The notes under the pieces: model-generated
Told to the model about the DNA's origin: nothing
The model's database searches: none
The model's input: the letters and a program-made list of their open reading frames with translations, nothing else
From: an uncultured Acidobacteriota bacterium
GTDB taxonomy: Bacteria > Acidobacteriota > Thermoanaerobaculia > Gp7-AA8
DNA: 64,000 bases
NCBI GenBank assembly: GCA_963822445.1
Contig: CAWGHO010000002.1
Coordinates: 768,001 to 832,000 of the forward strand
Direction: 5' to 3'
Program-made: the position numbers and the translations under genes
Part shown: piece by piece, positions 1-64,000 of the stretch
Layout of the letters: each line of letters opens with the position of its first letter
How positions within the stretch are numbered: the stretch's first letter is position 1

Positions 1-500
1 GCCGGCGCCTCGAGGATCTCAAGCGCGACATTCTCTTCGTCCCCGAGAACAGCACCGTGGAGTCGCTGCTCTCCCAGTTCATCGAACACAAGACTCACAT
101 GGCCGTCGTGCTCGACGAATACGGCGGATCGTCGGGGATCGTGTCGCTGGAGAACATCACCGAGGAGCTGTTCGGGCAGATTCAGGACGAGTTCGATCGC
201 GAGCGCCCCGAGATCGAGCCGTTGGGCAACGGCCGCTATCGCGTTCGCGGCGACTATCTGATCGAGGATCTCGCCGACCGGTTGAAGATCGATCTCGGCG
301 ATCCCGAGGAAGAGACTGTCGGTGGATTCGTCGCGGCGCGTCTGGGCCGGGAAGTGACGCCCGGCGATCACGTGGACATGAGCGATCTGTCGATCACCGT
401 CCTCGAGGCCGAGCGGTTCCGCGTTCGCTGGGTGATGGTGCAGATCGCGATGCCGGATACGGAGATCGCGCCCGACGAGCCGGAGCGCGAGGCGGATTGA
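1..500 (+). CDS. Hemolysin/CorC-HlyC family CBS-domain protein, C-terminal part (5' end outside window)
   Basis: HMAVVLDEYGGSSGIVSLENITEELFGQIQDEFD CBS motif plus CorC_HlyC-like tail (ETVGGFV). Confidence 0.9.
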   Translation, partial: RRLEDLKRDILFVPENSTVESLLSQFIEHKTHMAVVLDEYGGSSGIVSLENITEELFGQIQDEFDRERPEIEPLGNGRYRVRGDYLIEDLADRLKIDLGDPEEETVGGFVAARLGREVTPGDHVDMSDLSITVLEAERFRVRWVMVQIAMPDTEIAPDEPEREAD

Positions 501-590
501 TTGGAGTGCGGCGGCTCTGCCGCCGCTTTCGCAGCGCGCGAGAGCGCGCCTCCGGCGGATAGAAAGCGGCGGCAGAGCCGCCGCACTCCA
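501..590. repeat. REP-like palindromic element, family 1, copy A
   Basis: TGGAGTGCGGCGGCTCTGCCGCCGCTTT ... AAAGCGGCGGCAGAGCCGCCGCACTCCA; second copy at 17190-17280 in opposite orientation. Confidence 0.9.
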
Positions 591-593
591 TCC

Positions 594-740
594 CTACTTC
601 CGGTCTTTCGATCGGGTGATGAGGCGCTGCACGAAGCTCCATGCGCGGGACATCACGCCGGGCTCCTCGTGGTGCACCGTGGCGCCGTGGCGCGCGTAGC
701 GGGACTCTTTCAAGATCCTGTCGGTTTCCTGGATTCGCAT
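594..740 (-). CDS. Small hypothetical protein, 48 aa (MRIQETDRILKESRYARHG...SKDRK)
   Basis: Translated by hand; AGGAGG Shine-Dalgarno 6 nt before ATG; fills the gap between the LOG gene and the REP; below the ORF-track cutoff. Confidence 0.6.
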   Translation of the reverse strand: MRIQETDRILKESRYARHGATVHHEEPGVMSRAWSFVQRLITRSKDRK

Positions 741-785
741 CGCTAACCTCCTGTCATCTCTTGGAGTTGCGAGGCGGGTGCCATG

Positions 786-1514
786 TTATTTTGCGTCAGC
801 AATCGCCTTCTCGTGGTACGCCACGACGATGTCACGAACCTGCTCCGGTTCATCGACCACGTGAATGCTGTCGACGTCTTCCTGGGAGATGTTGTTCGCG
901 CTCAGCACGCGCGCCCGCAGCCAGTCGATGAGCCCGGCCCAGTACTCGCTGCCGTACAGGATCACCGGAAAATCGGAGATCTTCTTGGTCTGGATGAGCA
1001 CCAGCGCACCGAACAGCTCGTCGAGCGTCCCGAAGCCTCCCGGAAAGGTGATGAAGGCCTCGGAGTACTTGATGAACATCGTCTTCCGCACGAAGAAGTA
1101 GCGGAAGACCATGCCCTTGTCGACGAAGGTGTTGAGCTCCTGCTCGAAGGGCAGCTCGATGTTGCAACCGATCGAAAGCGCGCCGCCCTGCTTCGCCCCT
1201 TTGTTGGCCGCCTCCATGATTCCCGGCCCGCCGCCGGTGATGATGCTGAAGCCCGCTTCGCCGAGGAGCTTTGCGGTGCGTACGGCGTCGTTGTAGTAGC
1301 GGTCGGAAAGCGCCGTCCGCGCCGAGCCGAAAATCGACACCGCCGGATAGACGTCGGCGAGGTGATCGAACCCGGAGACGAACTCGCTGGTGATCCGCAA
1401 CACGCGCCAGGAGTCGCTCTGCAGCGTCTCCGCGCGCGAAGGGCGATCGAGCAGCTTGCGATCCTCCAGCGCGGACTTGGGGGTGGGAGGGACGTGGTGG
1501 GTGGGGTCGGACAT
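786..1514 (-). CDS. LOG family (TIGR00730) Rossmann-fold nucleotide phosphoribohydrolase
   Basis: SIFGSAR, ITGGGPGIMEAAN and FPGGFGTLDELF motifs. Confidence 0.92.
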   Translation of the reverse strand: MSDPTHHVPPTPKSALEDRKLLDRPSRAETLQSDSWRVLRITSEFVSGFDHLADVYPAVSIFGSARTALSDRYYNDAVRTAKLLGEAGFSIITGGGPGIMEAANKGAKQGGALSIGCNIELPFEQELNTFVDKGMVFRYFFVRKTMFIKYSEAFITFPGGFGTLDELFGALVLIQTKKISDFPVILYGSEYWAGLIDWLRARVLSANNISQEDVDSIHVVDEPEQVRDIVVAYHEKAIADAK

Positions 1515-1521
1515 GCGTAAT

Positions 1522-1581
1522 GGTAGGCGGTAGGCGGTGTGCGGTAGGCGGGAGTTCGTTCCCCCGCCTACCGCCTACCGC
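1522..1581. repeat. Inverted heptamer tandem-repeat hairpin (GGTAGGC)n / (GCCTACC)n
   Basis: Directly visible; related to 49087-49159. Confidence 0.85.
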
Positions 1582-1606
1582 GAGGCGCCATGAGGCGCCG
1601 TACCGC

Positions 1607-2089
1607 CTACTGTCTCAGCCGAATCACCGCGGTCTCGATCAGCTTGTCCCCCGGCAGGCCTTCCTGCCAGGCAGTGGCCTTGATGCTGGCCGTTTCGCGC
1701 ATCGTTCCGAACGCGGTGCGCACGCGGAAGCGGATGCCCGAGCGCTCCTGCACCTGGATGTTGCCGAACGTGAAGCGATACATGTTCGAGCCCGGCGTGT
1801 GGATCACGTTGATCCCTTCGTCATTGGTCTGGTCCATGACGACCAGCTGCGGCGGGAGCTCGACTTCGAGCAACACGTTCTGGATGTTGTTCACGCCGAC
1901 GTTGCTCACGTTGATGTCCAAGTTGTCGACACCAGCCTCGGGCAGGTCATCCGGGTGCTCGATGTTCAGCTTCAGGATCTGGCCGCGCGAGGTCACGGCC
2001 ATGCCGTTGCTCTTGCACGCGGTCGTCGCCATCAGGGTGACCGCGAGGAGCGCAATCACTGCAATGGACAGAAGTTGTCTGCGTCTCAT
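1607..2089 (-). CDS. Putative lipoprotein with Ig-like/DUF11-like beta domain
   Basis: Own RBS (AAAGGAG) and ATG at 2089; signal peptide MRRRQLLSIAVIALLAVTLMATTA-C; fused to the upstream gene in the ORF track. Confidence 0.7.
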   Translation of the reverse strand: MRRRQLLSIAVIALLAVTLMATTACKSNGMAVTSRGQILKLNIEHPDDLPEAGVDNLDINVSNVGVNNIQNVLLEVELPPQLVVMDQTNDEGINVIHTPGSNMYRFTFGNIQVQERSGIRFRVRTAFGTMRETASIKATAWQEGLPGDKLIETAVIRLRQ

Positions 2090-2133
2090 AAATCTCCTTT
2101 CGGAGAAGTTATTTGCAAACACGGAGCCCGCGG

Positions 2134-3796
2134 TCAGGGGACGTCGACGCGGGTACAGGTCCTCGCCGGAAATCTTGATATGGCGGGACTTACCGTTCAC
2201 GACGTCGAGGAACTGCACCCACTCCGGGCAGTGTTCGGGATCGGCGATGCGGAACGTGTTCGCGTCCACCGGCCTCAGCGGCGCGACGCCATCCAGCCAG
2301 AGCTGGCCCTGCCTGGCGACGACGCGCGTCGAGCCCACCCAGGCGCTCTCGCCGCGGTAGTGGCCGACGAAGGCGTTCCAAGCCGCGGGAACGGTGAAGG
2401 TCTTCTCGCCGGCGTACTGCTCGCCCATCCAGATCCGTCCTCCGTGCGCGACTGTTTTCGCCTTCGCGTCGAAGAGGAACGGGAACAGCTCGAGCTCCGG
2501 TGTGCGCACGATGGCCTGGCCGCGCGGAAACTCCACGCGATGCCGCTTGCCGCCGCGAATCAGCATCAGACCTTCGCCGTCGACCACGAATTCGAGCTTG
2601 TCGCCGTCGGGCGAGGTGTAGATGCCGGCCAGGTCCTTCGCATTCGGCGCTGTCATCGGATCGGCTGATGCGGGCACATCGGGCATCGGCTTGCCCGCGT
2701 TTGCGGCGCGGATCGCGCGAACCGCGTACGTCGTCACGGGATTGGGGCGATATCCGAGCTGCGCGTTGATCGACGCGAACGCGCCGATGCCGTCATCGAG
2801 ATCGATGTGCGTCGCCGACATGAACGAGACCATGCCGCCCGTGTGGCGGATCATCCGGTGCTCGTCGAGCTTTCCGGTGAACCATCCGTAGCCGTACGAC
2901 TCGTCGTTGTCACCGGTCGGGACGTAACCGGTGACCCATTCGTCGAAGGTCTTCTCGGCGAGAAGACCCTTGCCGCGATTGGCGATCATCTTCAGATACA
3001 AACCCATGTCCGCCGGCGTCGAAGAGATGCTTCCCGCGGCGTTGTCCATGATGATCTGCGGTGCGTCGGCCAGCCGCCCCACGCGCGGATGCGGGCGATC
3101 GGAGAGGAACGGGAGATAGCTGTTCGCCGTGCGGGGGCGGGTGTCGTGGCCGATGTAGGCGATGCTCGACTTCATGGCCAGAGGCTCGAAGATGCGCGCG
3201 CGGATGGCGTCGGGATACGGCCGGCCGTCGAGCGTCTCGATCAGGTAGCCGAGCATGTGATAGCCGACGTTGCAGTACCAGAAATGCGCGCCCGGCGTGA
3301 ATCCCGCCGTGTGCTTGCCGTTGGGATCCGTCGGGAAAACGGGCGCCCAGCTCGGAAGTCCGGACGAGTGCGTGAGCAGATGGTGGGTGGTGATGACCTC
3401 GCGCGGCTCGACGCGAAGCCACGGCAGATACTTCGTCACCGGCGCGTGCAGATCGATCTTCCCTTCATCGCGCAGTAGCAGCAGCGCCGCGGCGGTGAAG
3501 GATTTGCTGATCGACCCGATCTGGAAAAGATGATCGGGCCGCACCGGCTCTTTGCGTTCGAGATCGCTCAGTCCATACGTGGCCACGCGCAGCACCGCAC
3601 CACGATCGGCGATGGCCAGCGTGAGGCCCGGCGCGTCCATCGATCGCATGTAACGCTCGACCATCGCGTCGATGGCTTTGAAGGCGGCCGCGTACTTCGG
3701 CGCGTCGGCGGCGAAGACCGTATCGGTGACCACGAAGCGCAGCGCGGTCGCGGCCGCGGCGCTGTTGATCAACAACTCTCTTCTGGTGAGCGTCAT
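2134..3796 (-). CDS. Tat-exported serine hydrolase (beta-lactamase class C/AmpC-like); probable 1-nt frameshift near the 3' end
   Basis: TRRELL Tat motif, GSISKSF (SxxK), YCN, HTGG; removing one C near 2151 gives the ending LYRVDVP-stop at 2134. Confidence 0.85.
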
Positions 3797-3819
3797 AGTT
3801 GCATATCGTACGAGAACGA

Positions 3820-4761
3820 ATGGCTTACTACATCGGCGTTGACGGCGGCGCCTCCAAAACCGCCGCGATCGTCGTCGACGAAAACGATAGGAAACTCGGA
3901 AGCGGTCTGGCCGGCGCGTCGAACCATCTCCGCGTCGGCATCGAAGAAGCGACCCGCAACATCGAACGAGCCGTGAACACGGCCCTCGTCGAAGCAGGCA
4001 TCGCCATCCGCGACGTCGAGTACGCGTACTGCGGCATCGCCGGCTCCGACCATCCCGCGCATCGGCAGAAGGTGATCGACGCGCTGAAGGTCTTCCTCCC
4101 CCGCGGCAACTTCATCGTCGACACTGACGCGCGCGTCGCCCTCACCGGCGCCATCGGCTTCGGCGCGGGCGTGGTGATCATCTCCGGCACGGGCTCCGTC
4201 GCCTTTGGCCGGAACACCAGCGGCGACGAAGCCCGCGCCGGCGGCTGGGGCCCGACCCTCGGCGACGAAGGCAGCGGCTACTGGATCGCCCGCGAAGGTC
4301 TGTCGGCCGTCGTGCGCGCGCACGACGCGCGCGGCTTCCACACGTTGATGACGGACCTGATCTGCGAGGAATACGGCATGTGCAATGCCGAGGAGCTGCC
4401 GAAGTTCGTTTATGCGACGACGACGCATGCGGACGACATTGCGAAGTACGGGAAGGTCGTGATCGAGGCCGCGCAGGCCGACGATGACGTGGCCAGGGAC
4501 ATCCTCGCCCGCGGAGGCGCGGAGCTCGTCGAATGCGTGCTCGCCGTTGCGCGCAAGCTGCACATGACCGATGACGAGTTCCCCGTCGCGTACGTCGGCG
4601 GCGCGTTCCATGCCGGCGAGCTCCTTCTGAGCCCGATGCGCCTGCGCCTACAGCGCGACGCGCCCGGGGCCACGCTCATTCCGCCGCATCGGCCTCCGGT
4701 GGAGGGGGCGGCGATGATGGCCATGCACGCCGCAGCGCAGCCGAGACCCGGTCGCGAGTAG
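3820..4761 (+). CDS. BadF/BadG/BcrA/BcrD ATPase family, N-acetylglucosamine kinase-like
   Basis: IGVDGGASKT, ISGTGS, GGWGPTLGDEGSGYWI. Confidence 0.9.
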   Translation: MAYYIGVDGGASKTAAIVVDENDRKLGSGLAGASNHLRVGIEEATRNIERAVNTALVEAGIAIRDVEYAYCGIAGSDHPAHRQKVIDALKVFLPRGNFIVDTDARVALTGAIGFGAGVVIISGTGSVAFGRNTSGDEARAGGWGPTLGDEGSGYWIAREGLSAVVRAHDARGFHTLMTDLICEEYGMCNAEELPKFVYATTTHADDIAKYGKVVIEAAQADDDVARDILARGGAELVECVLAVARKLHMTDDEFPVAYVGGAFHAGELLLSPMRLRLQRDAPGATLIPPHRPPVEGAAMMAMHAAAQPRPGRE

Positions 4762-5754
4762 ATGCTCGACTTCCTCGCGCGCGCGATCGACCTCGATCTG
4801 CTGCTGATCCTTTTCGCGCTGCTGGTGACTGTCGAGATTCTTCGCGCGTCCGGCTGGCTCGATCTGATCGTGAAGCTGGTCGTGACGCGCTTCCGCACCA
4901 CGCGCGGGTTCGCCATCGGCATGATCGCGTTCAGCGGACTGCTCGCGGCGCTGGTCACGAACGACGTGACGCTGTTCGTGGTGATCCCCTTCACCGTGAT
5001 CGCCAGCCGCTTCTCCGATTTCGACGTCGAGGACGCGGTGGTCCTGGAGATCATCGCCTCGAACCTGATCGGCTGCCTCACACCCCTCGGCAATCCGCAG
5101 AACCTCTTTCTCTTTCATCGCAGCGGATGGAGTGCGGCGCAGTTCGTGATGACGATGCTGCCGTTCGTGGCCTGGTGCGCGGTCGGCTTGCTAGTGGCCG
5201 CGTTCTTTCTCGGCAAGTCGCGTCCGATGAAAGTGAACGAAGTCGAGCTGCCTCCGCGCAATGGTTACGCGGGTCTCGCCGGGGCGATCTGCTTCGCGCT
5301 GGTGTTGCTCGAAGTCGCACGAGTGCTCACCGCCTGGCCGGCTGCGATCGCGGCACTGATCGCGGGTGTGTTTTTTCTGCGCAAACGGATGCTGAAGACG
5401 GATCTGTCGATCATTCCCATGTTCTTCGTGGCCTTCATCGTCGTCGAAGGATTGCGCTCGCTCGAGCTGCCGCGACCGGATGTCTACTTCACGTCGATCG
5501 CGCTGTCGCAGGTGATCTCGAACGTTCCCGCGGCGGTGCTACTCGCGCCGTTCACGAACGGCGAATGGCGCGAGCTGCTGTATGGCGTAAGCGCCGGCGG
5601 CTGCGGCACGATCATCGCCTCCCTGGCCAACCTTCTCGGCTGGCGCATCTACGTCCGCGAATCGAACCGCGATCCCCGCTTCTTCCGCCGCCTCACCGCG
5701 ATCAACTTCGCGTTTCTCGGGTGGGCGGCGGTTGGGGGATGGGCGCTCATCTGA
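4762..5754 (+). CDS. SLC13/ArsB-NhaD (YbiR-like) anion permease
   Basis: Multi-TM; LVTND, TPLGNPQN, SQVISNVPA, SLANL motifs. Confidence 0.85.
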   Translation: MLDFLARAIDLDLLLILFALLVTVEILRASGWLDLIVKLVVTRFRTTRGFAIGMIAFSGLLAALVTNDVTLFVVIPFTVIASRFSDFDVEDAVVLEIIASNLIGCLTPLGNPQNLFLFHRSGWSAAQFVMTMLPFVAWCAVGLLVAAFFLGKSRPMKVNEVELPPRNGYAGLAGAICFALVLLEVARVLTAWPAAIAALIAGVFFLRKRMLKTDLSIIPMFFVAFIVVEGLRSLELPRPDVYFTSIALSQVISNVPAAVLLAPFTNGEWRELLYGVSAGGCGTIIASLANLLGWRIYVRESNRDPRFFRRLTAINFAFLGWAAVGGWALI

Positions 5755-7399
5755 CGGCGAGCGACTTGTCCCTCACCGCCCGGAACTCCTCTCCTTCGAA
5801 CCAGTTCGGCATCTCCGCGGCGTTCGCCGCTTCGAGGCCGAGCCAGTACGCGAGCTGGCCCATCTGCACGGCGGCGCTGAAATCCCAGGCCGGGTCGAAT
5901 TCGTCGCTGGCCTGGTGATAGTGCTTGTCGCGGTACTCCTTCACCTTCGCGCGGCCCCACTCCGGCGGCTTGCCCCGGACCTCCGAGCCCTGCTTGATCG
6001 ACAGCGCGGGGACGCCGACCTTGGCCATGCTGAAGTGATCGGAGCGGTAGTACGAGCCCTGCTCCGGCGCCTGGTCGGGAACGATGGTCAGGCCCATGGC
6101 CTTGGTCACCTTCTGCGCGGACGGGAAGAAGGTCATGCGATCGACGCCGATCATGGTCACGTTCTCGACCTGCCCGAAGAGATAGAGCGCGTCGAGATTC
6201 AGATTCAGGGCGATGCGCCCCGCCGGGATGGCTGGTTTCTGGCCGAAGTACTCCGAGCCGAGAAGGCCCTGCTCTTCCGCGGCGACGAGGGCGAAGAGGA
6301 TGCTGCGTTTCGGCCGCGGATTGGCCTTGCTCCAGACGCGGGCGATCTCCAGCACCGTGCCGACGCCGCTGGCGTTGTCAATGGCGCCGTTGTAGATCGA
6401 GTCGCTGGGATCCTTCGTGTCGGGCATGCCCACGCCGATGTGATCGTGATGCGCGGTGTACAGCACGGCTTCGTCCTTCAGCTTCGGATCGCTGCCTTCG
6501 ATCTTCGCTACGACGTTCGCCGTATCGAACGGACGGATCGTGCTCTCGATGTGGGCGTTGAGCTTCACCCCGAGCGGCACCGGCTTGAAGTCGCGCGAGG
6601 CCGCCGCTTTGGTCAGCGTGGCCAGATCGAGACCGGCGCTCTTGAACAATTCCTGCGCGGACTTTTCGGTAATCCAACCCGCGAAATCGAGGGCGTGCTC
6701 GCCGGGCTGATTGCGGACATAAGCCTGCTCGCCGCCCCAGGAGTTGCGCACGACCGCCCAGCCGTAACCCGCCGCGGCGTCGGTGTGGATCAGCATCACC
6801 GCGGCGGCGCCCTTCGTTGCGCCGATCTCGTACTTGTACGTCCACCGGCCGTAATACGTGCGCGCGCGGCCGCGGAAAAGATCGGGCTCGCGCTCATTCG
6901 CCGGCGGATCGTCGACCAGCATCACCAGCGTCTTGCCGCGCGTGTCGATGCCCTTGTAGTCGTCCCATTTGTATTCGGGCGCGACCACGCCGTGACCGAC
7001 GAAGATCACGTCGGAGTCGATCTCCGTCGATTCGACCTGGCTCTGATTGCCGCCCGCGAATTCATCGCGATACTTCAGCGGGCCGAGGACGGCCGCGCCG
7101 TTCTTCGTGAAGGCCAGGCGGGACTTGTCGCCCTCGGTAGTGAGGCCGAGCAGCGAGACTTTCTGAAAGTACGTGCCGTCGTCGCCGGCCGGCTGGATGC
7201 CCATGGCCTCGAACTGCGTGGCGATGTAGCTGGCGGTCAGCGCGTCGCCGCGCGTGCCCGGGCCGCGTCCTTCGAGAAGGTCGCTGGAGAGGAACTTCAC
7301 GTGCGCGCGGATCGCGTCGGCGCGGAAGTCATCGAGCGCCGCGGGGGTCTGCGCGAGTGTCGGAAGAGCGAGGAGAGCCAAAGCCAGGAGTCTCGACAT
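5747..7399 (-). CDS. M28 family metallopeptidase with PA domain
   Basis: Signal peptide; AHHDH, NGAIDNASG, AEEQGLLGS, RSDHF, HYHQASD. Confidence 0.92.
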   Translation of the reverse strand: MSRLLALALLALPTLAQTPAALDDFRADAIRAHVKFLSSDLLEGRGPGTRGDALTASYIATQFEAMGIQPAGDDGTYFQKVSLLGLTTEGDKSRLAFTKNGAAVLGPLKYRDEFAGGNQSQVESTEIDSDVIFVGHGVVAPEYKWDDYKGIDTRGKTLVMLVDDPPANEREPDLFRGRARTYYGRWTYKYEIGATKGAAAVMLIHTDAAAGYGWAVVRNSWGGEQAYVRNQPGEHALDFAGWITEKSAQELFKSAGLDLATLTKAAASRDFKPVPLGVKLNAHIESTIRPFDTANVVAKIEGSDPKLKDEAVLYTAHHDHIGVGMPDTKDPSDSIYNGAIDNASGVGTVLEIARVWSKANPRPKRSILFALVAAEEQGLLGSEYFGQKPAIPAGRIALNLNLDALYLFGQVENVTMIGVDRMTFFPSAQKVTKAMGLTIVPDQAPEQGSYYRSDHFSMAKVGVPALSIKQGSEVRGKPPEWGRAKVKEYRDKHYHQASDEFDPAWDFSAAVQMGQLAYWLGLEAANAAEMPNWFEGEEFRAVRDKSLAVR

Positions 7400-7422
7400 A
7401 GGTGGGAGAATGAACACGCGCC

Positions 7423-8031
7423 ATGGGAAATGAAGTCCTCACTCGCGTCGAGATCGGCGGCGAGCACGCCGAGGCCAGGGCCTTGCTCGAGACCGATGAG
7501 GTCATCGTGCGCGGCGCGCTGAAGGCGAAGATCCCCTTCAAGGAGATGAAGGACGTGCGCGCTGAGAACGGCGTCCTCTCCCTGCGCTGGAAGGATCGCG
7601 ACGTGCGCATTCACGTCGGGCGGGACGCGGCGAAGTGGGCGGAGAAGATCCGCAATCCGAAAAGCGTGCTCGACAAGCTCGGCGTGAAGTCCGGGCAGAA
7701 GGTCTCGATCATCGGCGAGGTCGACGGCGCGTTCACCGAACAGCTCGAGGCCCGTGTGGCCGAGGTCTCGCTGAAGGCGCGGCCGGAGCGGGATCTGATT
7801 TTCTTCGCCGCGAACCGCCGCGAGGACCTGGGCCGTCTCGAGGAGCTCCGCCGTGCGCTTCAGCCCGCCGGCGCGATCTGGGTCCTGCGCCCGAAAGGCC
7901 ATCCTGCCATCAGCGAGAGCGACGTCATGGCCGCCGGCAAGGCCGCGGGGCTGGTGGACGTGAAAGTCGTCCGCTTCTCGGAGACCCACACCGCGGAAAA
8001 GCTGGTCATACCCACCGCCAAAAGGGCGTAA
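7423..8031 (+). CDS. DUF3052-like protein with an extra N-terminal domain
   Basis: LDKLGVK, GAIWVLRPKG, AGLVDVKV pattern. Confidence 0.7.
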   Translation: MGNEVLTRVEIGGEHAEARALLETDEVIVRGALKAKIPFKEMKDVRAENGVLSLRWKDRDVRIHVGRDAAKWAEKIRNPKSVLDKLGVKSGQKVSIIGEVDGAFTEQLEARVAEVSLKARPERDLIFFAANRREDLGRLEELRRALQPAGAIWVLRPKGHPAISESDVMAAGKAAGLVDVKVVRFSETHTAEKLVIPTAKRA

Positions 8032-8104
8032 CTGAATCGTCACAGAAATATCTACGTGGGGGAGGGTAGGGATTTCGTGCCTTAAATCACTCCTGAGTAG
8101 AGTG

Positions 8105-8329
8105 ATGAATAAAGCACCAATCGAGTTCGACGCCGTAAACGCCGTATACCTTCCGATGTCCGAGCGGGTCCTCGACAAACTCGCGGACATCCTGCTCGCC
8201 ACCGACGAGATCCTCGACATGATCCGCGTCGAAGAACGCCTCTTCGACCCGACCTCCGTCACCGTCGAGACGTCCGTGCAGAAGGTGTATGACGAAGTCA
8301 ATGAGCTGATGAAGAAGCTTGTTGATTAG
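8105..8329 (+). CDS. Small acidic hypothetical protein
   Basis: 74-aa ORF with GC-rich third positions occupying an intergenic gap. Confidence 0.6.
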   Translation: MNKAPIEFDAVNAVYLPMSERVLDKLADILLATDEILDMIRVEERLFDPTSVTVETSVQKVYDEVNELMKKLVD

Positions 8330-8343
8330 CGCGGTGCCCGCGC

Positions 8344-8443
8344 GTTTCGGGGTTACGAGGTTTCGGGGTTACGAGGTCCGCCCGACCCTGCCACGACCCT
8401 TCATAGCTCCCTCGTAACCCCGTAACCCCGCAACCCCGTAACC
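8344..8443. repeat. Inverted octamer tandem-repeat hairpin (GGGGTTAC/GAGGTTTC type)
   Basis: Directly visible; same unit at 36126-36234 and 37831-37912. Confidence 0.85.
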
Positions 8444-8450
8444 AACGAAC

Positions 8451-8492
8451 TTGACAAACCTAACGCCGCAACCTAACTTAACGTTGTTAAGT
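8451..8492 (+). promoter_or_regulatory. Sigma70 promoter with an overlapping palindromic operator, probably TetR autoregulation
   Basis: TTGACA (8451-8456), 17 nt, TAACTT (8474-8479); inverted repeat ACTTAAC-gtt-GTTAAGT at 8476-8492. Confidence 0.75.
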
Positions 8493-8510
8493 AAAGGAGC
8501 CGCGTTACAC

Positions 8511-9131
8511 ATGGGCCCATCCGAACGTCGAGCGCGAGAGCGCGAGGAAATCCGCACTTTGATCCTGGACGCTGCACGCGAGCTCTTCGCTGCGGAGGGG
8601 GTTGAGGCCGTCACCATGCGGCGGATTGCGGAGAAGATCGAGTACTCCCCCACCGCGATCTACTTCCATTTCAAAGATAAAGACGCGCTGCTGCGCGAGC
8701 TGTGCGACTGTGATTTTCGCGACTTCGCCCAGGGCTTTGCGGTCATGGCCGAGATCGCCGATCCCGTCGAGCGGCTCCGTCAGAGCGGGTACGCCTACAT
8801 CGACTTCGGGATGAAGAACCCCAGCCACTACCGGCTGATGTTCATGACCCCGAAGAATCTCACCGCCAAGGACAGCGCTCTGGCCCACGGCGATCCGACC
8901 GAGGATGCGTATGCGTTTCTGAAGAGCATCGTCGCGGAGATCATGGCCGCCGGCCGTTTTCGCGACGAGCACACCGACGTCGACCTTCTCTCGCAGGTGA
9001 TCTGGTCCGGCGTGCACGGCGTGGTCTCGCTGGAGATCGCCAAGTGCCATGACGACTGGGTGGAATGGTGGCCCATGGCCGACCGCGCGCGGACGATGAT
9101 CGACATGATCATCAACGGCCTGACGAGGTAA
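8511..9131 (+). CDS. TetR/AcrR family regulator
   Basis: ILDAARELF...TMRRIAEKIEYSPTAIYFHFKDK HTH; AAAGGAG upstream. Confidence 0.93.
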   Translation: MGPSERRAREREEIRTLILDAARELFAAEGVEAVTMRRIAEKIEYSPTAIYFHFKDKDALLRELCDCDFRDFAQGFAVMAEIADPVERLRQSGYAYIDFGMKNPSHYRLMFMTPKNLTAKDSALAHGDPTEDAYAFLKSIVAEIMAAGRFRDEHTDVDLLSQVIWSGVHGVVSLEIAKCHDDWVEWWPMADRARTMIDMIINGLTR

Positions 9132-9134
9132 GCG

Positions 9135-10265
9135 ATGGCCGTCGATCTCGCAACCAAGTCCCTCCTTCACGACAAGCTTCGCTTCTTCATCACCGTGTCC
9201 GGCGTCGCCTTCGCCGTCACGCTCGTCTTCGTCCAGGTCGGTCTCTTTCTCGGCCTGATGTCCAACGCCTCCCTGACCATCGATCAGATCGACGCCGATC
9301 TCTGGGTGACCTCGCACAACACGCCGAACGTCGATTTCGCCCACACCTTCCCCGAGACGTACATCAAGCGCGTTCGCTCGATCGACGGCGTGTCCCGCGC
9401 GGACAACCTGATCGTCTGGTTCATGAACGTGAACCTGCCGTCGGGTGCGGTCGAGGGCACCGAGGTTTACGCGCTCGAGAACTACGCGGACTGGAACTTT
9501 CCGCAGGGAGTCGCCGAAGGAAACCTCGCCGATCTGCGCCGCGGCCCGTACATGTTTCTCGATGACTCGGCGAAGAAGCGCTGGGGCGGATTCGAAGTCG
9601 GCGACTACCGCGAGGTCCTCGGCCGCCGGCTGAAGATCATCGGCCGCACTGTCGACGCGAAGTCGTTCACCACGACTCCGCTCACGTTCATGGATTACCG
9701 CCTCGCGCAGAGCCTCAACGAGAGCGACCTGCGCGGCAACACGACGTACATCCTGGTGAAGCTCGCGCCCGGCGCGAATGCCGAGGAGATCCGCGCGGAG
9801 ATCCAGCGCCGTCTTCCGTACAACGACGTGTTCACGAAGGACGAATGGGCGAAGCGCTCCCGCACCTACTGGATCGACTCGACCGGCCTCGGGCTGAACA
9901 TGTACATCACCGTCTTCCTCGGATGCCTGGTCGGGATCGTCGTCGTCGCGCAGACGCTCTACACCTCGACCATGGAGCACATCCGCGAGTTCGGCACGGT
10001 CAAGGCCATCGGCGGCGGCAACGGCGAGATTTACAAGATCCTCGGCAAGCAGGCCACCATCGCCGCGATTGCCGGCTTCGCCCTCGGCGCACTGCAGGCC
10101 TTCGCCCTGCGGCCGGTGATGAAGAACATCGACCTGAAACTGATCATCCCGATGGAGCTGTACGTGATCGTGCTGTTCGGCGCGATCGCGCTCTGCCTCA
10201 GCGCGGCGGTCATCTCCTTCCGCAAAGTCGCGTCGATCGATCCGGCGCTGGTATTCAGAACATGA
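9135..10265 (+). CDS. ABC exporter permease (DevC/FtsX-MacB type)
   Basis: N-terminal TM, periplasmic domain, EFGTVKAIG, ending IDPALVF. Confidence 0.9.
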   Translation: MAVDLATKSLLHDKLRFFITVSGVAFAVTLVFVQVGLFLGLMSNASLTIDQIDADLWVTSHNTPNVDFAHTFPETYIKRVRSIDGVSRADNLIVWFMNVNLPSGAVEGTEVYALENYADWNFPQGVAEGNLADLRRGPYMFLDDSAKKRWGGFEVGDYREVLGRRLKIIGRTVDAKSFTTTPLTFMDYRLAQSLNESDLRGNTTYILVKLAPGANAEEIRAEIQRRLPYNDVFTKDEWAKRSRTYWIDSTGLGLNMYITVFLGCLVGIVVVAQTLYTSTMEHIREFGTVKAIGGGNGEIYKILGKQATIAAIAGFALGALQAFALRPVMKNIDLKLIIPMELYVIVLFGAIALCLSAAVISFRKVASIDPALVFRT

Positions 10266-10924
10266 ACGCAATTCTTCGCACCCGTCGCATCCAGAAACAC
10301 TTCACCGAAGGCCGCGAAACGGTCCCGGTCCTTCGCGGCATCGACTTCGACGTCGAGCGCGGCGAGATCGTCTCGCTCGAAGGTCCGTCCGGCTCGGGCA
10401 AGACCACGTTCCTGTCGATCCTCGGCTGCATCCTCACGCCGACGAGCGGCGAGGTCGTGATCGAGGGGCAGGAAGTCAGCGAGAAGCGTCTCGCCGAGAT
10501 CCGCAAGCGCTCCCTCGGATTCGTCTTCCAGCAGTTCAACCTCTTTCCTTCGCTGACTGCCCTCGAGAACGTCGAGTACGCGCTCAACGTGAAGGGCGTG
10601 AAAGGCCGCGGCGCCCGCATCGAAGCGCAGCGCGTCATCGACGCGGTCGGCCTCGGCGATCGCCAGAACTTTCTGCCGCGCGATCTGAGCGGCGGACAGA
10701 AACAACGCGTCGCCATTGCCCGCGCGCTCGCCGGCAGCGCACCGATTCTCCTCGCCGACGAGCCGACCGCGAATCTCGACTCTCAGGCCGGAACGCAGAT
10801 CCTCGAGATGTTCCGCGCGCTGGCCAAACAGGAAAACCGCGCGCTGGTGATCGTCACCCATGACCCGAAAGTGCGGTCGATTGCCGACCGCGTCGTGAAG
10901 ATTCAGGACGGAGCTTTGATATGA
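10262..10924 (+). CDS. ABC exporter ATP-binding subunit (DevA/LolD type)
   Basis: GPSGSGKT, LSGGQKQR, LLADEPT. Confidence 0.93.
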   Translation: MNAILRTRRIQKHFTEGRETVPVLRGIDFDVERGEIVSLEGPSGSGKTTFLSILGCILTPTSGEVVIEGQEVSEKRLAEIRKRSLGFVFQQFNLFPSLTALENVEYALNVKGVKGRGARIEAQRVIDAVGLGDRQNFLPRDLSGGQKQRVAIARALAGSAPILLADEPTANLDSQAGTQILEMFRALAKQENRALVIVTHDPKVRSIADRVVKIQDGALI

Positions 10925-11784
10925 ACCGGATTCTCTACCCAGCCCTGGCAGTCCTTCTCCTCGTGGCCACCGTCGCCCAGGTTTACGCGACGCGGCCGAA
11001 GCCCGCGGACGCGCCGCAAGTCAAAAGCCTCGCCAACACGCCGCGCGTCGTCGCGGAAGGACGCGTCGTCACCTACCCCGGCGCCGAAGTCACGGTCGGC
11101 ACCGACGTCGCGGGCACGATCGAATCGCTGAAAGTCGAAGAGAAAGACACCGTTCGCAAAGGCGACGTCATCGCGATCATCAAAGCGCACGACACCCACG
11201 CCGCGCTTTCTGTCGCCCGTGCGCGTGTCACCGAAGCCGATGCCGATATCCGGCTGTTCGAGGCGGAAGTCGCGCGTGCGCAGCACCTCTGGAAGGAAGA
11301 CGTCGGCTCGAAGCAGGCCTGGGACAAAGCGGAGCGCGATCTCGATGCGTCGCGCGCGCGCCGCACCTCTGCAGCCGCGGAAGTCCGTCGCCTCGAAGCG
11401 TTGGTCGGCAAGACCGTCATCACCGCGCCGATCGACGGCGTGGTCATCGCGCGCAACGTGCACGCCGGCGAAACGGTCGACGTCGGCGACGAGCTGCTGA
11501 CCATCGCCGACCTGAAAAAGACGCGCGTCGAAGCGGAAATCGACGAATTCGACGTGGCCCGCATCCACCACGGCGCAACCGTCAGCGTCATGGCCGAGGG
11601 GTTCGAGAAGGGGTGGAAGGGGACGATCGAAGAGATTCCGGATTCGGTCGTGAACCGCCGGATCAAGCCTCAGGATCCTTCCAAGCCGATCGACACGCGC
11701 GTCCTGCTGGTCAAAGTCGCTTTCGCCGAGCCGACGCCGCTGAAGCTCGGCCAAAGGGTGGAAGTAAGAATCGACGGACAATAA
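10921..11784 (+). CDS. Efflux periplasmic adaptor (HlyD/DevB type)
   Basis: Lipoyl-like halves VRKGDVIA and ITAPIDGVV around a coiled coil. Confidence 0.88.
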   Translation: MNRILYPALAVLLLVATVAQVYATRPKPADAPQVKSLANTPRVVAEGRVVTYPGAEVTVGTDVAGTIESLKVEEKDTVRKGDVIAIIKAHDTHAALSVARARVTEADADIRLFEAEVARAQHLWKEDVGSKQAWDKAERDLDASRARRTSAAAEVRRLEALVGKTVITAPIDGVVIARNVHAGETVDVGDELLTIADLKKTRVEAEIDEFDVARIHHGATVSVMAEGFEKGWKGTIEEIPDSVVNRRIKPQDPSKPIDTRVLLVKVAFAEPTPLKLGQRVEVRIDGQ

Positions 11785-11828
11785 AGGCAAAGTCTGACGC
11801 GGGAGGCGTATGCTTACGTCTCCCGCAA

Positions 11829-12641
11829 ATGTCTTCCCTTGCCCTCGTTGTCGAGAATGACGACAGCACCCGAAAGCTGCTCGCCGTCGTGCTGAGCCGC
11901 TTCGGCTACGAGGTCGACGCCGTCGTCAACGGAAAGGACGCGCTGGTCCTGCTCGGGTCGATCGACTACGACCTGATGGTTTTCGACCTGATGGTCCCCG
12001 GCGCGTCCGGCGAAGAACTGCTGGACTGGCTCCAGCAGAATCGGCCCGAGGCGATCGAGCGAACGATGGTCTTGTCGTCCGTGACGCGGCTTCATCTCGA
12101 GCAGGTCCGGGACTGGTATCCGACGGCGCGCGTGATCCGCAAGCCATTCGAGCTGCACGAGTTGATCGAATTCGCGAACGCGGTCCGTCGCGATCGTCCC
12201 GGTGCATCGATCAGTACCGCTGGTCAATTTGCCAGACGTTCGATCATGGCCGGCGCGAAAGCGGGACTGCTCGTGCGGAAGATCGGCTCCGACGTCTCCC
12301 TGATTCACCAGTTCGGCTACGACGCGAGCACCCTCCAGCCATGGTTTCCGCTCTCCGCCAGCGCTCCGATTCCGTTGTGCAAGTGTCTGCGCGACGGGCG
12401 TGCGCAGTGGCTGGCCTCCCTGGCCGCCGCCGTTCCCGAGTTTCCGCATCTCGCGCAGATCTGGCAGGCGAATCACAGCCACGCCCTCGCAACCGTGCCG
12501 TTGATTCGCGACGGGCAGGTAGTCGGCGCCGCCGGCTGGAGTTTCCGCGAGCCGCAAACATTCGACGAGCTCGAGCAGCGCGCCTTCACCGCCATCGCCG
12601 AGGATGCCTCGCCGCTGCTCGACGCGATGCAATCCGCCTAG
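11829..12641 (+). CDS. Response regulator receiver plus GAF-like domain
   Basis: ALVVEND...DLMVP...RKPF receiver; C-terminal ATVPLIRDGQVVGA. Confidence 0.8.
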   Translation: MSSLALVVENDDSTRKLLAVVLSRFGYEVDAVVNGKDALVLLGSIDYDLMVFDLMVPGASGEELLDWLQQNRPEAIERTMVLSSVTRLHLEQVRDWYPTARVIRKPFELHELIEFANAVRRDRPGASISTAGQFARRSIMAGAKAGLLVRKIGSDVSLIHQFGYDASTLQPWFPLSASAPIPLCKCLRDGRAQWLASLAAAVPEFPHLAQIWQANHSHALATVPLIRDGQVVGAAGWSFREPQTFDELEQRAFTAIAEDASPLLDAMQSA

Positions 12642-12668
12642 ACCGCACGGCCGTAGTCCTGTCACCTC

Positions 12669-14264
12669 ATGACCGTCCTTCCTACAGTCGCGCGGCTGCG
12701 CTTTGCAGTCCCACTGCGCGATACTCGCTCCGTGCAGCTCGAAGTGCTCAATGAAGTGGCCCGCATCGCCACGCTCGATCTCGAGCTACGTCCGATGCTG
12801 CAGCGCATCACCGATTCGCTCTCGCGCAAGTTCGGCTGGGAGTTCGTCGCGCTGATCACCATCGATCAGGTCGAGGGCACGTTCACCTGCGAGGCGGTCA
12901 CCTCTGCGGTTGTCACCGACATCGCCATCGGCTACAGCCGGCCGCTCGGCAGCGGCGTGGTCGGACAGGTCGCGTCGCATGCCGAGGCGATCGTGCTCGA
13001 TGACGTGAGCACCTTTCCGAACTACGTCGAGACCATGCCCGGCGCGCGGTCGGAGATCTGCGTTCCCGTCAAGCATCACGGCCGGTTAGTGGCCGTGCTC
13101 AATCTCGAGAGCCAGCAGATCGGCACGTTTCACGGGCAGTTGCCGCTGCTGGAGACGGTCGCGGACACGATCGCCGGCGCGATCGCCAGCGCGCAGCTCT
13201 ACGACGAGCTTCGCCAGCGCGCGCGGCTGATGGAGATGATGAGCGAGGTCTCGCGAACGGCACTCGACGCGACCGATCTCGAGGAAGTGCTGCGCCGCAT
13301 CGTCTTCTACATCTACGACCGCTTCCCGCTCGAGCTCGTGTCCGTGGTGATGTACGAAGCCGAAGAGGAAGTGTTCGTGCAGACGGCGAGCGCCGGGGCG
13401 AATTCCGCCGGGCCGAACACGCGCTGGCCGATCCGCGAAGGCATCATCGGCCGCTGCATCCGCACCAGGGCCACGCAATTCGTCGAGGACGTCACCACCG
13501 ATGCCGAGTACGTGAGCGTGAATGAGCGGACCGCGTCGGAGCTGGTCGTGCCGATCCGTTTCCGCAACGAGGTCGTGGGAGTGCTGAACATCGAGAGCGC
13601 CTCGCGCGAGGTCTTCACACCCGCGAACGTGCTCGCATTCGAAGCGTTCGCCGATCAGGTCGCGGGCGCGATCAACCTGGCCTCGCTCAATTCACGGCTC
13701 GGCGCGACGAAGACGCAGCTCGAACTGAAGACGCACGATCTGGAACAGGCCAACGAACATCTGGCGAAGGCGATCGAGACGCTGCACCGCATCTCCACGC
13801 AGGACGGCCTGACCGGCGTCGCCAACCGCCGCCTCTTCGACGAAACGCTCGGCCTGGAATGGCGTCGCGCCGCGCGCAGCCGCGCGCCGGTCACGCTGCT
13901 GCTCCTCGACATCGATCACTTCAAGGACTTCAACGACGCTCACGGACATCAGAGCGGCGACGAGTGTCTTCGTCGTGTCGCACAGACCTTGCGCGAATCC
14001 GTTCATCGCGCCGCGGATCTGGTGGCGCGTTATGGCGGCGAGGAGTTCGCGGTCCTTCTGCCGGAGACCGATGCCGAGCACGCGGGGATGATCGCCGAGG
14101 CCATTCGCGAGCGGATCGAGTCGGCGGGTCAGGTCACGGCGAGCATCGGCGTGGCAACGTGCGTTCCGCCGCGCGACGTGAGCGGCGTGGAGGAGTTCAT
14201 CGGCGTGGCCGACGAGGCGCTGTACGACGCGAAGAGACAGGGGCGGAATCGCGTGGTGGCGTGA
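12669..14264 (+). CDS. GAF-GAF diguanylate cyclase
   Basis: Two GAF domains; DGLTGVANRR, DIDHFK, RAAD I-site, YGGEEF. Confidence 0.93.
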   Translation: MTVLPTVARLRFAVPLRDTRSVQLEVLNEVARIATLDLELRPMLQRITDSLSRKFGWEFVALITIDQVEGTFTCEAVTSAVVTDIAIGYSRPLGSGVVGQVASHAEAIVLDDVSTFPNYVETMPGARSEICVPVKHHGRLVAVLNLESQQIGTFHGQLPLLETVADTIAGAIASAQLYDELRQRARLMEMMSEVSRTALDATDLEEVLRRIVFYIYDRFPLELVSVVMYEAEEEVFVQTASAGANSAGPNTRWPIREGIIGRCIRTRATQFVEDVTTDAEYVSVNERTASELVVPIRFRNEVVGVLNIESASREVFTPANVLAFEAFADQVAGAINLASLNSRLGATKTQLELKTHDLEQANEHLAKAIETLHRISTQDGLTGVANRRLFDETLGLEWRRAARSRAPVTLLLLDIDHFKDFNDAHGHQSGDECLRRVAQTLRESVHRAADLVARYGGEEFAVLLPETDAEHAGMIAEAIRERIESAGQVTASIGVATCVPPRDVSGVEEFIGVADEALYDAKRQGRNRVVA

Positions 14265-14955
14265 TCAGCTGCTCCCCTTTCCGCCGGCCGTTGGCCATGC
14301 GGTTATCGTCTTCCGTCACCACTTCCACGCCCTGCTCGCCGCGCCGTCCCGCACCGCCCCGCCGCGCCTTCTCCAGCGTCATCAGAAATCCGAACGCCGG
14401 ATCCTTGAACTGCAGGTGCCGGAGCATGTGCCAGTGCTTGCGCACGTAGGCCTGGAGGAACTGCAGGACGTGGCCGAGGCTGATGATGCGGCATGGGGGG
14501 ACGGCGGAGCCGGGGGGGAAAGAGCCGAAGGCGATCAGGCGGACGACGTACGACGACTGAATCTCCGCGGTACCGTGCTTGAGGAGGTGCTCGACGACGC
14601 GATTGTCATCGCCGACCTCACCGAAGCGATTGATCACCGTCTTCAGAACTTCGGGATCGCGGATGCCGGTATTGATGCCGACGCGCCCTTCCTTCACCTC
14701 GCCGATGATCATGTCCACCTGACCGGTGGGCACGGCCAGACCAGGATCGAGGCCGGTCATGTCCAGGCTCTTCGGCATCTTCCGGCCGTGCCGCGCCATC
14801 GGCTCACCCGAGGGAAAGCGGAAGGCGAGGATGTCGATGTCGGTGATCGTGCGGAAGCCTGCACGTCCGGCGCCGGCGATGATCGGGTATTCAGCGGAGG
14901 TGAAGTACCCGTTGAGCTGTAAGTACGCCTGCACCAGCGCGACGGCGTGATCCAT
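14197..14955 (-). CDS. Hypothetical protein, PD-(D/E)xK nuclease-like fold
   Basis: AYLQLNGYF, TDIDILAFR, IIGEVKEG; the C-terminus overlaps the GGDEF gene. Confidence 0.6.
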   Translation of the reverse strand: MDHAVALVQAYLQLNGYFTSAEYPIIAGAGRAGFRTITDIDILAFRFPSGEPMARHGRKMPKSLDMTGLDPGLAVPTGQVDMIIGEVKEGRVGINTGIRDPEVLKTVINRFGEVGDDNRVVEHLLKHGTAEIQSSYVVRLIAFGSFPPGSAVPPCRIISLGHVLQFLQAYVRKHWHMLRHLQFKDPAFGFLMTLEKARRGGAGRRGEQGVEVVTEDDNRMANGRRKGEQLITPPRDSAPVSSRRTAPRRPRR

Positions 14956-14990
14956 AGGGCGCACATGTTAGCGTTACTCAGTTACACTGC

Positions 14991-15395
14991 ATGCAACCGC
15001 AAATGGATGACAAACAGATCGCTGCTCGCACGCCCAAGCCGTCGTACGACTGTCTGAAATGCCCTGCGTATTGCTGCAGCTACGACCGGATCATCGTCGA
15101 GAACAGCGACCTGAAACGGCTGGCCCGTCATTTCGACATCGACGTCGAAACCGCGCGCAGGCGGTTCACGAAGATCAAGGACAACGAGCAGGTCCTTCGC
15201 CACCAGAAGGACCACGTCTACGGCAGCATCTGCATGTTCATCGACACCAAGACCCGGCGCTGCACGATCTACGACGCCCGCCCGGGCGTCTGCCACGAAT
15301 ACCCGGACAAGCCCCGCTGCGGCTACTACGACTTCCTGAAATGGGAGCGCAAGCATCAGGAGGATCCGGACTTCATCCCGCTGCAGAAGGGGTGA
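14991..15395 (+). CDS. YkgJ family CxxCxxCC cysteine-cluster protein
   Basis: CLKCPAYCC, CMFID, CTIYDARPGVC. Confidence 0.9.
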   Translation: MQPQMDDKQIAARTPKPSYDCLKCPAYCCSYDRIIVENSDLKRLARHFDIDVETARRRFTKIKDNEQVLRHQKDHVYGSICMFIDTKTRRCTIYDARPGVCHEYPDKPRCGYYDFLKWERKHQEDPDFIPLQKG

Positions 15396-15398
15396 GGC

Positions 15399-15489
15399 AG
15401 TCGTTAGTCGTTGGTGATTAGTCGTTAGTAGAACGAAGCAAGCTCTTCCCAGCGTTCTACTAACGACTAACGACTAATCACTAACGACT
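15399..15489. repeat. Inverted heptamer tandem-repeat hairpin (AGTCGTT)n / (AACGACT)n
   Basis: Directly visible. Confidence 0.85.
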
Positions 15490-15527
15490 TTCCGAATAGC
15501 CCACCGCCTTGCAGTGTTATTTGCAGC

Positions 15528-16496
15528 ATGCTTTTCCGCCTCACCTCGCTTCTCCTCGCCGGCGTACTCACCGGGGCGATCCATGCCCAGGACTTTACGG
15601 AAGAGGTCGCCGTCAACTATGTGATGGTGCCTTTCACCGTGATCGGCGGGCAGGGCGCGCCGATCACCGACCTCAAGCAGAAGGACGTCTCCCTGCTCGT
15701 GGACGGGCAGCCGGTGCGGACGGACATGTTCGAGATGTCCTTCAACGCGCCGGTCTCCTGGACGATCCTCCTCGACGGCTCGGGCTCGATGGGGCTGGCC
15801 GGGAAGATGGACGCGGCCAAGGCGGCCATCAACGCGCTCGTGGCCCGGCGCAGGGAAGGCGATGACTTCGCGCTGTTCGTCTTCGATTCGCAGGGGCACG
15901 CCAAGGAGATGGTTCCGTTCACCGAGAACCCAGCGGCGATCAGCCGCGCCCTCGACGTGGTGAAGCCGTGGGGCAAGACCGCGTTCTTCGACGCGCTCGC
16001 GGAGATGCCGGCCCGCAGCGAGCTGGGTCGCAACGCCTCGCGGGCGATCATCCTGCTGAGCGACGGCATCGACAACGCCTCGAACGTGACCCTTCCCGAC
16101 ATCGAAAAACAGATGGAAGGGCTGTCAATCCCCATCTACGCGTTCGGCCTTCGTGAGCCCGGCGAGACGAAGGTGACGGCGATCAGCGAGGAGATGGCGA
16201 ACATCGATCTGCTCGACGAGCTGGCGGCCGCGACCGGTGGCAAACTCTTCATCGGCAACCGGCCGGAACAGCTCGCAAGTTCAATGAATTCAATAGAAAA
16301 GGTCCTGCGGGCCCAGTATCTGCTCGGCTTTGCGCCGACAGGAAAAGGTACAGTGAAGTACCGCCGCATTTCGCTGAAGCTCGCGGGGCGCGTCCGTTCC
16401 GTCCGAGTCCGTGCCGGCTACCGCGGCACAGAGCCTCCGGTACAGAGCGTCGCAAGCCGCACCAAGCCGAAGCGCAACGAAAGGAAGAGAAGTTGA
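15528..16496 (+). CDS. Secreted VWA domain protein (acidobacterial type)
   Basis: Signal peptide; DGSGSM MIDAS, TAFFDA, LLSDGID, ATGG, QYLLGF. Confidence 0.9.
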   Translation: MLFRLTSLLLAGVLTGAIHAQDFTEEVAVNYVMVPFTVIGGQGAPITDLKQKDVSLLVDGQPVRTDMFEMSFNAPVSWTILLDGSGSMGLAGKMDAAKAAINALVARRREGDDFALFVFDSQGHAKEMVPFTENPAAISRALDVVKPWGKTAFFDALAEMPARSELGRNASRAIILLSDGIDNASNVTLPDIEKQMEGLSIPIYAFGLREPGETKVTAISEEMANIDLLDELAAATGGKLFIGNRPEQLASSMNSIEKVLRAQYLLGFAPTGKGTVKYRRISLKLAGRVRSVRVRAGYRGTEPPVQSVASRTKPKRNERKRS

Positions 16497-17110
16497 TGAC
16501 CAAAGTTACCGGGGGTATCACGGCGATCGCGCTGGTTCTGATCTCCAGCGCGTGCGCCACCAAGAAATCGGTCGAGGAACAGATCGCCGCTTCGCAGGCG
16601 ACGACGAACCAGAAGATCGAGTCCGTAGCTTCACAGGTCGAGGATCTGCAGCAGAAACAGCAGGCCACGGACGTCCGCCTCGAGCAGCTCAGCCAGTCCG
16701 CGCAGGAAGCGCTCACGCGCGCGCAGGAAGCCGGCGTGCTGGCCAAGGGACAGGTGGTCTTCGAGCAGTCGTTCGCCGAGGATCGGGTGAAGTTCAAGCT
16801 CGATTCGCACGAGCTCGATCAGAACGCGAAGACCGCGCTCGACGAGTTCGCCGGCCGGGTGAAGATCCTGCAGAGCCAGTACTTCGTCGAGATTCAGGGC
16901 CACACCGACGACACCGGCAGCGAAGCGCACAACGAGGAGCTCGGCCAGCGCCGCGCCGAATCAGTGCGCCGCTACCTGTCGCGCGAGCACAAGCTGCCGC
17001 TCAACCGGATGTCGACGATCTCGTACGGCGACACCCTGCCGGTCGAGTCGAACAAGACCAAGGTCGGCCGCTCCGCGAACCGGCGGGTGGTGCTGGTGGT
17101 ACTCGAGTAG
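16493..17110 (+). CDS. OmpA family lipoprotein
   Basis: Lipobox SSA-C; IQGHTD, LGQRRAESV, NRRV. Confidence 0.92.
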   Translation: MMTKVTGGITAIALVLISSACATKKSVEEQIAASQATTNQKIESVASQVEDLQQKQQATDVRLEQLSQSAQEALTRAQEAGVLAKGQVVFEQSFAEDRVKFKLDSHELDQNAKTALDEFAGRVKILQSQYFVEIQGHTDDTGSEAHNEELGQRRAESVRRYLSREHKLPLNRMSTISYGDTLPVESNKTKVGRSANRRVVLVVLE

Positions 17111-17133
17111 ATCCGCTTTATCGCGTTTTACCG

Positions 17134-17169
17134 ACGGCCGGCGTATCAAACGCCGGCCGTTTTTGTTTT
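17134..17169 (+). terminator. Rho-independent terminator
   Basis: ACGGCCGGCGT-loop-ACGCCGGCCGT followed by TTTTGTTTT. Confidence 0.85.
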
Positions 17170-17189
17170 GGGGCGCCGGTAGCGCGCCC

Positions 17190-17280
17190 TTGGAGTGCGG
17201 CGGCTCTGCCGCCGCTTTCCCATGCGCCGGAGGCGCGCTCCCGCGCGCTTTCAAAGCGGCGGCAGAGCCGCCGCACTCCA
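17190..17280. repeat. REP-like palindromic element, family 1, copy B
   Basis: Same arms as 501-590; the spacer is the reverse complement of copy A's spacer with few changes. Confidence 0.9.
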
Positions 17281-18024
17281 TTACCTAAACGTCGCCACCA
17301 CCGGCGCGTGGTCGCTCGTGCCGATCTCCCGCTGCGAGGGGCACGACACCGCGCGCTCGGCAAGTGCTTCGCTCGCCAGCACGTAGTCCAGCCGCCAGCC
17401 GATGTTGCGCTCGCGCATCTGCCGCCACGGCGCCCACCAGGTGAAGTAGTTCTCGTCGTCCGGATGCAGCATGCGGCCGACGTCGACCAGACCTCCGTCG
17501 CTGATCAGCCGCTCCAGCAGCTCACGCTCCATCGGCAGCTGGCCGATGACCCGCGGCTTGCGCTCTTTCGGATGCACGTCGATGTCAGCGCGGGCAATGT
17601 TCATGTCCCCGCACAACACGAGCTTCAGTCCGCGCGCACGCAGATCGGCAGCGTAGGCGATCAGCGCATTGATGAAGGCGATCTTCGCGTCGAAGTCCTT
17701 TCCGCCGTTCGGGACGTACACGCTGGTGAACACTGTGTCCTCGATTTGAGCCTGCACGATCCGCGTCTCGGTATCGAAATGTGGATGGGTGAAGACCGCG
17801 TCCCGCGCGAACTCGGTGCGGACGTGCAGCCCCACTCCGGAGTAGCCGCCCGCGCCATGCCAGTAGCAGGTATATCCCTCAATCGAACAGGCTTGCGGGA
17901 TTTGATCGATCTTCGCCTTGATCTCCTGAAGACAGATCACATCGGGCTTTTCAACGGCCGCCCACTGCGCGAATTGCTCGTGCCGCGCGCGGATTCCGTT
18001 GACGTTCCAGGTGGCGATTTTCAT
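17281..18024 (-). CDS. xth: Exodeoxyribonuclease III
   Basis: ATWNVNGIR, LQEIK, YVPNG, GDMN, WRLDY, SDHAP. Confidence 0.95.
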   Translation of the reverse strand: MKIATWNVNGIRARHEQFAQWAAVEKPDVICLQEIKAKIDQIPQACSIEGYTCYWHGAGGYSGVGLHVRTEFARDAVFTHPHFDTETRIVQAQIEDTVFTSVYVPNGGKDFDAKIAFINALIAYAADLRARGLKLVLCGDMNIARADIDVHPKERKPRVIGQLPMERELLERLISDGGLVDVGRMLHPDDENYFTWWAPWRQMRERNIGWRLDYVLASEALAERAVSCPSQREIGTSDHAPVVATFR

Positions 18025-18068
18025 GGTCCGCGGATTGTATTGGTGCCGCCCGACTCATGGAGGCTCCA

Positions 18069-18743
18069 ATGAAAAAATCCGCCTTACTCGCTGTCCTTCT
18101 GTTGATTCTCCCGACGACCGTCTTCGCACAGGACCGCGGTCGCGATGACGACTGGCGCCGCCGCCGCGCCTATGACGACACGCCGAGCCGCGACGCCTTC
18201 GAGCTGACACCCTTCGCCGGCTTTCGCTGGGGCGGCACCGTGTTCTCGAGCGATCCCTTCGGCTTCAACGACGAGCTGCAGGTCGCGGCCAGCCCCAACT
18301 TCGGCGCCGACCTGGCCATCCCCCTCGGCCGCACCGGCATGAAGCTGACCCTGATGGCCAACCACCAGGCCTCCGAGCTCGAAAGCGGAGGCGGTCTCTT
18401 CGAGCCCGACGAAGAATTCGGCGATTTCGACGTGACCTACTTCCACGGCGGCCTGCAGCTTCCGTTCGGCGGCTCGCGCAACGCCATGCCCTACGGTCTG
18501 GTCAGCGCCGGCGTGGCCCGTCTCGATCCGCATGTGAGCGGCGTGAGCGCGGAGACGCGCTTCTCAGCCTCTGCCGGCATGGGCATCAAGCTTCCGATGA
18601 GCCGCAACTCCGCGATCCGCCTGGAAGGCCGCGGCTACTTCACGTCGCTCGAAGAGCAGACGGACTGCTCGTTCTGCGACGTGTTCGTCGACGAGAATTT
18701 CTATCAGGGTGAAGTGAACGTCGGCTTCACGTTCAGCTTTTAA
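18069..18743 (+). CDS. Outer-membrane beta-barrel protein
   Basis: Signal peptide, alternating beta strands, C-terminal FTFSF. Confidence 0.8.
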   Translation: MKKSALLAVLLLILPTTVFAQDRGRDDDWRRRRAYDDTPSRDAFELTPFAGFRWGGTVFSSDPFGFNDELQVAASPNFGADLAIPLGRTGMKLTLMANHQASELESGGGLFEPDEEFGDFDVTYFHGGLQLPFGGSRNAMPYGLVSAGVARLDPHVSGVSAETRFSASAGMGIKLPMSRNSAIRLEGRGYFTSLEEQTDCSFCDVFVDENFYQGEVNVGFTFSF

Positions 18744-18757
18744 GTTATCGTCCCCGC

Positions 18758-19255
18758 GTGCTTGCACCTCTCATCGCCGCGCTGGCTTATGCCGGCGCGG
18801 CGTTTTTGTTTGGGATCGCCATGGGCGAGCGGGGCGAGCTCGGAATCGTGCAGTACGTGTTCATGGCCGTGATTCCGGCGACGACGATCGTGCTGGCCCT
18901 CGTGGCGCGCCATGCCCGCTTCGAGGTCATGCTCACCGGAGCGGCCATGCTTGCCGGCCTGTTCCTCGGCCAGCGAGCATTTCGCGAGGCGTGGAGCGAA
19001 TGCGCGACGAAGGCTCCGTTCGTCGCGGCTGCGGTCGCGAACTATCGCGCCGCGCACGATGACTATCCGTCGCGTCTCGAAGAGCTCGATCTCGACCTTC
19101 CCTGCGACTGCATCCTGCGCGACACGATCCTTCACTACCTCTCGAACGAACGCGCGTTCAAGCTCTGGATCACGAACGACAGACAGACGGTGACGTTTAC
19201 TGCCAGCGGAAGATCCGCAGGCCGATCACCGACGACACAATCGCCCACGCCGTGA
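18758..19255 (+). CDS. Hypothetical membrane protein
   Basis: Three TM segments followed by a YP..LEEL pilin-like motif. Confidence 0.6.
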   Translation: MLAPLIAALAYAGAAFLFGIAMGERGELGIVQYVFMAVIPATTIVLALVARHARFEVMLTGAAMLAGLFLGQRAFREAWSECATKAPFVAAAVANYRAAHDDYPSRLEELDLDLPCDCILRDTILHYLSNERAFKLWITNDRQTVTFTASGRSAGRSPTTQSPTP

Positions 19256-20237
19256 GCGTGAGCAGTTGCGGCGCGAGATCGATCGCGGTCATGCCGTCGT
19301 TCATCACGCCGCGCAGCGCGTCATTCAGCGCCGTCAGCGGCAGCGCGCGAATGAACGGCTTGGCCGCGTCGGGAAATCGCTCGTACGAAAAGAACACGCC
19401 CGAGCAGACCCACATCGGCAGCATGACCAGGTTCATCAGACCGCTCACCGCCTCGATCGTCCGCGCCCGCGACGAGATCAGCAGGCCGATGCCCGCGAAC
19501 GTCGCGCCGCCGAGGAGACAGACGCCGATGAAGACGAGCAGCGAGCCGCGCACGGCCACATCGAAGATCAGCCAGGCGAAGACGATCAGCACCGTCACTT
19601 CGAGCACCAGGAAAACGAGCCGCGACAAAAAGTGCGAGAAGAGGTAGTGCGTCTTGCGCATCGGCGTGGCCACGAAGCGCTTGAGCAGTTTCTTCAGCCG
19701 CGCGTTCACGACCGAGAAGCCGATGCTCCACATGCCCGTGCCCATCAGGTTCATTCCGAGTAGGCCCGGCACCAGGAAGTCGACGTACCGCGAGCCCTGC
19801 TCGGTCACGTGCGTCTCTTTCGCGGTCATCACGTTCCTGCGTCCGGCCGCGATCTGCAGCGCGTTATCGACTTCAACCCGCGCCGTTCGCGCATCGGGTC
19901 GGGTCGGATCGAGGCGGTAAACCGGCGTGTCGCCGCCTTCGATCAGCAGAGAGATCTTGCCGCGGCGCAGCTCTTCGCGGCCTTCCTCGATCGAGTAAAC
20001 GCGCGCCTGCAGGACGGGCGACGTCTTCAAAGCGGCGAGCCGCGCCTTCGCCTGAAGGCTGTCCACGACGATGCCGACGGGGATCTTCTCCGGACCGCTC
20101 TCCCGAAAGGCGTAGCCGAGGGCCATCGTGAGCAGGAGAGGGAAGACGAAGACCCAGAACATCGCCTCCGGCTCGCGGATGAACTCTTTGAAGCGGACCT
20201 GGGTGAGCTCGATGAGCGGATGTCGCGTCTCACGCAT
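19197..20237 (-). CDS. ABC-2 type permease
   Basis: FLVPGLLGM, SGVFF, LPLT motifs. Confidence 0.9.
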   Translation of the reverse strand: MRETRHPLIELTQVRFKEFIREPEAMFWVFVFPLLLTMALGYAFRESGPEKIPVGIVVDSLQAKARLAALKTSPVLQARVYSIEEGREELRRGKISLLIEGGDTPVYRLDPTRPDARTARVEVDNALQIAAGRRNVMTAKETHVTEQGSRYVDFLVPGLLGMNLMGTGMWSIGFSVVNARLKKLLKRFVATPMRKTHYLFSHFLSRLVFLVLEVTVLIVFAWLIFDVAVRGSLLVFIGVCLLGGATFAGIGLLISSRARTIEAVSGLMNLVMLPMWVCSGVFFSYERFPDAAKPFIRALPLTALNDALRGVMNDGMTAIDLAPQLLTLTAWAIVSSVIGLRIFRWQ

Positions 20238-21159
20238 CGCGCAGCTCCCTTCCCGTCAGCGCGACGAAGAGATCCTCGAGCGTGGCCGCGTGCGTGGTCA
20301 GCGTGATCAGCTTCGCGCCGCGCGCCTCGATCATGCTCAGGAGCTGCGGCACGGACGCGGCGAGCGAATCGACACGCAACTGCCAGCCGCCGCCGCGCGC
20401 GGTCGCGCCGTGAAAGCCGTCGATATTCTGAAAGACGCTCTCGTCGAGCGCCGGCTCGCTGACGAACTCGATGACATGCGGCGCCTCGAGCTTGGCGATG
20501 AGCTCTTTCGGCGTGCCGAGGGCGATGAGATGGCCGTGATCGACGATGCCCACGCGGTCGCAGAGGCGCTCCGCTTCTTCCATGTAGTGCGTGGTCAGCA
20601 GGACCGTCCCGCCGCCGGCGCGGAAGCGCGCCACGATGTCCCACAACTGCAGGCGGCTCTGCGGATCGAGGCCCGTCGTGGGCTCGTCGAGAAACAGGAT
20701 GTCCGGTTCACCGACGAGCGCGCAGGCAACAGCCAGCCGCTGCTTCTGCCCGCCGGAGAGCTTTCCGACGCGCGCGTTCTTCTTCTCGTCGAGCGAGAGA
20801 TCGCGCAGCAGCTCGTCGGGATTGCGGCCTTCGCGATAGAACGAGCGGAACAAGCGCAGGGTCTCGTAAACGGTCAGCTTGTCGGCGAGCTGCGTTTCCT
20901 GCAGCGACACGCCGATGCGCTCGCGCAGCTCGCGCTCGTCGTCATCCCAGTTCAGGCCGAGGATGCGCACCTCGCCGGAATCGGGATTGTTGAGGCCTTC
21001 CAGGATCTCGATCGTGGTCGTTTTGCCGGCGCCGTTCGGGCCGAGGAGGCCGAAGCATTCGCCGCGATCGACGAGCAGGTCGATGCCGTCGACCGCCTTC
21101 ACGTCGTCGTAGTGCTTCTTGAGGTTGCGGCAGGTGACCGCGGTGCCGTTGCTGCTCAC
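20230..21159 (-). CDS. ABC-2 type ATP-binding protein
   Basis: GPNGAGKTT, LSGGQKQR, DEPTTGLD, TTHYMEEA. Confidence 0.93.
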   Translation of the reverse strand: MSSNGTAVTCRNLKKHYDDVKAVDGIDLLVDRGECFGLLGPNGAGKTTTIEILEGLNNPDSGEVRILGLNWDDDERELRERIGVSLQETQLADKLTVYETLRLFRSFYREGRNPDELLRDLSLDEKKNARVGKLSGGQKQRLAVACALVGEPDILFLDEPTTGLDPQSRLQLWDIVARFRAGGGTVLLTTHYMEEAERLCDRVGIVDHGHLIALGTPKELIAKLEAPHVIEFVSEPALDESVFQNIDGFHGATARGGGWQLRVDSLAASVPQLLSMIEARGAKLITLTTHAATLEDLFVALTGRELRDA

Positions 21160-21190
21160 GAGGCCGGAGAAGATAGCATCCTGTGCCGTC

Positions 21191-21257
21191 GTGTGGTGCA
21201 GGCCTCCGGCCTGCCTTCAATCACCGCAGAAAGGCAGGCCGGAGGCCCGCACTACAC
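21191..21257. repeat. REP-like palindrome (GTGG/GTAG-type)
   Basis: GTGTGGTGCAGGCCTCCGGCCTGC ... GCAGGCCGGAGGCCCGCACTACAC. Confidence 0.8.
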
Positions 21258-21280
21258 CGGGGAAGCAGTAGCATCCCGCG

Positions 21281-22195
21281 ATGCTTGCTTCACACGACCT
21301 GCGCATCGCCGTCCGCGCCACCGCCGTCAATCGCGCCGATCTCCTCCAGGCCGCCGGCCACTACCCGCCCCCTCCCGGCGCCTCCGAGATCCTCGGCCTC
21401 GAATGCGCGGGCGTCGTCGCCGAGGTCGGATCGGAGGTGCGCGGCTGGAAGAACGGCGACCGCGCGATGGCGTTGCTGGCCGGCGGCGGATACGCGGAAG
21501 AAGTGATCGTGCATCACGGCTCGGCGATGCATGTGCCCGACTTGCTGACTGACGACGAAGCGGCCGCGATCCCCGAGGTTTTCCTGACCGCGTTCCTGAA
21601 CGTCTTTCTGCTCGCCGCGGTGCGCGAAGGTGAGACCGCGCTGATTCATGGCGGCGGCAGCGGCGTGGGGACGGCCGCAACGACTTTGTGCAAGCTGGTC
21701 GGTGTGCGGGTGATCGTCACCGCCGGCTCGGATGAAAAGTGCGCGCGCTGCATCGAGCACGGCGCCGACCTGGCCATCAATTACAAGACCGAGGATTTCG
21801 TGGAGAAGGCTCGCGGCGTGAATGTGATCCTCGACCACATCGGCGCGCGCTATTTGCCGCGGGACCTCGAGGCGCTGGCCATGGACGGCCGGATCGTAAT
21901 CATCGGCTCGATGGGCGGCCAGCGCGAGGCCTCCATCGACGTGGTGAAGCTCCTCGGCAAACGCGCGCAGGTCACCGGCTCGACTCTGCGTTCGCGATCC
22001 GTCGAGGAGAAGGCCTCGATCGTGTCCGCGTTCCTGGCGCGGTTCGGCGCGGATCTGGAGGCCGGCCGCATCCGGCCGGTCATTCATTCGGTGATGCCGC
22101 TCGAGCAGTGGAAGGAAGCGCACCGGCTCATGGAGTCGAGCGAGCACTTCGGCAAGATCGTGCTCACAAGAAGTACAGGCCGGCCCACACCTTGA
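21281..22195 (+). CDS. NAD(P)H-quinone oxidoreductase (PIG3 type, MDR family)
   Basis: VNRADLLQ, YPPPPG, GLECAG, HGGGSGVG, HFGKIVL. Confidence 0.92.
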   Translation: MLASHDLRIAVRATAVNRADLLQAAGHYPPPPGASEILGLECAGVVAEVGSEVRGWKNGDRAMALLAGGGYAEEVIVHHGSAMHVPDLLTDDEAAAIPEVFLTAFLNVFLLAAVREGETALIHGGGSGVGTAATTLCKLVGVRVIVTAGSDEKCARCIEHGADLAINYKTEDFVEKARGVNVILDHIGARYLPRDLEALAMDGRIVIIGSMGGQREASIDVVKLLGKRAQVTGSTLRSRSVEEKASIVSAFLARFGADLEAGRIRPVIHSVMPLEQWKEAHRLMESSEHFGKIVLTRSTGRPTP

Positions 22196-22652
22196 GATCG
22201 ATCATCGCCGACTGTTTCCCGAGCCAGCTTTTCAGCTCTCCGCGCGGAATCGCGTGCACGGTGATGTCCTCGCCGCCCACTCCCCCGCCCTCTCCTTTCT
22301 TCGTCACGCCGAGCGCGCGGTAGAGCGTGACCAGCTCCGAAGTGATGCCGGGGGAGGAAGGGCCTTTCACGAGGCGCTCGACGGTCTCGCAGACATAGCC
22401 CGTCTCTTCTTCGAGCTCCTTCTTCGCGGTGTCGTCCGCGCTGATGGAAGGATCATCGTCACCAACCAGCCCCGCCGGCCAGTCGATGACGCGCTCGTTC
22501 ACGGGACGGCGGAATTGCTCGGTGAGGATGACCAGGCCATCGTCCGTCTCGGCGATGATCGCGACCGCTTCCTTCCCCTTTTTTCGTTCGACGAATTGCC
22601 AGCGATCGCGCTCGATGACGAGGATGTGGTCGCCGGTGAAGACTGTCTTCAT
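22164..22652 (-). CDS. NUDIX hydrolase (ADP-ribose pyrophosphatase-like)
   Basis: PAGLVG...AKKELEEETGY Nudix box; SSPG. Confidence 0.88.
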   Translation of the reverse strand: MKTVFTGDHILVIERDRWQFVERKKGKEAVAIIAETDDGLVILTEQFRRPVNERVIDWPAGLVGDDDPSISADDTAKKELEEETGYVCETVERLVKGPSSPGITSELVTLYRALGVTKKGEGGGVGGEDITVHAIPRGELKSWLGKQSAMIDLKVWAGLYFL

Positions 22653-22667
22653 TGCCGCCTCCCGACC

Positions 22668-22742
22668 GGTTGCTGAGTTGCTGGGTTGCTGAGTTGCTGG
22701 GTCCCCCACCCAGCAACCTAGCAACTCGGCGACCAAGCAACC
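22668..22742. repeat. Inverted octamer tandem-repeat hairpin (GGTTGCTG type)
   Basis: Directly visible; same unit at 25019-25125. Confidence 0.85.
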
Positions 22743-22745
22743 GTT

Positions 22746-23801
22746 TCAAAACAACATCCCTTGCAAACTCCGGCGCCGGAAGTGTTCCGTCGACAACTCC
22801 CGATCCTCTTCATTGAACCCGGACCTGCGGCAGGCCACGTCGAAGAGGGCGGCGATCTGTTCGGCGAAAATCCCTTCCCCTTTGCCCCGCACGCCCCATT
22901 TCGCGTCGTAGAGCTTGCCGCCGCGGAGGTCGCGGACGCGGTTCAGGACCTTGTCCTTGCGGTCGGGAAAGTGCTCTTCCAGCCAGCGCTCGAACAGCGG
23001 CGCGACGGCCCAGGGCAGGCGCAGCACGACGAAGCCCGCCCATTTCGCGCCGGCTTTGCGCGCGGCTTCGAGGATCTTCGGCATCTCGTGATCGGTAATG
23101 CCCGGCACGACCGGTGCGACCATCACGCCCACCGGCACGCCGGCATCGCTCAGCTTCGCCAGAGCCTCGAGCCGCATCTCCGGGGTCGACGTCCGCGGCT
23201 CCATCGTTCGCGCGAGATTCGCGTCGAGCGTGGTGATCGACACAAACACCCGCGTGGCGTTGAAGCGCGCCAGTTCGGCGAAGAGATCGGCGTCGCGCGT
23301 CACCAGGTGATTCTTCGTGATCACGCCCACTGGATTGCGGAACTCCGCCAGCACCTCGATGCAGCCGCGGGTGATGCCCAGTTTGCGCTCGATCGGCTGG
23401 TAGGGATCGGTCACGCCACTGATGGCGATGGTCTTCGGCTCCCACGACTTCTTGCTCAGCTCCTCGCGCAGCAGCTCCGCCGCGTCTTCCTTCACCAGGA
23501 TCTTCGACTCGAAGTCGAGGCCGGCGGAGAAGCCCAGGTACTCATGCGTGGGACGCGCAAAACAGTAGATGCAGCCATGCTCGCAGCCGCGGTAGGGATT
23601 GATGCTGGCCTCGAAGCCGACGTCCGGGCTGTCGTTCGTGGCGATGATGGTGCGGGTCGGATCGCGCATGTAGATCGTGCGCGGACCGGAATCACGCTCT
23701 TCGATGTGCGCGTCTTCGTCGACGACGTATTCGAGTTTTTCGAACCGGTTGTTGGGGTTCCAGGACGCCCCGCGTCCTTTGATGGGATTGGGATCGTTCA
23801 A
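22746..23801 (-). CDS. PA0069/Rv2578c family radical SAM protein
   Basis: KGRGA N-terminus, NPYRGCEHGCIYCFAR, TDPYQPIE; TTG start overlapping the MFS stop. Confidence 0.92.
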   Translation of the reverse strand: MNDPNPIKGRGASWNPNNRFEKLEYVVDEDAHIEERDSGPRTIYMRDPTRTIIATNDSPDVGFEASINPYRGCEHGCIYCFARPTHEYLGFSAGLDFESKILVKEDAAELLREELSKKSWEPKTIAISGVTDPYQPIERKLGITRGCIEVLAEFRNPVGVITKNHLVTRDADLFAELARFNATRVFVSITTLDANLARTMEPRTSTPEMRLEALAKLSDAGVPVGVMVAPVVPGITDHEMPKILEAARKAGAKWAGFVVLRLPWAVAPLFERWLEEHFPDRKDKVLNRVRDLRGGKLYDAKWGVRGKGEGIFAEQIAALFDVACRRSGFNEEDRELSTEHFRRRSLQGMLF

Positions 23802-25018
23802 AGTTCCCGCAATTTTCGCAGACCGGGCGAGCGCCAGGCCGTGAGTGCTACGACCAGTAGAGTCATGAACCCGCCGAAAAGGACCGAAGGCACTACGCCG
23901 AGTAGACGCGCTGCCATCCCCGACTCGAACGCGCCGATCTCGTTCGACGAGCCGATGAAGATCTGATTGACCGCCGAGACGCGGCCGAGGAGGTGCTGGG
24001 GTGTGCGGGTCTGGAGGAGCGTCGAGCGGATGACCACGCTCACGTTGTCGAAGATGCCGCTGGCGAAGAGGACGGCGAAGGAGACCCAGAAGTGCCGCGA
24101 CAGGGCGAAGGCGATCATGCACACCCCGAACGCCGCCACCGACGCGAACAACGCGAATCCCGCACGGCGCATGGGCGGGCGGTGGGCGATGACGAAGCCG
24201 GTCAGGATCGCGCCGGCCGCGGGTGCAGCGCGTAGAACGCCCAGGCCTTCCGGTCCGGCGTCGAGCAACTTCGCGAACACGGGCAACAACGCGACCGCAC
24301 CGCCGAAGAGCACCGCGAACAGATCGAGAGTCATCGCCGCGAGCAGCACCGGCTCGCGCCAGACGAAGCGAAGTCCGGCCTTCAGGCTCTCACCGAACGG
24401 CTCGCCCTCTTCGACCACCGGCCGCGAACGCTCGGCCACGGACGTGATCACAACCAGGGACACGATCATCACCGCGATGACACCGCCGTAAGCGGCGGTC
24501 GGTCCCGCGAATCCGTATGCCATGCCGCCGAGAGCCGGTCCGGCCACGGCCGCGAAATGCCAGCTCGACGTCCGCCAGGCCACCGCGTTCGGATAGAGCT
24601 CGCGAGGCACGACCTGCGCGGACAGCGCCACGATCGACGGACGCATGAAACTCCGCGCGGTCGCGCTCAGCGCGATGATCAGATACACCGGCCAGACCCG
24701 TCCCGCGTGAATCGCATTCGGCGTGACGGTCAGCAACAGCAGCGCGATCGCCGAGAGCACCATCGCGAACGTGCCGGCGATCCCCATCGTCCGCCGCTCC
24801 GCGCGATCGGCCACATGCCCCGCATACAAGGCAATGGCAATGTACGGCAGCGCCTCGGCCAACCCGATGAGCCCCAGCGTCAGCGGATCGCCCGTGAGCG
24901 CGAACACCTGCCACCCCACGACCACGATCTGCGCCTCACGCGCGAGGGTGAGCGTGCCGTGGGAGAGAAGGAGCTTGCGGAAGTCGGGGATGGCCAGTGC
25001 GGCGTAGGGAGATGACAT
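23798..25018 (-). CDS. MFS transporter (H+ antiporter-3 type)
   Basis: About 12 TMs; GHVADRAERR, LDLFAVLFGG, SNEIGAFESG. Confidence 0.9.
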   Translation of the reverse strand: MSSPYAALAIPDFRKLLLSHGTLTLAREAQIVVVGWQVFALTGDPLTLGLIGLAEALPYIAIALYAGHVADRAERRTMGIAGTFAMVLSAIALLLLTVTPNAIHAGRVWPVYLIIALSATARSFMRPSIVALSAQVVPRELYPNAVAWRTSSWHFAAVAGPALGGMAYGFAGPTAAYGGVIAVMIVSLVVITSVAERSRPVVEEGEPFGESLKAGLRFVWREPVLLAAMTLDLFAVLFGGAVALLPVFAKLLDAGPEGLGVLRAAPAAGAILTGFVIAHRPPMRRAGFALFASVAAFGVCMIAFALSRHFWVSFAVLFASGIFDNVSVVIRSTLLQTRTPQHLLGRVSAVNQIFIGSSNEIGAFESGMAARLLGVVPSVLFGGFMTLLVVALTAWRSPGLRKLREL

Positions 25019-25125
25019 GGTTGCTGAGTTGCTGGGTTGCTAGGTTGCTGGGCGCTCCGCAGGACGCGCGATCATGCCCCTTGGCGAAGCACTCAGCAAC
25101 CTAGCAACCCAGCAACCCAGCAACC
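25019..25125. repeat. Inverted octamer tandem-repeat hairpin (GGTTGCTG type)
   Basis: Directly visible. Confidence 0.85.
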
Positions 25126-25157
25126 GCGCGGCGCGCCGCGCGCTACACTGCGCCGCA

Positions 25158-25775
25158 ATGCAGCGCGAAGAGAAGTCCGAGCGCAGCCGCCGCGCGGTTC
25201 TCGATGCGGCACTTCACCTCTTCTCCCACCAGGGATACCGCGCCACGACCATGCGCGACATCGCCGATCGCGCGAAGGTCTCCACCGGCAACGTCTACCA
25301 TCACTTTCCGGACAAGGAAGCGATCTTCCGGGCGCTGCTCGACGAGTACATGGAGATCGTGGAATCGCGGCGCTTCCCGTTCACCCGCGCCTTCTACGAA
25401 ACCGATCGCTTCCCCGAGAACATCGAGGCCCTCGGATACGCCGCCCGCGCCAGCGTCAAACAGTTCCGCGACTACCTCGCGCTGTTCTACGTCGACGTCA
25501 TCGAGTTCGGCGGCACGCACATTCAGAAGTTCTACGAGTCGATGAGCGACCGCTTCACCCGCTTCTTCGAAGAACAGGGCTCGATCGACGACGTCCGGAC
25601 CCGGCTGCGGCCCTCCGTCTCTCCCACTGACGCAATGCTCCTCACCTCGCGGCTCTTCTTCAACTACTTCTCCCTCGAGATCCTCTTCGGCGTGCACGAG
25701 CCGTTCGGAAAGAGCTCGGACGAAGTGGTGAAGGAGATCGCCGACATCATTCGGAACGGAATCTGCGCACGATGA
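25158..25775 (+). CDS. TetR/AcrR family regulator
   Basis: VLDAALHLF...TMRDIADRAKVSTGNVYHHFPDK. Confidence 0.92.
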   Translation: MQREEKSERSRRAVLDAALHLFSHQGYRATTMRDIADRAKVSTGNVYHHFPDKEAIFRALLDEYMEIVESRRFPFTRAFYETDRFPENIEALGYAARASVKQFRDYLALFYVDVIEFGGTHIQKFYESMSDRFTRFFEEQGSIDDVRTRLRPSVSPTDAMLLTSRLFFNYFSLEILFGVHEPFGKSSDEVVKEIADIIRNGICAR

Positions 25776-28528
25776 AGAAACTGCTGCTGGTTGTTCTGCT
25801 CGCGACTGCTGCATTCGCACAAAACGACGAGACCTATACCGCGGACATCCGGAAATTCACGACCGATCCGCGGTTCATGACCGAGCTCGTCGACCACCTC
25901 CCCGCGTCCGCGACCGTGCCGACGCCGCTGAAGTTCAACGGCTACATCTCCGGCGCGGAAGGGAAGCTGACTTACGCCGAGGATGTGCACCGGTACATGC
26001 GGGCGCTCGCGGCCGCGTCGCCACGGGTGAAGGTTTTCTCGATCGGGCAGAGCGAGGAAGGGCGGGAGATGATCGCCGTGGCGATCGCGAACGAAGAGAC
26101 CATCGCCGGTCTCGATCGCTACCGCGAGATCACGCGCAAGCTCTCCGATCCCCGCAGGATCTCTGACGACGAGGCGAAGCAACTGATCGCCACCGGCAAG
26201 CCGATCTATCACGCCACCGGCGCGCTGCACTCGCCGGAAACGGGCAGCCCGGAGATGCTGATGGAGCTGGCGTACCGGCTGGCCGTCGAAGAGACGGAGT
26301 TCATCAGGGCCATCCGCGACAACATCATCGTGCTGCTCACGCCGGTGCTCGAAGTCGATGGCCGCAATCGCCAGGTCGATCTCTGGCGTTACCGCGAAGC
26401 GAATCCAGGCCTGCCCACGCCGCCGCTCGCGTACTGGGGCAAGTACGTCGCCCACGACAACAACCGCGACCAGATCAACCTCACCCTCGCGCTCAGCAAG
26501 AACATGATGAACGCGTACAACGAGTGGCACCCGCAGGTCATGCACGACCTGCACGAGTCCGTGCCGTTCCTGTACGTCTCCACCGGCACCGGCCCGTTCA
26601 ATCCCGCGCTCGATCCGCTGATGATCGACGAGTGGCATCGCATGGGATTCAACGAAGTCGACGAGATGACGCGCCGCGGCCTGCCCGGCGTCTGGCTGCA
26701 CGGCTTCTGGGACGGCTGGGCGCCGAACTATCTGTTCTGGCTCGGCGCGGGACGCAACACCATCGCCCGCTTTTACGAGACCTTCGGCAATCGCTGGCCC
26801 ACGACCGAGAAGCGCGTGGTGCGCAGCGCGAGCGAGCGGGCCTGGTTCCGCACGAATCCAGCACTTCCTGAAGTGAAGTGGTCGATCCGCAATAACGTCA
26901 ACTATCAGCAGTCCGCGTTGCTCTTCGCGCTGAACGACATGGCCCGCAATCGCGAGCGCTTTCTCGATCGCTACTACGCGATGGGCAAGCGCGCCATCGC
27001 CAAGGCCGCGAACGAGGGACCGGCGGCGTGGGTCTTCAACGCCGATCAGAAGCGGCAGGGACAATTGCATGAGCTGGTGACGCTGCTCCGCCGCCAGGGC
27101 ATCGAGGTGCATACCGCGAACGAAGCGTTCTCCATGACCGCGAACTGGCCGCCCCAGAAAAAAGATGACAAGCCGGAACCGGTGAAGTTCGCCAAAGGCT
27201 CGTTCATCGTCCGCATGGATCAGCCCTATTCGCGCCTGGCCGACACGCTGCTCGACGTGCAGTACGTCCGCGGCGACGAGCGGGTCTACGACGACACCGG
27301 CTGGACGCTGCCGTACCTGAAGAACGTGACCGCGCACCGCGTCGTGAATCCGGACGTGCTCAAAGTGAAGATGAGCGAATGGTCGGGCGGACCGGCGCCG
27401 GCAATCACCGCCAATCACGCCGAGACCGAACTGGTGCGCCGCCGCTTCGCCGATCCGAACGTGAAGCTGCTCGTCGCCACCGAAGAATTCACGGTCAACA
27501 AGAAGAAGACCGCCGCCGGCACGGTACTGACTGACGCTCCGGCGGCGGCAAAGACGCGCGAGCTGCGCACACCGCGCATCGCCCTGATGCACACCTGGTT
27601 CTCCACGCAGGACGAAGGCTGGTGGCGTCTCGCGCTGGAGTCGATGGGCGTTCCCTACGACTACATCTCGACGCAGGACGCGTCGCAAATCGCCGATCTG
27701 AAGTCGCGCTACGACGTGATTCTCTTTCCGCCGGTTGGCCGCACGTCGTCACAGGACCTCGTCAACGGTTACGCGCCCGGCCCGCCCCTTCCCTGGAAAA
27801 AGACCGCCCTCACCCCGAACCTCGGCGTCGACGAAACCGACGACATGCGCCCCGGCCTCGGCCTCACCGGCGTCGCCAATCTGACGAAGTTCGTCGAGGA
27901 CGGCGGCCTGCTCGTGACCTCGCGCGACACCGCGGTGTGGGCTGTCGAGTACGGACTGGCGCGTTGGGTGCGAGTCGTGGACACGAGCAAACTGAAAGCG
28001 CCGGGGACGATCGTGCAGGGCGCGGTCACGGACAAGAAGAGCGTCGTGGCCGAAGGGTATGACGACACGATTCCGCTGTACTTCAGCGGTTCGCCGGTGT
28101 TCCGCGTCGGCTTCCGCGATACGCCCGAGCCGCCGGAATCGCGGCCGAGCGGACGGGGAACCCGCACCGATCCCGACGTTCCGCAGGGGCGCGTCTTCGT
28201 GCCCACTCCCGAGCGGCCGAAGCCGGGCCCGGGCGAGGCCGGATTCCAGTTGCCCGAGGATGCGCCGTGGAGCGTCGAGCACGCGTTCCCGCGCGCCGAG
28301 GACCGTCCGAAGGTGATCGTGTCGTTCGCCGAGAAGGCCGATCAGCTCCTGCTCTCGGGCATGCTCGAAGGCGGCGATGAACTGGCCGGGAAACCGGCGG
28401 TGATCGTCTCGCCGCGCGGCAAAGGCAACGTGATGCTCTTTGCGGTGAATCCGATGTGGCGCATGAATACCTCGGGGATGTACGCGCTGGTGATGAATGC
28501 GGTGATGAATTGGGATCAGTTGCGATGA
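25772..28528 (+). CDS. M14 family zinc carboxypeptidase (large, secreted)
   Basis: Signal peptide; HSPE, DNNRD, DLHE. Confidence 0.9.
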   Translation: MKKLLLVVLLATAAFAQNDETYTADIRKFTTDPRFMTELVDHLPASATVPTPLKFNGYISGAEGKLTYAEDVHRYMRALAAASPRVKVFSIGQSEEGREMIAVAIANEETIAGLDRYREITRKLSDPRRISDDEAKQLIATGKPIYHATGALHSPETGSPEMLMELAYRLAVEETEFIRAIRDNIIVLLTPVLEVDGRNRQVDLWRYREANPGLPTPPLAYWGKYVAHDNNRDQINLTLALSKNMMNAYNEWHPQVMHDLHESVPFLYVSTGTGPFNPALDPLMIDEWHRMGFNEVDEMTRRGLPGVWLHGFWDGWAPNYLFWLGAGRNTIARFYETFGNRWPTTEKRVVRSASERAWFRTNPALPEVKWSIRNNVNYQQSALLFALNDMARNRERFLDRYYAMGKRAIAKAANEGPAAWVFNADQKRQGQLHELVTLLRRQGIEVHTANEAFSMTANWPPQKKDDKPEPVKFAKGSFIVRMDQPYSRLADTLLDVQYVRGDERVYDDTGWTLPYLKNVTAHRVVNPDVLKVKMSEWSGGPAPAITANHAETELVRRRFADPNVKLLVATEEFTVNKKKTAAGTVLTDAPAAAKTRELRTPRIALMHTWFSTQDEGWWRLALESMGVPYDYISTQDASQIADLKSRYDVILFPPVGRTSSQDLVNGYAPGPPLPWKKTALTPNLGVDETDDMRPGLGLTGVANLTKFVEDGGLLVTSRDTAVWAVEYGLARWVRVVDTSKLKAPGTIVQGAVTDKKSVVAEGYDDTIPLYFSGSPVFRVGFRDTPEPPESRPSGRGTRTDPDVPQGRVFVPTPERPKPGPGEAGFQLPEDAPWSVEHAFPRAEDRPKVIVSFAEKADQLLLSGMLEGGDELAGKPAVIVSPRGKGNVMLFAVNPMWRMNTSGMYALVMNAVMNWDQLR

Positions 28529-29271
28529 CCTGGTCACCCGAGCAATACCAACGCTTCCAAACCGAGCGAAAACAACCCTACCTCGACCTCCTCTCCCTCA
28601 TCGAGCGCCGCCCGCGCATGCGCGTCGTCGACCTCGGCTGCGGGACCGGTGAGCTGACCCGCGAGCTGCACGAAACACTCGGGGCCGAGGAAACGGTCGG
28701 CATCGACGACTCCGACACCATGCTCCTCAAGAGCGGGCATTTTGAGGACGAGATGCTGCGGTTCGAGCGGGGGAACATCGAGGCTTTCGTCACCGACAAA
28801 CCGTACGACCTCGTTTTTTCCAACGCGGCCATGCACTGGATTCCCGAGCACGAGCAGCTTCTGCGGCGCCTGACGAACTTTCTGGCCATGGACGGGCAGA
28901 TCGCCATCCAGTTCCCGGTGAACGATTCCCATCCCTCGCACGCGATTGCGTCCGAGGTGGCGCAGGAGTTCGGAATCGCGCCGCGGCCTGCGTACGTGCT
29001 CGAGCCCGAGCGCTACGCGGAGATCCTCAACGGGCTCGGATACAAACGGCAGCACGTGCGCATGCAGGTTTACGGTCACGTTCTGCCATCGACGGACGAC
29101 GTGGTGGAGTGGGTTCGCGGCGCGCTGTTGACCTGGTACCAGTCGCTCCTCTCACCGGAGAAGTTCGAGGAGTTTCTCAACGCGTACCGCGAGCGACTGC
29201 TCGGCAAGCTCGGCGACGAACGGCCGTTCTTCTACACGTACAAACGGATCCTGCTCTGGGGCTCGTTCTAG
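28525..29271 (+). CDS. tam: Trans-aconitate 2-methyltransferase-like SAM methyltransferase
   Basis: WSPEQY.RF..ER, VVDLGCGTG, FSNAAMHW. Confidence 0.8.
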   Translation: MTWSPEQYQRFQTERKQPYLDLLSLIERRPRMRVVDLGCGTGELTRELHETLGAEETVGIDDSDTMLLKSGHFEDEMLRFERGNIEAFVTDKPYDLVFSNAAMHWIPEHEQLLRRLTNFLAMDGQIAIQFPVNDSHPSHAIASEVAQEFGIAPRPAYVLEPERYAEILNGLGYKRQHVRMQVYGHVLPSTDDVVEWVRGALLTWYQSLLSPEKFEEFLNAYRERLLGKLGDERPFFYTYKRILLWGSF

Positions 29272-29274
29272 GAC

Positions 29275-29375
29275 GTACGGCGGGCGTCTCGCCCGCAAGC
29301 CGCCGGACGTCTCGGCCGGCGGTATAGCGCGGCGCGTGACGCGCCGCGCGTGGGCGGGCGGGACGCCCGCCGTAC
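29275..29375. repeat. REP-like palindrome
   Basis: GTACGGCGGGCGTCTCGCCCGC ... GCGGGCGGGACGCCCGCCGTAC between convergent genes. Confidence 0.8.
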
Positions 29376-29849
29376 CTAGTCCTCGGCCATGATCGTGTGC
29401 AGGGCCAGCATCACGGTCATCGAGGCCAGCACGAAGATCATCGCGAAGAACGACATCGACAGTGACGGCGCGTTCGAGCTCGCGGTGACCACGGCCGCCG
29501 GCGTCAGGCTGCCGATCCACGCCTGAACCGCGTCCCACTTCCAGGTCATCACCGCCGCCCATCCGCCCGCGACCACGAGGTACGCCAGCATCTGCACGAC
29601 GGTCAGCGGTCGCGCAACGCGCTGCGAATCGATCGTTCCCTGAAGGAGTTTCGCCTTGAGCCAGACGATCGACGGATCAGGCAGGACGCGGTGCTGATCG
29701 CGAATCCCGGCGAAGGTGCTCATCCAGGGCGCGACCGCCGCGGTGGCGACACAGTCGTCGCACTCCGCGAGATGGCGGCGCAGATTGTCAGGCCAGCGAT
29801 CTTCGGTCGCGGCGCGAAGGACGTCTGCTTCCCAGCGACAGGCGTTCAT
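29376..29849 (-). CDS. Putative zinc-binding anti-sigma factor (membrane)
   Basis: HLAECDDC (HxxxCxxC), two TMs, directly downstream of an ECF sigma. Confidence 0.75.
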   Translation of the reverse strand: MNACRWEADVLRAATEDRWPDNLRRHLAECDDCVATAAVAPWMSTFAGIRDQHRVLPDPSIVWLKAKLLQGTIDSQRVARPLTVVQMLAYLVVAGGWAAVMTWKWDAVQAWIGSLTPAAVVTASSNAPSLSMSFFAMIFVLASMTVMLALHTIMAED

Positions 29850-30400
29850 GGCGCGAGACCCTTCTTCTTGAGCAGTTCGCCGAGTCTTTTCCTGGCGCGG
29901 AACAGCAGGACTTTCACGCTCTTCGTTTTGACGCCGAGGGCGTCGCCGATGTCTTCGTGATCGGCTTCTTCGACGTGCGCGAGCCAGAGCAGCGCGCGCT
30001 CGCGAGGCTTGAGCTCAGCGAAGATCTTCATCATGTCGTGCCGCAGAACCTCTCGCCCCTCGGCCTGAGCTGGCGGAGGCTCGACCTCGCGCGTCCGCTC
30101 CCGCTTCATCTCCCGGAAATGATCGAGCGCGAGATTCGTCGCCGCGCGGAAGATCCAGCGGCGCATGTGCTCCTCCGAGGCGAGAGTGGGATTCGCGCGG
30201 AGGAAACGGAAGAAGGCCTTCTGCAGCAGATCGTCGGCTGCCGCCGGATCGCCGGTCAGCCGGTAGAGGTACGACCAGAGACTCCCCGCGTTGGCGCGAT
30301 AGAAGCTCTCGAATCGCGCCTCCTCCATCGGCTTAGGGCTTCCCGTTCGGGGGCGCGCACCGGTGAGGGGCGCCGGCAGAGTCAGACCGGTCGCAAACAT
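29846..30400 (-). CDS. ECF RNA polymerase sigma factor
   Basis: ADDLLQKAF region 2; SVKVLLFRARKRL region 4. Confidence 0.92.
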   Translation of the reverse strand: MFATGLTLPAPLTGARPRTGSPKPMEEARFESFYRANAGSLWSYLYRLTGDPAAADDLLQKAFFRFLRANPTLASEEHMRRWIFRAATNLALDHFREMKRERTREVEPPPAQAEGREVLRHDMMKIFAELKPRERALLWLAHVEEADHEDIGDALGVKTKSVKVLLFRARKRLGELLKKKGLAP

Positions 30401-30403
30401 GGA

Positions 30404-30865
30404 TCACACGGTGGTTTCAGGGTTCCGAACGGCGGGCGGAAGCCCCTCTTCTCCGAGCTTCGCGGCAAAACGATAGGTTACGACTGTCGCGAGCAGATAT
30501 CCGAGGCCCAGCGAGAAAACGATCGACGCCGGGATGAGCCAACCGCTGTCGTCCTGGAACACGTTGATGAAGACGAATCCGATGCCGAGGGCCGTCAGGA
30601 TGATGCCCCGGGTGAATCCGCTCATGATCCGTTCGCGTGCGAATAGCGTCGGCGCCGAATTCACGCCGGTGACGAATTGCTGGCCGGCCGGCGAGTGCAG
30701 GAACTGCACGAGCTCGGGCGCGGAGCCGAAGCGCTCGATCAGCTTCGACTGCATCTGCACCTGCGCCTCCACGCGCCGCTGGCGGGATTTGGTGACGATC
30801 GCGACGACCAGGACCACCATGGTCGACGAGGCCACAATGCCGAAAAGCGGTATCAACTCCATCAT
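30404..30865 (-). CDS. Membrane protein (DUF6249-like) upstream of ECF sigma
   Basis: TM, QSKLIERFGSAPELVQFLHSPAGQQF, two TMs; GGAGGAG RBS; homologous to the C-terminal half of 55949-56866. Confidence 0.75.
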   Translation of the reverse strand: MMELIPLFGIVASSTMVVLVVAIVTKSRQRRVEAQVQMQSKLIERFGSAPELVQFLHSPAGQQFVTGVNSAPTLFARERIMSGFTRGIILTALGIGFVFINVFQDDSGWLIPASIVFSLGLGYLLATVVTYRFAAKLGEEGLPPAVRNPETTV

Positions 30866-30891
30866 CAGGTCTCCTCCGGTTCGATTACGGA

Positions 30892-30921
30892 GCTAGTACG
30901 TCGGGAAGGCTGTTTCGGTTA
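30892..30921 (-). promoter_or_regulatory. Putative ECF-type promoter
   Basis: TAACC-N16-CGTACTAGC on the minus strand; same motif at 55901-55930. Confidence 0.6.
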
Positions 30922-30991
30922 ACAACCTGTCGGTTTTCACTGAAATTGGTTAGAATTCCGTTCACCCCTTCAGCACAGGCAGTGAAAACAC

Positions 30992-31426
30992 ATGGTTATT
31001 GAAGAGCTCCGCAAGGCGGACCGCTTCGTCGTCGTAGACCCGATCAACTCGACTTTCGGGCCGGCCGAAGCCGTACTTTGCGACATCAGCATCGCCGGCG
31101 CGCAGATCACGCACGCCCAGCCGATCCGGATCGGAACCCTGGCCCGGCTCTCGTTCCGGCGCGGTGACATCGTCGTCGCCACGCAGGCCCGGGTGATCTG
31201 GAGTCACGTCGATCCCGGGGCAGGCGGAAAGCTGATGTATCGCAGCGGCCTGCGCATCGAGGCGGCCGACCCGCAATACGCGATGGCCATCAACTCACTG
31301 CTGCGTGCCGGCGCCATCCGCCAGGACCTCGAGTCGCTCGACAAGAAGCGCGAGCGCGAGATCCAGCGCGAGGAGAAGAAAAAGTCGGGGCCGAAGTCGA
31401 TCCCGACCGCCGGCCAGCCGCTGTAG
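30992..31426 (+). CDS. PilZ-like domain protein
   Basis: RKADR (RxxxR) and DISIAG (DxSxxG). Confidence 0.85.
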   Translation: MVIEELRKADRFVVVDPINSTFGPAEAVLCDISIAGAQITHAQPIRIGTLARLSFRRGDIVVATQARVIWSHVDPGAGGKLMYRSGLRIEAADPQYAMAINSLLRAGAIRQDLESLDKKREREIQREEKKKSGPKSIPTAGQPL

Positions 31427-31433
31427 CACGCCT

Positions 31434-32420
31434 TTACGGTTCTGATCCGATCGACAGCGTGATGGTGCCGTAGGACTGCGGCCGTCCGTTCGGCTTGAAC
31501 TCCGCGCTCCTGACGGTGTGCGCGTACTGGACGCGAAACCAGCGGATTCTCACGCTGCCTCCGAACCGGTGATCGAGCACGAGCGGCCTGCTCTCGATCC
31601 GGTGAAGCTCGTCGACCTTGTCGATGAAGATGTTCCGTCCGACCACGCGAAGATCGGCGCCCGCGAAAACGTACGCGTCCCATCGCGGAGCTTTGTCCGG
31701 AAGAACGGGTGCGAGGCTGGCGATGGAGGGAATCGGCTGTAGGAACGTGCGGGGCAGGTTGTAGCCGAGACGCACGGTCGTGCCGACACTGGCGTTCGCG
31801 AACACGTTCCCAACCATCCCGCCGATCGAGGGAGTGACGTCGAAGTAGGAAAGCCCGTCAGCATTGCGCCGTTCCGCCGCGTGGAAGCGCCGCTGGGCGA
31901 CGACCAGCCAGGCGAAGCTCTCGGAGATCTGGTGGTCCCAGCCTTCTGGATCAGGCGCGTTCGGGACGATCTCCTGATGAACGAACGTCTGGGCCTCTTC
32001 GGCGTGCGACTCCGGTCCGATCACACCGCCGTAGATCTCGACGTGGTCCGAGGTTTCCGGGCGGGTCGCATCGACCATCATCACCGCCGACAACCATCCT
32101 CCGTACGGACGGTCGCCGATCTGTCTCGTTCGCGCGCGGAGATTCTCGGGCGTGTACATCGTCTGAACGAGGCCGAGGGTTACGGCACCGCCGCAAAGTT
32201 CTTCGTCTGACGCGCGGCAGAGCCACCCCAGCGGCTTGTTGAAGCGCGATGTCGGTGAGGGGATCCACCTCCAGGTGAGCCGCGTTCCGTTCGTGTAGCC
32301 GAGGTCCGATCGATCGTTGAGGGCGAAGACGTCGTTCTCTTCCTGAACCGTGAACGTGCCGCCCGACGCGGTCAGCGCAACCGCGAGGCTCAGGCTCAAA
32401 GCGATGAAGACTGGTCGCAT
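31434..32420 (-). CDS. Lipid A deacylase LpxR family (DUF2219) outer-membrane protein
   Basis: Signal peptide; ENDVF, YTNG, QTMYTP, DRPYGG, GWDHQI, RLGYNL. Confidence 0.88.
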   Translation of the reverse strand: MRPVFIALSLSLAVALTASGGTFTVQEENDVFALNDRSDLGYTNGTRLTWRWIPSPTSRFNKPLGWLCRASDEELCGGAVTLGLVQTMYTPENLRARTRQIGDRPYGGWLSAVMMVDATRPETSDHVEIYGGVIGPESHAEEAQTFVHQEIVPNAPDPEGWDHQISESFAWLVVAQRRFHAAERRNADGLSYFDVTPSIGGMVGNVFANASVGTTVRLGYNLPRTFLQPIPSIASLAPVLPDKAPRWDAYVFAGADLRVVGRNIFIDKVDELHRIESRPLVLDHRFGGSVRIRWFRVQYAHTVRSAEFKPNGRPQSYGTITLSIGSEP

Positions 32421-32492
32421 GGTCACCTCTTTCATAGGAGGGACGGACCGCGGAAGAATCCCCACCTTCGCACGAGGGCGTAGCATCGCCCG

Positions 32493-33431
32493 GTGAAGCT
32501 CGCTGCAGTTCTCCTCTTCGCCGTCAGTCTCCAGGCGCACGAAGGCTGGGGCGTCATCGTCGACCCGCGGTTCGGAGTCGTGGTCAGCGACGTTCCCGGG
32601 AACACGATCTGGAGGATCAGGGACGGCCGGCTGGAGGCGCTCGTTCGCGGCGTGCACTCGCACGACGTGGTTCTCGGCAAAGACGGGGCGCTGTATGGAA
32701 CCGATCCAAAGACGAGCGGCGGGACGTTCAGCGTCTGGCGTCTCGATGCTGCCGGCAAGTTCTCTTACGTGATCCCGCCGGCGGCTGATTCGGTGCTCGG
32801 GCTGCAATCGTTTCTGATCACCGATGACGGCGCGATCTATTCGGGCGGCCGGTACGATCCTCAGAAACCGGCCATCGCTCTGCTGCGGCGCGAGCGCACG
32901 GGCGAGATCTCTCGAGTCGCCGATGGGTTCCGCGGAATCGACGACATCAGCGTGATGCCGGACGGCAACGTTCTGCTCGTCGACGGCGCGTACCTGCGTA
33001 CCGTCACTCCCGACGGCCGGATCGCAACGGTCGCCGGTCCACTGACCCAGCGCCGCTGGGATGAAGACCTGCTGGGCATCAGCTCGATCCGCGACTCGGC
33101 CGTTCACGTCGCCGATCACGCCGGCCGGCGCATTCTTCGCGTCGACCTGCGGACCGGGCAGGCCACCGAGGTGTATCGCTCCGATTTCTTCTGGGCTCCG
33201 GCGGGCGTGGAGGTCGTCGACGGAACGCTCTACGTGCTCGAGCACCTCCGCCCACCCCTGGCCCTCCTCGGCGACCTGAAAATCGGCCCGTATCTGCGCG
33301 TGCGCCGCATCGGCTCGGGAAAATCCGAGACGCTGGCGGTGGTCTGGGGCCGGATGACGTGGATCGTCGTTGTGGCCGCGGCTGCGGTGTCGACGACCGT
33401 CGCGTTGTGGCGCCGCACGAAGCGCCGTTAA
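32493..33431 (+). CDS. Exported beta-propeller (NHL-like) protein with C-terminal membrane anchor
   Basis: Signal peptide, repeated DGALY/DGAIY/DGTLY blades, C-terminal TM plus basic tail. Confidence 0.65.
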   Translation: MKLAAVLLFAVSLQAHEGWGVIVDPRFGVVVSDVPGNTIWRIRDGRLEALVRGVHSHDVVLGKDGALYGTDPKTSGGTFSVWRLDAAGKFSYVIPPAADSVLGLQSFLITDDGAIYSGGRYDPQKPAIALLRRERTGEISRVADGFRGIDDISVMPDGNVLLVDGAYLRTVTPDGRIATVAGPLTQRRWDEDLLGISSIRDSAVHVADHAGRRILRVDLRTGQATEVYRSDFFWAPAGVEVVDGTLYVLEHLRPPLALLGDLKIGPYLRVRRIGSGKSETLAVVWGRMTWIVVVAAAAVSTTVALWRRTKRR

Positions 33432-34459
33432 CCGATGAAGTTCGGCTCGGGATGGATCTCGATGCCGTACGCGTCGCGTACTTTCGTCTGAATCATCTCG
33501 ACGAGCTCGCGCACCTCGCGCGCTGTCCCGCCGCCGCGGTTGATCACTGCCAGGCTGTGCTTCGAGGACAACCCGACGTTGCCGTGCACGAAACCTTTGT
33601 GAAAGCCGGCGTGCTCGATCAGCCAGGCGGCCGACAACTTCACGTCCTCACCCGACGGAAAATGCGGTGCTTCCGGCGCAATCCGCGCGAACTCTTCGTA
33701 GTGCGCCGCGGTGATGATCGGATTCATGAAGAACGACCCGTCGCTGCGCGTATCCGGATCGCCGGGATCGAGCACCATCCCCTTGCGCTTGCGGATGGCG
33801 ATCACCGCGCCGCGCACTCCGGACAGATCGTCGAGGGCGATCCCCCGCTCGTCGATGTACCTCTGCAGCTCGGGATACTTCACCGTCGCGCTGCCATCGC
33901 GCCGCAAGCGAAAGGTCACCGACAGCACGACGTAGCGATCGCGCTCGTAGTTCTTGAAGAGGCTCGAGCGATAGCCGAAGCGGCAGTCCCAGTTCGTGAA
34001 CCAGGTGACCAGCCCCGTCGTGCGATCGAGCGCTTCCACCCGCACGATGGTCTCGCTGACGTCCTGCCCGTACGCGCCGACGTTCTGAATCGGCGTCGCG
34101 CCGGTCGAGCCGGGGATGCCGGAAAGACACTCGATGCCCGCGTAACCCCGCTCCACCGCGAACGCGACGAAGGAGTCCCACGGCTCGCCCGCGCACACCT
34201 TCACCATCGCGTACTCGTCTTCGCTCTCGACGGTGATCCCGCGCGTATCGATGTGAATGACCAGGCCGTCGAAGCCCTCGTCCGCGATCAGGAGATTGCT
34301 GCCGCCGCCGAGGATGAAGATGGCCTGATTGTGGTCGCGCGCCCAGTCGAGCCCCTCGCGAACGTCATCGACACTTTCCGCGCGCAAAAAAAATCGCGCC
34401 GGACCACCGATACCAATCGTGGTCAACGGCGCGAGGGGAACGTTTTCTTCGATCTGCAC
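33428..34459 (-). CDS. murB: UDP-N-acetylmuramate dehydrogenase
   Basis: LGGGSNLL, GIPGSTGATPIQNVGAYG, GYRSS, GSFFMNP, KHSL, PEP. Confidence 0.95.
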   Translation of the reverse strand: MQIEENVPLAPLTTIGIGGPARFFLRAESVDDVREGLDWARDHNQAIFILGGGSNLLIADEGFDGLVIHIDTRGITVESEDEYAMVKVCAGEPWDSFVAFAVERGYAGIECLSGIPGSTGATPIQNVGAYGQDVSETIVRVEALDRTTGLVTWFTNWDCRFGYRSSLFKNYERDRYVVLSVTFRLRRDGSATVKYPELQRYIDERGIALDDLSGVRGAVIAIRKRKGMVLDPGDPDTRSDGSFFMNPIITAAHYEEFARIAPEAPHFPSGEDVKLSAAWLIEHAGFHKGFVHGNVGLSSKHSLAVINRGGGTAREVRELVEMIQTKVRDAYGIEIHPEPNFIG

Positions 34460-36051
34460 TACACCCCGGGCATCGCTTTCTTCAAAGGCTTGAGAAGGAT
34501 GAAGAGCACGACGGCCATGATGAAGGCCATGATCGCCAGGGTCAGGAAGAAGCGGGTGTGACCCCACAGGTCCCAGTAGCCGCCGATCGACGTGAGCTTG
34601 TTGCCGATGGCGGTCGCCAGGAACCAGCCGCCCATCATCAGGCCGCGCATGCGGATCGGCGCGACCTTCGACACGAGCGACAGACCCATGGGGCTGAGCA
34701 TCAACTCGCCGAGGGAGATCACGGCGTAGGTCAGGATCAGCCACCAGAGCGATGCCTTCGTCGTGGGCGCCGTTGAAATCGCCGTGGCCGAGTGATTCTC
34801 GAGACGGACGTAATCGCCCGGCACCACAGCCGAGCCGCCGTTCACGGTCACAGGCCACGCTTCCTTCGGCACGGTCTGACCACCTTCCTGGATGTTGACC
34901 TGCGTCGGAGGCATGGTGATGCCGAGGTACTCGCGTGCTTCTTTGGCGATCTGCACGTAGGTCTGACCGCCCTCGTTGCTGATGACGCGGAAGGCCGGCG
35001 AGGTGAAGCCGTTCGCCTGCGCGCCGAAGTAGAGGACCAGCATGGAAAGGCCGGTAAGGGTCATGCCGATGGTCATCTTCATCGGCGTGGACGGTTCCTT
35101 GTCGCGCTTGTCCAGCCAGGTCCAGAACGCGGCCAGCGGCAGCGAGAGGATGATGATGTACAGCGGATTGATGGCGTTGGAGAGGATGCCGCCCGCCTCG
35201 AGGAAGGTCCAGCGGGTGTGATCGTCGGCCCAGAAGGTGAGGGTCAGCGAGTTCTGGTGGAAGATCATCCAGAAGACGATGACGATCAGGAAGATGACGA
35301 TAAGGGCCATGATCCGCTTCCACTCCGGGACGGCGTTCATGTTCTGCGCGTCTTCATTGAGCACCGGCGGGATGTCCTCGGACGTCGCCACGGCATCCTG
35401 ATTCGCTCGGGAGCCGTCGGCTTTCGAGAAATCGCTCTGGCCTTTGATGCGATCCGCGTAGCGCACGTGCCGTTGATTCACGGCGAAAACGATCAGGGAG
35501 ATGGTCATGCCGATCGCGCCCATGAAGAAGGCCGGATGGAATCCCCACCGCGGCTGCACGAAACCGGCGACGATCGGCGCCAGCGTCGCACCGATGTTGA
35601 TGCCCATGTAGAAGATCAGGTAGGCCTTGTCTTTGAGATGGCTTCCCTCGGAGTAGAGGTTGCCGACCATCGACGAGACGTTCGGTTTGAAGAAGCCGTT
35701 ACCGATGACCAGACAGGCCAGCGCGAGATACAGGATGTTGATCCTGTTCGGCACGGCGAGCAGGGCGTGGCCGGCGATGAAGAAGCAGGCCCCGACCAGG
35801 ATCGACTTCCGGAAGCCGAGCCAGCGGTCGGCGATGAACCCGCCGAAAAGCGGCGAGGCATAGACCGCGGCCAGGTACCACGCCGAGATTCCCGTGGCTT
35901 CGGCATTCGTAAATCCGAATCCCTGGACCGCATCGCGCAGGTAAAGCGCGAGCATCGCGTTGACGGTGTAGAAGCTGTAGCGCTCCCACATCTCACTCGC
36001 GAAAAGTACGTACAACCCTTTTGGATGCTTATCCGTCGCCGCAGTGGCCAT
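34459..36051 (-). CDS. POT/PTR family proton-dependent oligopeptide transporter
   Basis: EMWERYSFY, GNGFFKPN, FYMGINIG, GELMLSPMG. Confidence 0.93.
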   Translation of the reverse strand: MATAATDKHPKGLYVLFASEMWERYSFYTVNAMLALYLRDAVQGFGFTNAEATGISAWYLAAVYASPLFGGFIADRWLGFRKSILVGACFFIAGHALLAVPNRINILYLALACLVIGNGFFKPNVSSMVGNLYSEGSHLKDKAYLIFYMGINIGATLAPIVAGFVQPRWGFHPAFFMGAIGMTISLIVFAVNQRHVRYADRIKGQSDFSKADGSRANQDAVATSEDIPPVLNEDAQNMNAVPEWKRIMALIVIFLIVIVFWMIFHQNSLTLTFWADDHTRWTFLEAGGILSNAINPLYIIILSLPLAAFWTWLDKRDKEPSTPMKMTIGMTLTGLSMLVLYFGAQANGFTSPAFRVISNEGGQTYVQIAKEAREYLGITMPPTQVNIQEGGQTVPKEAWPVTVNGGSAVVPGDYVRLENHSATAISTAPTTKASLWWLILTYAVISLGELMLSPMGLSLVSKVAPIRMRGLMMGGWFLATAIGNKLTSIGGYWDLWGHTRFFLTLAIMAFIMAVVLFILLKPLKKAMPGV

Positions 36052-36125
36052 TCAGGGTTCCTTTCGAAATACGGGAGGTTCAGCGGCGCACGATACAAGA
36101 TCCCTACCAGACGGGACCAGAGTTT

Positions 36126-36234
36126 GTTACGGGGTTGCGGGGGTTCGAGGTTACGAGGTTGCGTTCATTCGTGATGACAGGTTGCTCGCTCGCGATGACA
36201 ACCTCGTAACCCCGAAACCCCGTAACCCCGCAAC
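36126..36234. repeat. Inverted octamer tandem-repeat hairpin (GGGGTTAC type)
   Basis: Directly visible. Confidence 0.85.
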
Positions 36235-36746
36235 TAGAACGCTCGAAACGCCGCCTCCACCTTCTCCGTGGCCACGAACATCCTGCTCGCGCCGGAGTTG
36301 CAGTAGGCCCAGTCGTGGCTCACTCCGGTGACCATCAGCGATTCGTCGGGGCAGAGCTCACCCAGGGCGGCGCCGAGGGTGTGGACGTCGGTGCGGTCGT
36401 TCGTCTGGATGATGAACGTCGATTCGAACGGCAGCTCGACGAGCGTGCCGAGGCGGTCGAGGGCGTCGTGGAGCTCGGAGTAATCGGCGCCGGGCGTGAG
36501 GCTGTGGCGCACGAGCAGAAAATCGCGATTGGTCGTGAACTGCGTGCAGGCCACGAGCAGCCGCGCGTCATGATGAATGTGCGTCCGGATGTAGCGGACC
36601 AGCGGCGCCGCGTGCCGCCCCTCGGGCAGGAACACCTGCCAGCTCATGTCGAAGTTGGGTTCCGCGCCGAGCCGCCGCATCGCCTGCGACACCGCGAGCG
36701 TGAGCTCGCCCTCATAGCAGATCTGGAACAGTCTGACTTCCCCCAT
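36234..36746 (-). CDS. Hypothetical protein, possibly tandem Cas2/VapD-like ferredoxin folds
   Basis: GGGAGGG RBS; two similar halves; DYSELHDALDRLG...ESTFII. Confidence 0.6.
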   Translation of the reverse strand: MGEVRLFQICYEGELTLAVSQAMRRLGAEPNFDMSWQVFLPEGRHAAPLVRYIRTHIHHDARLLVACTQFTTNRDFLLVRHSLTPGADYSELHDALDRLGTLVELPFESTFIIQTNDRTDVHTLGAALGELCPDESLMVTGVSHDWAYCNSGASRMFVATEKVEAAFRAF

Positions 36747-36801
36747 CGCACCCTCCCAAGTCCTCGCGTTCCGTGTTGTGGTGGGACGACGTGAGTTTAA
36801 G

Positions 36802-36829
36802 TTGAAAATTGAAAATTGAGAATTGAAAA
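36802..36829. repeat. Heptamer tandem array (TTGAAAA)x4, no inverted partner
   Basis: ttgaaaa ttgaaaa ttgagaa ttgaaaa. Confidence 0.75.
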
Positions 36830-36866
36830 CGAGACTTATTCGGCACCGCTCGTGGCGGCTCGTGCC

Positions 36867-37829
36867 TCAGGCGGCTGACGACACCCGATGAGGGGTCGTC
36901 TTCAAAATCGAGGCGAGGTTCAACTCGTCGCCGCGCAGGCAGGCGGTGACGAGGCTCGCCAGCTCGCTGGTCACGATCGGTTTGTACAGCACCGCCGCGA
37001 CGACCTCCTGGTCGGCGTTGCTGATCAGCTGGTCCGAGAACCCGGTGACGATGAACAGGCGATGCGGCCGCACTTCGTAGCGATGCCGCAGAAAATCGAG
37101 CACTTCCCAGCCCGACAACCGCGGCATGTTCAGGTCCATCAGCGCGACGTCGTACTTCCGCGTCTTGAATGCCTCGACCGCATCGCGGCCGCTGGAAACG
37201 ACGTCGACCTCGACGCCGACCCGCGCCGCGACATGCGTGTAGAGATCGCGAATCGGCGCGTCGTCGTCCGCGACCAGGATCCGCCGCCCCGGCCACATCT
37301 GCCGCGCGCCGACGGTCGACAACGCATCGCGGAAGGCGCCCAGCGATGGATACCGCTGCGCCGGATCTTTGGAGAGCGCCCGCTTGATGACCGCCGCCAG
37401 ATCGCCGGGAACATCGGACCGGAACTGGTGGACGTCGAGCGCGACGTCGGTGCAGGCGGTGAGCATGATCTCGGCCGCGGACGCACCGGTGAAGGGCGGG
37501 CGGCCGGCGAGGGCGTGGAAGAGAATCCCCGCGAGCGAGAACACATCGGTCGCCGCGTTGGCCGGCTTGCCGAGCACGCGCTCGGGAGCCGCGTACTGCA
37601 GCCACCGCATCCGGTCGCCGGTTCCCGGCGGCACGATCCCCACCGCGTCACCGACCGAGATCGCGCTCGGCCATAACTCGCCATGAACCCCGCTCCGCTC
37701 GAGCGAATCCGCAGCCTCCCGGCCAATCCGGATCACCTCGGCGATCTCGATCGGTCCCGAGGCCATGATGGTGGTGAGAGGCTCGGAGTCGGACATCTGG
37801 GAGGGGCGCGCGTGCAACGCGGACGCCAC
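36867..37829 (-). CDS. Degenerate Ser/Thr kinase C-lobe fused to a receiver domain
   Basis: VHGEL in place of HRDL, YAAPE, ATDVFSL, KDPAQRY; then ILVADDD...MDLNMP...YKP. Confidence 0.8.
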   Translation of the reverse strand: MASALHARPSQMSDSEPLTTIMASGPIEIAEVIRIGREAADSLERSGVHGELWPSAISVGDAVGIVPPGTGDRMRWLQYAAPERVLGKPANAATDVFSLAGILFHALAGRPPFTGASAAEIMLTACTDVALDVHQFRSDVPGDLAAVIKRALSKDPAQRYPSLGAFRDALSTVGARQMWPGRRILVADDDAPIRDLYTHVAARVGVEVDVVSSGRDAVEAFKTRKYDVALMDLNMPRLSGWEVLDFLRHRYEVRPHRLFIVTGFSDQLISNADQEVVAAVLYKPIVTSELASLVTACLRGDELNLASILKTTPHRVSSAA

Positions 37830-37830
37830 T

Positions 37831-37912
37831 GTTGCGGGGTTACGAGGTTGCGGGGTTACGAGGTGATGGTGGTCTCGCTACCACCCCGAAACCTCGTAAC
37901 CTCGTAACCCCG
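37831..37912. repeat. Inverted octamer tandem-repeat hairpin (GGGGTTAC type)
   Basis: Directly visible. Confidence 0.85.
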
Positions 37913-39928
37913 TCACCCCGTAACGGCGAGCTGCGCGAGCAACCACGCAAAGTCATGTGCATGCTCGCGCAACTTGTCATACCTCCCCGAGGCGCCTCCG
38001 TGGCCGGCGCCCATGTTCACGCGGAGGAGCAGGTCGTTTTCCGCTCCGTTGCAGTCGCGGAGGCGGGCCACCCATTTCGCGGCTTCCCAGTAGCCGACCT
38101 GGCTGTCGTTCAGTGACGTCCGCACGAGCATCGCCGGATAGCGCTTGCGCTCGACGTTCGTGTAGGGGTCGTAACTCTTCATGTATGTGTAGGCATCGGC
38201 TTCGTTCGGATTGCCCCACTCGATGTACTCCTGCGTGGTGAGCGGCAGGGTCGCGTCGAGCATCGTGTTCAGCACGTCCACGAACGGCACGTAGGCGAGG
38301 GCGGCGCGGAACAGGTCGGGGCGCATGTTCACCACCGCGCCGACGAGCAGTCCGCCGGCGCTGCCGCCTTCGATGGCCAGCTTGTCCTTGGACGTGTATC
38401 CGGCGGCGATCAGGTGCTCGGCCACGGCGATGAAGTCGGTGAAGGTGTTCTTTTTCTCCGTCATCCGGCCATGCTCGTGCCACGCCTCCCCCATCTCCCC
38501 GCCGCCGCGGACGTGGGCGATGGCGAAGGTGATCCCGCGATCGATGAGCGAGAAGCGGTTGGGATTGAACGCGTCCGGAATCGAGGAACCGTACGAGCCA
38601 TACCCGTAGAGCAGCAGCGGCCTGACTCCCTCGGCATCTTTGCGACGAACGAGGGCGACGGGGATCTGCGCTCCATCGCTCGCGGCCACGAAGATGCGCT
38701 CCACGACATAGCGATCGCGCCGGTATCCGCCGAGGATCTCGGTCTGTTTGAGGAGCACCGCCGTGCGGGCGTTCATGTCGTAATCGAACGTCGACAGCGG
38801 CGTGATCAGCGACTGATAGGTGTAGCGGAACACGCTCGTGTCGAATTCTTCGTTCGATCCCGGCGCCGCGGTGTACGCGGGCTCGGGAAACTCGATGCGA
38901 TGCGAAGCGAGATCGCGGAGGTCGTAGATCTCGAACGCGGGCAGACCACGCTCGCGGACGCGGACGACCATGTGATCGCGGAACAAATCGATCTCCTCGA
39001 TCTTCACCGGCGCGCGATACGCGACGACCTCCGACCAGTTCGCAAAATCATCGACAGGCGCGCTGACCACGCGGAAGTTGATCCCCGCGTCGTTGGTCGT
39101 GACGTAGAAACGATCGCCGCGGTGATCGGGGTAGTAGCGATGCTCGTCGCGCCGCGGGACCATCACCACCGGTTCTACGGCCGGTGTCGCGGCGGGGATC
39201 AGCCGCACTTCGTTCGTGGTCTTGCTTTCGGAAAGGATGAAGATCCAGTCGCCGCTGCGCGAGCGATCGGCATACAGGTCGTAGATCTCGTCCTCTTCCT
39301 CGTAGACCAGGTCGTGCGCGTCGGTGCCGAGGACGTGGCGGTAGAGGCGGTACTGACGCTTGGCCTCGTTCTCGACCGTGTAGAACATCGTCCGGTTGTC
39401 CGCGGCCCAGAGCAGCGACTCGGTCTTCTCCGCGCGATCGGGAAGAATCTCCCCGGTGCGGAGATCCTTGACCTGCATCGTGTACTGGCGATACCCGCTG
39501 TCGTCGGTGGAGAAGAGCAGGAGATTGCCGTCGTCGCTCACTTCCATCGCGCCGACGTCCATGAACTCCTTGCCCGCGGCAAGATCGTTGACGTCGAGGA
39601 TGATCTCTTCCGGCGCATCGAGCGTCCGCCGCCGAGCCCAGATCGGATACTGCCGCCCCGCCTCGGTGCGCGAGTAGTAAAAATACGCGCCCTTGCGGAA
39701 CGGCACATTGACGTCCGTTTCCTTGATCCGCCCCAGCATCTCTTCGTACAGCGTCTGCTGGAGCTGCTCGGTCGGGGCCATGACCTCGTCGGTGTACGCG
39801 TTCTCCTCGTCGAGATACCGGAGCGTTTCCTCGCTGCTCTTGTCGCGCAGCCAGGCGTAGTCGTCGACGCGCGTGTCGCCGTGAATGGTGAAGGTGACAG
39901 GGTGTTTTTTGGCTACTGGTGCCGGCAC
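37913..39928 (-). CDS. ptrB: Oligopeptidase B (S9A)
   Basis: HGDTRVDDYAWLR, GGSAGG, EWGNP, DSQV, GHGGASGR. Confidence 0.95.
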   Translation of the reverse strand: MPAPVAKKHPVTFTIHGDTRVDDYAWLRDKSSEETLRYLDEENAYTDEVMAPTEQLQQTLYEEMLGRIKETDVNVPFRKGAYFYYSRTEAGRQYPIWARRRTLDAPEEIILDVNDLAAGKEFMDVGAMEVSDDGNLLLFSTDDSGYRQYTMQVKDLRTGEILPDRAEKTESLLWAADNRTMFYTVENEAKRQYRLYRHVLGTDAHDLVYEEEDEIYDLYADRSRSGDWIFILSESKTTNEVRLIPAATPAVEPVVMVPRRDEHRYYPDHRGDRFYVTTNDAGINFRVVSAPVDDFANWSEVVAYRAPVKIEEIDLFRDHMVVRVRERGLPAFEIYDLRDLASHRIEFPEPAYTAAPGSNEEFDTSVFRYTYQSLITPLSTFDYDMNARTAVLLKQTEILGGYRRDRYVVERIFVAASDGAQIPVALVRRKDAEGVRPLLLYGYGSYGSSIPDAFNPNRFSLIDRGITFAIAHVRGGGEMGEAWHEHGRMTEKKNTFTDFIAVAEHLIAAGYTSKDKLAIEGGSAGGLLVGAVVNMRPDLFRAALAYVPFVDVLNTMLDATLPLTTQEYIEWGNPNEADAYTYMKSYDPYTNVERKRYPAMLVRTSLNDSQVGYWEAAKWVARLRDCNGAENDLLLRVNMGAGHGGASGRYDKLREHAHDFAWLLAQLAVTG

Positions 39929-39938
39929 CCCGTAACTC

Positions 39939-40028
39939 TATCCTTCGCGCGGGCGGGCGGACGGCGGCGCGCGGAGGATCAATGGTTACACCGCGAAAGG
40001 TGTAGGCCAAAGACGACGCACGTTAGGC
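39939..40028. repeat. Imperfect direct repeat of about 90 bp, copy 1
   Basis: TATCCTTCGCGCGGGCGGG...GCGCGGAGGATC..GGTTACACCGCG...GCACGTTAGGC also at 43435-43521. Confidence 0.8.
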
Positions 40029-41021
40029 GCGGAGAATCAAATGCAGATCCCCGAACTCGTGCCACAAGTACCTGCGCTCCAGCGCGGCCGCGTACGCCTT
40101 CTCGATGTGTGCACGGCCGGCGATCGCTTCGAGCATGGCCAGATGCGTCGCGCGAGGCTCGTGCAGGCCGGTGAGGAGTCCATCGACGACCTTCACGCCG
40201 CGCTCGGGCGTGATCACCAGATCGGTCCAGCCGCGCGAGGCGATCACCCGGCCGGCGCGATCGACGGATGACTCCAGCGCGCGCACGACCGTGGTTCCCA
40301 CCGCCACCACCCGCCCTCCCCTCGCCTTGGCCCGTCGCACTTCATCCGCCGTCCGCGCCGGCACTTCGAAGTACTCCTCGTACGGACGCTCGTGCGTCTC
40401 CAGACTGGCCACGCCCGCGTGCAGCACGAGTTTCGCGAGACGCACGCCGCGGCGGCGCAGGCAGACCAGCATTTCCCTCGTGAAGGCGCGTCCCGCGGAG
40501 GGCATCTCCGCGGAACCGGGCTCGCTCGCGTAAACGGTCTGGTAGGCGTCGAGCGGAAAGCGGCGATCGACGTACGAGTAAGTGATCGGCCGTCCGAACT
40601 GCTGGAGGTACTCGCGCAGCGGTTGGGGCAGTTTGAATCGCGCGATCCACAGACGTTTTGAGTCGCGATAGGGAGCGATGAGCGTGGCTTCGGCGCCGCC
40701 GGGCAACATTAACGAACCGGGGGCGATGACACCGCGCGGCTCGACCACGACCAGATCGCCCGGCAATGGCGCCGAGACATGCAGCGCGATCACATCACCA
40801 TCGTCGCGAATCGCACTCAACGCGGCGGGCAGCGTCGCGGTCGTGTTGAGCACGAGCAGATCGCCGGGCTCGAGGAACCGCGGCAACTGGCGAAAGTGTG
40901 CGTGAGTCACTGAATCGCCGGTCGTCACGAGCAGCTTCACGTCATCGCGACCGCTTCCTCGAAGCTCCGCCGGCTCGCGCGCTTCGAGCTCTTTCGGCAG
41001 CTCGAAATCGACGGTTGTCAT
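40023..41021 (-). CDS. queA: QueA-like SAM:tRNA ribosyltransferase-isomerase family protein
   Basis: DFELP, GDLLVLN, YQTVYA, SAEMPSAG, AVGTTVVRALES, YLWHEFGD; looks like the divergent QueA-like subtype. Confidence 0.85.
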   Translation of the reverse strand: MTTVDFELPKELEAREPAELRGSGRDDVKLLVTTGDSVTHAHFRQLPRFLEPGDLLVLNTTATLPAALSAIRDDGDVIALHVSAPLPGDLVVVEPRGVIAPGSLMLPGGAEATLIAPYRDSKRLWIARFKLPQPLREYLQQFGRPITYSYVDRRFPLDAYQTVYASEPGSAEMPSAGRAFTREMLVCLRRRGVRLAKLVLHAGVASLETHERPYEEYFEVPARTADEVRRAKARGGRVVAVGTTVVRALESSVDRAGRVIASRGWTDLVITPERGVKVVDGLLTGLHEPRATHLAMLEAIAGRAHIEKAYAAALERRYLWHEFGDLHLILRA

Positions 41022-41683
41022 GCGGCCTCTTTCTCGTCGATCAACCCGAGGATGGTCGGCGCCACAGCGTCGGGCAATGGCAGATGCGCGAGATCGACGC
41101 CCGGCTCGGCGAGACGGTGCATCTCCGTGTTCATGTCGCCGGGATCGACGGCCAGCACGCGAACGCCCGTGCCCGCGAGCTCCGCCGCGAGCGTGCGTGA
41201 AGCATGCTCGAGCGCGGCCTTGCTCGCGCCGTAGCCGCCCCAGCCCGGATAGGCGTTCACACCCGCGTCGGAGGTGATGTTGAGGATCGTGCCCCGGCCG
41301 CGCTCCTTCATCGACGGAAGAACCAGTTGCGCGAGATGAACCGGCGCGACGACATTGACCTTGAAGACGCGCAGCAGCGCGTCCCACGGATAGGCATCGA
41401 GCCGCGGCATCGGCGAGGGCCCGAGCTCGGAGGCGTTGTTGATGAGGAGGTCGACCGGCCCGAAGCGATACAGCGCGCGCTCGGCGAGCTGCTCGGCGAT
41501 CTCGCTGACGTCGCCGGCCACGCGCTCGACGACTGTGAAGCGCGAGAGCTCGCGCGAGGCCTCGATGAGCTTCTCCTCGCGCCGGGCGTTGATGGTGAGT
41601 GCATATCCGCGCCTGGCGAGCAGCGTCGCCAGCGCGCGGCCGAGGCCCTGGGAGGCTCCGGTGATGAGTGCGTGTTTTTTCAT
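41018..41683 (-). CDS. SDR family oxidoreductase
   Basis: ITGASQGLG, NNAS, YGASK, DPGDMNT. Confidence 0.93.
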   Translation of the reverse strand: MKKHALITGASQGLGRALATLLARRGYALTINARREEKLIEASRELSRFTVVERVAGDVSEIAEQLAERALYRFGPVDLLINNASELGPSPMPRLDAYPWDALLRVFKVNVVAPVHLAQLVLPSMKERGRGTILNITSDAGVNAYPGWGGYGASKAALEHASRTLAAELAGTGVRVLAVDPGDMNTEMHRLAEPGVDLAHLPLPDAVAPTILGLIDEKEAA

Positions 41684-41757
41684 GCACTCAAGATCGCGCG
41701 TTTCGGGCCGGGGGACCTCGTGCGGAAGGGAAGGAGCGGACCTGTACGAAAGGACAG

Positions 41758-42342
41758 TTACACGATCCCGCGTTCGTGAGCTTTGGCAACCGCCTCGGCC
41801 CGATTCGCCGCCCCGAGCTTGTTCAGAATGCTCGTGACGTGGAACTTGATGGTCCGTTCGGTGACACCGAGCTCCGTGGCGATCTCCTTGTTCGAGCGCC
41901 CCGCGGCGACCAGCTCGAGCACCTCGCGCTCACGCGCGCTTAGCCGCGGCGCGTGCGACAGCGCGATCACCCGCGACGCAACGCGCGGATCGATGTACGT
42001 ACCGCCGTCCGCAATGGTGCGAATGGCGCGGTCGATCTCGTCGATCGACGCGCCTTTGAGCAGATAGCCGCGCGCGCCAGCTTGCAGCACGGCTTCGATC
42101 TGCTCGTCATTCGCGTATGCGGTGAGCACGAGCACGCGCGCCTCGATCCGTGGAATCGACTCGAGCCCGCTGATTCCCGGCAGCTCCAGATCGAGCAACA
42201 CGACGTCCGCATTCATCCGCGCCGCAAATAGCTCCTCGGCCGAGCCGAACGCCCCGGCGATCGCGAACTCGCGCTTCTCCAGCGCCGCCACGAGCCCTTC
42301 GCGCACGACGGGATGATCGTCGACGATCGCCAGACGGATCAT
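41758..42342 (-). CDS. LuxR/NarL family response regulator
   Basis: VDDHPVVREG; LSAREREVL...SNKEIA. Confidence 0.94.
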   Translation of the reverse strand: MIRLAIVDDHPVVREGLVAALEKREFAIAGAFGSAEELFAARMNADVVLLDLELPGISGLESIPRIEARVLVLTAYANDEQIEAVLQAGARGYLLKGASIDEIDRAIRTIADGGTYIDPRVASRVIALSHAPRLSAREREVLELVAAGRSNKEIATELGVTERTIKFHVTSILNKLGAANRAEAVAKAHERGIV

Positions 42343-43421
42343 CGCGGCACCCGCGCTTTGATCTTCGTCCCCTCTTTCGAGGCGATCTTCAAGGTCCCTC
42401 CGGCCAGGCGCGCACGCTCGCGCATGCCGCGGATTCCGTGGCGATCCTCGGCAATGCGCCGCGGATCGAATCCGACGCCGTCGTCTTCGACCGTGAGCGT
42501 GGCCGCGCCGCGCGTGCAGTGAAGCGTGAGCCGCACCGCTTTCGCGCTCGCGTGCTGCTTCACATTCGCCAGCGCCTGTTCGGCGATCCGGTACAACTCC
42601 GCCTCAGTCGCCAGCGGCAACTCGCACGCACGCGAGGTATCGAGCGTGACCCGGATCCCACTCTGCGACGTGAACTCGCGAACGAGCAGCGCGAGTGCCT
42701 GAGCGAGCGGCTTTCCGGCGAGCGGTTCCGCGCGCAGGTTCATCACCGAACGGCGCGCCTCATCGAGCGTTGCCCGGGTCACGCGCAAGGCCGTGTCGAT
42801 GCGGCCCGATTCGATGTCGAGGGCGATCGCGGTGAGACTCTGGGCGATGGTGTCGTGAATCTCGCGGGCGAGCCGCGTGCGCTCATCCGCACGAGCATGC
42901 GTCGCCTGATCCTCGGCGAGACGCGCTCGCTCGATCGCAACGCCAAGCTGAAAGCCGATCGTCGTCAGCAGTCGCAGTTCCCGCGCGGACAACCGCCGCA
43001 TCGACGGCGCGGTGATGTTCAGAATGCCGAGGGGCTTGTCCTGGAAGTAGAGCGGAACGGTGGCGTGATGGGCGATCGCGCGCGTCAGCTCCTCGCGATT
43101 GCCGGCGGGACGCAGACGGCTGCAGCCCATCACGTCGACGTTGCGCGATTCGAGCGAGCCTTCCCGGAACTGTTCGATGCACCAGCACGACGACCCGGTC
43201 ATGCGCACCGGCTCCTGCAGATACGGCGGCAGGTTGCGCGCCGCCGCGCTGTAGACGTGGCCGGTCTCCGGATCGAGCAGCCACACCCAGCCGGTATCGA
43301 GATTCAGCTCCTCGGCGATGACCTCGAGCGTCCGCTCGAGCGCGCTCTGCACATCAGGCGCAGAATTCAGCGCCTCGGCGATGGTGGCGATGATTTCGAG
43401 GTCTTTCTTTCGATGGCTCAG
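42339..43421 (-). CDS. GAF-domain HisKA_3 sensor histidine kinase (cytoplasmic); start uncertain, CTG at 43421 or GTG at 43352
   Basis: GAF with CWC...C, LAREIHD, DDGVGF, HGIRGMRER. Confidence 0.9.
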   Translation of the reverse strand: MSHRKKDLEIIATIAEALNSAPDVQSALERTLEVIAEELNLDTGWVWLLDPETGHVYSAAARNLPPYLQEPVRMTGSSCWCIEQFREGSLESRNVDVMGCSRLRPAGNREELTRAIAHHATVPLYFQDKPLGILNITAPSMRRLSARELRLLTTIGFQLGVAIERARLAEDQATHARADERTRLAREIHDTIAQSLTAIALDIESGRIDTALRVTRATLDEARRSVMNLRAEPLAGKPLAQALALLVREFTSQSGIRVTLDTSRACELPLATEAELYRIAEQALANVKQHASAKAVRLTLHCTRGAATLTVEDDGVGFDPRRIAEDRHGIRGMRERARLAGGTLKIASKEGTKIKARVPR

Positions 43422-43434
43422 CTTCTCTGAAGTT

Positions 43435-43557
43435 TATCCTTCGCGCGGGCGGGGGCCGGCGGGCGCGGAGGATCTACGGTTACACCGCGCCGACCGGAGC
43501 CACAGGCGCTGCACGTTAGGCCACATCCTCTCGGTGTAACCGTAGATCCTCCGGCGC
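43435..43557. repeat. Direct repeat copy 2, including an internal inverted repeat
   Basis: GGAGGATCTACGGTTACACCG ... CGGTGTAACCGTAGATCCTCC. Confidence 0.8.
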
Positions 43558-45236
43558 TACGCGCCGAAGGATGGAGGAATAGACCCCTTCAACGTCACGA
43601 CCCGATTGAACACCAGCGCTTCCGCAGTCGAATCGCGATCCACGCAAAAGTAGCCGAGCCGCTCGAACTGGTACCGCGACATCACCGCGGCGCCTTTCAC
43701 CGAGGGTTCCAGTTTCGCGTGCTGGATCACCTCGAGCGAATTCGGATTCATGTGCTGCAGGAAATCGCCATCGGCGTCCGGATCCTCGACGGTGAACAGG
43801 CGCTCGTACAACCGCACTTCGCAGTCGATCGCGTGTTCCGCGGAGACCCAGTGAAGCGTCGCCTTCGGTTTGCGGCCGTCCGGCGAGTCGCCGCCGCGTG
43901 TCGCGGGATCGTAAGTGGCGCGCAGCTCGACGATGTTTCCGGTCTCGTCCTTGATCACGTCCGTGCAGGTGATGAAGTAGGCGGATCGCAGGCGCACCTC
44001 GCGGCCCGGCGCGAGGCGGAAAAACTTCTTCGGCGGGTCTTCCATGAAGTCGTCGCGCTCGATGTAGATCACCCTGCCGAACGGCACGCGCCGCGTTCCC
44101 ATTGACGGATCGTCGGGACTGTTGGCGCTTTCAAACTCTTCACTCGAGCCTTCCGGATAGTTCTCGATGACCACGCGCAACGGCCGCAGCACGCCCATCA
44201 CCCGCGGCGCGGTCTTGTTCAGCTCCTCGCGGATGCAGAACTCGAGCAGGCCGACATCGATCACGTTCTCGCGCCGCGCGACACCCACGCGCTCCGCAAA
44301 GTTGCGGATCGATTCGGGCGTGTAGCCGCGGCGGCGATACGCGGCGAGCGTCGGCATCCGTGGGTCATCCCAGCCGCGCACGTGCCCCTCGGTGACAAGC
44401 CGGCGGATCTTGCGCTTCGAGGTCACCGTGTAATTGAGGTTGAGCCGCGCGAACTCGTACTGCCGCGGACGCGACGGCACCGGGCAGTTCTCGACCAGCC
44501 AGTCGTACAGCGGGCGATGGTCCTCGAACTCCAGCGTGCACAGCGAATGGGTAATGCCTTCGATCGCGTCGGATAGCGGATGGGCGTAGTCGTACATCGG
44601 ATAGATCGCCCACTTGTCGCCGGTCCGGTGATGGTCCTCGTGGCGGATGCGGTAGAGCACCGGATCGCGCATGTTGATGTTCGGCGAGGCCATGTCGATC
44701 TTCGCGCGCAGCACGTGCGCGCCGTCTGGAAACTCTCCGGCACGCATCCGCCGGAAGAGATCGAGATTCTCCTCGACGCCGCGATTGCGGTACGGCGACT
44801 CCTTCCCCGGCTCGGTGAGCGTGCCGCGATACTCACGCATCTCATCGGCGGTGAGGCTGTCGACGTACGCGTGGCCGTGGGTGATCAGGTACTCCGCCCA
44901 CTCGTACAGCTGATCGAAGTAGTCGGACGCGTGCAGCGGTTCGCCGCCCGCGGGAGTGAAGCCGAGCCAGGTCACGTCCTCGACGATGGCCCGTGCGTAC
45001 TCCGCCTCTTCCTTTTCCGGATTCGTGTCGTCGAAGCGGAGATTGCACTTTCCGGCGTAGTCGAGAGCCACGCCGAAGTTCAGGCAGATCGACTTGGCGT
45101 GACCGATGTGCAGGTACCCGTTCGGCTCGGGAGGGAAGCGGGTGACGATCTGCTGGTGCTTCCCGTTGCGCAGGTCTTCCTCCACGATCTCGCGGATGAA
45201 GTCGAGGTTGCGGGAAGGGGCTTCGGTCGTGGTCAT
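43557..45236 (-). CDS. glnS: Glutamine--tRNA ligase
   Basis: [33 protein letters not shown]. Confidence 0.96.
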
Positions 45237-45347
45237 GTCGGAGTCGTTATATCAATGAGGACGGGTGTTGCCATTCCCGTTACGGAACGGGAGCAAGGTC
45301 CCCGATCGTCTTGACCAGTCCGGCGCGCGGGCCGTAGCGTCGGGCCG

Positions 45348-45776
45348 ATGAAACCGATCTCCCTCGTTGCTGCAGTCCTCTTCGCCGTGGCGGCTCTTGC
45401 AGACGACCGGGAATCCGTCCTGCTGCTGGACAAGGAGATCAGCGTCGCCACCTGGACCGCCGATCCGGTCTGGTTCGAGGAGAACCTCGCCGACGATTAC
45501 GTACTCGTCACCCCCACCGGCGCCATCAAATCGAAGCGGGAAGTGATCCGGGAGCTCTCCACGCCGGGCATGCGCATGGAGCCGTTCGATCCGACCGAGG
45601 TGCAGGTGCGGATGTACGGCGACACGGCCGTCGTCACCGGCCGCATGCGCCAGCGCTTCGTCCTCGGCGGCATCCGCTACGCGAACGACGTCCGCTACAC
45701 CGACGTGTACGTGAAGCGGAAAACGCGCTGGATGCTGGTGAGCGCGCACATCTCGACGGTGGCGACGAAGCGCTAG
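45348..45776 (+). CDS. Exported NTF2-like (DUF4440) protein
   Basis: Signal peptide; LADDY, YGDTAVV, YTDVYVK..W. Confidence 0.85.
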   Translation: MKPISLVAAVLFAVAALADDRESVLLLDKEISVATWTADPVWFEENLADDYVLVTPTGAIKSKREVIRELSTPGMRMEPFDPTEVQVRMYGDTAVVTGRMRQRFVLGGIRYANDVRYTDVYVKRKTRWMLVSAHISTVATKR

Positions 45777-46573
45777 GTTTCCGCCGTCCGCAACGCGCGC
45801 AACACGCGATGCCAGCGCGCGCGCTCGAGATACCAGATCAGCGCGATGACCGGCGGCAGCACCGAGAAGATGTGCAGCATCCTGGCAACGCCGATGATCT
45901 CGGAATTGAAAGCGAGGTAGATCTGCAGGTTGAGTGCAACCACTTCCAGATCGTTCATCAGCGCGCCGCCCTTGCCCTCGCGATACAGCGAGAGGAACTC
46001 GGCGTCGTGGATCAGCCGCCAGGCGAAGAAGGTGCTGTGGATCTGTACGAAGAAGGCGACGAATGCGCCGAGGGGGCGCTCGAATTCGGGAGATTTCCAG
46101 CCGGTGCCCGACAGCGCCTTGTAAAAGAAGATGCCGGCCAGGACGAACTCGAACGCGTGACCCGCGGACGCGATCGCAAGCTCGCGGCGCCATTCCTTCG
46201 TAACGAACACCAGCCAGATCGCGAAGACCACCCCGACGATGACCATGCTCCGCCGGTTCTCGCGGAAGAGCCACAGCAGGTACGCGAACGCAAGCCCCAC
46301 CGCGACGGCGATGGTGAGCCTGAACTGCCCCATGTGCGTGAACCCGCCGCCGTAAACGAGATCGAACGCGGGAAGCGACGGATGGCCGAGAAGCCAGCCG
46401 ACGATCGCATGTCCCAGCTCGTGGAACAGCGTCACGATCGCGGAGAACACGAAGCGGGTGAACGGAATCGCGTAGACGACGATGGCCAGGGCCAGGCCGA
46501 TGCCGAGGATCTTCAGTTCGGCGCGGCCGATCCGACCATCCTCGACGCGGTCTTCATCGCCGGGATCACGCAT
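45773..46573 (-). CDS. Membrane protein with HExxH motif (M50B-like peptidase)
   Basis: FHELGHA, GGGFT, SAG and late ND motif; multi-TM. Confidence 0.7.
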   Translation of the reverse strand: MRDPGDEDRVEDGRIGRAELKILGIGLALAIVVYAIPFTRFVFSAIVTLFHELGHAIVGWLLGHPSLPAFDLVYGGGFTHMGQFRLTIAVAVGLAFAYLLWLFRENRRSMVIVGVVFAIWLVFVTKEWRRELAIASAGHAFEFVLAGIFFYKALSGTGWKSPEFERPLGAFVAFFVQIHSTFFAWRLIHDAEFLSLYREGKGGALMNDLEVVALNLQIYLAFNSEIIGVARMLHIFSVLPPVIALIWYLERARWHRVLRALRTAET

Positions 46574-46603
46574 CGGCCGATTATCGCGCGGTACGATGAC
46601 CTC

Positions 46604-47638
46604 ATGCCGAACAACTGGATGATTTACGGCGCGAACGGATACACCGGCGAGCTCCTCGCGCGCGAGGCGGCGCGGCGCGGACAGAAGCCTGTGCTCGCGG
46701 GCCGATCGCGGGAGCAGATCGAGCCGCTCGCACGCGAGCTGGGATGCGAAGCGCGCATCTTCGATCTCGAGCACATCGATCTCTCCGGCGTCGCGCTGGT
46801 TGTGCATTGCGCGGGTCCGTTCAGCCGCACCAGCGCACCCATGGTTCGGGCCTGTCTCGATCGCGGCGTTCATTACCTCGACATCACCGGCGAGATCGCC
46901 GTGTTCGAAGCGGTGTTCGCGCAGGACGCCGAGGCGAAGAAACGGGGCGTCGTGCTGTTGCCCGGCGTCGGCTTCGATGTCGTACCGACCGATTGCCTTG
47001 CGGCGATGCTCAATCGCAAATTGCCCGACGCGATCGAGCTCTGGCTGGCGTTCGCGCAACGCCGCGGAGGTGTCAGCCGCGGGACGATGAACACGATGAT
47101 CGAGTCGATCGGCCAGGGAGGAGCGATCCGCCGCGACGGCCGGATCGAGCGCGTGCCGATGCTCTTCGACGTCCAGACCATTCCCTTCGAGAGCGGGCCA
47201 CGGCCGGCCATGACCATTCCCTGGGGAGACGTGGCCACGGCCTATCGCACGACGCGGATTCCGAACATCCGCGTCTATCGCGGCGCGTCGGCCGGCACGA
47301 TCAAGCGCACCAAGCGGCTGGTCATGCTCGAGCCGCTGCTGCGCAACCGCTTCGCGAAGAAAATCCTGCAGAAGCTGATCGCGAAACGCACCGGTCCTGA
47401 CGAGCGGCAGCGCGCCGAGGCCCACGTCGAGTTGTGGGGCCGCGTGGTCGATGCGCAAGGCAAGGAAGTGACCATGACCATGCGCGTGGCCGAGGGGTAC
47501 ACGTTCACGGTCCTGTCCGCGCTGGCGGCGGTCGAGCGCGTGCTGACTGCGCCGCCGCCCGCGGGTGCGCTTACCCCGGCGCTGGCGTTCGGGCCGGAGT
47601 TCGTGAAGGAGATTCCCGGGACGGTCGTGCACGAATGA
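46604..47638 (+). CDS. Saccharopine dehydrogenase-like NADP-binding oxidoreductase
   Basis: IYGANGYTG, HCAGPF, YLDITGE, GFDVVPTD. Confidence 0.9.
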   Translation: MPNNWMIYGANGYTGELLAREAARRGQKPVLAGRSREQIEPLARELGCEARIFDLEHIDLSGVALVVHCAGPFSRTSAPMVRACLDRGVHYLDITGEIAVFEAVFAQDAEAKKRGVVLLPGVGFDVVPTDCLAAMLNRKLPDAIELWLAFAQRRGGVSRGTMNTMIESIGQGGAIRRDGRIERVPMLFDVQTIPFESGPRPAMTIPWGDVATAYRTTRIPNIRVYRGASAGTIKRTKRLVMLEPLLRNRFAKKILQKLIAKRTGPDERQRAEAHVELWGRVVDAQGKEVTMTMRVAEGYTFTVLSALAAVERVLTAPPPAGALTPALAFGPEFVKEIPGTVVHE

Positions 47639-48507
47639 AACGCCTCGCGCTCGCGCCGCTCCTCCTTCTTCTACTGACCTGCGCCACAGCGCGCACGCCG
47701 GATCTCGCCTCGCAAGTCGATGCGGTTTTGGCCCGCCATCCCGATCAAACGATCGCCGTCGCGTATTACGACCTGGCCACCGGCGCGACGTTCGCCCGCA
47801 ACGACCGCCTCGTCTTTCACGCCGCGAGCACGATGAAGGTTCCGGTGATGCTGGGGATCTTCGAAGCAATCACGCGCGACGAGCTGAGTCTCGATCAGCC
47901 GGTCACGGTCCGCAATCAATTCGTCAGCATCCTCGACGGATCGACGTACGCGCTGGAATCACGCGAAGACTCCGATCCGGCGCTTTATGACGAGATCGGC
48001 CGCGCGCTGCCGCTGGAGAATCTCGTGCGGCGGATGATCGTCCGCAGCTCGAACCTGGCCACGAACATCGTCATTGAGCTGATCGGCGCAAAGCGGGTCA
48101 TGGCCCTGATGAAGGAAATCGGCGCAAACGACATCCAGGTGCTTCGCGGCGTCGAGGACGACAAGGCCTATCACGCGGGCATGAACAACACCGTCACCGC
48201 CCATGACCTCATGCTCGTCTTCAAGACCCTCGGCGAGCGCAAGGCCATCTCCGCCGAGGCTTCGTCGATGATGATCGACATCCTCACGGCGCAGGAATTC
48301 AATGACGGAATCCCCGGCGGTCTGCCCAAAGACACGCCGGTTGCGCACAAGACAGGGTCCATTACGGCAATCGCGCACGACGCGGGGCTGGTCGATTCGA
48401 AATACGTGCTGGTCGTACTGACGAAGGGATTCAAGAAGACGGACGACGCGGAAAAAGTGATCGCGGAAATCTCGAAACTGGTGTGGGAATCGCGAAAAAC
48501 CCCTTGA
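47635..48507 (+). CDS. Class A beta-lactamase-like serine hydrolase (lipoprotein)
   Basis: LLT-C signal; ASTMK, SSN, HKTG. Confidence 0.9.
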   Translation: MKRLALAPLLLLLLTCATARTPDLASQVDAVLARHPDQTIAVAYYDLATGATFARNDRLVFHAASTMKVPVMLGIFEAITRDELSLDQPVTVRNQFVSILDGSTYALESREDSDPALYDEIGRALPLENLVRRMIVRSSNLATNIVIELIGAKRVMALMKEIGANDIQVLRGVEDDKAYHAGMNNTVTAHDLMLVFKTLGERKAISAEASSMMIDILTAQEFNDGIPGGLPKDTPVAHKTGSITAIAHDAGLVDSKYVLVVLTKGFKKTDDAEKVIAEISKLVWESRKTP

Positions 48508-48533
48508 CACTTCACAATGAGCCTTGCTATTGT
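48504..48533 (+). promoter_or_regulatory. Sigma70 promoter for the uORF-ncRNA-slipin locus
   Basis: TTGACA 48504-48509, 18 nt, extended -10 TGc-TATTGT ending 48533. Confidence 0.75.
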
Positions 48534-48546
48534 GCGCCACCCTGAA

Positions 48547-48618
48547 ATGACGAAGAACTTATCGATTGAACGCTTTCCAACGGCCGTCAAACGCGCCGGA
48601 GGTTCCTCTACGAGGTGA
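48547..48618 (+). CDS. Putative attenuator leader peptide MTKNLSIERFPTAVKRAGGSSTR
   Basis: 23-codon ORF starting 14 nt after the -10; its 3' part is complementary to the terminator 5' arm. Confidence 0.6.
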   Translation: MTKNLSIERFPTAVKRAGGSSTR

Positions 48619-48642
48619 CCGCTCCCCAAGAGCGCTCTCGAT

Positions 48643-48681
48643 AGAGCCCCTTCGGTGCGATGCCGAAGGGGCTTTTTGTTT
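48643..48681 (+). terminator. Intrinsic terminator (attenuator)
   Basis: AGAGCCCCTTCGGT-loop-GCCGAAGGGGCTTT followed by TTGTTT. Confidence 0.88.
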
Positions 48682-48683
48682 CT

Positions 48684-49086
48684 GGCGACAAGGACAGTCC
48701 GGGCCGGCGGCGCACACCGCTCCTGACGGATTGTTAGGTGTGTGTTCCGTGAACGGGTTCTGACAAAGGACGTTCTGGTCGCACAAAGGGTCGCGGGTTC
48801 GAGTCCCGCCACGGCCCGAAGGCCGTGTAGCTCAGTTGGGTAGAGCACAGGACTGCTAATCCTGCTTCGATTAAACGACTGATCGCCGTTAGTGATCACC
48901 GGCCGAGGCGAAACATCCTCGGTACCGCCCGCCGGTTAGTACAACGGCAAGCGCGAACGACAGCCCTGCAGCACTCGCGCGCAGTACGCCCGATCTCCGT
49001 GTGTGCGTACGGAGAAACGTCGTAAACGGCGCGATGCTCCGCTTAGAACGCGTGGCGGCCGCGAATGTCAGCCCGGCCGGTCTTTT
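48684..49086 (+). ncRNA. Putative structured ncRNA of about 400 nt, Y-RNA-like, containing a permuted tRNA-like domain
   Basis: No plausible CDS; 5'/3' pairing AAGGAC..CCGGGC with GCCCGG..GTCTTT; many internal hairpins; tRNA module at 48793-48864. Confidence 0.65.
48786..48864 (+). tRNA. Circularly permuted tRNA-like module, anticodon GCT (Ser); not a canonical tRNA gene
   Basis: T arm GCGGG-TTCGAGT-CCCGC, acceptor CACGGCC-CGAA-GGCCGTG, TA, D arm GCTC-AGTTGGGTA-GAGC, A, anticodon arm CAGGA-CTGCTAA-TCCTG. Confidence 0.8.
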
Positions 49087-49159
49087 AGTAGGCAGTAGGC
49101 AGTAGGCAGTAGGCGGGGGGTATGAAGCGTTCTACCGCCTACTGCCTACTGCCTACCGC
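49087..49159. repeat. Inverted heptamer tandem-repeat hairpin (AGTAGGC)n / (GCCTACT)n
   Basis: Directly visible; ends GCCTACCGCGAGGCG like the element at 1522-1588. Confidence 0.85.
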
Positions 49160-49201
49160 GAGGCGGCGCAAGCCGCCGTACTAATCAAAGGAGGTACCAA
49201 A

Positions 49202-50302
49202 ATGATCCGTAGAATCAAAATCAATCCACACGAGCGTGGACTCCTGTTCCGCGAGGGCGATTTCAAGGCCGTGCTGCGGCCGGGCGTGCACTGGTACCTC
49301 GATCCGCTTCTGAAACTGCGTGTCGACGTCGTTTCGCCGCGTGATCCGTGGCTCGTGCATCGCGATCTCGACCTCATTGTGAAGTCGGGTGCCCTCAACG
49401 GTCAGGCCACGGTTGCTGATCTCAAGGACAACGAGCGGGCACTGGTCTGGATCGACGGCCGGTTCTCCGGCGTCATCGGCAGCGGTCTGTACGCGCTGTG
49501 GACCACGGAGCATGAAATTCGCGTCGAGGTGATCGACGCGCGAGCGACGCAGCTCGTGCACAGTGAGCTGTCGGTCATTGTGCGGTCTGCATCGGCGGCG
49601 ACATATCTCGACGTAATGCACGTCGAGGCCGGTCATGCCGGGGTTTGGTTCAAGGACGGTGCATACCAGGCCACGCTTTCGCCGGGTACGTACGCGTTCT
49701 GGAAGGGAAACGCGAAGGTGAAGCTGTACGACGTCGATCTCCGGGAGCAGGTGCTCGACATCAGCGGTCAGGAAATCATGACCGCCGACAAGGTCACTCT
49801 GCGTCTCAATGCACTGGTGCATTACAAGGTCACCGACCCGCTGCGGTCGGTGATGGAGGTCGACGGTGCGGCACAGGCGCTTTACCGCTCCTCGCAGCTC
49901 GCGCTGCGTGAGGCGGTCGGCGCAAAGGACCTCGACACGATCCTGGTCGCGAAGGACACGCTCGCGAGCGAGCTGTCCGTAATGGTCCAGGCGCGTGCCG
50001 CGGAACTGGGAATCACCGTCGTGGCCGCGGGCGTCAAGGACGTCATCCTGCCGGGTGACATGAAAGATCTGATGAACAAGGTCACGGAGGCAAAGAAGGC
50101 CGCGGAGGCGTCGCTCATCACGCGTCGTGAGGAGACGGCGGCAATGCGGATGCAGGCCAACACCGCGAAGATCCTCGAGTCCAACCCGACGCTGATGAAG
50201 CTGAAGGAGCTCGAGGTGCTGGAGAAGGTCGCCGACAAGGCGAACCTGACCGTGCTCCTCGGCGACGAGGGTCTCGCCAACAAGGTAGTCAAACTGCTGT
50301 AG
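49202..50302 (+). CDS. Slipin family (SPFH/Band 7) protein
   Basis: AAGGAGG RBS; repeated ERGLLF..G..L.PG units; GQEIMTADKV, QLALRE, KDVILPG, RREETAA.R..ANTA. Confidence 0.92.
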   Translation: MIRRIKINPHERGLLFREGDFKAVLRPGVHWYLDPLLKLRVDVVSPRDPWLVHRDLDLIVKSGALNGQATVADLKDNERALVWIDGRFSGVIGSGLYALWTTEHEIRVEVIDARATQLVHSELSVIVRSASAATYLDVMHVEAGHAGVWFKDGAYQATLSPGTYAFWKGNAKVKLYDVDLREQVLDISGQEIMTADKVTLRLNALVHYKVTDPLRSVMEVDGAAQALYRSSQLALREAVGAKDLDTILVAKDTLASELSVMVQARAAELGITVVAAGVKDVILPGDMKDLMNKVTEAKKAAEASLITRREETAAMRMQANTAKILESNPTLMKLKELEVLEKVADKANLTVLLGDEGLANKVVKLL

Positions 50303-50311
50303 CCGGCACGG

Positions 50312-50470
50312 CCGGCAGCGCTCGTTGCTGCGCTCACGCACGTGCGGCTGCCGGAAAGTTCAATCTGCGAGTAACGAAAACTGGAGGGGCGGGCGGACAA
50401 GCGAGCCCGTCCCTCACTGACTGGTGCGGATCTGACTCGCGACGCCGATCAGTCAGGAAACGTCAGCTGG
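50312..50470 (+). ncRNA. Putative structured non-coding element downstream of slipin
   Basis: Stems CCGGCAGC/GCTGCCGG, GAGGGGCGGGC/GCCCGTCCCTC, CTGACTGGT/ATCAGTCAG; no U-tract. Confidence 0.4.
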
Positions 50471-50661
50471 CGGTGCGGCGGCGACAAGCTCAATCACTTC
50501 ATGCGCTGGAATACGACAGCGCCCGCTGTCATCTCGAGCGCGCCATGCGCGCCGATCCGAACTGCCTTGGCGAACTGAACGCGCGCATCAAATCGCTCAA
50601 ACAGCTCGACGAGCTCGGCATCCAGCAACGATGCCTTTACGACCTCATCGAAAGAACACGC

Positions 50662-50687
50662 GAAGGGCGACCGAAGGGTCGCCTTTC
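50662..50687 (-). terminator. Hairpin at the stop codon of the histidine phosphatase gene
   Basis: GAAGGGCGACC-GAAG-GGTCGCCTTTC; weak U tract. Confidence 0.5.
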
Positions 50688-51195
50688 AGCGTTTGGGCGC
50701 GCCGTATCGCAACGACACGAGCTTCGGCGACGCGCCTTTGACCAGCGTCACGATGAACAGATCGTCGTACGTCGAGTCGGGCATGTCCGGAACGGTTGCG
50801 CCGAGGGCGCGGATTACGTCGGGCGTGGTGTTCGAGTGGCCGGAGATGAGTACCGTGTCGCCCTCGTGCTTCTCGCGGATGATTTTCACCATCTCTTCGA
50901 CATATGTCTTGCCGGCGCCCACTTCCTCGACCTTCACGCCCAGCTTTTCAGCGACCGGCGCCACGGTCTTGCGCGTGCGCTCGAACGGCGTCGAATAAAT
51001 CGCGTCCAGCTTCACTCCTTCGAGCACGCGGGCCAGCTCGTTCGCGCGGGCCAGACCGGCTTCGCTCAACGGCACATCGCCTGACGGCCCGGCCTTTTCG
51101 CCGTGGCGGACGAGGATCACCGTCGTGATCTCCGGCCCTCCGTTCGCGAAGGCGGACGTGGCGAGGAGGAGCAGGGCGAGGATCGCTCGTTTCAT
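50686..51195 (-). CDS. Exported histidine phosphatase (phosphoglycerate mutase/SixA-like)
   Basis: Signal peptide; LVRHGEK, LSEAG, SGHSNT. Confidence 0.9.
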   Translation of the reverse strand: MKRAILALLLLATSAFANGGPEITTVILVRHGEKAGPSGDVPLSEAGLARANELARVLEGVKLDAIYSTPFERTRKTVAPVAEKLGVKVEEVGAGKTYVEEMVKIIREKHEGDTVLISGHSNTTPDVIRALGATVPDMPDSTYDDLFIVTLVKGASPKLVSLRYGAPKR

Positions 51196-51263
51196 GGCGC
51201 GAGAGTGTAGGTCAGCTACGACGGGTAGAGGGCCGAAGTTCATTTGGTATATTCAATCGCCTC

Positions 51264-54200
51264 GTGCCCCTAACGTCATTCCATCCCGTCGTTCAACGCT
51301 GGTTCACTGAAACACTCGGTCAACCGACCCCCGCCCAGCAGCAAGGCTGGGCCGCCATCCGCGAGCGGCAGCACACCCTCATCGCCGCGCCGACGGGCTC
51401 CGGCAAGACCCTGGCGGCGTTCCTCACCGCGCTCGACGATCTCTTCCAGGAAAGCCTGCAAACCCCTCTGCCGGATGAAGTTCGGGTCGTTTATGTCTCG
51501 CCGCTCAAGGCGCTGAGCACCGACATCCACAAGAACCTCGCCGAGCCGCGCCTCGGGATTCGCAAGCTGGCCGAGGAGATGGGGCTGGGGACGCCGCGGA
51601 TCACGGCGGCGGTACGGACCGGCGACACGACTCAGGGCGAGCGCGCGTCGATGCTGAAAACGCCGCCGCACATCCTCGTGACCACGCCCGAGTCGCTCTA
51701 CCTCCTGCTCACCGCCGAGCGGGGAAGGGAGATGTTGCGCACGACGCGGACGGTGATCGTCGATGAGATCCACGCGCTGATCGGCACGCGCCGCGGCGCG
51801 CATCTCGCGCTGACGCTGGAGCGCCTGCAGCAGGTCGCCGAAGCGCCGCTGTTGCGACTGGGATTGTCGGCGACGCAGAAGCCGATCGATGAAGTGGCCA
51901 GGTACCTGACTGCAGGCGCCGATTGCACCATCGTCAACGAAGGCCACCGCCGGGCCATGGATCTCTCGCTGGAGATCCCCCGCTCTCGTCTCGACGCGGT
52001 GATGTCGGCTGAGGTCTGGACGGAGTACTACGAGCGCCTCACGGAGCTGATCGGCGCGCATCGCACGACGCTCGTGTTCGTGAACACGCGCAAGATGGCC
52101 GAGAGGGTCGCCCGCCACCTCACCGAGCGCCTCGGCGAAGACGCGGTCACCGCGCATCACGGCAGCCTCTCGAAAGAGAACCGTCTCGACGCCGAAACGC
52201 GCCTCAAGACCGGACAACTCAAGGCCCTCGTGGCCACGGCGTCGCTGGAGCTGGGCATCGACATCGGCCACGTCGACCTGGTCTGCCAGATCGGCTCCCC
52301 GCATCGCATCGCCACGTTCCTGCAGCGCGTCGGACGGTCCGGTCACACCGTCTCCGGCCTGCCGAAAGGCCGCGTGTTTCCGGTGTCGCGCGACGATCTG
52401 GTCGAATGCGCGGCGCTCCTGCGCTCCGTGCGCCGCGGTGAGCTCGACGCGATCATCACGCACGACGCGCCGCTCGACGTGCTCGCGCAACAGATCGTTG
52501 CCGAGGCTTCCTGCGAGGATTACTCGGAAGAGGGTTTGTTCGCGATGGTGCGCCGGGCCTGGCCGTATCGCGATCTCGCGCGCAAGGACTTCGATGAAGT
52601 CGTGAAGATGACCGCGGACGGATTCGCGACCAAGCGCGGACGCCGCGGCGCGCTGCTGCATCGCGATGAAGTGAATGGAAACGTTCGCGGACGCCGCGGA
52701 TCGCGCCAGCTGGCCATCACCTCCGGCGGCGCGATTCCGGAAGTCGCCGACTATCGCGTGGTCATGGAGCCGGACGAGACGTTCATCGGCACGCTCAACG
52801 AGGACTTCGCCATCGAGAGCAACGTCGGCGACATCTTCCAGCTCGGCAACATGTCCTGGCGCGTGCTGCAGGTGGCCGGCGGCGTGGTGCGCGTTGCCGA
52901 CGCCAAAGGCTCGCCGCCGAGCATCCCCTTCTGGTTCGGCGAGGCGCCGGGGCGGAGCGATGAGTTGTCGCGGGCGGTGAGTGACTTGCGGGCGGACGTC
53001 GAGGAGAGGCTCAAAGGCGCAGAGGCTCAAAGGCGCAAAGAGGACGTCGCCGAACCTTTGAGCCCTTGCGCCCTTGAGCCTTTGAGCCTTGTCGCGTGGC
53101 TGATCGACGAATGTTCCATCCCCGAGTCCGCCGCAATCGAAATCGCCGACTACCTCACCGAATCCAAACGCATCCTCGGCGTGCTCCCCACCCAGGACAC
53201 GCTCGTGCTGGAGCGCTTCTTCGACGAATCGGGCGGGATGCAGCTCGTGCTGCACGCGCCGTTCGGGAGCCGGATCAACAAGGCCTGGGGGCTCGCGCTG
53301 CGGAAGCGTTTCTGCAGGCAGTTCGATTTCGAATTGCAGGCCGCGGCAACCGAAGACGCCGTGCTGCTCTCGCTCGGTCCGCAGCATTCCTTCCCGCTCG
53401 CGGACGTCTTCCGTTATCTCCATCCGGCGACGGCGAAGGACGTGCTGGTCCAGGCGTTCCTCGATGCGCCGGTGTGGCAGACGCGGTGGCGCTGGAATGC
53501 CACGGTCTCGCTGGCCGTGCCGCGGAATCGCAACGGGAAGAAGGTCGCGCCGCAACTGCAGCGGATGATCGCCGACGATCTGATGGCCGGTGTCTTCCCC
53601 GATGCCGCGGCCTGTTTCGAGAATGTGGCCGGCGATCGCAAGATCCCCGACCATCCGCTCGTCAATCAGGCCGTGCGTGATTGCCTCGAGGAGGCGATGG
53701 ATTTCGAGGGGCTGTCGCGAGTGCTCACGCGGATTCATGCGGATGAGATCGAGCTCATTGCGCGCGACACGCCTGAGCCCTCGCCGCTCTCGCACGAGAT
53801 TCTCAACGCCAAACCCTACGCATTTCTCGACGATGCACCGCTGGAAGAGCGCCGCACGCAGGCCGTCTACACCCGCCGCGCCGGCGACGTCTCCTCGGCC
53901 AATGACCTCGGTGCACTCGACGTCGCAGCAATGGTCCGCGTTCGCGATGAGGCGCGGCCCGACCCTCGCGATGCGGATGAATTGCACGATGCGCTGCTGA
54001 GCGCGGGATTCCTCACGGATGTGGATGAGGAGTTGATTGCGAAGCTCGCCGCGACGAAGCGCGTGGCGTGTGCGGGAAACGCGTGGATCGCCGCGGAGCG
54101 CATCCCCGAGTTCCTCGCCATTCATCCGACCACGCAGTTCGCGGTCACCGCTCCGCAAAGCCGCAATCGCGAATGGTCCCGCGAGGACGCCATCAAGGAA

Positions 54201-55421
54201 ATCCTCCGCGGACGCATGACCATCCTCGGTCCGACCACGGCCGACGCGCTCGCAGCGTCGCTGAACATCGACAAGAGCGAAGCCGACGCCGCGCTGATCG
54301 CGCTCGAATCGGAGGGCGTCGTGCTGCGCGGCTCATTCGAGCATCGCAACGGCGTGGAGTGGTGCGATCGCCGCCTGCTCGCGCGCATCCATCGCTACAC
54401 CATCAACCGCCTGCGCGCGGAGATCGAGCCGGTCAACGCGGCGACGTTCCAGCGCTTCCTGTTCGCCTGGCAGCACGTCGCGCCGTTCACCAAGCTCGCC
54501 GGCGTCGACGGACTGCAGAAAATCCTCACCCAGCTCGACGGATATGAAGTCGCCGCCGGGGCGTGGGAGAAAACGGTGCTCCCCGCACGCGTCGAAGGCT
54601 ACGAGCCGTCGATGCTGGACATGCTCTGCCTGACCGGCGAAGTGGCCTGGGCGCGCTTGTCCGCGCCGACCGCGGCGACGGTCGTTTCCGCTACACCGAT
54701 TGCGCTATTCCTGCGGGCGAATGCCGAGGCCTGGCAGTCGGAGCGCGGAACGATCGAGTTGAGCCCGCGGGCGACGAACATCCTCGAGATCCTGAGAACG
54801 CGCGGAGCCTGCTTTGCCCGCGATCTCAACGACGATCTGCTCTCGCTGAGCGAGCTCGTTTCGGCGGGACTGATTGCATCGGATGGATTCGCCGGCCTGC
54901 GCACGCTCATCGCCGCAGCGAACGATCATCGTCCACGTGCGAACTTCTCCGGACGCTGGTCAGCACTTCCGCCCGGGTCCGAGCGCGACGAAAACGCGGT
55001 CGAGATTCAGGCAAAGGCTTTTCTGCGGCGCTACGGAATCGTCTTCCGGCGCCTGCTCACCCGCGAGGCCAGCGCGGCGCCGTGGCGCGAGCTGTCGCGG
55101 ATCTATCGGAGGCTGGAGGCGCGCGGCGAGATTCGCGGCGGGCGCTTCGTGCACGGCATGAGCGGCGAGCAGTTCGCGCTGCCCGAAGCGGTCGAGCGCC
55201 TGCGCGAGATCCGCCGCCAGCCCGCCGACGGCCGGATCATCAGCATCAGCGCCGCCGATCCGCTGAACCTCACCGGCATCCTGACGTCGGACGAGCGAAT
55301 CCGCGCGGCCACCAACACGGTCATCTCCTACCGCGACGGAATAGTGCAGAGCGAGCCCGGCGCACACGCCGATTACCAGCCCGAGCGTCACTTCGACCAG
55401 CGTGTGCCGCTTCAGGCGTAA
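51264..55421 (+). CDS. lhr: Lhr family ATP-dependent DEAH helicase (long form)
   Basis: APTGSGKT, SPLKAL, TTPESL, DEIH, SAT, SLELGID, QRVGRSGH; C-terminal RGGRFV..SGEQFA, ADPLN. Confidence 0.93.
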   Translation: MPLTSFHPVVQRWFTETLGQPTPAQQQGWAAIRERQHTLIAAPTGSGKTLAAFLTALDDLFQESLQTPLPDEVRVVYVSPLKALSTDIHKNLAEPRLGIRKLAEEMGLGTPRITAAVRTGDTTQGERASMLKTPPHILVTTPESLYLLLTAERGREMLRTTRTVIVDEIHALIGTRRGAHLALTLERLQQVAEAPLLRLGLSATQKPIDEVARYLTAGADCTIVNEGHRRAMDLSLEIPRSRLDAVMSAEVWTEYYERLTELIGAHRTTLVFVNTRKMAERVARHLTERLGEDAVTAHHGSLSKENRLDAETRLKTGQLKALVATASLELGIDIGHVDLVCQIGSPHRIATFLQRVGRSGHTVSGLPKGRVFPVSRDDLVECAALLRSVRRGELDAIITHDAPLDVLAQQIVAEASCEDYSEEGLFAMVRRAWPYRDLARKDFDEVVKMTADGFATKRGRRGALLHRDEVNGNVRGRRGSRQLAITSGGAIPEVADYRVVMEPDETFIGTLNEDFAIESNVGDIFQLGNMSWRVLQVAGGVVRVADAKGSPPSIPFWFGEAPGRSDELSRAVSDLRADVEERLKGAEAQRRKEDVAEPLSPCALEPLSLVAWLIDECSIPESAAIEIADYLTESKRILGVLPTQDTLVLERFFDESGGMQLVLHAPFGSRINKAWGLALRKRFCRQFDFELQAAATEDAVLLSLGPQHSFPLADVFRYLHPATAKDVLVQAFLDAPVWQTRWRWNATVSLAVPRNRNGKKVAPQLQRMIADDLMAGVFPDAAACFENVAGDRKIPDHPLVNQAVRDCLEEAMDFEGLSRVLTRIHADEIELIARDTPEPSPLSHEILNAKPYAFLDDAPLEERRTQAVYTRRAGDVSSANDLGALDVAAMVRVRDEARPDPRDADELHDALLSAGFLTDVDEELIAKLAATKRVACAGNAWIAAERIPEFLAIHPTTQFAVTAPQSRNREWSREDAIKEILRGRMTILGPTTADALAASLNIDKSEADAALIALESEGVVLRGSFEHRNGVEWCDRRLLARIHRYTINRLRAEIEPVNAATFQRFLFAWQHVAPFTKLAGVDGLQKILTQLDGYEVAAGAWEKTVLPARVEGYEPSMLDMLCLTGEVAWARLSAPTAATVVSATPIALFLRANAEAWQSERGTIELSPRATNILEILRTRGACFARDLNDDLLSLSELVSAGLIASDGFAGLRTLIAAANDHRPRANFSGRWSALPPGSERDENAVEIQAKAFLRRYGIVFRRLLTREASAAPWRELSRIYRRLEARGEIRGGRFVHGMSGEQFALPEAVERLREIRRQPADGRIISISAADPLNLTGILTSDERIRAATNTVISYRDGIVQSEPGAHADYQPERHFDQRVPLQA
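53007..53089. repeat. Inverted octamer tandem-repeat hairpin inside the lhr reading frame
   Basis: (AGGCTCAA/AGGCGCAR)x4 ... (TTGAGCCY/TTGCGCCC)x4; frame preserved. Confidence 0.85.
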
Positions 55422-55883
55422 CCGCGACCAGATCAGCAGCGGCACCAGCGCGGCGATCGCCCAGCCCACCGGCGATCGAAAAAAAAGCAGCGCCGTCGCC
55501 GAATACGCGGCGAGCGCCAGATGCAGCGAGACCTTCACCCAACGCGTCAGGATCGCGCAGAGAAGGAGCATGACCAGCGTCACGACCAGCCCCCGCATCA
55601 GCGGCGATCGCGGCTGCGTGACCGCGAGCCACGCGAACCAGGCCACGACCGCGCTGATCCCGACAATGTAGAGGAGTGGCCGTTCTCGGCGATGGGTTGC
55701 GTCGACATGCTCCCAGGCTCCGCGGCGCACCTGCCGGATCATCAGGATCGCTATCGGGACGATGACAATGGCGACGAAGGCGAGGGCCGTACCCTGGCTG
55801 CGACGGCCGGAGGCCACGACCAGGGCCGTCGCGGTCACGAAGGGATGGCCGACGATCGAGACCCACCGGGCAACCTTTTCCAC
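54960..55883 (-). CDS. PAP2-like membrane protein; true 3' end uncertain (hydrophobic part ends near 55345)
   Basis: KVSLH and WSRLRLKRHT..EV..G motifs; the ORF runs on antisense into lhr. Confidence 0.7.
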   Translation of the reverse strand: MEKVARWVSIVGHPFVTATALVVASGRRSQGTALAFVAIVIVPIAILMIRQVRRGAWEHVDATHRRERPLLYIVGISAVVAWFAWLAVTQPRSPLMRGLVVTLVMLLLCAILTRWVKVSLHLALAAYSATALLFFRSPVGWAIAALVPLLIWSRLRLKRHTLVEVTLGLVIGVCAGLALHYSVAVGDDRVGGRADSLVRRQDAGEVQRIGGADADDPAVGGLAADLAQALDRFGQRELLAAHAVHEAPAANLAARLQPPIDPRQLAPRRRAGLAGEQAPEDDSVAPQKSLCLNLDRVFVALGPGRKC

Positions 55884-55900
55884 AGAGGAAGCGTACCTGC

Positions 55901-55930
55901 TAACCGACCTCCCCCCGGTGCGTAACTAGC
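55901..55930 (+). promoter_or_regulatory. Putative ECF-type promoter
   Basis: TAACC-N15-CGTAACTAGC; matches 30892-30921. Confidence 0.6.
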
Positions 55931-55948
55931 GGGCAAAGAGGAAAGCTC

Positions 55949-56866
55949 ATGCTCGACAAGTTCATCACCGTACTCATCGTGGTCATCATGGTCGTCACGG
56001 CCTGCACCGCCGGCGCCCAAGAGACGGAGACCACCACCGCACCGCCCGTAACCTCCACTGTCGCCACGACTTCGACGGCGCCGGCCGCCGGCACCACCGT
56101 CACCATCGCCGAAACCGCCAGCAGCACTGAAGTCCGCAGCGAGCTCTACAACATCCTGCGCCGCCTTCCGCCGGAAGTAGCCAAGGTCCTGAAGCTCGAT
56201 CCGACCCTCTGGTCGAATCCGAGCTACATGGCGAACTACCCGACCCTGCAGGCGTTCGTGGCGCAGCATCCCGAAGTCGCTCACAATCCGCGGTTCTTCC
56301 TCGAGGACGTCTGGCTTCCGAACGATCCGCTTCCCCGCACCGCGTCGATGGAGCTGTGGGAGGACCTCCTGGAAGGCATCTTCATCTTCGTGGTCGTGGG
56401 CGCCATCGCCTTCGCACTAGGGTGGCTCATCCGCACCATCCTCAATCACCGCCGCTGGTCCCGTCTGGCGCGCGTGCAGACCGAGGTGCACACCAAGTTG
56501 CTCGACCGCTTCTCGTCGAATGAGGAGCTGATGGCCTACATCAATACGACCGCCGGCAAGCGATTCCTGGAGGCCGCACCGATCCCGGTTCAGGAGGCCA
56601 GCCCGGCGCCGCAGATCGCCGCACCGGTCAACCGCGTGCTCTGGTCGATACAGGCGGGTGTCATCATCGGCGCCGCGAGCCTCGGCCTCGTGGTCGTCAG
56701 CTGGATCTCCGACAAGGACGTGGCCCCGGCCCTCTCCGGAATCGGAGTGCTCGGAATCGCCGTCGGAATCGGCTGCATCGCCTCCGCCGCAGCGTCCATG
56801 ATCCTCTCCAAACGACTGGGCATCTGGTCAGCGCCGGGGTCCGTGACCGATACTGCCGCCGAGTAA
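55949..56866 (+). CDS. Membrane protein upstream of ECF sigma (signal peptide, Thr-rich linker, DUF6249-like C-half)
   Basis: HTKLLDRFSSNEELMAYINTTAGKRF motif shared with 30404-30865. Confidence 0.75.
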   Translation: MLDKFITVLIVVIMVVTACTAGAQETETTTAPPVTSTVATTSTAPAAGTTVTIAETASSTEVRSELYNILRRLPPEVAKVLKLDPTLWSNPSYMANYPTLQAFVAQHPEVAHNPRFFLEDVWLPNDPLPRTASMELWEDLLEGIFIFVVVGAIAFALGWLIRTILNHRRWSRLARVQTEVHTKLLDRFSSNEELMAYINTTAGKRFLEAAPIPVQEASPAPQIAAPVNRVLWSIQAGVIIGAASLGLVVVSWISDKDVAPALSGIGVLGIAVGIGCIASAAASMILSKRLGIWSAPGSVTDTAAE

Positions 56867-56869
56867 ACG

Positions 56870-57418
56870 ATGCGATTCCTGGTGACAACAGCCGACACCA
56901 CCCTGGCGGAGATCGAAGAAGCAGCCCGCCTGCCGATGGATGAAGACGCGTTCCGCTCGTTCTACGACCGGACTTCCCGCAGCGTGTGGGCTTATCTGTC
57001 GCGATTGACCGGCGATCGCCAGCTGGCCGACGACCTGCTTCAGGAGACTTATTACCGCTTCTGCCGCGCCGGTGCGACTCACGAAAACGAGACGCACCGG
57101 CGTAACTCGCTTTTCCTGATCGCCACCAACCTGGTGCGCGATTCGGTGCGGCGCCGGCAGTTCTCGGAACTGATCCCGCTCGAGACGGAGATGCATCACA
57201 TCGATCATCACGCCGCCGAACGGACCGAAGGGCGCACGGATCTGGCGAAAGCGATGAAGCAGCTCAAGCCGGCCCAGCGCGCGCTGATCACCCTCGCCTA
57301 CGGACAGGGCGCGTCCCACGCGGAGATCGCCGAGATCCTTGGCCTGAAATCGGCGAGCATCAAATCGCTTCTTTTCCGCGCGCGGCGCCGCCTCGCGCAG
57401 CTCTTGGAACGCTCATGA
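56870..57418 (+). CDS. ECF RNA polymerase sigma factor
   Basis: ADDLLQETY; SIKSLLFRARRRL. Confidence 0.92.
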   Translation: MRFLVTTADTTLAEIEEAARLPMDEDAFRSFYDRTSRSVWAYLSRLTGDRQLADDLLQETYYRFCRAGATHENETHRRNSLFLIATNLVRDSVRRRQFSELIPLETEMHHIDHHAAERTEGRTDLAKAMKQLKPAQRALITLAYGQGASHAEIAEILGLKSASIKSLLFRARRRLAQLLERS

Positions 57419-57897
57419 ACTGCGAACGCGAATTCGATGTCCTGGACGCGGTGATGTCCGGCCGCTGGCCGGATGGGTGCGACGAGGAGCTGCGCATGCA
57501 CGCGCATCAGTGCGCGATCTGCGTCGATCTGATCGAGGTCGCTCATGCCGTTCGCAGCGAGCATTTGGCCGAGATGCAGGAAGCCAACGTTCCCCCGTCC
57601 GGCGTGGTGTGGTGGAAAGCCCAGCGCCGCGCGCGACAGGAAGCGGTCACCGCCGCTCGACGCACGATCGCCGCGGTGCAGACGGGAACGATGGCCGCCG
57701 CGGTGATCATCGGCCTCGCGATCATCGGCGGTGTGGGGGTTCTCGTGGCGCAGGTGACGAACGTCTTCGATTTCAGCTGGTTCCACCTGCCGACGATCGA
57801 CTTCACACCGAACGGCAGCGTGACCATCCTCGTCGCCGCGGTGAGCCTGTTGCTGCTCGCGCCGGTGGCGGTGTGGTTCGCGGTTCACGAGGATTAG
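57415..57897 (+). CDS. Putative zinc-binding anti-sigma factor (membrane)
   Basis: HAHQCAIC (HxxxCxxC), VVWWKA, two TMs. Confidence 0.75.
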   Translation: MNCEREFDVLDAVMSGRWPDGCDEELRMHAHQCAICVDLIEVAHAVRSEHLAEMQEANVPPSGVVWWKAQRRARQEAVTAARRTIAAVQTGTMAAAVIIGLAIIGGVGVLVAQVTNVFDFSWFHLPTIDFTPNGSVTILVAAVSLLLLAPVAVWFAVHED

Positions 57898-59165
57898 ATG
57901 GAGTGCGGCGGCGGCGGAATCCCCCGCTTCGCGACGTTCTCCATCGCCTCGCAGAAACGATCCAGCTCCTCGACCGTCGTGTAGACGCTCGGCGTCACGC
58001 GCACGCCTTTGAACTCGTCGTGGCCGATCGGCGTGACCAGGATCCGGTACGCGGCGAAGAGGTGTTGCGCGAGTTTGCCGGGATCGGTGCCTTCGATCTC
58101 CACCGTCCCGATCGCGCACGATTGCTTGTCGTCGAGCGGCGTGTGCAGGCGGATCTTGGAAACATTGCGCAGCTTGTTCTCCCAGTAACGAGCGAGGTAG
58201 CGGAGACGGTCCGCTTTCCGCTCCGCGCCGATGCCGCGATGAAAAAGAATGGCCTCGCCGATCGCCAATCGCGGCGCCGCGGAGTGCGTGCCGATCTCTT
58301 CGAACTTGCGGATGTCGGCGGCATTCTTCTTCTCCGCGGCCATGAGCGGCCAGAGTCGCTCGATGCGATCGCGGCGCACGTACAGCATCCCCGTGCCTTT
58401 CGGCGCGAAGAGCCACTTGTGCAGGCTCGTGCCGAAGTAATCGCAGCCGATCTCGTCGCGCGTGAAGGGGAAATGCGCGAATGAATGCGCGCCGTCGACG
58501 ATGACCTCGATGCCGCGCGCGCGGCCGAGGTCGCAGATCGCGCGGATCGGCGTGATCTGGCCGGTGATGTTCACCACGTGCGACGCCAGGATGACCTTCG
58601 TCTTCGGCGTGATGCCCGCCTCGAATGCGCGCACGATCTCGGTCGGATCTTTCGGCACGAGCGGCAGCTTCACCTGCCTGAGGACGATGCCTTCGCGCTG
58701 CTCGCGCTGCTGCAGCGTGGTGATCATGCGCGGATAGTCGTGGGTCGAGGTGAGGATTTCGTCGCCGCGCTTGAGATCGAGGCCGAAGAGGAGGATCTCC
58801 AGCGATTCCGAGGCGTTGCGGGTGATGGCGATCTCCTCGCGGTCGCAGCCGAAGAGCGCGGCCAGCTCGGTGCGGATGCGCTCGGACTGCGGCTCGAGGA
58901 TCTGCCACATCGTGTACGCGGTCGCATCCTCCTGCTGCCACGTGTACTTCGTGAAAGCCTCGGTCACAATCCGCGGCGACGGCGAGACTCCGCCGTTGTT
59001 CAGATTGATGATGCCGCGTCCGCCGGAGAAAGACTGCTGGATGAAAGCCCAGAAGTCGTTCGTCTTTTCCATTTCGTGAGCGAGCGCGCCGATCGCGGGA
59101 ACGCTCGCGGCCGCGAGTCCGACGACTTTGCCGGCGTTGGCGAGAAAGGCCCGGCGGGTATCCAT
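57894..59165 (-). CDS. Class V PLP aminotransferase (isopenicillin N epimerase-like), Tat signal
   Basis: TRRAFL; NLNNGG, VDGAH, SLHKWLFAP. Confidence 0.9.
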   Translation of the reverse strand: MDTRRAFLANAGKVVGLAAASVPAIGALAHEMEKTNDFWAFIQQSFSGGRGIINLNNGGVSPSPRIVTEAFTKYTWQQEDATAYTMWQILEPQSERIRTELAALFGCDREEIAITRNASESLEILLFGLDLKRGDEILTSTHDYPRMITTLQQREQREGIVLRQVKLPLVPKDPTEIVRAFEAGITPKTKVILASHVVNITGQITPIRAICDLGRARGIEVIVDGAHSFAHFPFTRDEIGCDYFGTSLHKWLFAPKGTGMLYVRRDRIERLWPLMAAEKKNAADIRKFEEIGTHSAAPRLAIGEAILFHRGIGAERKADRLRYLARYWENKLRNVSKIRLHTPLDDKQSCAIGTVEIEGTDPGKLAQHLFAAYRILVTPIGHDEFKGVRVTPSVYTTVEELDRFCEAMENVAKRGIPPPPHSI

Positions 59166-60406
59166 CAGTTCCTGTCGAATTGGGTGCCTCGCTTCTTCAT
59201 GGTGCGCAACCGGTCGAGGAGAAACATCTTGGGCACTTCCCTGCCGGAGAGTATCCGGTTCGCGGCCATCTCGCCTACCGCCGGCGAGAGCTTGAAGCCG
59301 TGACCCGATCCGCCGCCGATCAGCCAGACGTTCGCGGCGCGAGGATGGCGATCGATGATCAGGTTGCCATCCGGGCTGTTCTCGTACTGGCAGACCTCCG
59401 CTTTGAGCAGCGGTGCGTTGGACAGCTCGGGAAAGCGCTCGGCGAGCACGGCCCGCGCGCGAGCGAGCCCTGCCTCGGACGGCGTGCGATTGCCATTCGT
59501 TGGATCGAACGGCTCGCCGCGCGTGTCGTCGGCGATCTTGAGACCGCTGGCGCCGAGGTCGGGGACGCCGTAGAAAATGCGCTCGCCGAAATCGATCCAG
59601 ATCGGAAGGCGACCGGGTTGATAGCGCTCCGAGCCGCGCGGCGTTCCGAAGTAGAAGACCTCCTGCCGCGTCGGTTGAATCGCGTCAGCGAGGAGATCGG
59701 GGAAGAGCTGCCCGAGCCAGGGTCCGCAGGCGAAGATGAAGAGGTCCGCTTCGATCTTCGAACCGTCCGCGAGTCGCAGCGCGGTCAGCGATTTGTCGAT
59801 CTCCGGAGTCTCGACGTGAGCGGTGCGATAGCTGCCGCCGGCTTTCTGAAACGCATCACGGACTACCGCGCAGGCGCGACGCGCGGACAACGCGCCGGCC
59901 CGGCGCTCGACCCAGACCGACTTCACGCCCTTGAAATCGATCTGCGGGTACTTGCGCGCGGCATCGGCTACGGTCAGTTGATCGATCGGAAATCCGCTGG
60001 CCTGCATGACCGGTACGGACGAGCGAACGTACGCGTCATCGCCGCGATGCATCCAGACTACGCCCGTCTCCACGTACAACGATTCGTCGGTCGAAGCGTC
60101 GAGCGTCTCCCACATCGCGTACGAGCGTTTGACCATCTCCGTGTACTCGCGATCGGCGCCGTAGATCGCGCGGATGACGCGGGTCTCGCCGCCGGAGCTC
60201 GACCTCGCGTTGCCGGGTCCCCAGGAGTCGACGAGAGTGACGTTCGCGCCGAGGCGGCGGAGATGCAGCGCGGTCCATCCGCCGAATGCGCCGGCGCCGA
60301 TGACCACGATTCTGGGAGGGGATTTGGCGAGAAGCTCGCCGCCGACGAGGGCCGCCGCGAACGGCAGCGCCGCATTGCGCACGAACCTTCGTCGGGTGAT
60401 GGTCAT
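59165..60406 (-). CDS. FAD-dependent amino-acid oxidase (sarcosine oxidase-like), Tat signal
   Basis: TRRRFV; GAGAFG, SSGGETRVIR, CQYENSPD, GSGHGFK. Confidence 0.9.
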   Translation of the reverse strand: MTITRRRFVRNAALPFAAALVGGELLAKSPPRIVVIGAGAFGGWTALHLRRLGANVTLVDSWGPGNARSSSGGETRVIRAIYGADREYTEMVKRSYAMWETLDASTDESLYVETGVVWMHRGDDAYVRSSVPVMQASGFPIDQLTVADAARKYPQIDFKGVKSVWVERRAGALSARRACAVVRDAFQKAGGSYRTAHVETPEIDKSLTALRLADGSKIEADLFIFACGPWLGQLFPDLLADAIQPTRQEVFYFGTPRGSERYQPGRLPIWIDFGERIFYGVPDLGASGLKIADDTRGEPFDPTNGNRTPSEAGLARARAVLAERFPELSNAPLLKAEVCQYENSPDGNLIIDRHPRAANVWLIGGGSGHGFKLSPAVGEMAANRILSGREVPKMFLLDRLRTMKKRGTQFDRN

Positions 60407-60413
60407 GGCGACA

Positions 60414-60509
60414 TGTCATCCCGAGCGTGAGTCGAGGGACCTGGTGGGGTGGGAGGCGCGATCACCGCGCCGCCGCCCGCCGGATCCCTCGACTTCGCTC
60501 GGGATGACA
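60414..60509. repeat. Palindromic repeat, TGTCATCCCGAGCG...CGCTCGGGATGACA family
   Basis: Long imperfect inverted repeat, directly visible. Confidence 0.85.
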
Positions 60510-60518
60510 AGGGGAAGT

Positions 60519-62921
60519 TTAGAAGATCATCCGCGTGCTGATTCCGATCGTCCGCGGCTGATTCGTCAGGAAGCCCACCCGCGCGCGCGTTCCGCGCTCC
60601 TGATCGAGCGCGAGGTACGCCGTCTCGTCGGTCACGTTGTTGATGAACAGCGCCGCGTCCCAGTTGTTTCGCAGGATCCCGAAGCGGAGGTTCACCAGGT
60701 CGTACGCCGGCAATTCCGGATTGAACGTGAAGATGTTCTGCGTGAACGGACCGCCGATGTCGCCGCCGAATCCGCTGATGTCGACCGTGCCGAAGCCCGC
60801 GGCCTGATCGGCGACCTGCGTGTACCGCGCGCCGACATGCTGATACACGCCGGTGAGGTAGCCGACGAAGCCTGCCATCGGCCTGCGATACGTCGCCGCC
60901 GCGGCCATCTGGAACTCGGGAACGGTCGGCAGTCGATTGCCTTCCTGAATCCCGGCCACGACCGCGCCGGCCGCGTTGGTGATGCTCGAGCTGAGCTCGG
61001 AGTTGTTGAAGCTGCCGGAGACCGCGAAGTCGAAGTTCTCGTTCGGCGCGACCTCGAACTCGGCCTCCAGGCCGGTCGTCCGCGCGCTGGGCACGTTCAT
61101 GATGATTCGCGAAGAGCAGGTGCCCGCCGTGACCGTGGCCTGCAGGTTCTCGATGTCCATGTAGTACGCCGAGGCGTTGAACGAGCCGCGCCCGCCCATG
61201 ACCAGCGACTTGATGCCGGCCTCGTAGTTCCAGAGCGTTTCGTCATCCCACGTCGGGCGGCCGCCGTACGTGGTGAGATCGCCCGGCTGGCAGAGCGGAA
61301 GGTTCAGCGGGTCGTTGATGCCGCCGAGGCGGAAGCCTTTCGAGATCTGGCCATTCAGCCGCGTGTCCTCGTTGAGCTTGTAGCTGAGGATCACTCGCGG
61401 CGCGAATCCGTCGGCCGACGTGGAACCGACGCTGTCGATCGGGTCGGCGAAGATGCCGTCGAAGATCTGCGCGCGATCCTCTTCGAAGTCGTAGAAGCGA
61501 AGGCCGCCGGTCACGTCGAAACGGTCGGTGACGGCGAACGTCGCCTCGCCGAACAGCGCCAGCTGGCTGAATTCGTAGTGCAGATCGGATTTGTACAGCT
61601 CATCAGTCAGCGCGAGCTTGGTACCAGCGGTCGGAATGCCGCTCAGCGCGCTGAAGCCGGTCACCGGCAGGTTCTGTGAGTAATCACGCTCCGTGTCGCT
61701 GTAGAACACGCCTCCGACCCAGTTGATCCGGCCGTGGTCCCCAGACAGACGCAGCTCCTGGCTGTAACCCTTGGCCTGCGTGGCGTCGTAGAGCGGTGCG
61801 TTGAGGGTGTAGATGTTCTCGCTGAGTCCGATCGAGCCGCCGGTGATGCTGGCCGTGAGCGCGGTGGCGTCGCGGATCACGAGCACGTCGCGGTCGGTGT
61901 ACGACGTGATCGACGTGAGCGTCGCTCCGCCGAAGTCGTATTCGAGGTTCAGATCGCCGAGGAGGAAGTCGTCGGTGAAAGGCTCCTCGAACTGGATGAA
62001 GTGATTGCGATCGTTCAGCTCGACCTTCGGCCGCGTCGTGGTGAACGGATTCGCGAGGATGTTGAAGGCGTCGATGCGATTCCAGCCGTTCATCTCCACC
62101 TGCTGGTAGAGCAGACGCGGAGTGATGGTCAGGCGCTCGCTCGGCTCGAAGCGGAACGCGACGCGGGCGCCGATGCGGTCGCCGTCGTTCACGTCCTCGT
62201 CCTCGCGTCCGCCCGGTTGCACGGCGTCGATGTAGCCGCCGTAGCGCGTGTAGTACGCGACGGCGCGCATCGCCGCTTTGTCCCCGATGGGCGCGTTGAC
62301 CGCGGCCTTCACGCTCGCGCCGATGCTTCCGCCGCCGACCGAGCTGACGGTGAACTCACCGACCGACTCGGACGTGTTCAGCTTCGGCTGATTGCTGATG
62401 TAGCGCACGGTGCCCGACAGCGATCCCGAACCGAACAGCGTGCCCTGCGGTCCGCGCAGGATCTCCAGGCGATTCATGTCGAACAGATCGATGTCGGGCG
62501 TGAACAGCGACAGGGAGATGACCGACTCGTCGAGGTAGACGCCGACCTGTTCCTTCACGCCGGGCTGATCGCGCACGATCTGTCCTGCCGATACGCCGCG
62601 CATCGCGACCTGGCTCTGGCCGGGGCCGAGGTTCTGGACGGTGAAGCCGGCGACGTTGGCGGAGACGTTTTCGATGGTCTCCGCGCCCATGTCGCGCAGC
62701 TGTTGCTCGGTCGGCGCCGCGACCGACATCGGCACTTCCTGCACGGTCTCCTCGCGCTTTCGCGCGGTGACGACCATTTCTTCGGTGAGCTTGGGTGGCG
62801 TTGGCTCCTGCGTCGTCGTCTGCTGCGGCGGCGGTGGGTCTTGAGCGAGGAGCGGGAAAGAGGTGAACGCGATTACGAGGAGGACAAGAACCAGGAGAGA
62901 GCGAGACCCGGTGGAATGCAT
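60519..62921 (-). CDS. TonB-dependent receptor
   Basis: Signal peptide; VVTARKREE, LRGPQGTLFG, NYEAGIK, NNVTD, PRT; terminal F. Confidence 0.94.
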   Translation of the reverse strand: MHSTGSRSLLVLVLLVIAFTSFPLLAQDPPPPQQTTTQEPTPPKLTEEMVVTARKREETVQEVPMSVAAPTEQQLRDMGAETIENVSANVAGFTVQNLGPGQSQVAMRGVSAGQIVRDQPGVKEQVGVYLDESVISLSLFTPDIDLFDMNRLEILRGPQGTLFGSGSLSGTVRYISNQPKLNTSESVGEFTVSSVGGGSIGASVKAAVNAPIGDKAAMRAVAYYTRYGGYIDAVQPGGREDEDVNDGDRIGARVAFRFEPSERLTITPRLLYQQVEMNGWNRIDAFNILANPFTTTRPKVELNDRNHFIQFEEPFTDDFLLGDLNLEYDFGGATLTSITSYTDRDVLVIRDATALTASITGGSIGLSENIYTLNAPLYDATQAKGYSQELRLSGDHGRINWVGGVFYSDTERDYSQNLPVTGFSALSGIPTAGTKLALTDELYKSDLHYEFSQLALFGEATFAVTDRFDVTGGLRFYDFEEDRAQIFDGIFADPIDSVGSTSADGFAPRVILSYKLNEDTRLNGQISKGFRLGGINDPLNLPLCQPGDLTTYGGRPTWDDETLWNYEAGIKSLVMGGRGSFNASAYYMDIENLQATVTAGTCSSRIIMNVPSARTTGLEAEFEVAPNENFDFAVSGSFNNSELSSSITNAAGAVVAGIQEGNRLPTVPEFQMAAAATYRRPMAGFVGYLTGVYQHVGARYTQVADQAAGFGTVDISGFGGDIGGPFTQNIFTFNPELPAYDLVNLRFGILRNNWDAALFINNVTDETAYLALDQERGTRARVGFLTNQPRTIGISTRMIF

Positions 62922-62993
62922 ACGGCGCCTCCGATTTCCTATTTAAGAAAGTCCGGTATTGCGGCTGATTCTGCGCGCGTCGCGCGCGAGCGG

Positions 62994-63386
62994 TCAAGCT
63001 CGCTCGAGCGGCGTGAAAATCTCCGCCAGCAGCAGCCAATGGCCGCTTTCGGCGCGCTGCCACTTCGCGGCATACACGCCGGAAACGCTCACCGGAACGG
63101 ATCCGGCGCTGAACGTCCCGCTCCAGTCACCGGTCTCATGGGCCATCCCCAGCACGTCGTTGACGTCGATCTGCCGCGGGGTGCGCTCGAACGTCGCGGA
63201 CGGATCGTCGACGAACATCGTCTCCCAGCTGCGTCGGCTCTCTTCCCGCCCGAAGCGCTGCGAATTCAGCGCAGTAACGACGTGATACTCCTCGGCGAGA
63301 AGGGCGGCGACGGCATTCGCGTCCTTCGCGATGATGGCGCGATTCAACGCGGCGCGAGCAGCGCGAATGGCTTCATCTGCTGTCAT
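62994..63386 (-). CDS. NTF2-like (DUF4440) protein
   Basis: AHETGDWSG, GVYAAKWQR..W. Confidence 0.8.
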   Translation of the reverse strand: MTADEAIRAARAALNRAIIAKDANAVAALLAEEYHVVTALNSQRFGREESRRSWETMFVDDPSATFERTPRQIDVNDVLGMAHETGDWSGTFSAGSVPVSVSGVYAAKWQRAESGHWLLLAEIFTPLERA

Positions 63387-64000
63387 CGCGCAGGGTGTCC
63401 GTCCACTCCTCTTTCCTGATCCACCATACGGCGCTTTCGATTCTGCCCCAGCCGAACATGCGATCGTGCGAGCAGACGCTGATCGTGACCGGAGCGTTGG
63501 TCCAGTGCGAACAGGTCTCGATGTAGTCGTAGATGGCGGGAACGACCTGCTGCGCGGATTGGTAGTTCCTGTCGGCGGCGACGATCATCTCGTTGCGGAC
63601 GCCTTTGCGGCGCGTGACGCGCTTGACCGAAGGCTCGCCGTACTCGAGCTCGAACATCGACTGGACGTCGGCGAAGGTCGCGATGCGCGAGTCGATGACT
63701 TCGGCACGCGGAAAGCGGACAGCGACGAAGAGGCCACGATCGAAGAGGTACTCCGTGGCGATCGTCTTGTCGCCGCTCTTGAATGCCTTGCTCCTGTCGG
63801 TCGTCGAACAGACGACATGAGCGGGTGCCGGCACCGCGGGATTCGTATCGCGGACCGGATCGCCGGCTTTCGTCACCGCCTTGACGTTGCGGCATTTGAG
63901 GCGGCCGAGGATCTGTTCGGCCTCTTCTTTCGTTGCGCCGAAGTCGAGGCCGCGAAAGCCGGTCGGGACCAGCCACTCATGATCGGATCTGGTCTCGGAA
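63373..64000 (-). CDS. Hypothetical protein (5' end outside window)
   Basis: Frame of the 63373-63876 ORF stays open to the window edge (..PTGFRGLDFGATKEE..). Confidence 0.6.
   Translation of the reverse strand, partial: SETRSDHEWLVPTGFRGLDFGATKEEAEQILGRLKCRNVKAVTKAGDPVRDTNPAVPAPAHVVCSTTDRSKAFKSGDKTIATEYLFDRGLFVAVRFPRAEVIDSRIATFADVQSMFELEYGEPSVKRVTRRKGVRNEMIVAADRNYQSAQQVVPAIYDYIETCSHWTNAPVTISVCSHDRMFGWGRIESAVWWIRKEEWTDTLRDDSR

Follow-up and report, generated by a model that had tools for sequence, protein, structure and literature searches.

The locus at positions 48504-50302 of the analysed 64,000-nt stretch of DNA (the window), which comes from a soil Acidobacteriota genome, is in our reading a member of the Band-7 (slipin)/tRNA-like-RNA systems with a fuller anatomy, in which an attenuator gates a translation-stress or RNA-damage module; we give this reading a probability of roughly 60%. 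The parts of the locus, all on the forward strand, are a sigma70-like promoter, a 23-codon upstream open reading frame (uORF), a terminator and an antiterminator that compete with each other, some 400 nt of structured RNA and a gene for a soluble slipin (Band_7). An earlier sequence-only reading had described these parts as a single co-oriented unit, and this is borne out. It had also considered the locus undescribed, which does not hold for the pairing itself, since the association of Band-7 proteins with a tRNA-like RNA (b7a-tRNA) was predicted in silico by Burroughs and Aravind (2016), according to a 2018 preprint that still termed the b7a-tRNA unvalidated (10.1101/312249). The large RNA around the tRNA mimic and the attenuator switch do appear to be undescribed.

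The conserved RNA and the slipin gene

The gene at 49202-50302 encodes a protein of 366 amino acids and is preceded by the Shine-Dalgarno (SD) sequence AAAGGAGG (49187-49194). The protein matches Band_7 (PF01145) with an E value of 1e-33 and 117.3 bits against a Pfam cut-off of 23.6, so the slipin gene with a strong ribosome binding site that had been proposed was correctly recognised. The AlphaFold2 model (mean pLDDT 84.7) shows a soluble SPFH/Band_7 protein that has a long C-terminal helix and carries two additional beta modules at its N terminus; among known folds, stomatin, HflK/C, QmcA, prohibitin and major vault protein match best. A domain above cut-off, the SPFH fold and the long C-terminal helix together place the protein among the SPFH/Band_7 proteins. 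It scores below the cut-offs of the NCBIfam HflK and HflC models, and homologs at 34% identity carry the annotation "slipin family protein". Across phyla the identity of the slipins is 57-79%.

Upstream of this gene, about 400 nt of structured non-coding sequence (approximately 48690-49086) enclose a tRNA-like module, in line with what had been claimed. The 5' domain (48690-48775) is a long irregular hairpin with the conserved internal loops GGCCRGCGGC and GUUCCGUGNAYGGGUUCUGACGAAGG. In its alignment (A3) 86.8% of the cells are paired, as against 31-50% when the partners are slid, and compensatory changes occur in 13 of the 20 pairs; none of 500 shuffles reached the observed values. The 3' domain (48880-49086) includes a hairpin at 48880-48898 (73% paired), a T run at 49083-49086 and, as its core, a long-range helix between 48951-48973 and 49035-49053. 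Pairing in the core helices reaches 91-95%, and 9 of their 13 pairs have changed in a compensatory way. The segments 48899-48905 and 49074-49080 may form a closing helix; it occurs in the minimum-energy fold of the single sequence, is paired to 63% and shows little covariation. The comparison with Rfam that had been suggested returned no family for either domain, and no description of the two domains was found in the literature.

A covariance model of the 5' domain, R1, scores 73.1 bits in the window and was run on the window and 80 slipin loci. It matches the window and 73 of the 80 loci, which belong to Acidobacteriota, Planctomycetota and Desulfobacterota, although these counts come from related sequences and hence are not independent. 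There is one match per locus, always upstream and on the slipin strand. Where 700 nt or more of upstream DNA is available, the model finds 72 of 73 loci, the exception being L081, which has ample upstream sequence. The 6.0-Mb genome of the window contains a single match. Of 151 sampled genomes from the phylum, four have R1 and 147 do not, and these four are precisely the ones that encode a full-length slipin with 56% identity or more. More distant slipins in the phylum sample (matches of 33-42% identity) lack R1, and a slipin family gene divergent from rtcR in a Citrobacter record has neither R1 nor a tRNA-like match. Computation establishes the anatomy of the locus, its conservation and the covariation of the RNA. 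RNA and slipin are inherited together across phyla. Metatranscriptome contigs from one study cover relatives of 48786-49081 and of the coding sequence at 88-97% identity, and these may represent DNA carry-over.

The RNA ends before a dispersed REP-like inverted repeat with (GTAGGCA)n heptamers (49087-49157, no strand assigned), which is inserted between the RNA and the SD. It has 83 matches, spread over the three contigs of the window's own genome, and does not belong to the conserved RNA; relatives lack it at this position. Its depth in one soil DNA run is about 1600. On the other side of the slipin gene, the region 50303-50509 holds hairpins (about 50303-50355 and 50385-50418) that differ among relatives and the remnant of a decayed ORF (50420-50509), in which 30 amino acids at 60% identity are followed by a frame change; the ORF (212-252 amino acids) is intact in only four of the 80 relatives' loci (L003, L009, L012, L015). 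The suggestion that a further 160-nt structured stretch (50303-50480) forms a second conserved RNA element was accordingly rejected.

A rival reading is that the RNA serves the slipin mRNA only as a long 5' leader acting in cis, either riboswitch- or T-box-like or a processing or stability element, tuning slipin transcription or translation without being the partner of the protein. It always lies directly upstream and co-oriented, a strong SD follows closely, it is bounded neither by a promoter of its own nor by a clear terminator, and the T-rich run after the 3' domain, found in several relatives too, could be a second regulated terminator. However, 400-550 nt with an embedded tRNA mimic, conserved in three phyla, far exceed the known leaders of single small genes. 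In Planctomycetota the RNA follows tRNA arrays, where processing by RNase P and RNase Z would free it, and a non-systematic look revealed no helix that sequesters the SD. YrlA-type tRNA mimics are reported to work in trans within RNPs. An exclusively cis-acting role is in our opinion unlikely.

A tRNA-like module within the RNA

The permuted tRNA-like module (48787-48864) was recognised by a match to the core of the Rfam YrlA model, by its fold and by the T-loop and D-arm motifs of relatives. A variable-loop-like AGGGUC is followed by a T arm (48793-48809), a closed acceptor stem, a D arm (48830-48846) and an anticodon arm (48848-48864) with the loop CUGCUAA. The acceptor stem pairs CACGGCC (48810-48816) with GGCCGUG (48821-48827) over 7 bp, closed by a CGAA loop, and both T arm and acceptor hairpin are present in the minimum-energy fold. 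The YrlA family (RF02553; gathering score 69) matches below that threshold, with 48.7 bits and E 2.7e-9 over model positions 27-81 of 114. As in YrlA, the T arm comes first and is followed by the closed acceptor stem and then the D arm (48793-48846).

A genuine tRNA gene was rejected. The tRNA model RF00005 scores 32.9 bits on 48821-48891, but this match rests on the 5' half, no T arm exists in that register, and the acceptor stem is closed by the CGAA loop. ARAGORN found neither a tRNA nor a tmRNA in the window; a permuted (two-piece) tmRNA was likewise dismissed, the Rfam tmRNA score being 18.3 bits against a gathering score of 47. In relatives the position of the module is occupied by one or two tRNA-like units in ordinary order. 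Their "anticodons" are highly varied (aag, agg, aac and unreadable loops), and Rfam tRNA matches often omit outer acceptor pairs (model positions 3-68, 4-67 or 5-66). Judged by these sequence features, the module is most probably a tRNA mimic rather than a decoding tRNA.

The likeness to YrlA raises the question whether this is a canonical Y RNA acting with a Ro60 (Rsr) protein encoded elsewhere. The YrlA model recognises T arm, closed acceptor stem and D arm with the low E value given above, in the same permuted order, and a similar closed acceptor stem of 7 bp exists in M. smegmatis YrlA, which is reported to be cut by RNase P and to receive CCA (PMC4201824). Yet the score remains below the gathering score, and because only model positions 27-81 match, the Ro-binding stem is missing. 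The module also has its own local anticodon arm, unlike YrlA, and it is embedded in a far larger RNA whose partner gene is slipin. A Ro60/Rsr gene, usually adjacent to YrlA, was not found: TROVE (PF05731) has no match in the 94.74% complete genome of the window, and the search controls respond in two genomes. A canonical Y RNA at this locus is hardly credible. The earlier reading had noted the absence of an rtcB, rtcR or TROVE neighbour and supposed that the RNA may be specific to slipin; a tie to slipin and not to Ro60 agrees with the missing TROVE gene, the location of RtcB on a different contig and the co-occurrence of R1 with slipin.

Another explanation takes the tRNA-like pieces as decaying relics of tRNA arrays, with flanks that are only processing signals freeing the slipin mRNA from a tRNA-mRNA co-transcript and with the permuted module as a deletion accident. 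The RNA follows a tRNA array in 29 of 74 loci, the module resembles the 3' half of one unit fused to the 5' half of the next, three relatives (L006, L007, L013) have two such units in tandem, and some keep the T arm alone. This degree of decay is difficult to reconcile with the retention of the T-loop motif, which lies 3' of R1 and before slipin in all 74 loci (D-arm motif in 66 of 74; shuffled sequences, 1 of 74), or with a junction in the window that is a perfect 7-bp stem with a 4-nt loop. Moreover, the compensatory changes in the 5' and 3' domains indicate selection on structure well beyond cleavage sites, and we regard a relic origin as improbable.

Promoter, leader reading frame and attenuator

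The sigma70-type promoter at 48504-48533 has TTGACA (48504-48509) and TATTGT (48528-48533) separated by an 18-nt spacer, with an upstream TG. The hexamers agree with the consensus at 10 of 12 positions, and the site is the only one of its kind in 48300-50800 (0.3 in shuffles). Both hexamers are kept in four relatives (L003, L005, L014, L015) and partly in a fifth (L004). The uORF (48547-48618) has 23 codons (MTKNLSIERFPTAVKRAGGSSTR) and ends with TGA at 48616-48618. It has no SD, and its AUG lies only a few bases from the predicted transcript start. Promoter and uORF had both been assigned correctly, the start of the latter one base off.

Downstream, an intrinsic terminator (48643-48677) is formed by a 15-pair hairpin (48643-48675) and a T run, and the full leader folds into it with -57.1 kcal/mol (z -3.2). 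The window and 18 relatives share the core GCCCCTTCG...CGAAGGGGC and the T run, while the loops vary. The antiterminator (48596-48655) is closed by an outer helix of CCGGAGG (48596-48602) with CCUUCGG (48649-48655), the latter being part of the 5' arm of the terminator, and its inner helices, whose sequence varies between relatives, include the last part of the uORF with its stop codon. Once the 3' arm of the terminator is deleted, the antiterminator becomes the minimum-energy fold of the window's leader (-32.4 kcal/mol). The outer pairing occurs in nine of 11 folded leaders (exceptions L005 and L018); it shows no covariation because its 7 bp are invariant. The two folds are mutually exclusive, as computed, and the competition between terminator and antiterminator that had been surmised is found as described. 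The attenuator was found only in the Thermoanaerobaculia clade (19 of 74 loci), and three further loci have a different hairpin.

What unites these leaders is the geometry of the uORF. All 19 loci with the window's terminator type have an ATG-initiated ORF of at least 17 codons, and in all of them its stop lies 26-32 nt 5' of the core hairpin and 14-17 nt 3' of GGAG; mononucleotide shuffles give 0.24 per locus. The encoded peptides are mutually unrelated and have no codon runs, GGAGG being read in two different frames, so regulatory codons matched to the cargo, as in attenuators of the amino-acid type, were not found. By sequence and fold this is a leader-peptide attenuator, that is, a short ORF whose end overlaps an antiterminator competing with an intrinsic terminator, with translation of the ORF predicted.

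The terminator might instead just end the upstream beta-lactamase-like gene, in which case the uORF would be a chance open frame and there would be no attenuator. The hairpin lies 136 nt past the stop codon of that gene, this stop codon overlaps the -35 hexamer of the promoter, and the uORF has no SD. Against such a coincidence, promoter, uORF and terminator accompany RNA and slipin in 18 other loci, of which only L009 has the beta-lactamase-like gene upstream, and since the upstream gene differs among the attenuator loci, the terminator belongs to the leader. Together with the fixed stop geometry and the competing fold in most leaders, this makes a mere gene-end terminator very improbable. 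The attenuator logic of the earlier reading is upheld by the same two features.

Proposed mechanism and relation to known systems

From this anatomy we infer how the locus may be transcribed, in which direction the switch works, whether RNA and protein bind each other and what they do in the cell. Transcription would start at the sigma70-type promoter, and the first 23 codons would be those of the uORF. A ribosome that reaches the uORF stop would cover the GGAGG-to-stop segment, the terminator would form and transcription would end. If ribosomes are scarce, slow or stalled, the segment could pair with the 5' arm of the terminator, allowing RNA polymerase to read through. One transcript would then carry the slipin mRNA and the RNA of about 400 nt, composed of 5' domain, L-shaped tRNA mimic with closed 7-bp acceptor stem, and 3' domain. 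The slipin is soluble and probably one of those SPFH proteins that assemble into rings or cages. RNA and slipin may act jointly in translation stress or RNA damage, with the tRNA mimic as a handle for a tRNA-recognising factor or for slipin assembly; the roles of tRNA decoy, sensor or scaffold suggested previously are putative.

Leader-peptide attenuators that answer to ribosome stalling are known from trp-type amino-acid operons and from the leaders of antibiotic-induced resistance genes. The window shares with them the short uORF, the mutually exclusive antiterminator and terminator and the position of the uORF end inside the antiterminator. It differs in having no regulatory codon run or conserved peptide; the conserved part is the SD-like GGAGG, 14-17 nt before the stop codon, and the cargo is a non-coding RNA with slipin.

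The eukaryotic vault combines major vault protein, vault RNA and the TROVE protein TEP1. The slipin resembles it in being a soluble protein in which beta-repeat modules, a shoulder of SPFH type and a long helix are joined, and in its association with a small structured RNA. Vault protein chains give the longest alignments among the listed fold matches (405-459 columns), although the query-normalised TM-score is only 0.37-0.38. The slipin has only two N-terminal modules, and for it a closed cage and RNA binding are putative.

The b7a-tRNA systems are the closest relatives, as far as they are outlined in the preprint (10.1101/312249). As in those, a Band-7/slipin gene adjoins a tRNA-resembling RNA, YrlA-type mimics sometimes replace b7a-tRNA, and RtcA or RtcB is adjacent in a minority of relatives: RtcA immediately follows slipin in four of 33 same-strand downstream ORFs scanned, and RtcB-like genes lie within 4 kb in three of 80 relatives' loci. 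The window locus itself differs in that RtcB is not adjacent, the mimic is permuted and belongs as a single module to a conserved structured RNA about 400-550 nt long, and a predicted ribosome-dependent attenuator precedes this RNA. In Anabaena one repressor, TrcR, controls the slipin operon alr0739-0740 together with rtcB and the trn tRNA array; the three are released jointly from repression, and chloramphenicol induces them (PMC10272220). This agrees with the translation-stress theme put forward earlier. In Planctomycetota slipin, rtcB and tRNA array come together as themes of one locus. Control in Anabaena is by a protein repressor and here by an attenuator, and the accessible part of that article reports no RNA element; alr0740 and the window protein are likened as slipins and not as established orthologs.

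A bolder proposal, which we put forward tentatively and consider rather doubtful, is that the RNA of about 400-550 nt forms a new class of its own among large structured non-coding RNAs and serves a soluble, vault-like slipin cage as its dedicated partner, in a bacterial RNP made only when ribosomes fail. RNase P might open the mimic, giving a molecule of two pieces that has a CCA end, and the mimic would recruit or sequester tRNA-handling factors or damaged tRNAs.

Judging from the preprint's account, the pairing of Band-7 proteins with a tRNA-like RNA has stood as an untested prediction since 2016. The present analysis adds that the tRNA mimic forms just the central part of a far larger RNA, whose flanks are conserved and covary in at least three phyla and have no Rfam family, and that this RNA and one slipin subfamily occur together in a nearly one-to-one relation. 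In one clade a ribosome-sensing attenuator is predicted to gate the RNA-slipin unit, and in Planctomycetota the unit closes large tRNA arrays. The unit has cultivated carriers in the isolates behind loci L038 and L057. Together, these features make it a concrete candidate, open to testing, for a bacterial equivalent of Ro/Y-RNA or vault particles that may be tied to translation stress.

Layout of the slipin locus and conservation of its leader RNA

Sequence reading, an ORF list and a domain search place one forward-strand series of elements around and after the end of a class-A beta-lactamase-like ORF (at 48507). The promoter (TTGACA at 48504–48509, an 18-nt spacer and TATTGT at 48528–48533), read by eye and recovered by a promoter scan, is the sole such site in 48300–50800, against 0.3 in shuffles. 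It is followed by a uORF of 23 codons (48547–48618), a terminator formed by a hairpin of 15 pairs and a T run (48643–48677, terminator scan), a non-coding stretch of about 510 nt in which no ORF is credible, the Shine-Dalgarno sequence AAAGGAGG (49187–49194), and slipin, a 366-aa Band_7 protein (49202–50302; E 1e-33). The series of promoter, uORF, terminator, structured RNA with a permuted tRNA and slipin that the sequence-only reading had described as one plus-strand unit is present in the sequence. The bases right after the –10 hexamer, GCGCCACCC (48533–48546), are kept in close relatives, in which their spacing to the uORF AUG ranges from 0 to about 20 nt (alignment A1).

The conserved RNA within this leader comprises a 5′ domain, a tRNA-like module and a 3′ domain. 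The 5′ domain (48690–48775), modelled from 37 sequences, is a long, irregular hairpin whose internal loops are conserved; RNAalifold and manual reading agree on it. In this fold 86.8% of cells are paired, versus 31–50% when the 3′ partners are slid, and compensatory changes occur in 13 of 20 pairs; the observed values were reached in none of 500 shuffles. At one pair, 18 sequences have AU and 17 have GC, and since the GC version also occurs inside Planctomycetota (loci L068 and L076 of the relatives), the difference does not reflect one split between phyla. The 3′ domain was folded with RNAalifold from an alignment of 22 sequences. It has a long-range helix (48951–48973 with 49035–49053) that is 91–95% paired with compensatory changes in 9 of 13 pairs, and a hairpin at 48880–48898 that is 73% paired. 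A putative closing helix (48899–48905 with 49074–49080), present in the single-sequence fold, is 63% paired and shows no real covariation. The comparison with Rfam that had been proposed returned no family for the 5′ or 3′ domain in the window and the loci of 14 relatives; the latter gave tRNA alone (38 matches).

Between the conserved RNA and the Shine-Dalgarno sequence, positions 49087–49157 consist of (GTAGGCA)n heptamers arranged as an inverted repeat, which is dispersed with 83 matches over all three contigs of the genome. This segment is an insertion in the leader, outside the conserved RNA. A copy is present about 550 nt 5′ of the RtcB gene, and in a soil DNA run the repeat is very abundant (depth about 1600).

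Slipin relatives were collected as 559 stretches in species-representative genomes, and the best 80 of the 559 were kept (57–79% identity). These best 80 belong to Acidobacteriota, Planctomycetota, Desulfobacterota and one Actinomycetota, the closest loci among them being Thermoanaerobaculia. When the upstream regions were aligned, homology extended over the entire leader, in the close clade as well as across phyla. R1, the covariance model of the 5′ domain, matches the window and 73 of the best 80 loci, once each, upstream of slipin and on its strand, at a distance to the ATG of mostly 300–870 nt (two at 1.6 and 2.3 kb). The loci without R1 are five with less than 350 nt of upstream DNA, together with L052 (601 nt upstream) and L081; at L061 a partial match lies at the contig edge. 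The window's own genome contains a single R1 match. Among 151 sampled genomes of the phylum R1 matched four; a full-length slipin with 56% identity or more is found in these four and in no other of the 151. Six further genomes with slipin matches of 33–42% identity had no R1 at E 1e-4. The expectation that the RNA would be conserved with slipin is borne out by both surveys.

The tRNA-like module

The permuted tRNA proposed from the sequence could be read arm by arm on the forward strand, as a T arm (GCGGG/CCCGC, 48793–48809), a closed acceptor stem (CACGGCC, CGAA loop, GGCCGUG; 48810–48827), a D arm (48830–48846) and a complete anticodon-type hairpin (48848–48864). At the T-arm place 3′ of this hairpin there is only a decayed TTCGATT. 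ARAGORN found no tRNA and no tmRNA in the whole window, and Rfam at gathering score gave only a marginal tRNA match (32.9 bits, 48821–48891). At an E-value threshold the top match was YrlA (RF02553; 48.7 bits, E 2.7e-9, 48789–48846), which lies below the gathering score of 69 and covers model positions 27–81 of 114, which correspond to the T and D arms with the closed acceptor stem between them, leaving the Ro-binding stem uncovered. This core match upholds the permuted reading. Apart from YrlA and tRNA, this threshold yielded only microRNA matches on the heptamer hairpin, which are due to chance. According to a study on the YrlA of M. smegmatis, that RNA is cleaved by RNase P and its closed acceptor stem has seven pairs, as in the window module (PMC4201824).

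The module position in relatives suggests how this arrangement may have originated. It holds one ordinary-order tRNA-like unit in L003 and L004 and two units in tandem in L006, L007 and L013. In view of these one or two ordinary-order units, the window module resembles a fusion in which the 3′ half of a first unit runs into the 5′ half of a second, adjacent one, and the sequence comparison points to a YrlA-like topology that would have arisen by joining halves of neighbouring tRNA-like units. All 74 loci have a T-loop motif within 230 nt after R1, and 66 of 74 have a D-arm motif, against 1 of 74 for shuffled sequences; ARAGORN calls a tRNA at this position in 40 of 74. The "anticodons" of the modules vary widely among loci (aag, agg, aac, gct, gat, cat, or unreadable), and the Rfam tRNA model often matched the relatives' modules without the outer acceptor pairs. 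The tRNA-like modules are mimics and not decoders.

The window's own genome (3 contigs, 6.0 Mb, 94.7% complete) gave no match to TROVE, the Ro60 protein domain, within that 94.7%. RtcB is encoded on a different contig of this genome, whose single YrlA-like match is the window module. The locus was earlier said to have no rtcB or TROVE neighbour, and the genome search agrees.

A putative attenuator upstream of the RNA

The window and 18 relatives, all members of the Thermoanaerobaculia group, share the hairpin core GCCCCTTCG...CGAAGGGGC with its T run and a uORF before it; in another three loci the hairpin is a different one. The terminator could in principle belong to the preceding gene. A beta-lactamase-like gene is the upstream neighbour only in the window and L009, so the terminator moves with the leader and not with that gene. 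Each of the 19 loci has an ORF of 17 or more codons that starts with ATG and ends 26–32 nt before the core hairpin and 14–17 nt after GGAG, whereas an ORF of matching geometry arose in 0.24 of trials in mononucleotide shuffles. The uORF peptides, compared among loci, show no mutual relatedness, and the conserved CCGGAGG reads as Ala-Gly-Gly in some loci and Pro-Glu-Val in others; with differing frames and unrelated peptides, the conservation lies in the RNA, not the peptide.

When the leaders were folded without the 3′ arm of the terminator, CCGGAGG paired with CCUUCGG of the terminator 5′ arm in 9 of 11, L005 and L018 adopting another fold. The inner helices of this antiterminator are variable and enclose the uORF stop codon. 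The full-length window leader folds into the terminator. From these folds we infer the direction of the switch. A ribosome at the uORF stop codon would mask the antiterminator strand and transcription would stop; the anti-Shine-Dalgarno sequence of the ribosome may hold GGAGG too. If no ribosome arrived in time, the antiterminator would form, and the RNA and slipin would be transcribed.

A search of sequencing runs found no run with half of the window. Two soil metatranscriptome runs of one study contain contigs 88–97% identical to 48786–49081 and to parts of the slipin coding sequence, and no cover of 48400–48770 was found in either. Contigs break at the repeat in DNA runs too, which makes the metatranscriptome contig ends uninformative on RNA ends. 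The contigs are compatible with expression of relatives, for which they are weak evidence.

Genomic neighbourhood, slipin fold and relation to described systems

In Planctomycetota the slipin unit stands at the 3′ end of large same-strand tRNA arrays. The 3.3-kb upstream flank contains as many as 27 tRNAs, and at least four in 29 of 74 loci. Array-type loci of this phylum include L016, L019, L023, L029, L037, L042, L069, L079 and others, and L016 and L023 have 8 more tRNAs downstream. The final array tRNA is often tRNA-Cys, and the 5′ domain of the RNA starts 12–40 nt later.

RtcB-like genes occur within 4 kb at 3 of the best 80 of 559 loci. RtcA is encoded directly 3′ of slipin in 4 of the 33 slipin-strand ORFs scanned (from 71 candidates), a count to be read with care since length-based ORF choice is unreliable in high-GC DNA. 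In Citrobacter freundii (NZ_CP151862.1, 3966–7919; L087), rtcR is in divergent orientation to a gene of the slipin family (34% identity), after which comes a nucleotidyltransferase gene; these two stand in place of rtcBA. The 450-nt region between rtcR and slipin in L087 had no tRNA-like match with ARAGORN and no Rfam match, and R1 gave noise (10.8 bits).

The second RNA element that had been proposed after slipin is not upheld. The hairpins following the stop codon are unrelated among relatives, and in L003 (5158–5793), L009 (5126–5881), L012 and L015 (5163–5816) an ORF of 212–252 aa follows slipin, with conserved motifs ADKLNHFMRW and LPRNLIGDHA and, for the L009 type, no Pfam or NCBIfam family. 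The window retains a decayed remnant of this ORF (50420–50600) that lacks the N-terminus, has an internal deletion, and keeps 30 aa at 60% identity (50420–50509) ahead of a frame shift; the stretch after slipin is not an RNA element. About 1 kb 3′ of slipin lies a gene for an Lhr-type helicase of 1385 aa (51264–55421; DEAD, Helicase_C, DEAD_assoc and Lhr winged-helix domains), found at the matching place in L003, L004, L009 and L015. This proximity may reflect no more than synteny among closely related genomes.

An AlphaFold2 model of slipin built on 28 sequences (mean pLDDT 84.7) has two N-terminal five-stranded modules, an SPFH domain and a helix of about 40 residues; no hydrophobic anchor was seen by eye. 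The top Foldseek matches were human and archaeal stomatin, HflK/C, QmcA, prohibitin, erlin and flotillin, and the longest alignments were to major vault protein chains (405–459 columns, query-normalised TM-score 0.37–0.38). All these proteins form rings or cages, as this slipin may do. A PADLOC defence search gave nothing for slipin or the downstream ORF, and a phage collection held no slipin homolog at E 1e-30.

The locus had been put forward as undescribed, which does not hold for its kind: as cited in bioRxiv 10.1101/312249, Burroughs and Aravind predicted in 2016 a Band-7-associated tRNA next to RtcB. The same preprint terms this RNA unvalidated and states that YrlA occasionally adjoins Band-7. 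The pairing of Band-7 with a tRNA-like RNA is already known as a prediction. For Anabaena, PMC10272220 links translational stress to a slipin operon, to rtcB and to a tRNA array. Literature searches for band-7, RtcB and TROVE together gave nothing, and those on b7a-tRNA (the Band-7-associated tRNA), on slipin together with tRNA arrays, on SPFH with tRNA-like RNA and on Band-7 with Y RNA gave no further account. We found no description of the attenuator, of the large structured RNA or of the way this RNA is strictly tied to one slipin subfamily, the 2016 paper being represented here by its citation in bioRxiv 10.1101/312249. We infer that the RNA and slipin would act together as a translation-stress or RNA-damage module, with ring or cage formation and RNA binding by slipin as candidate properties.
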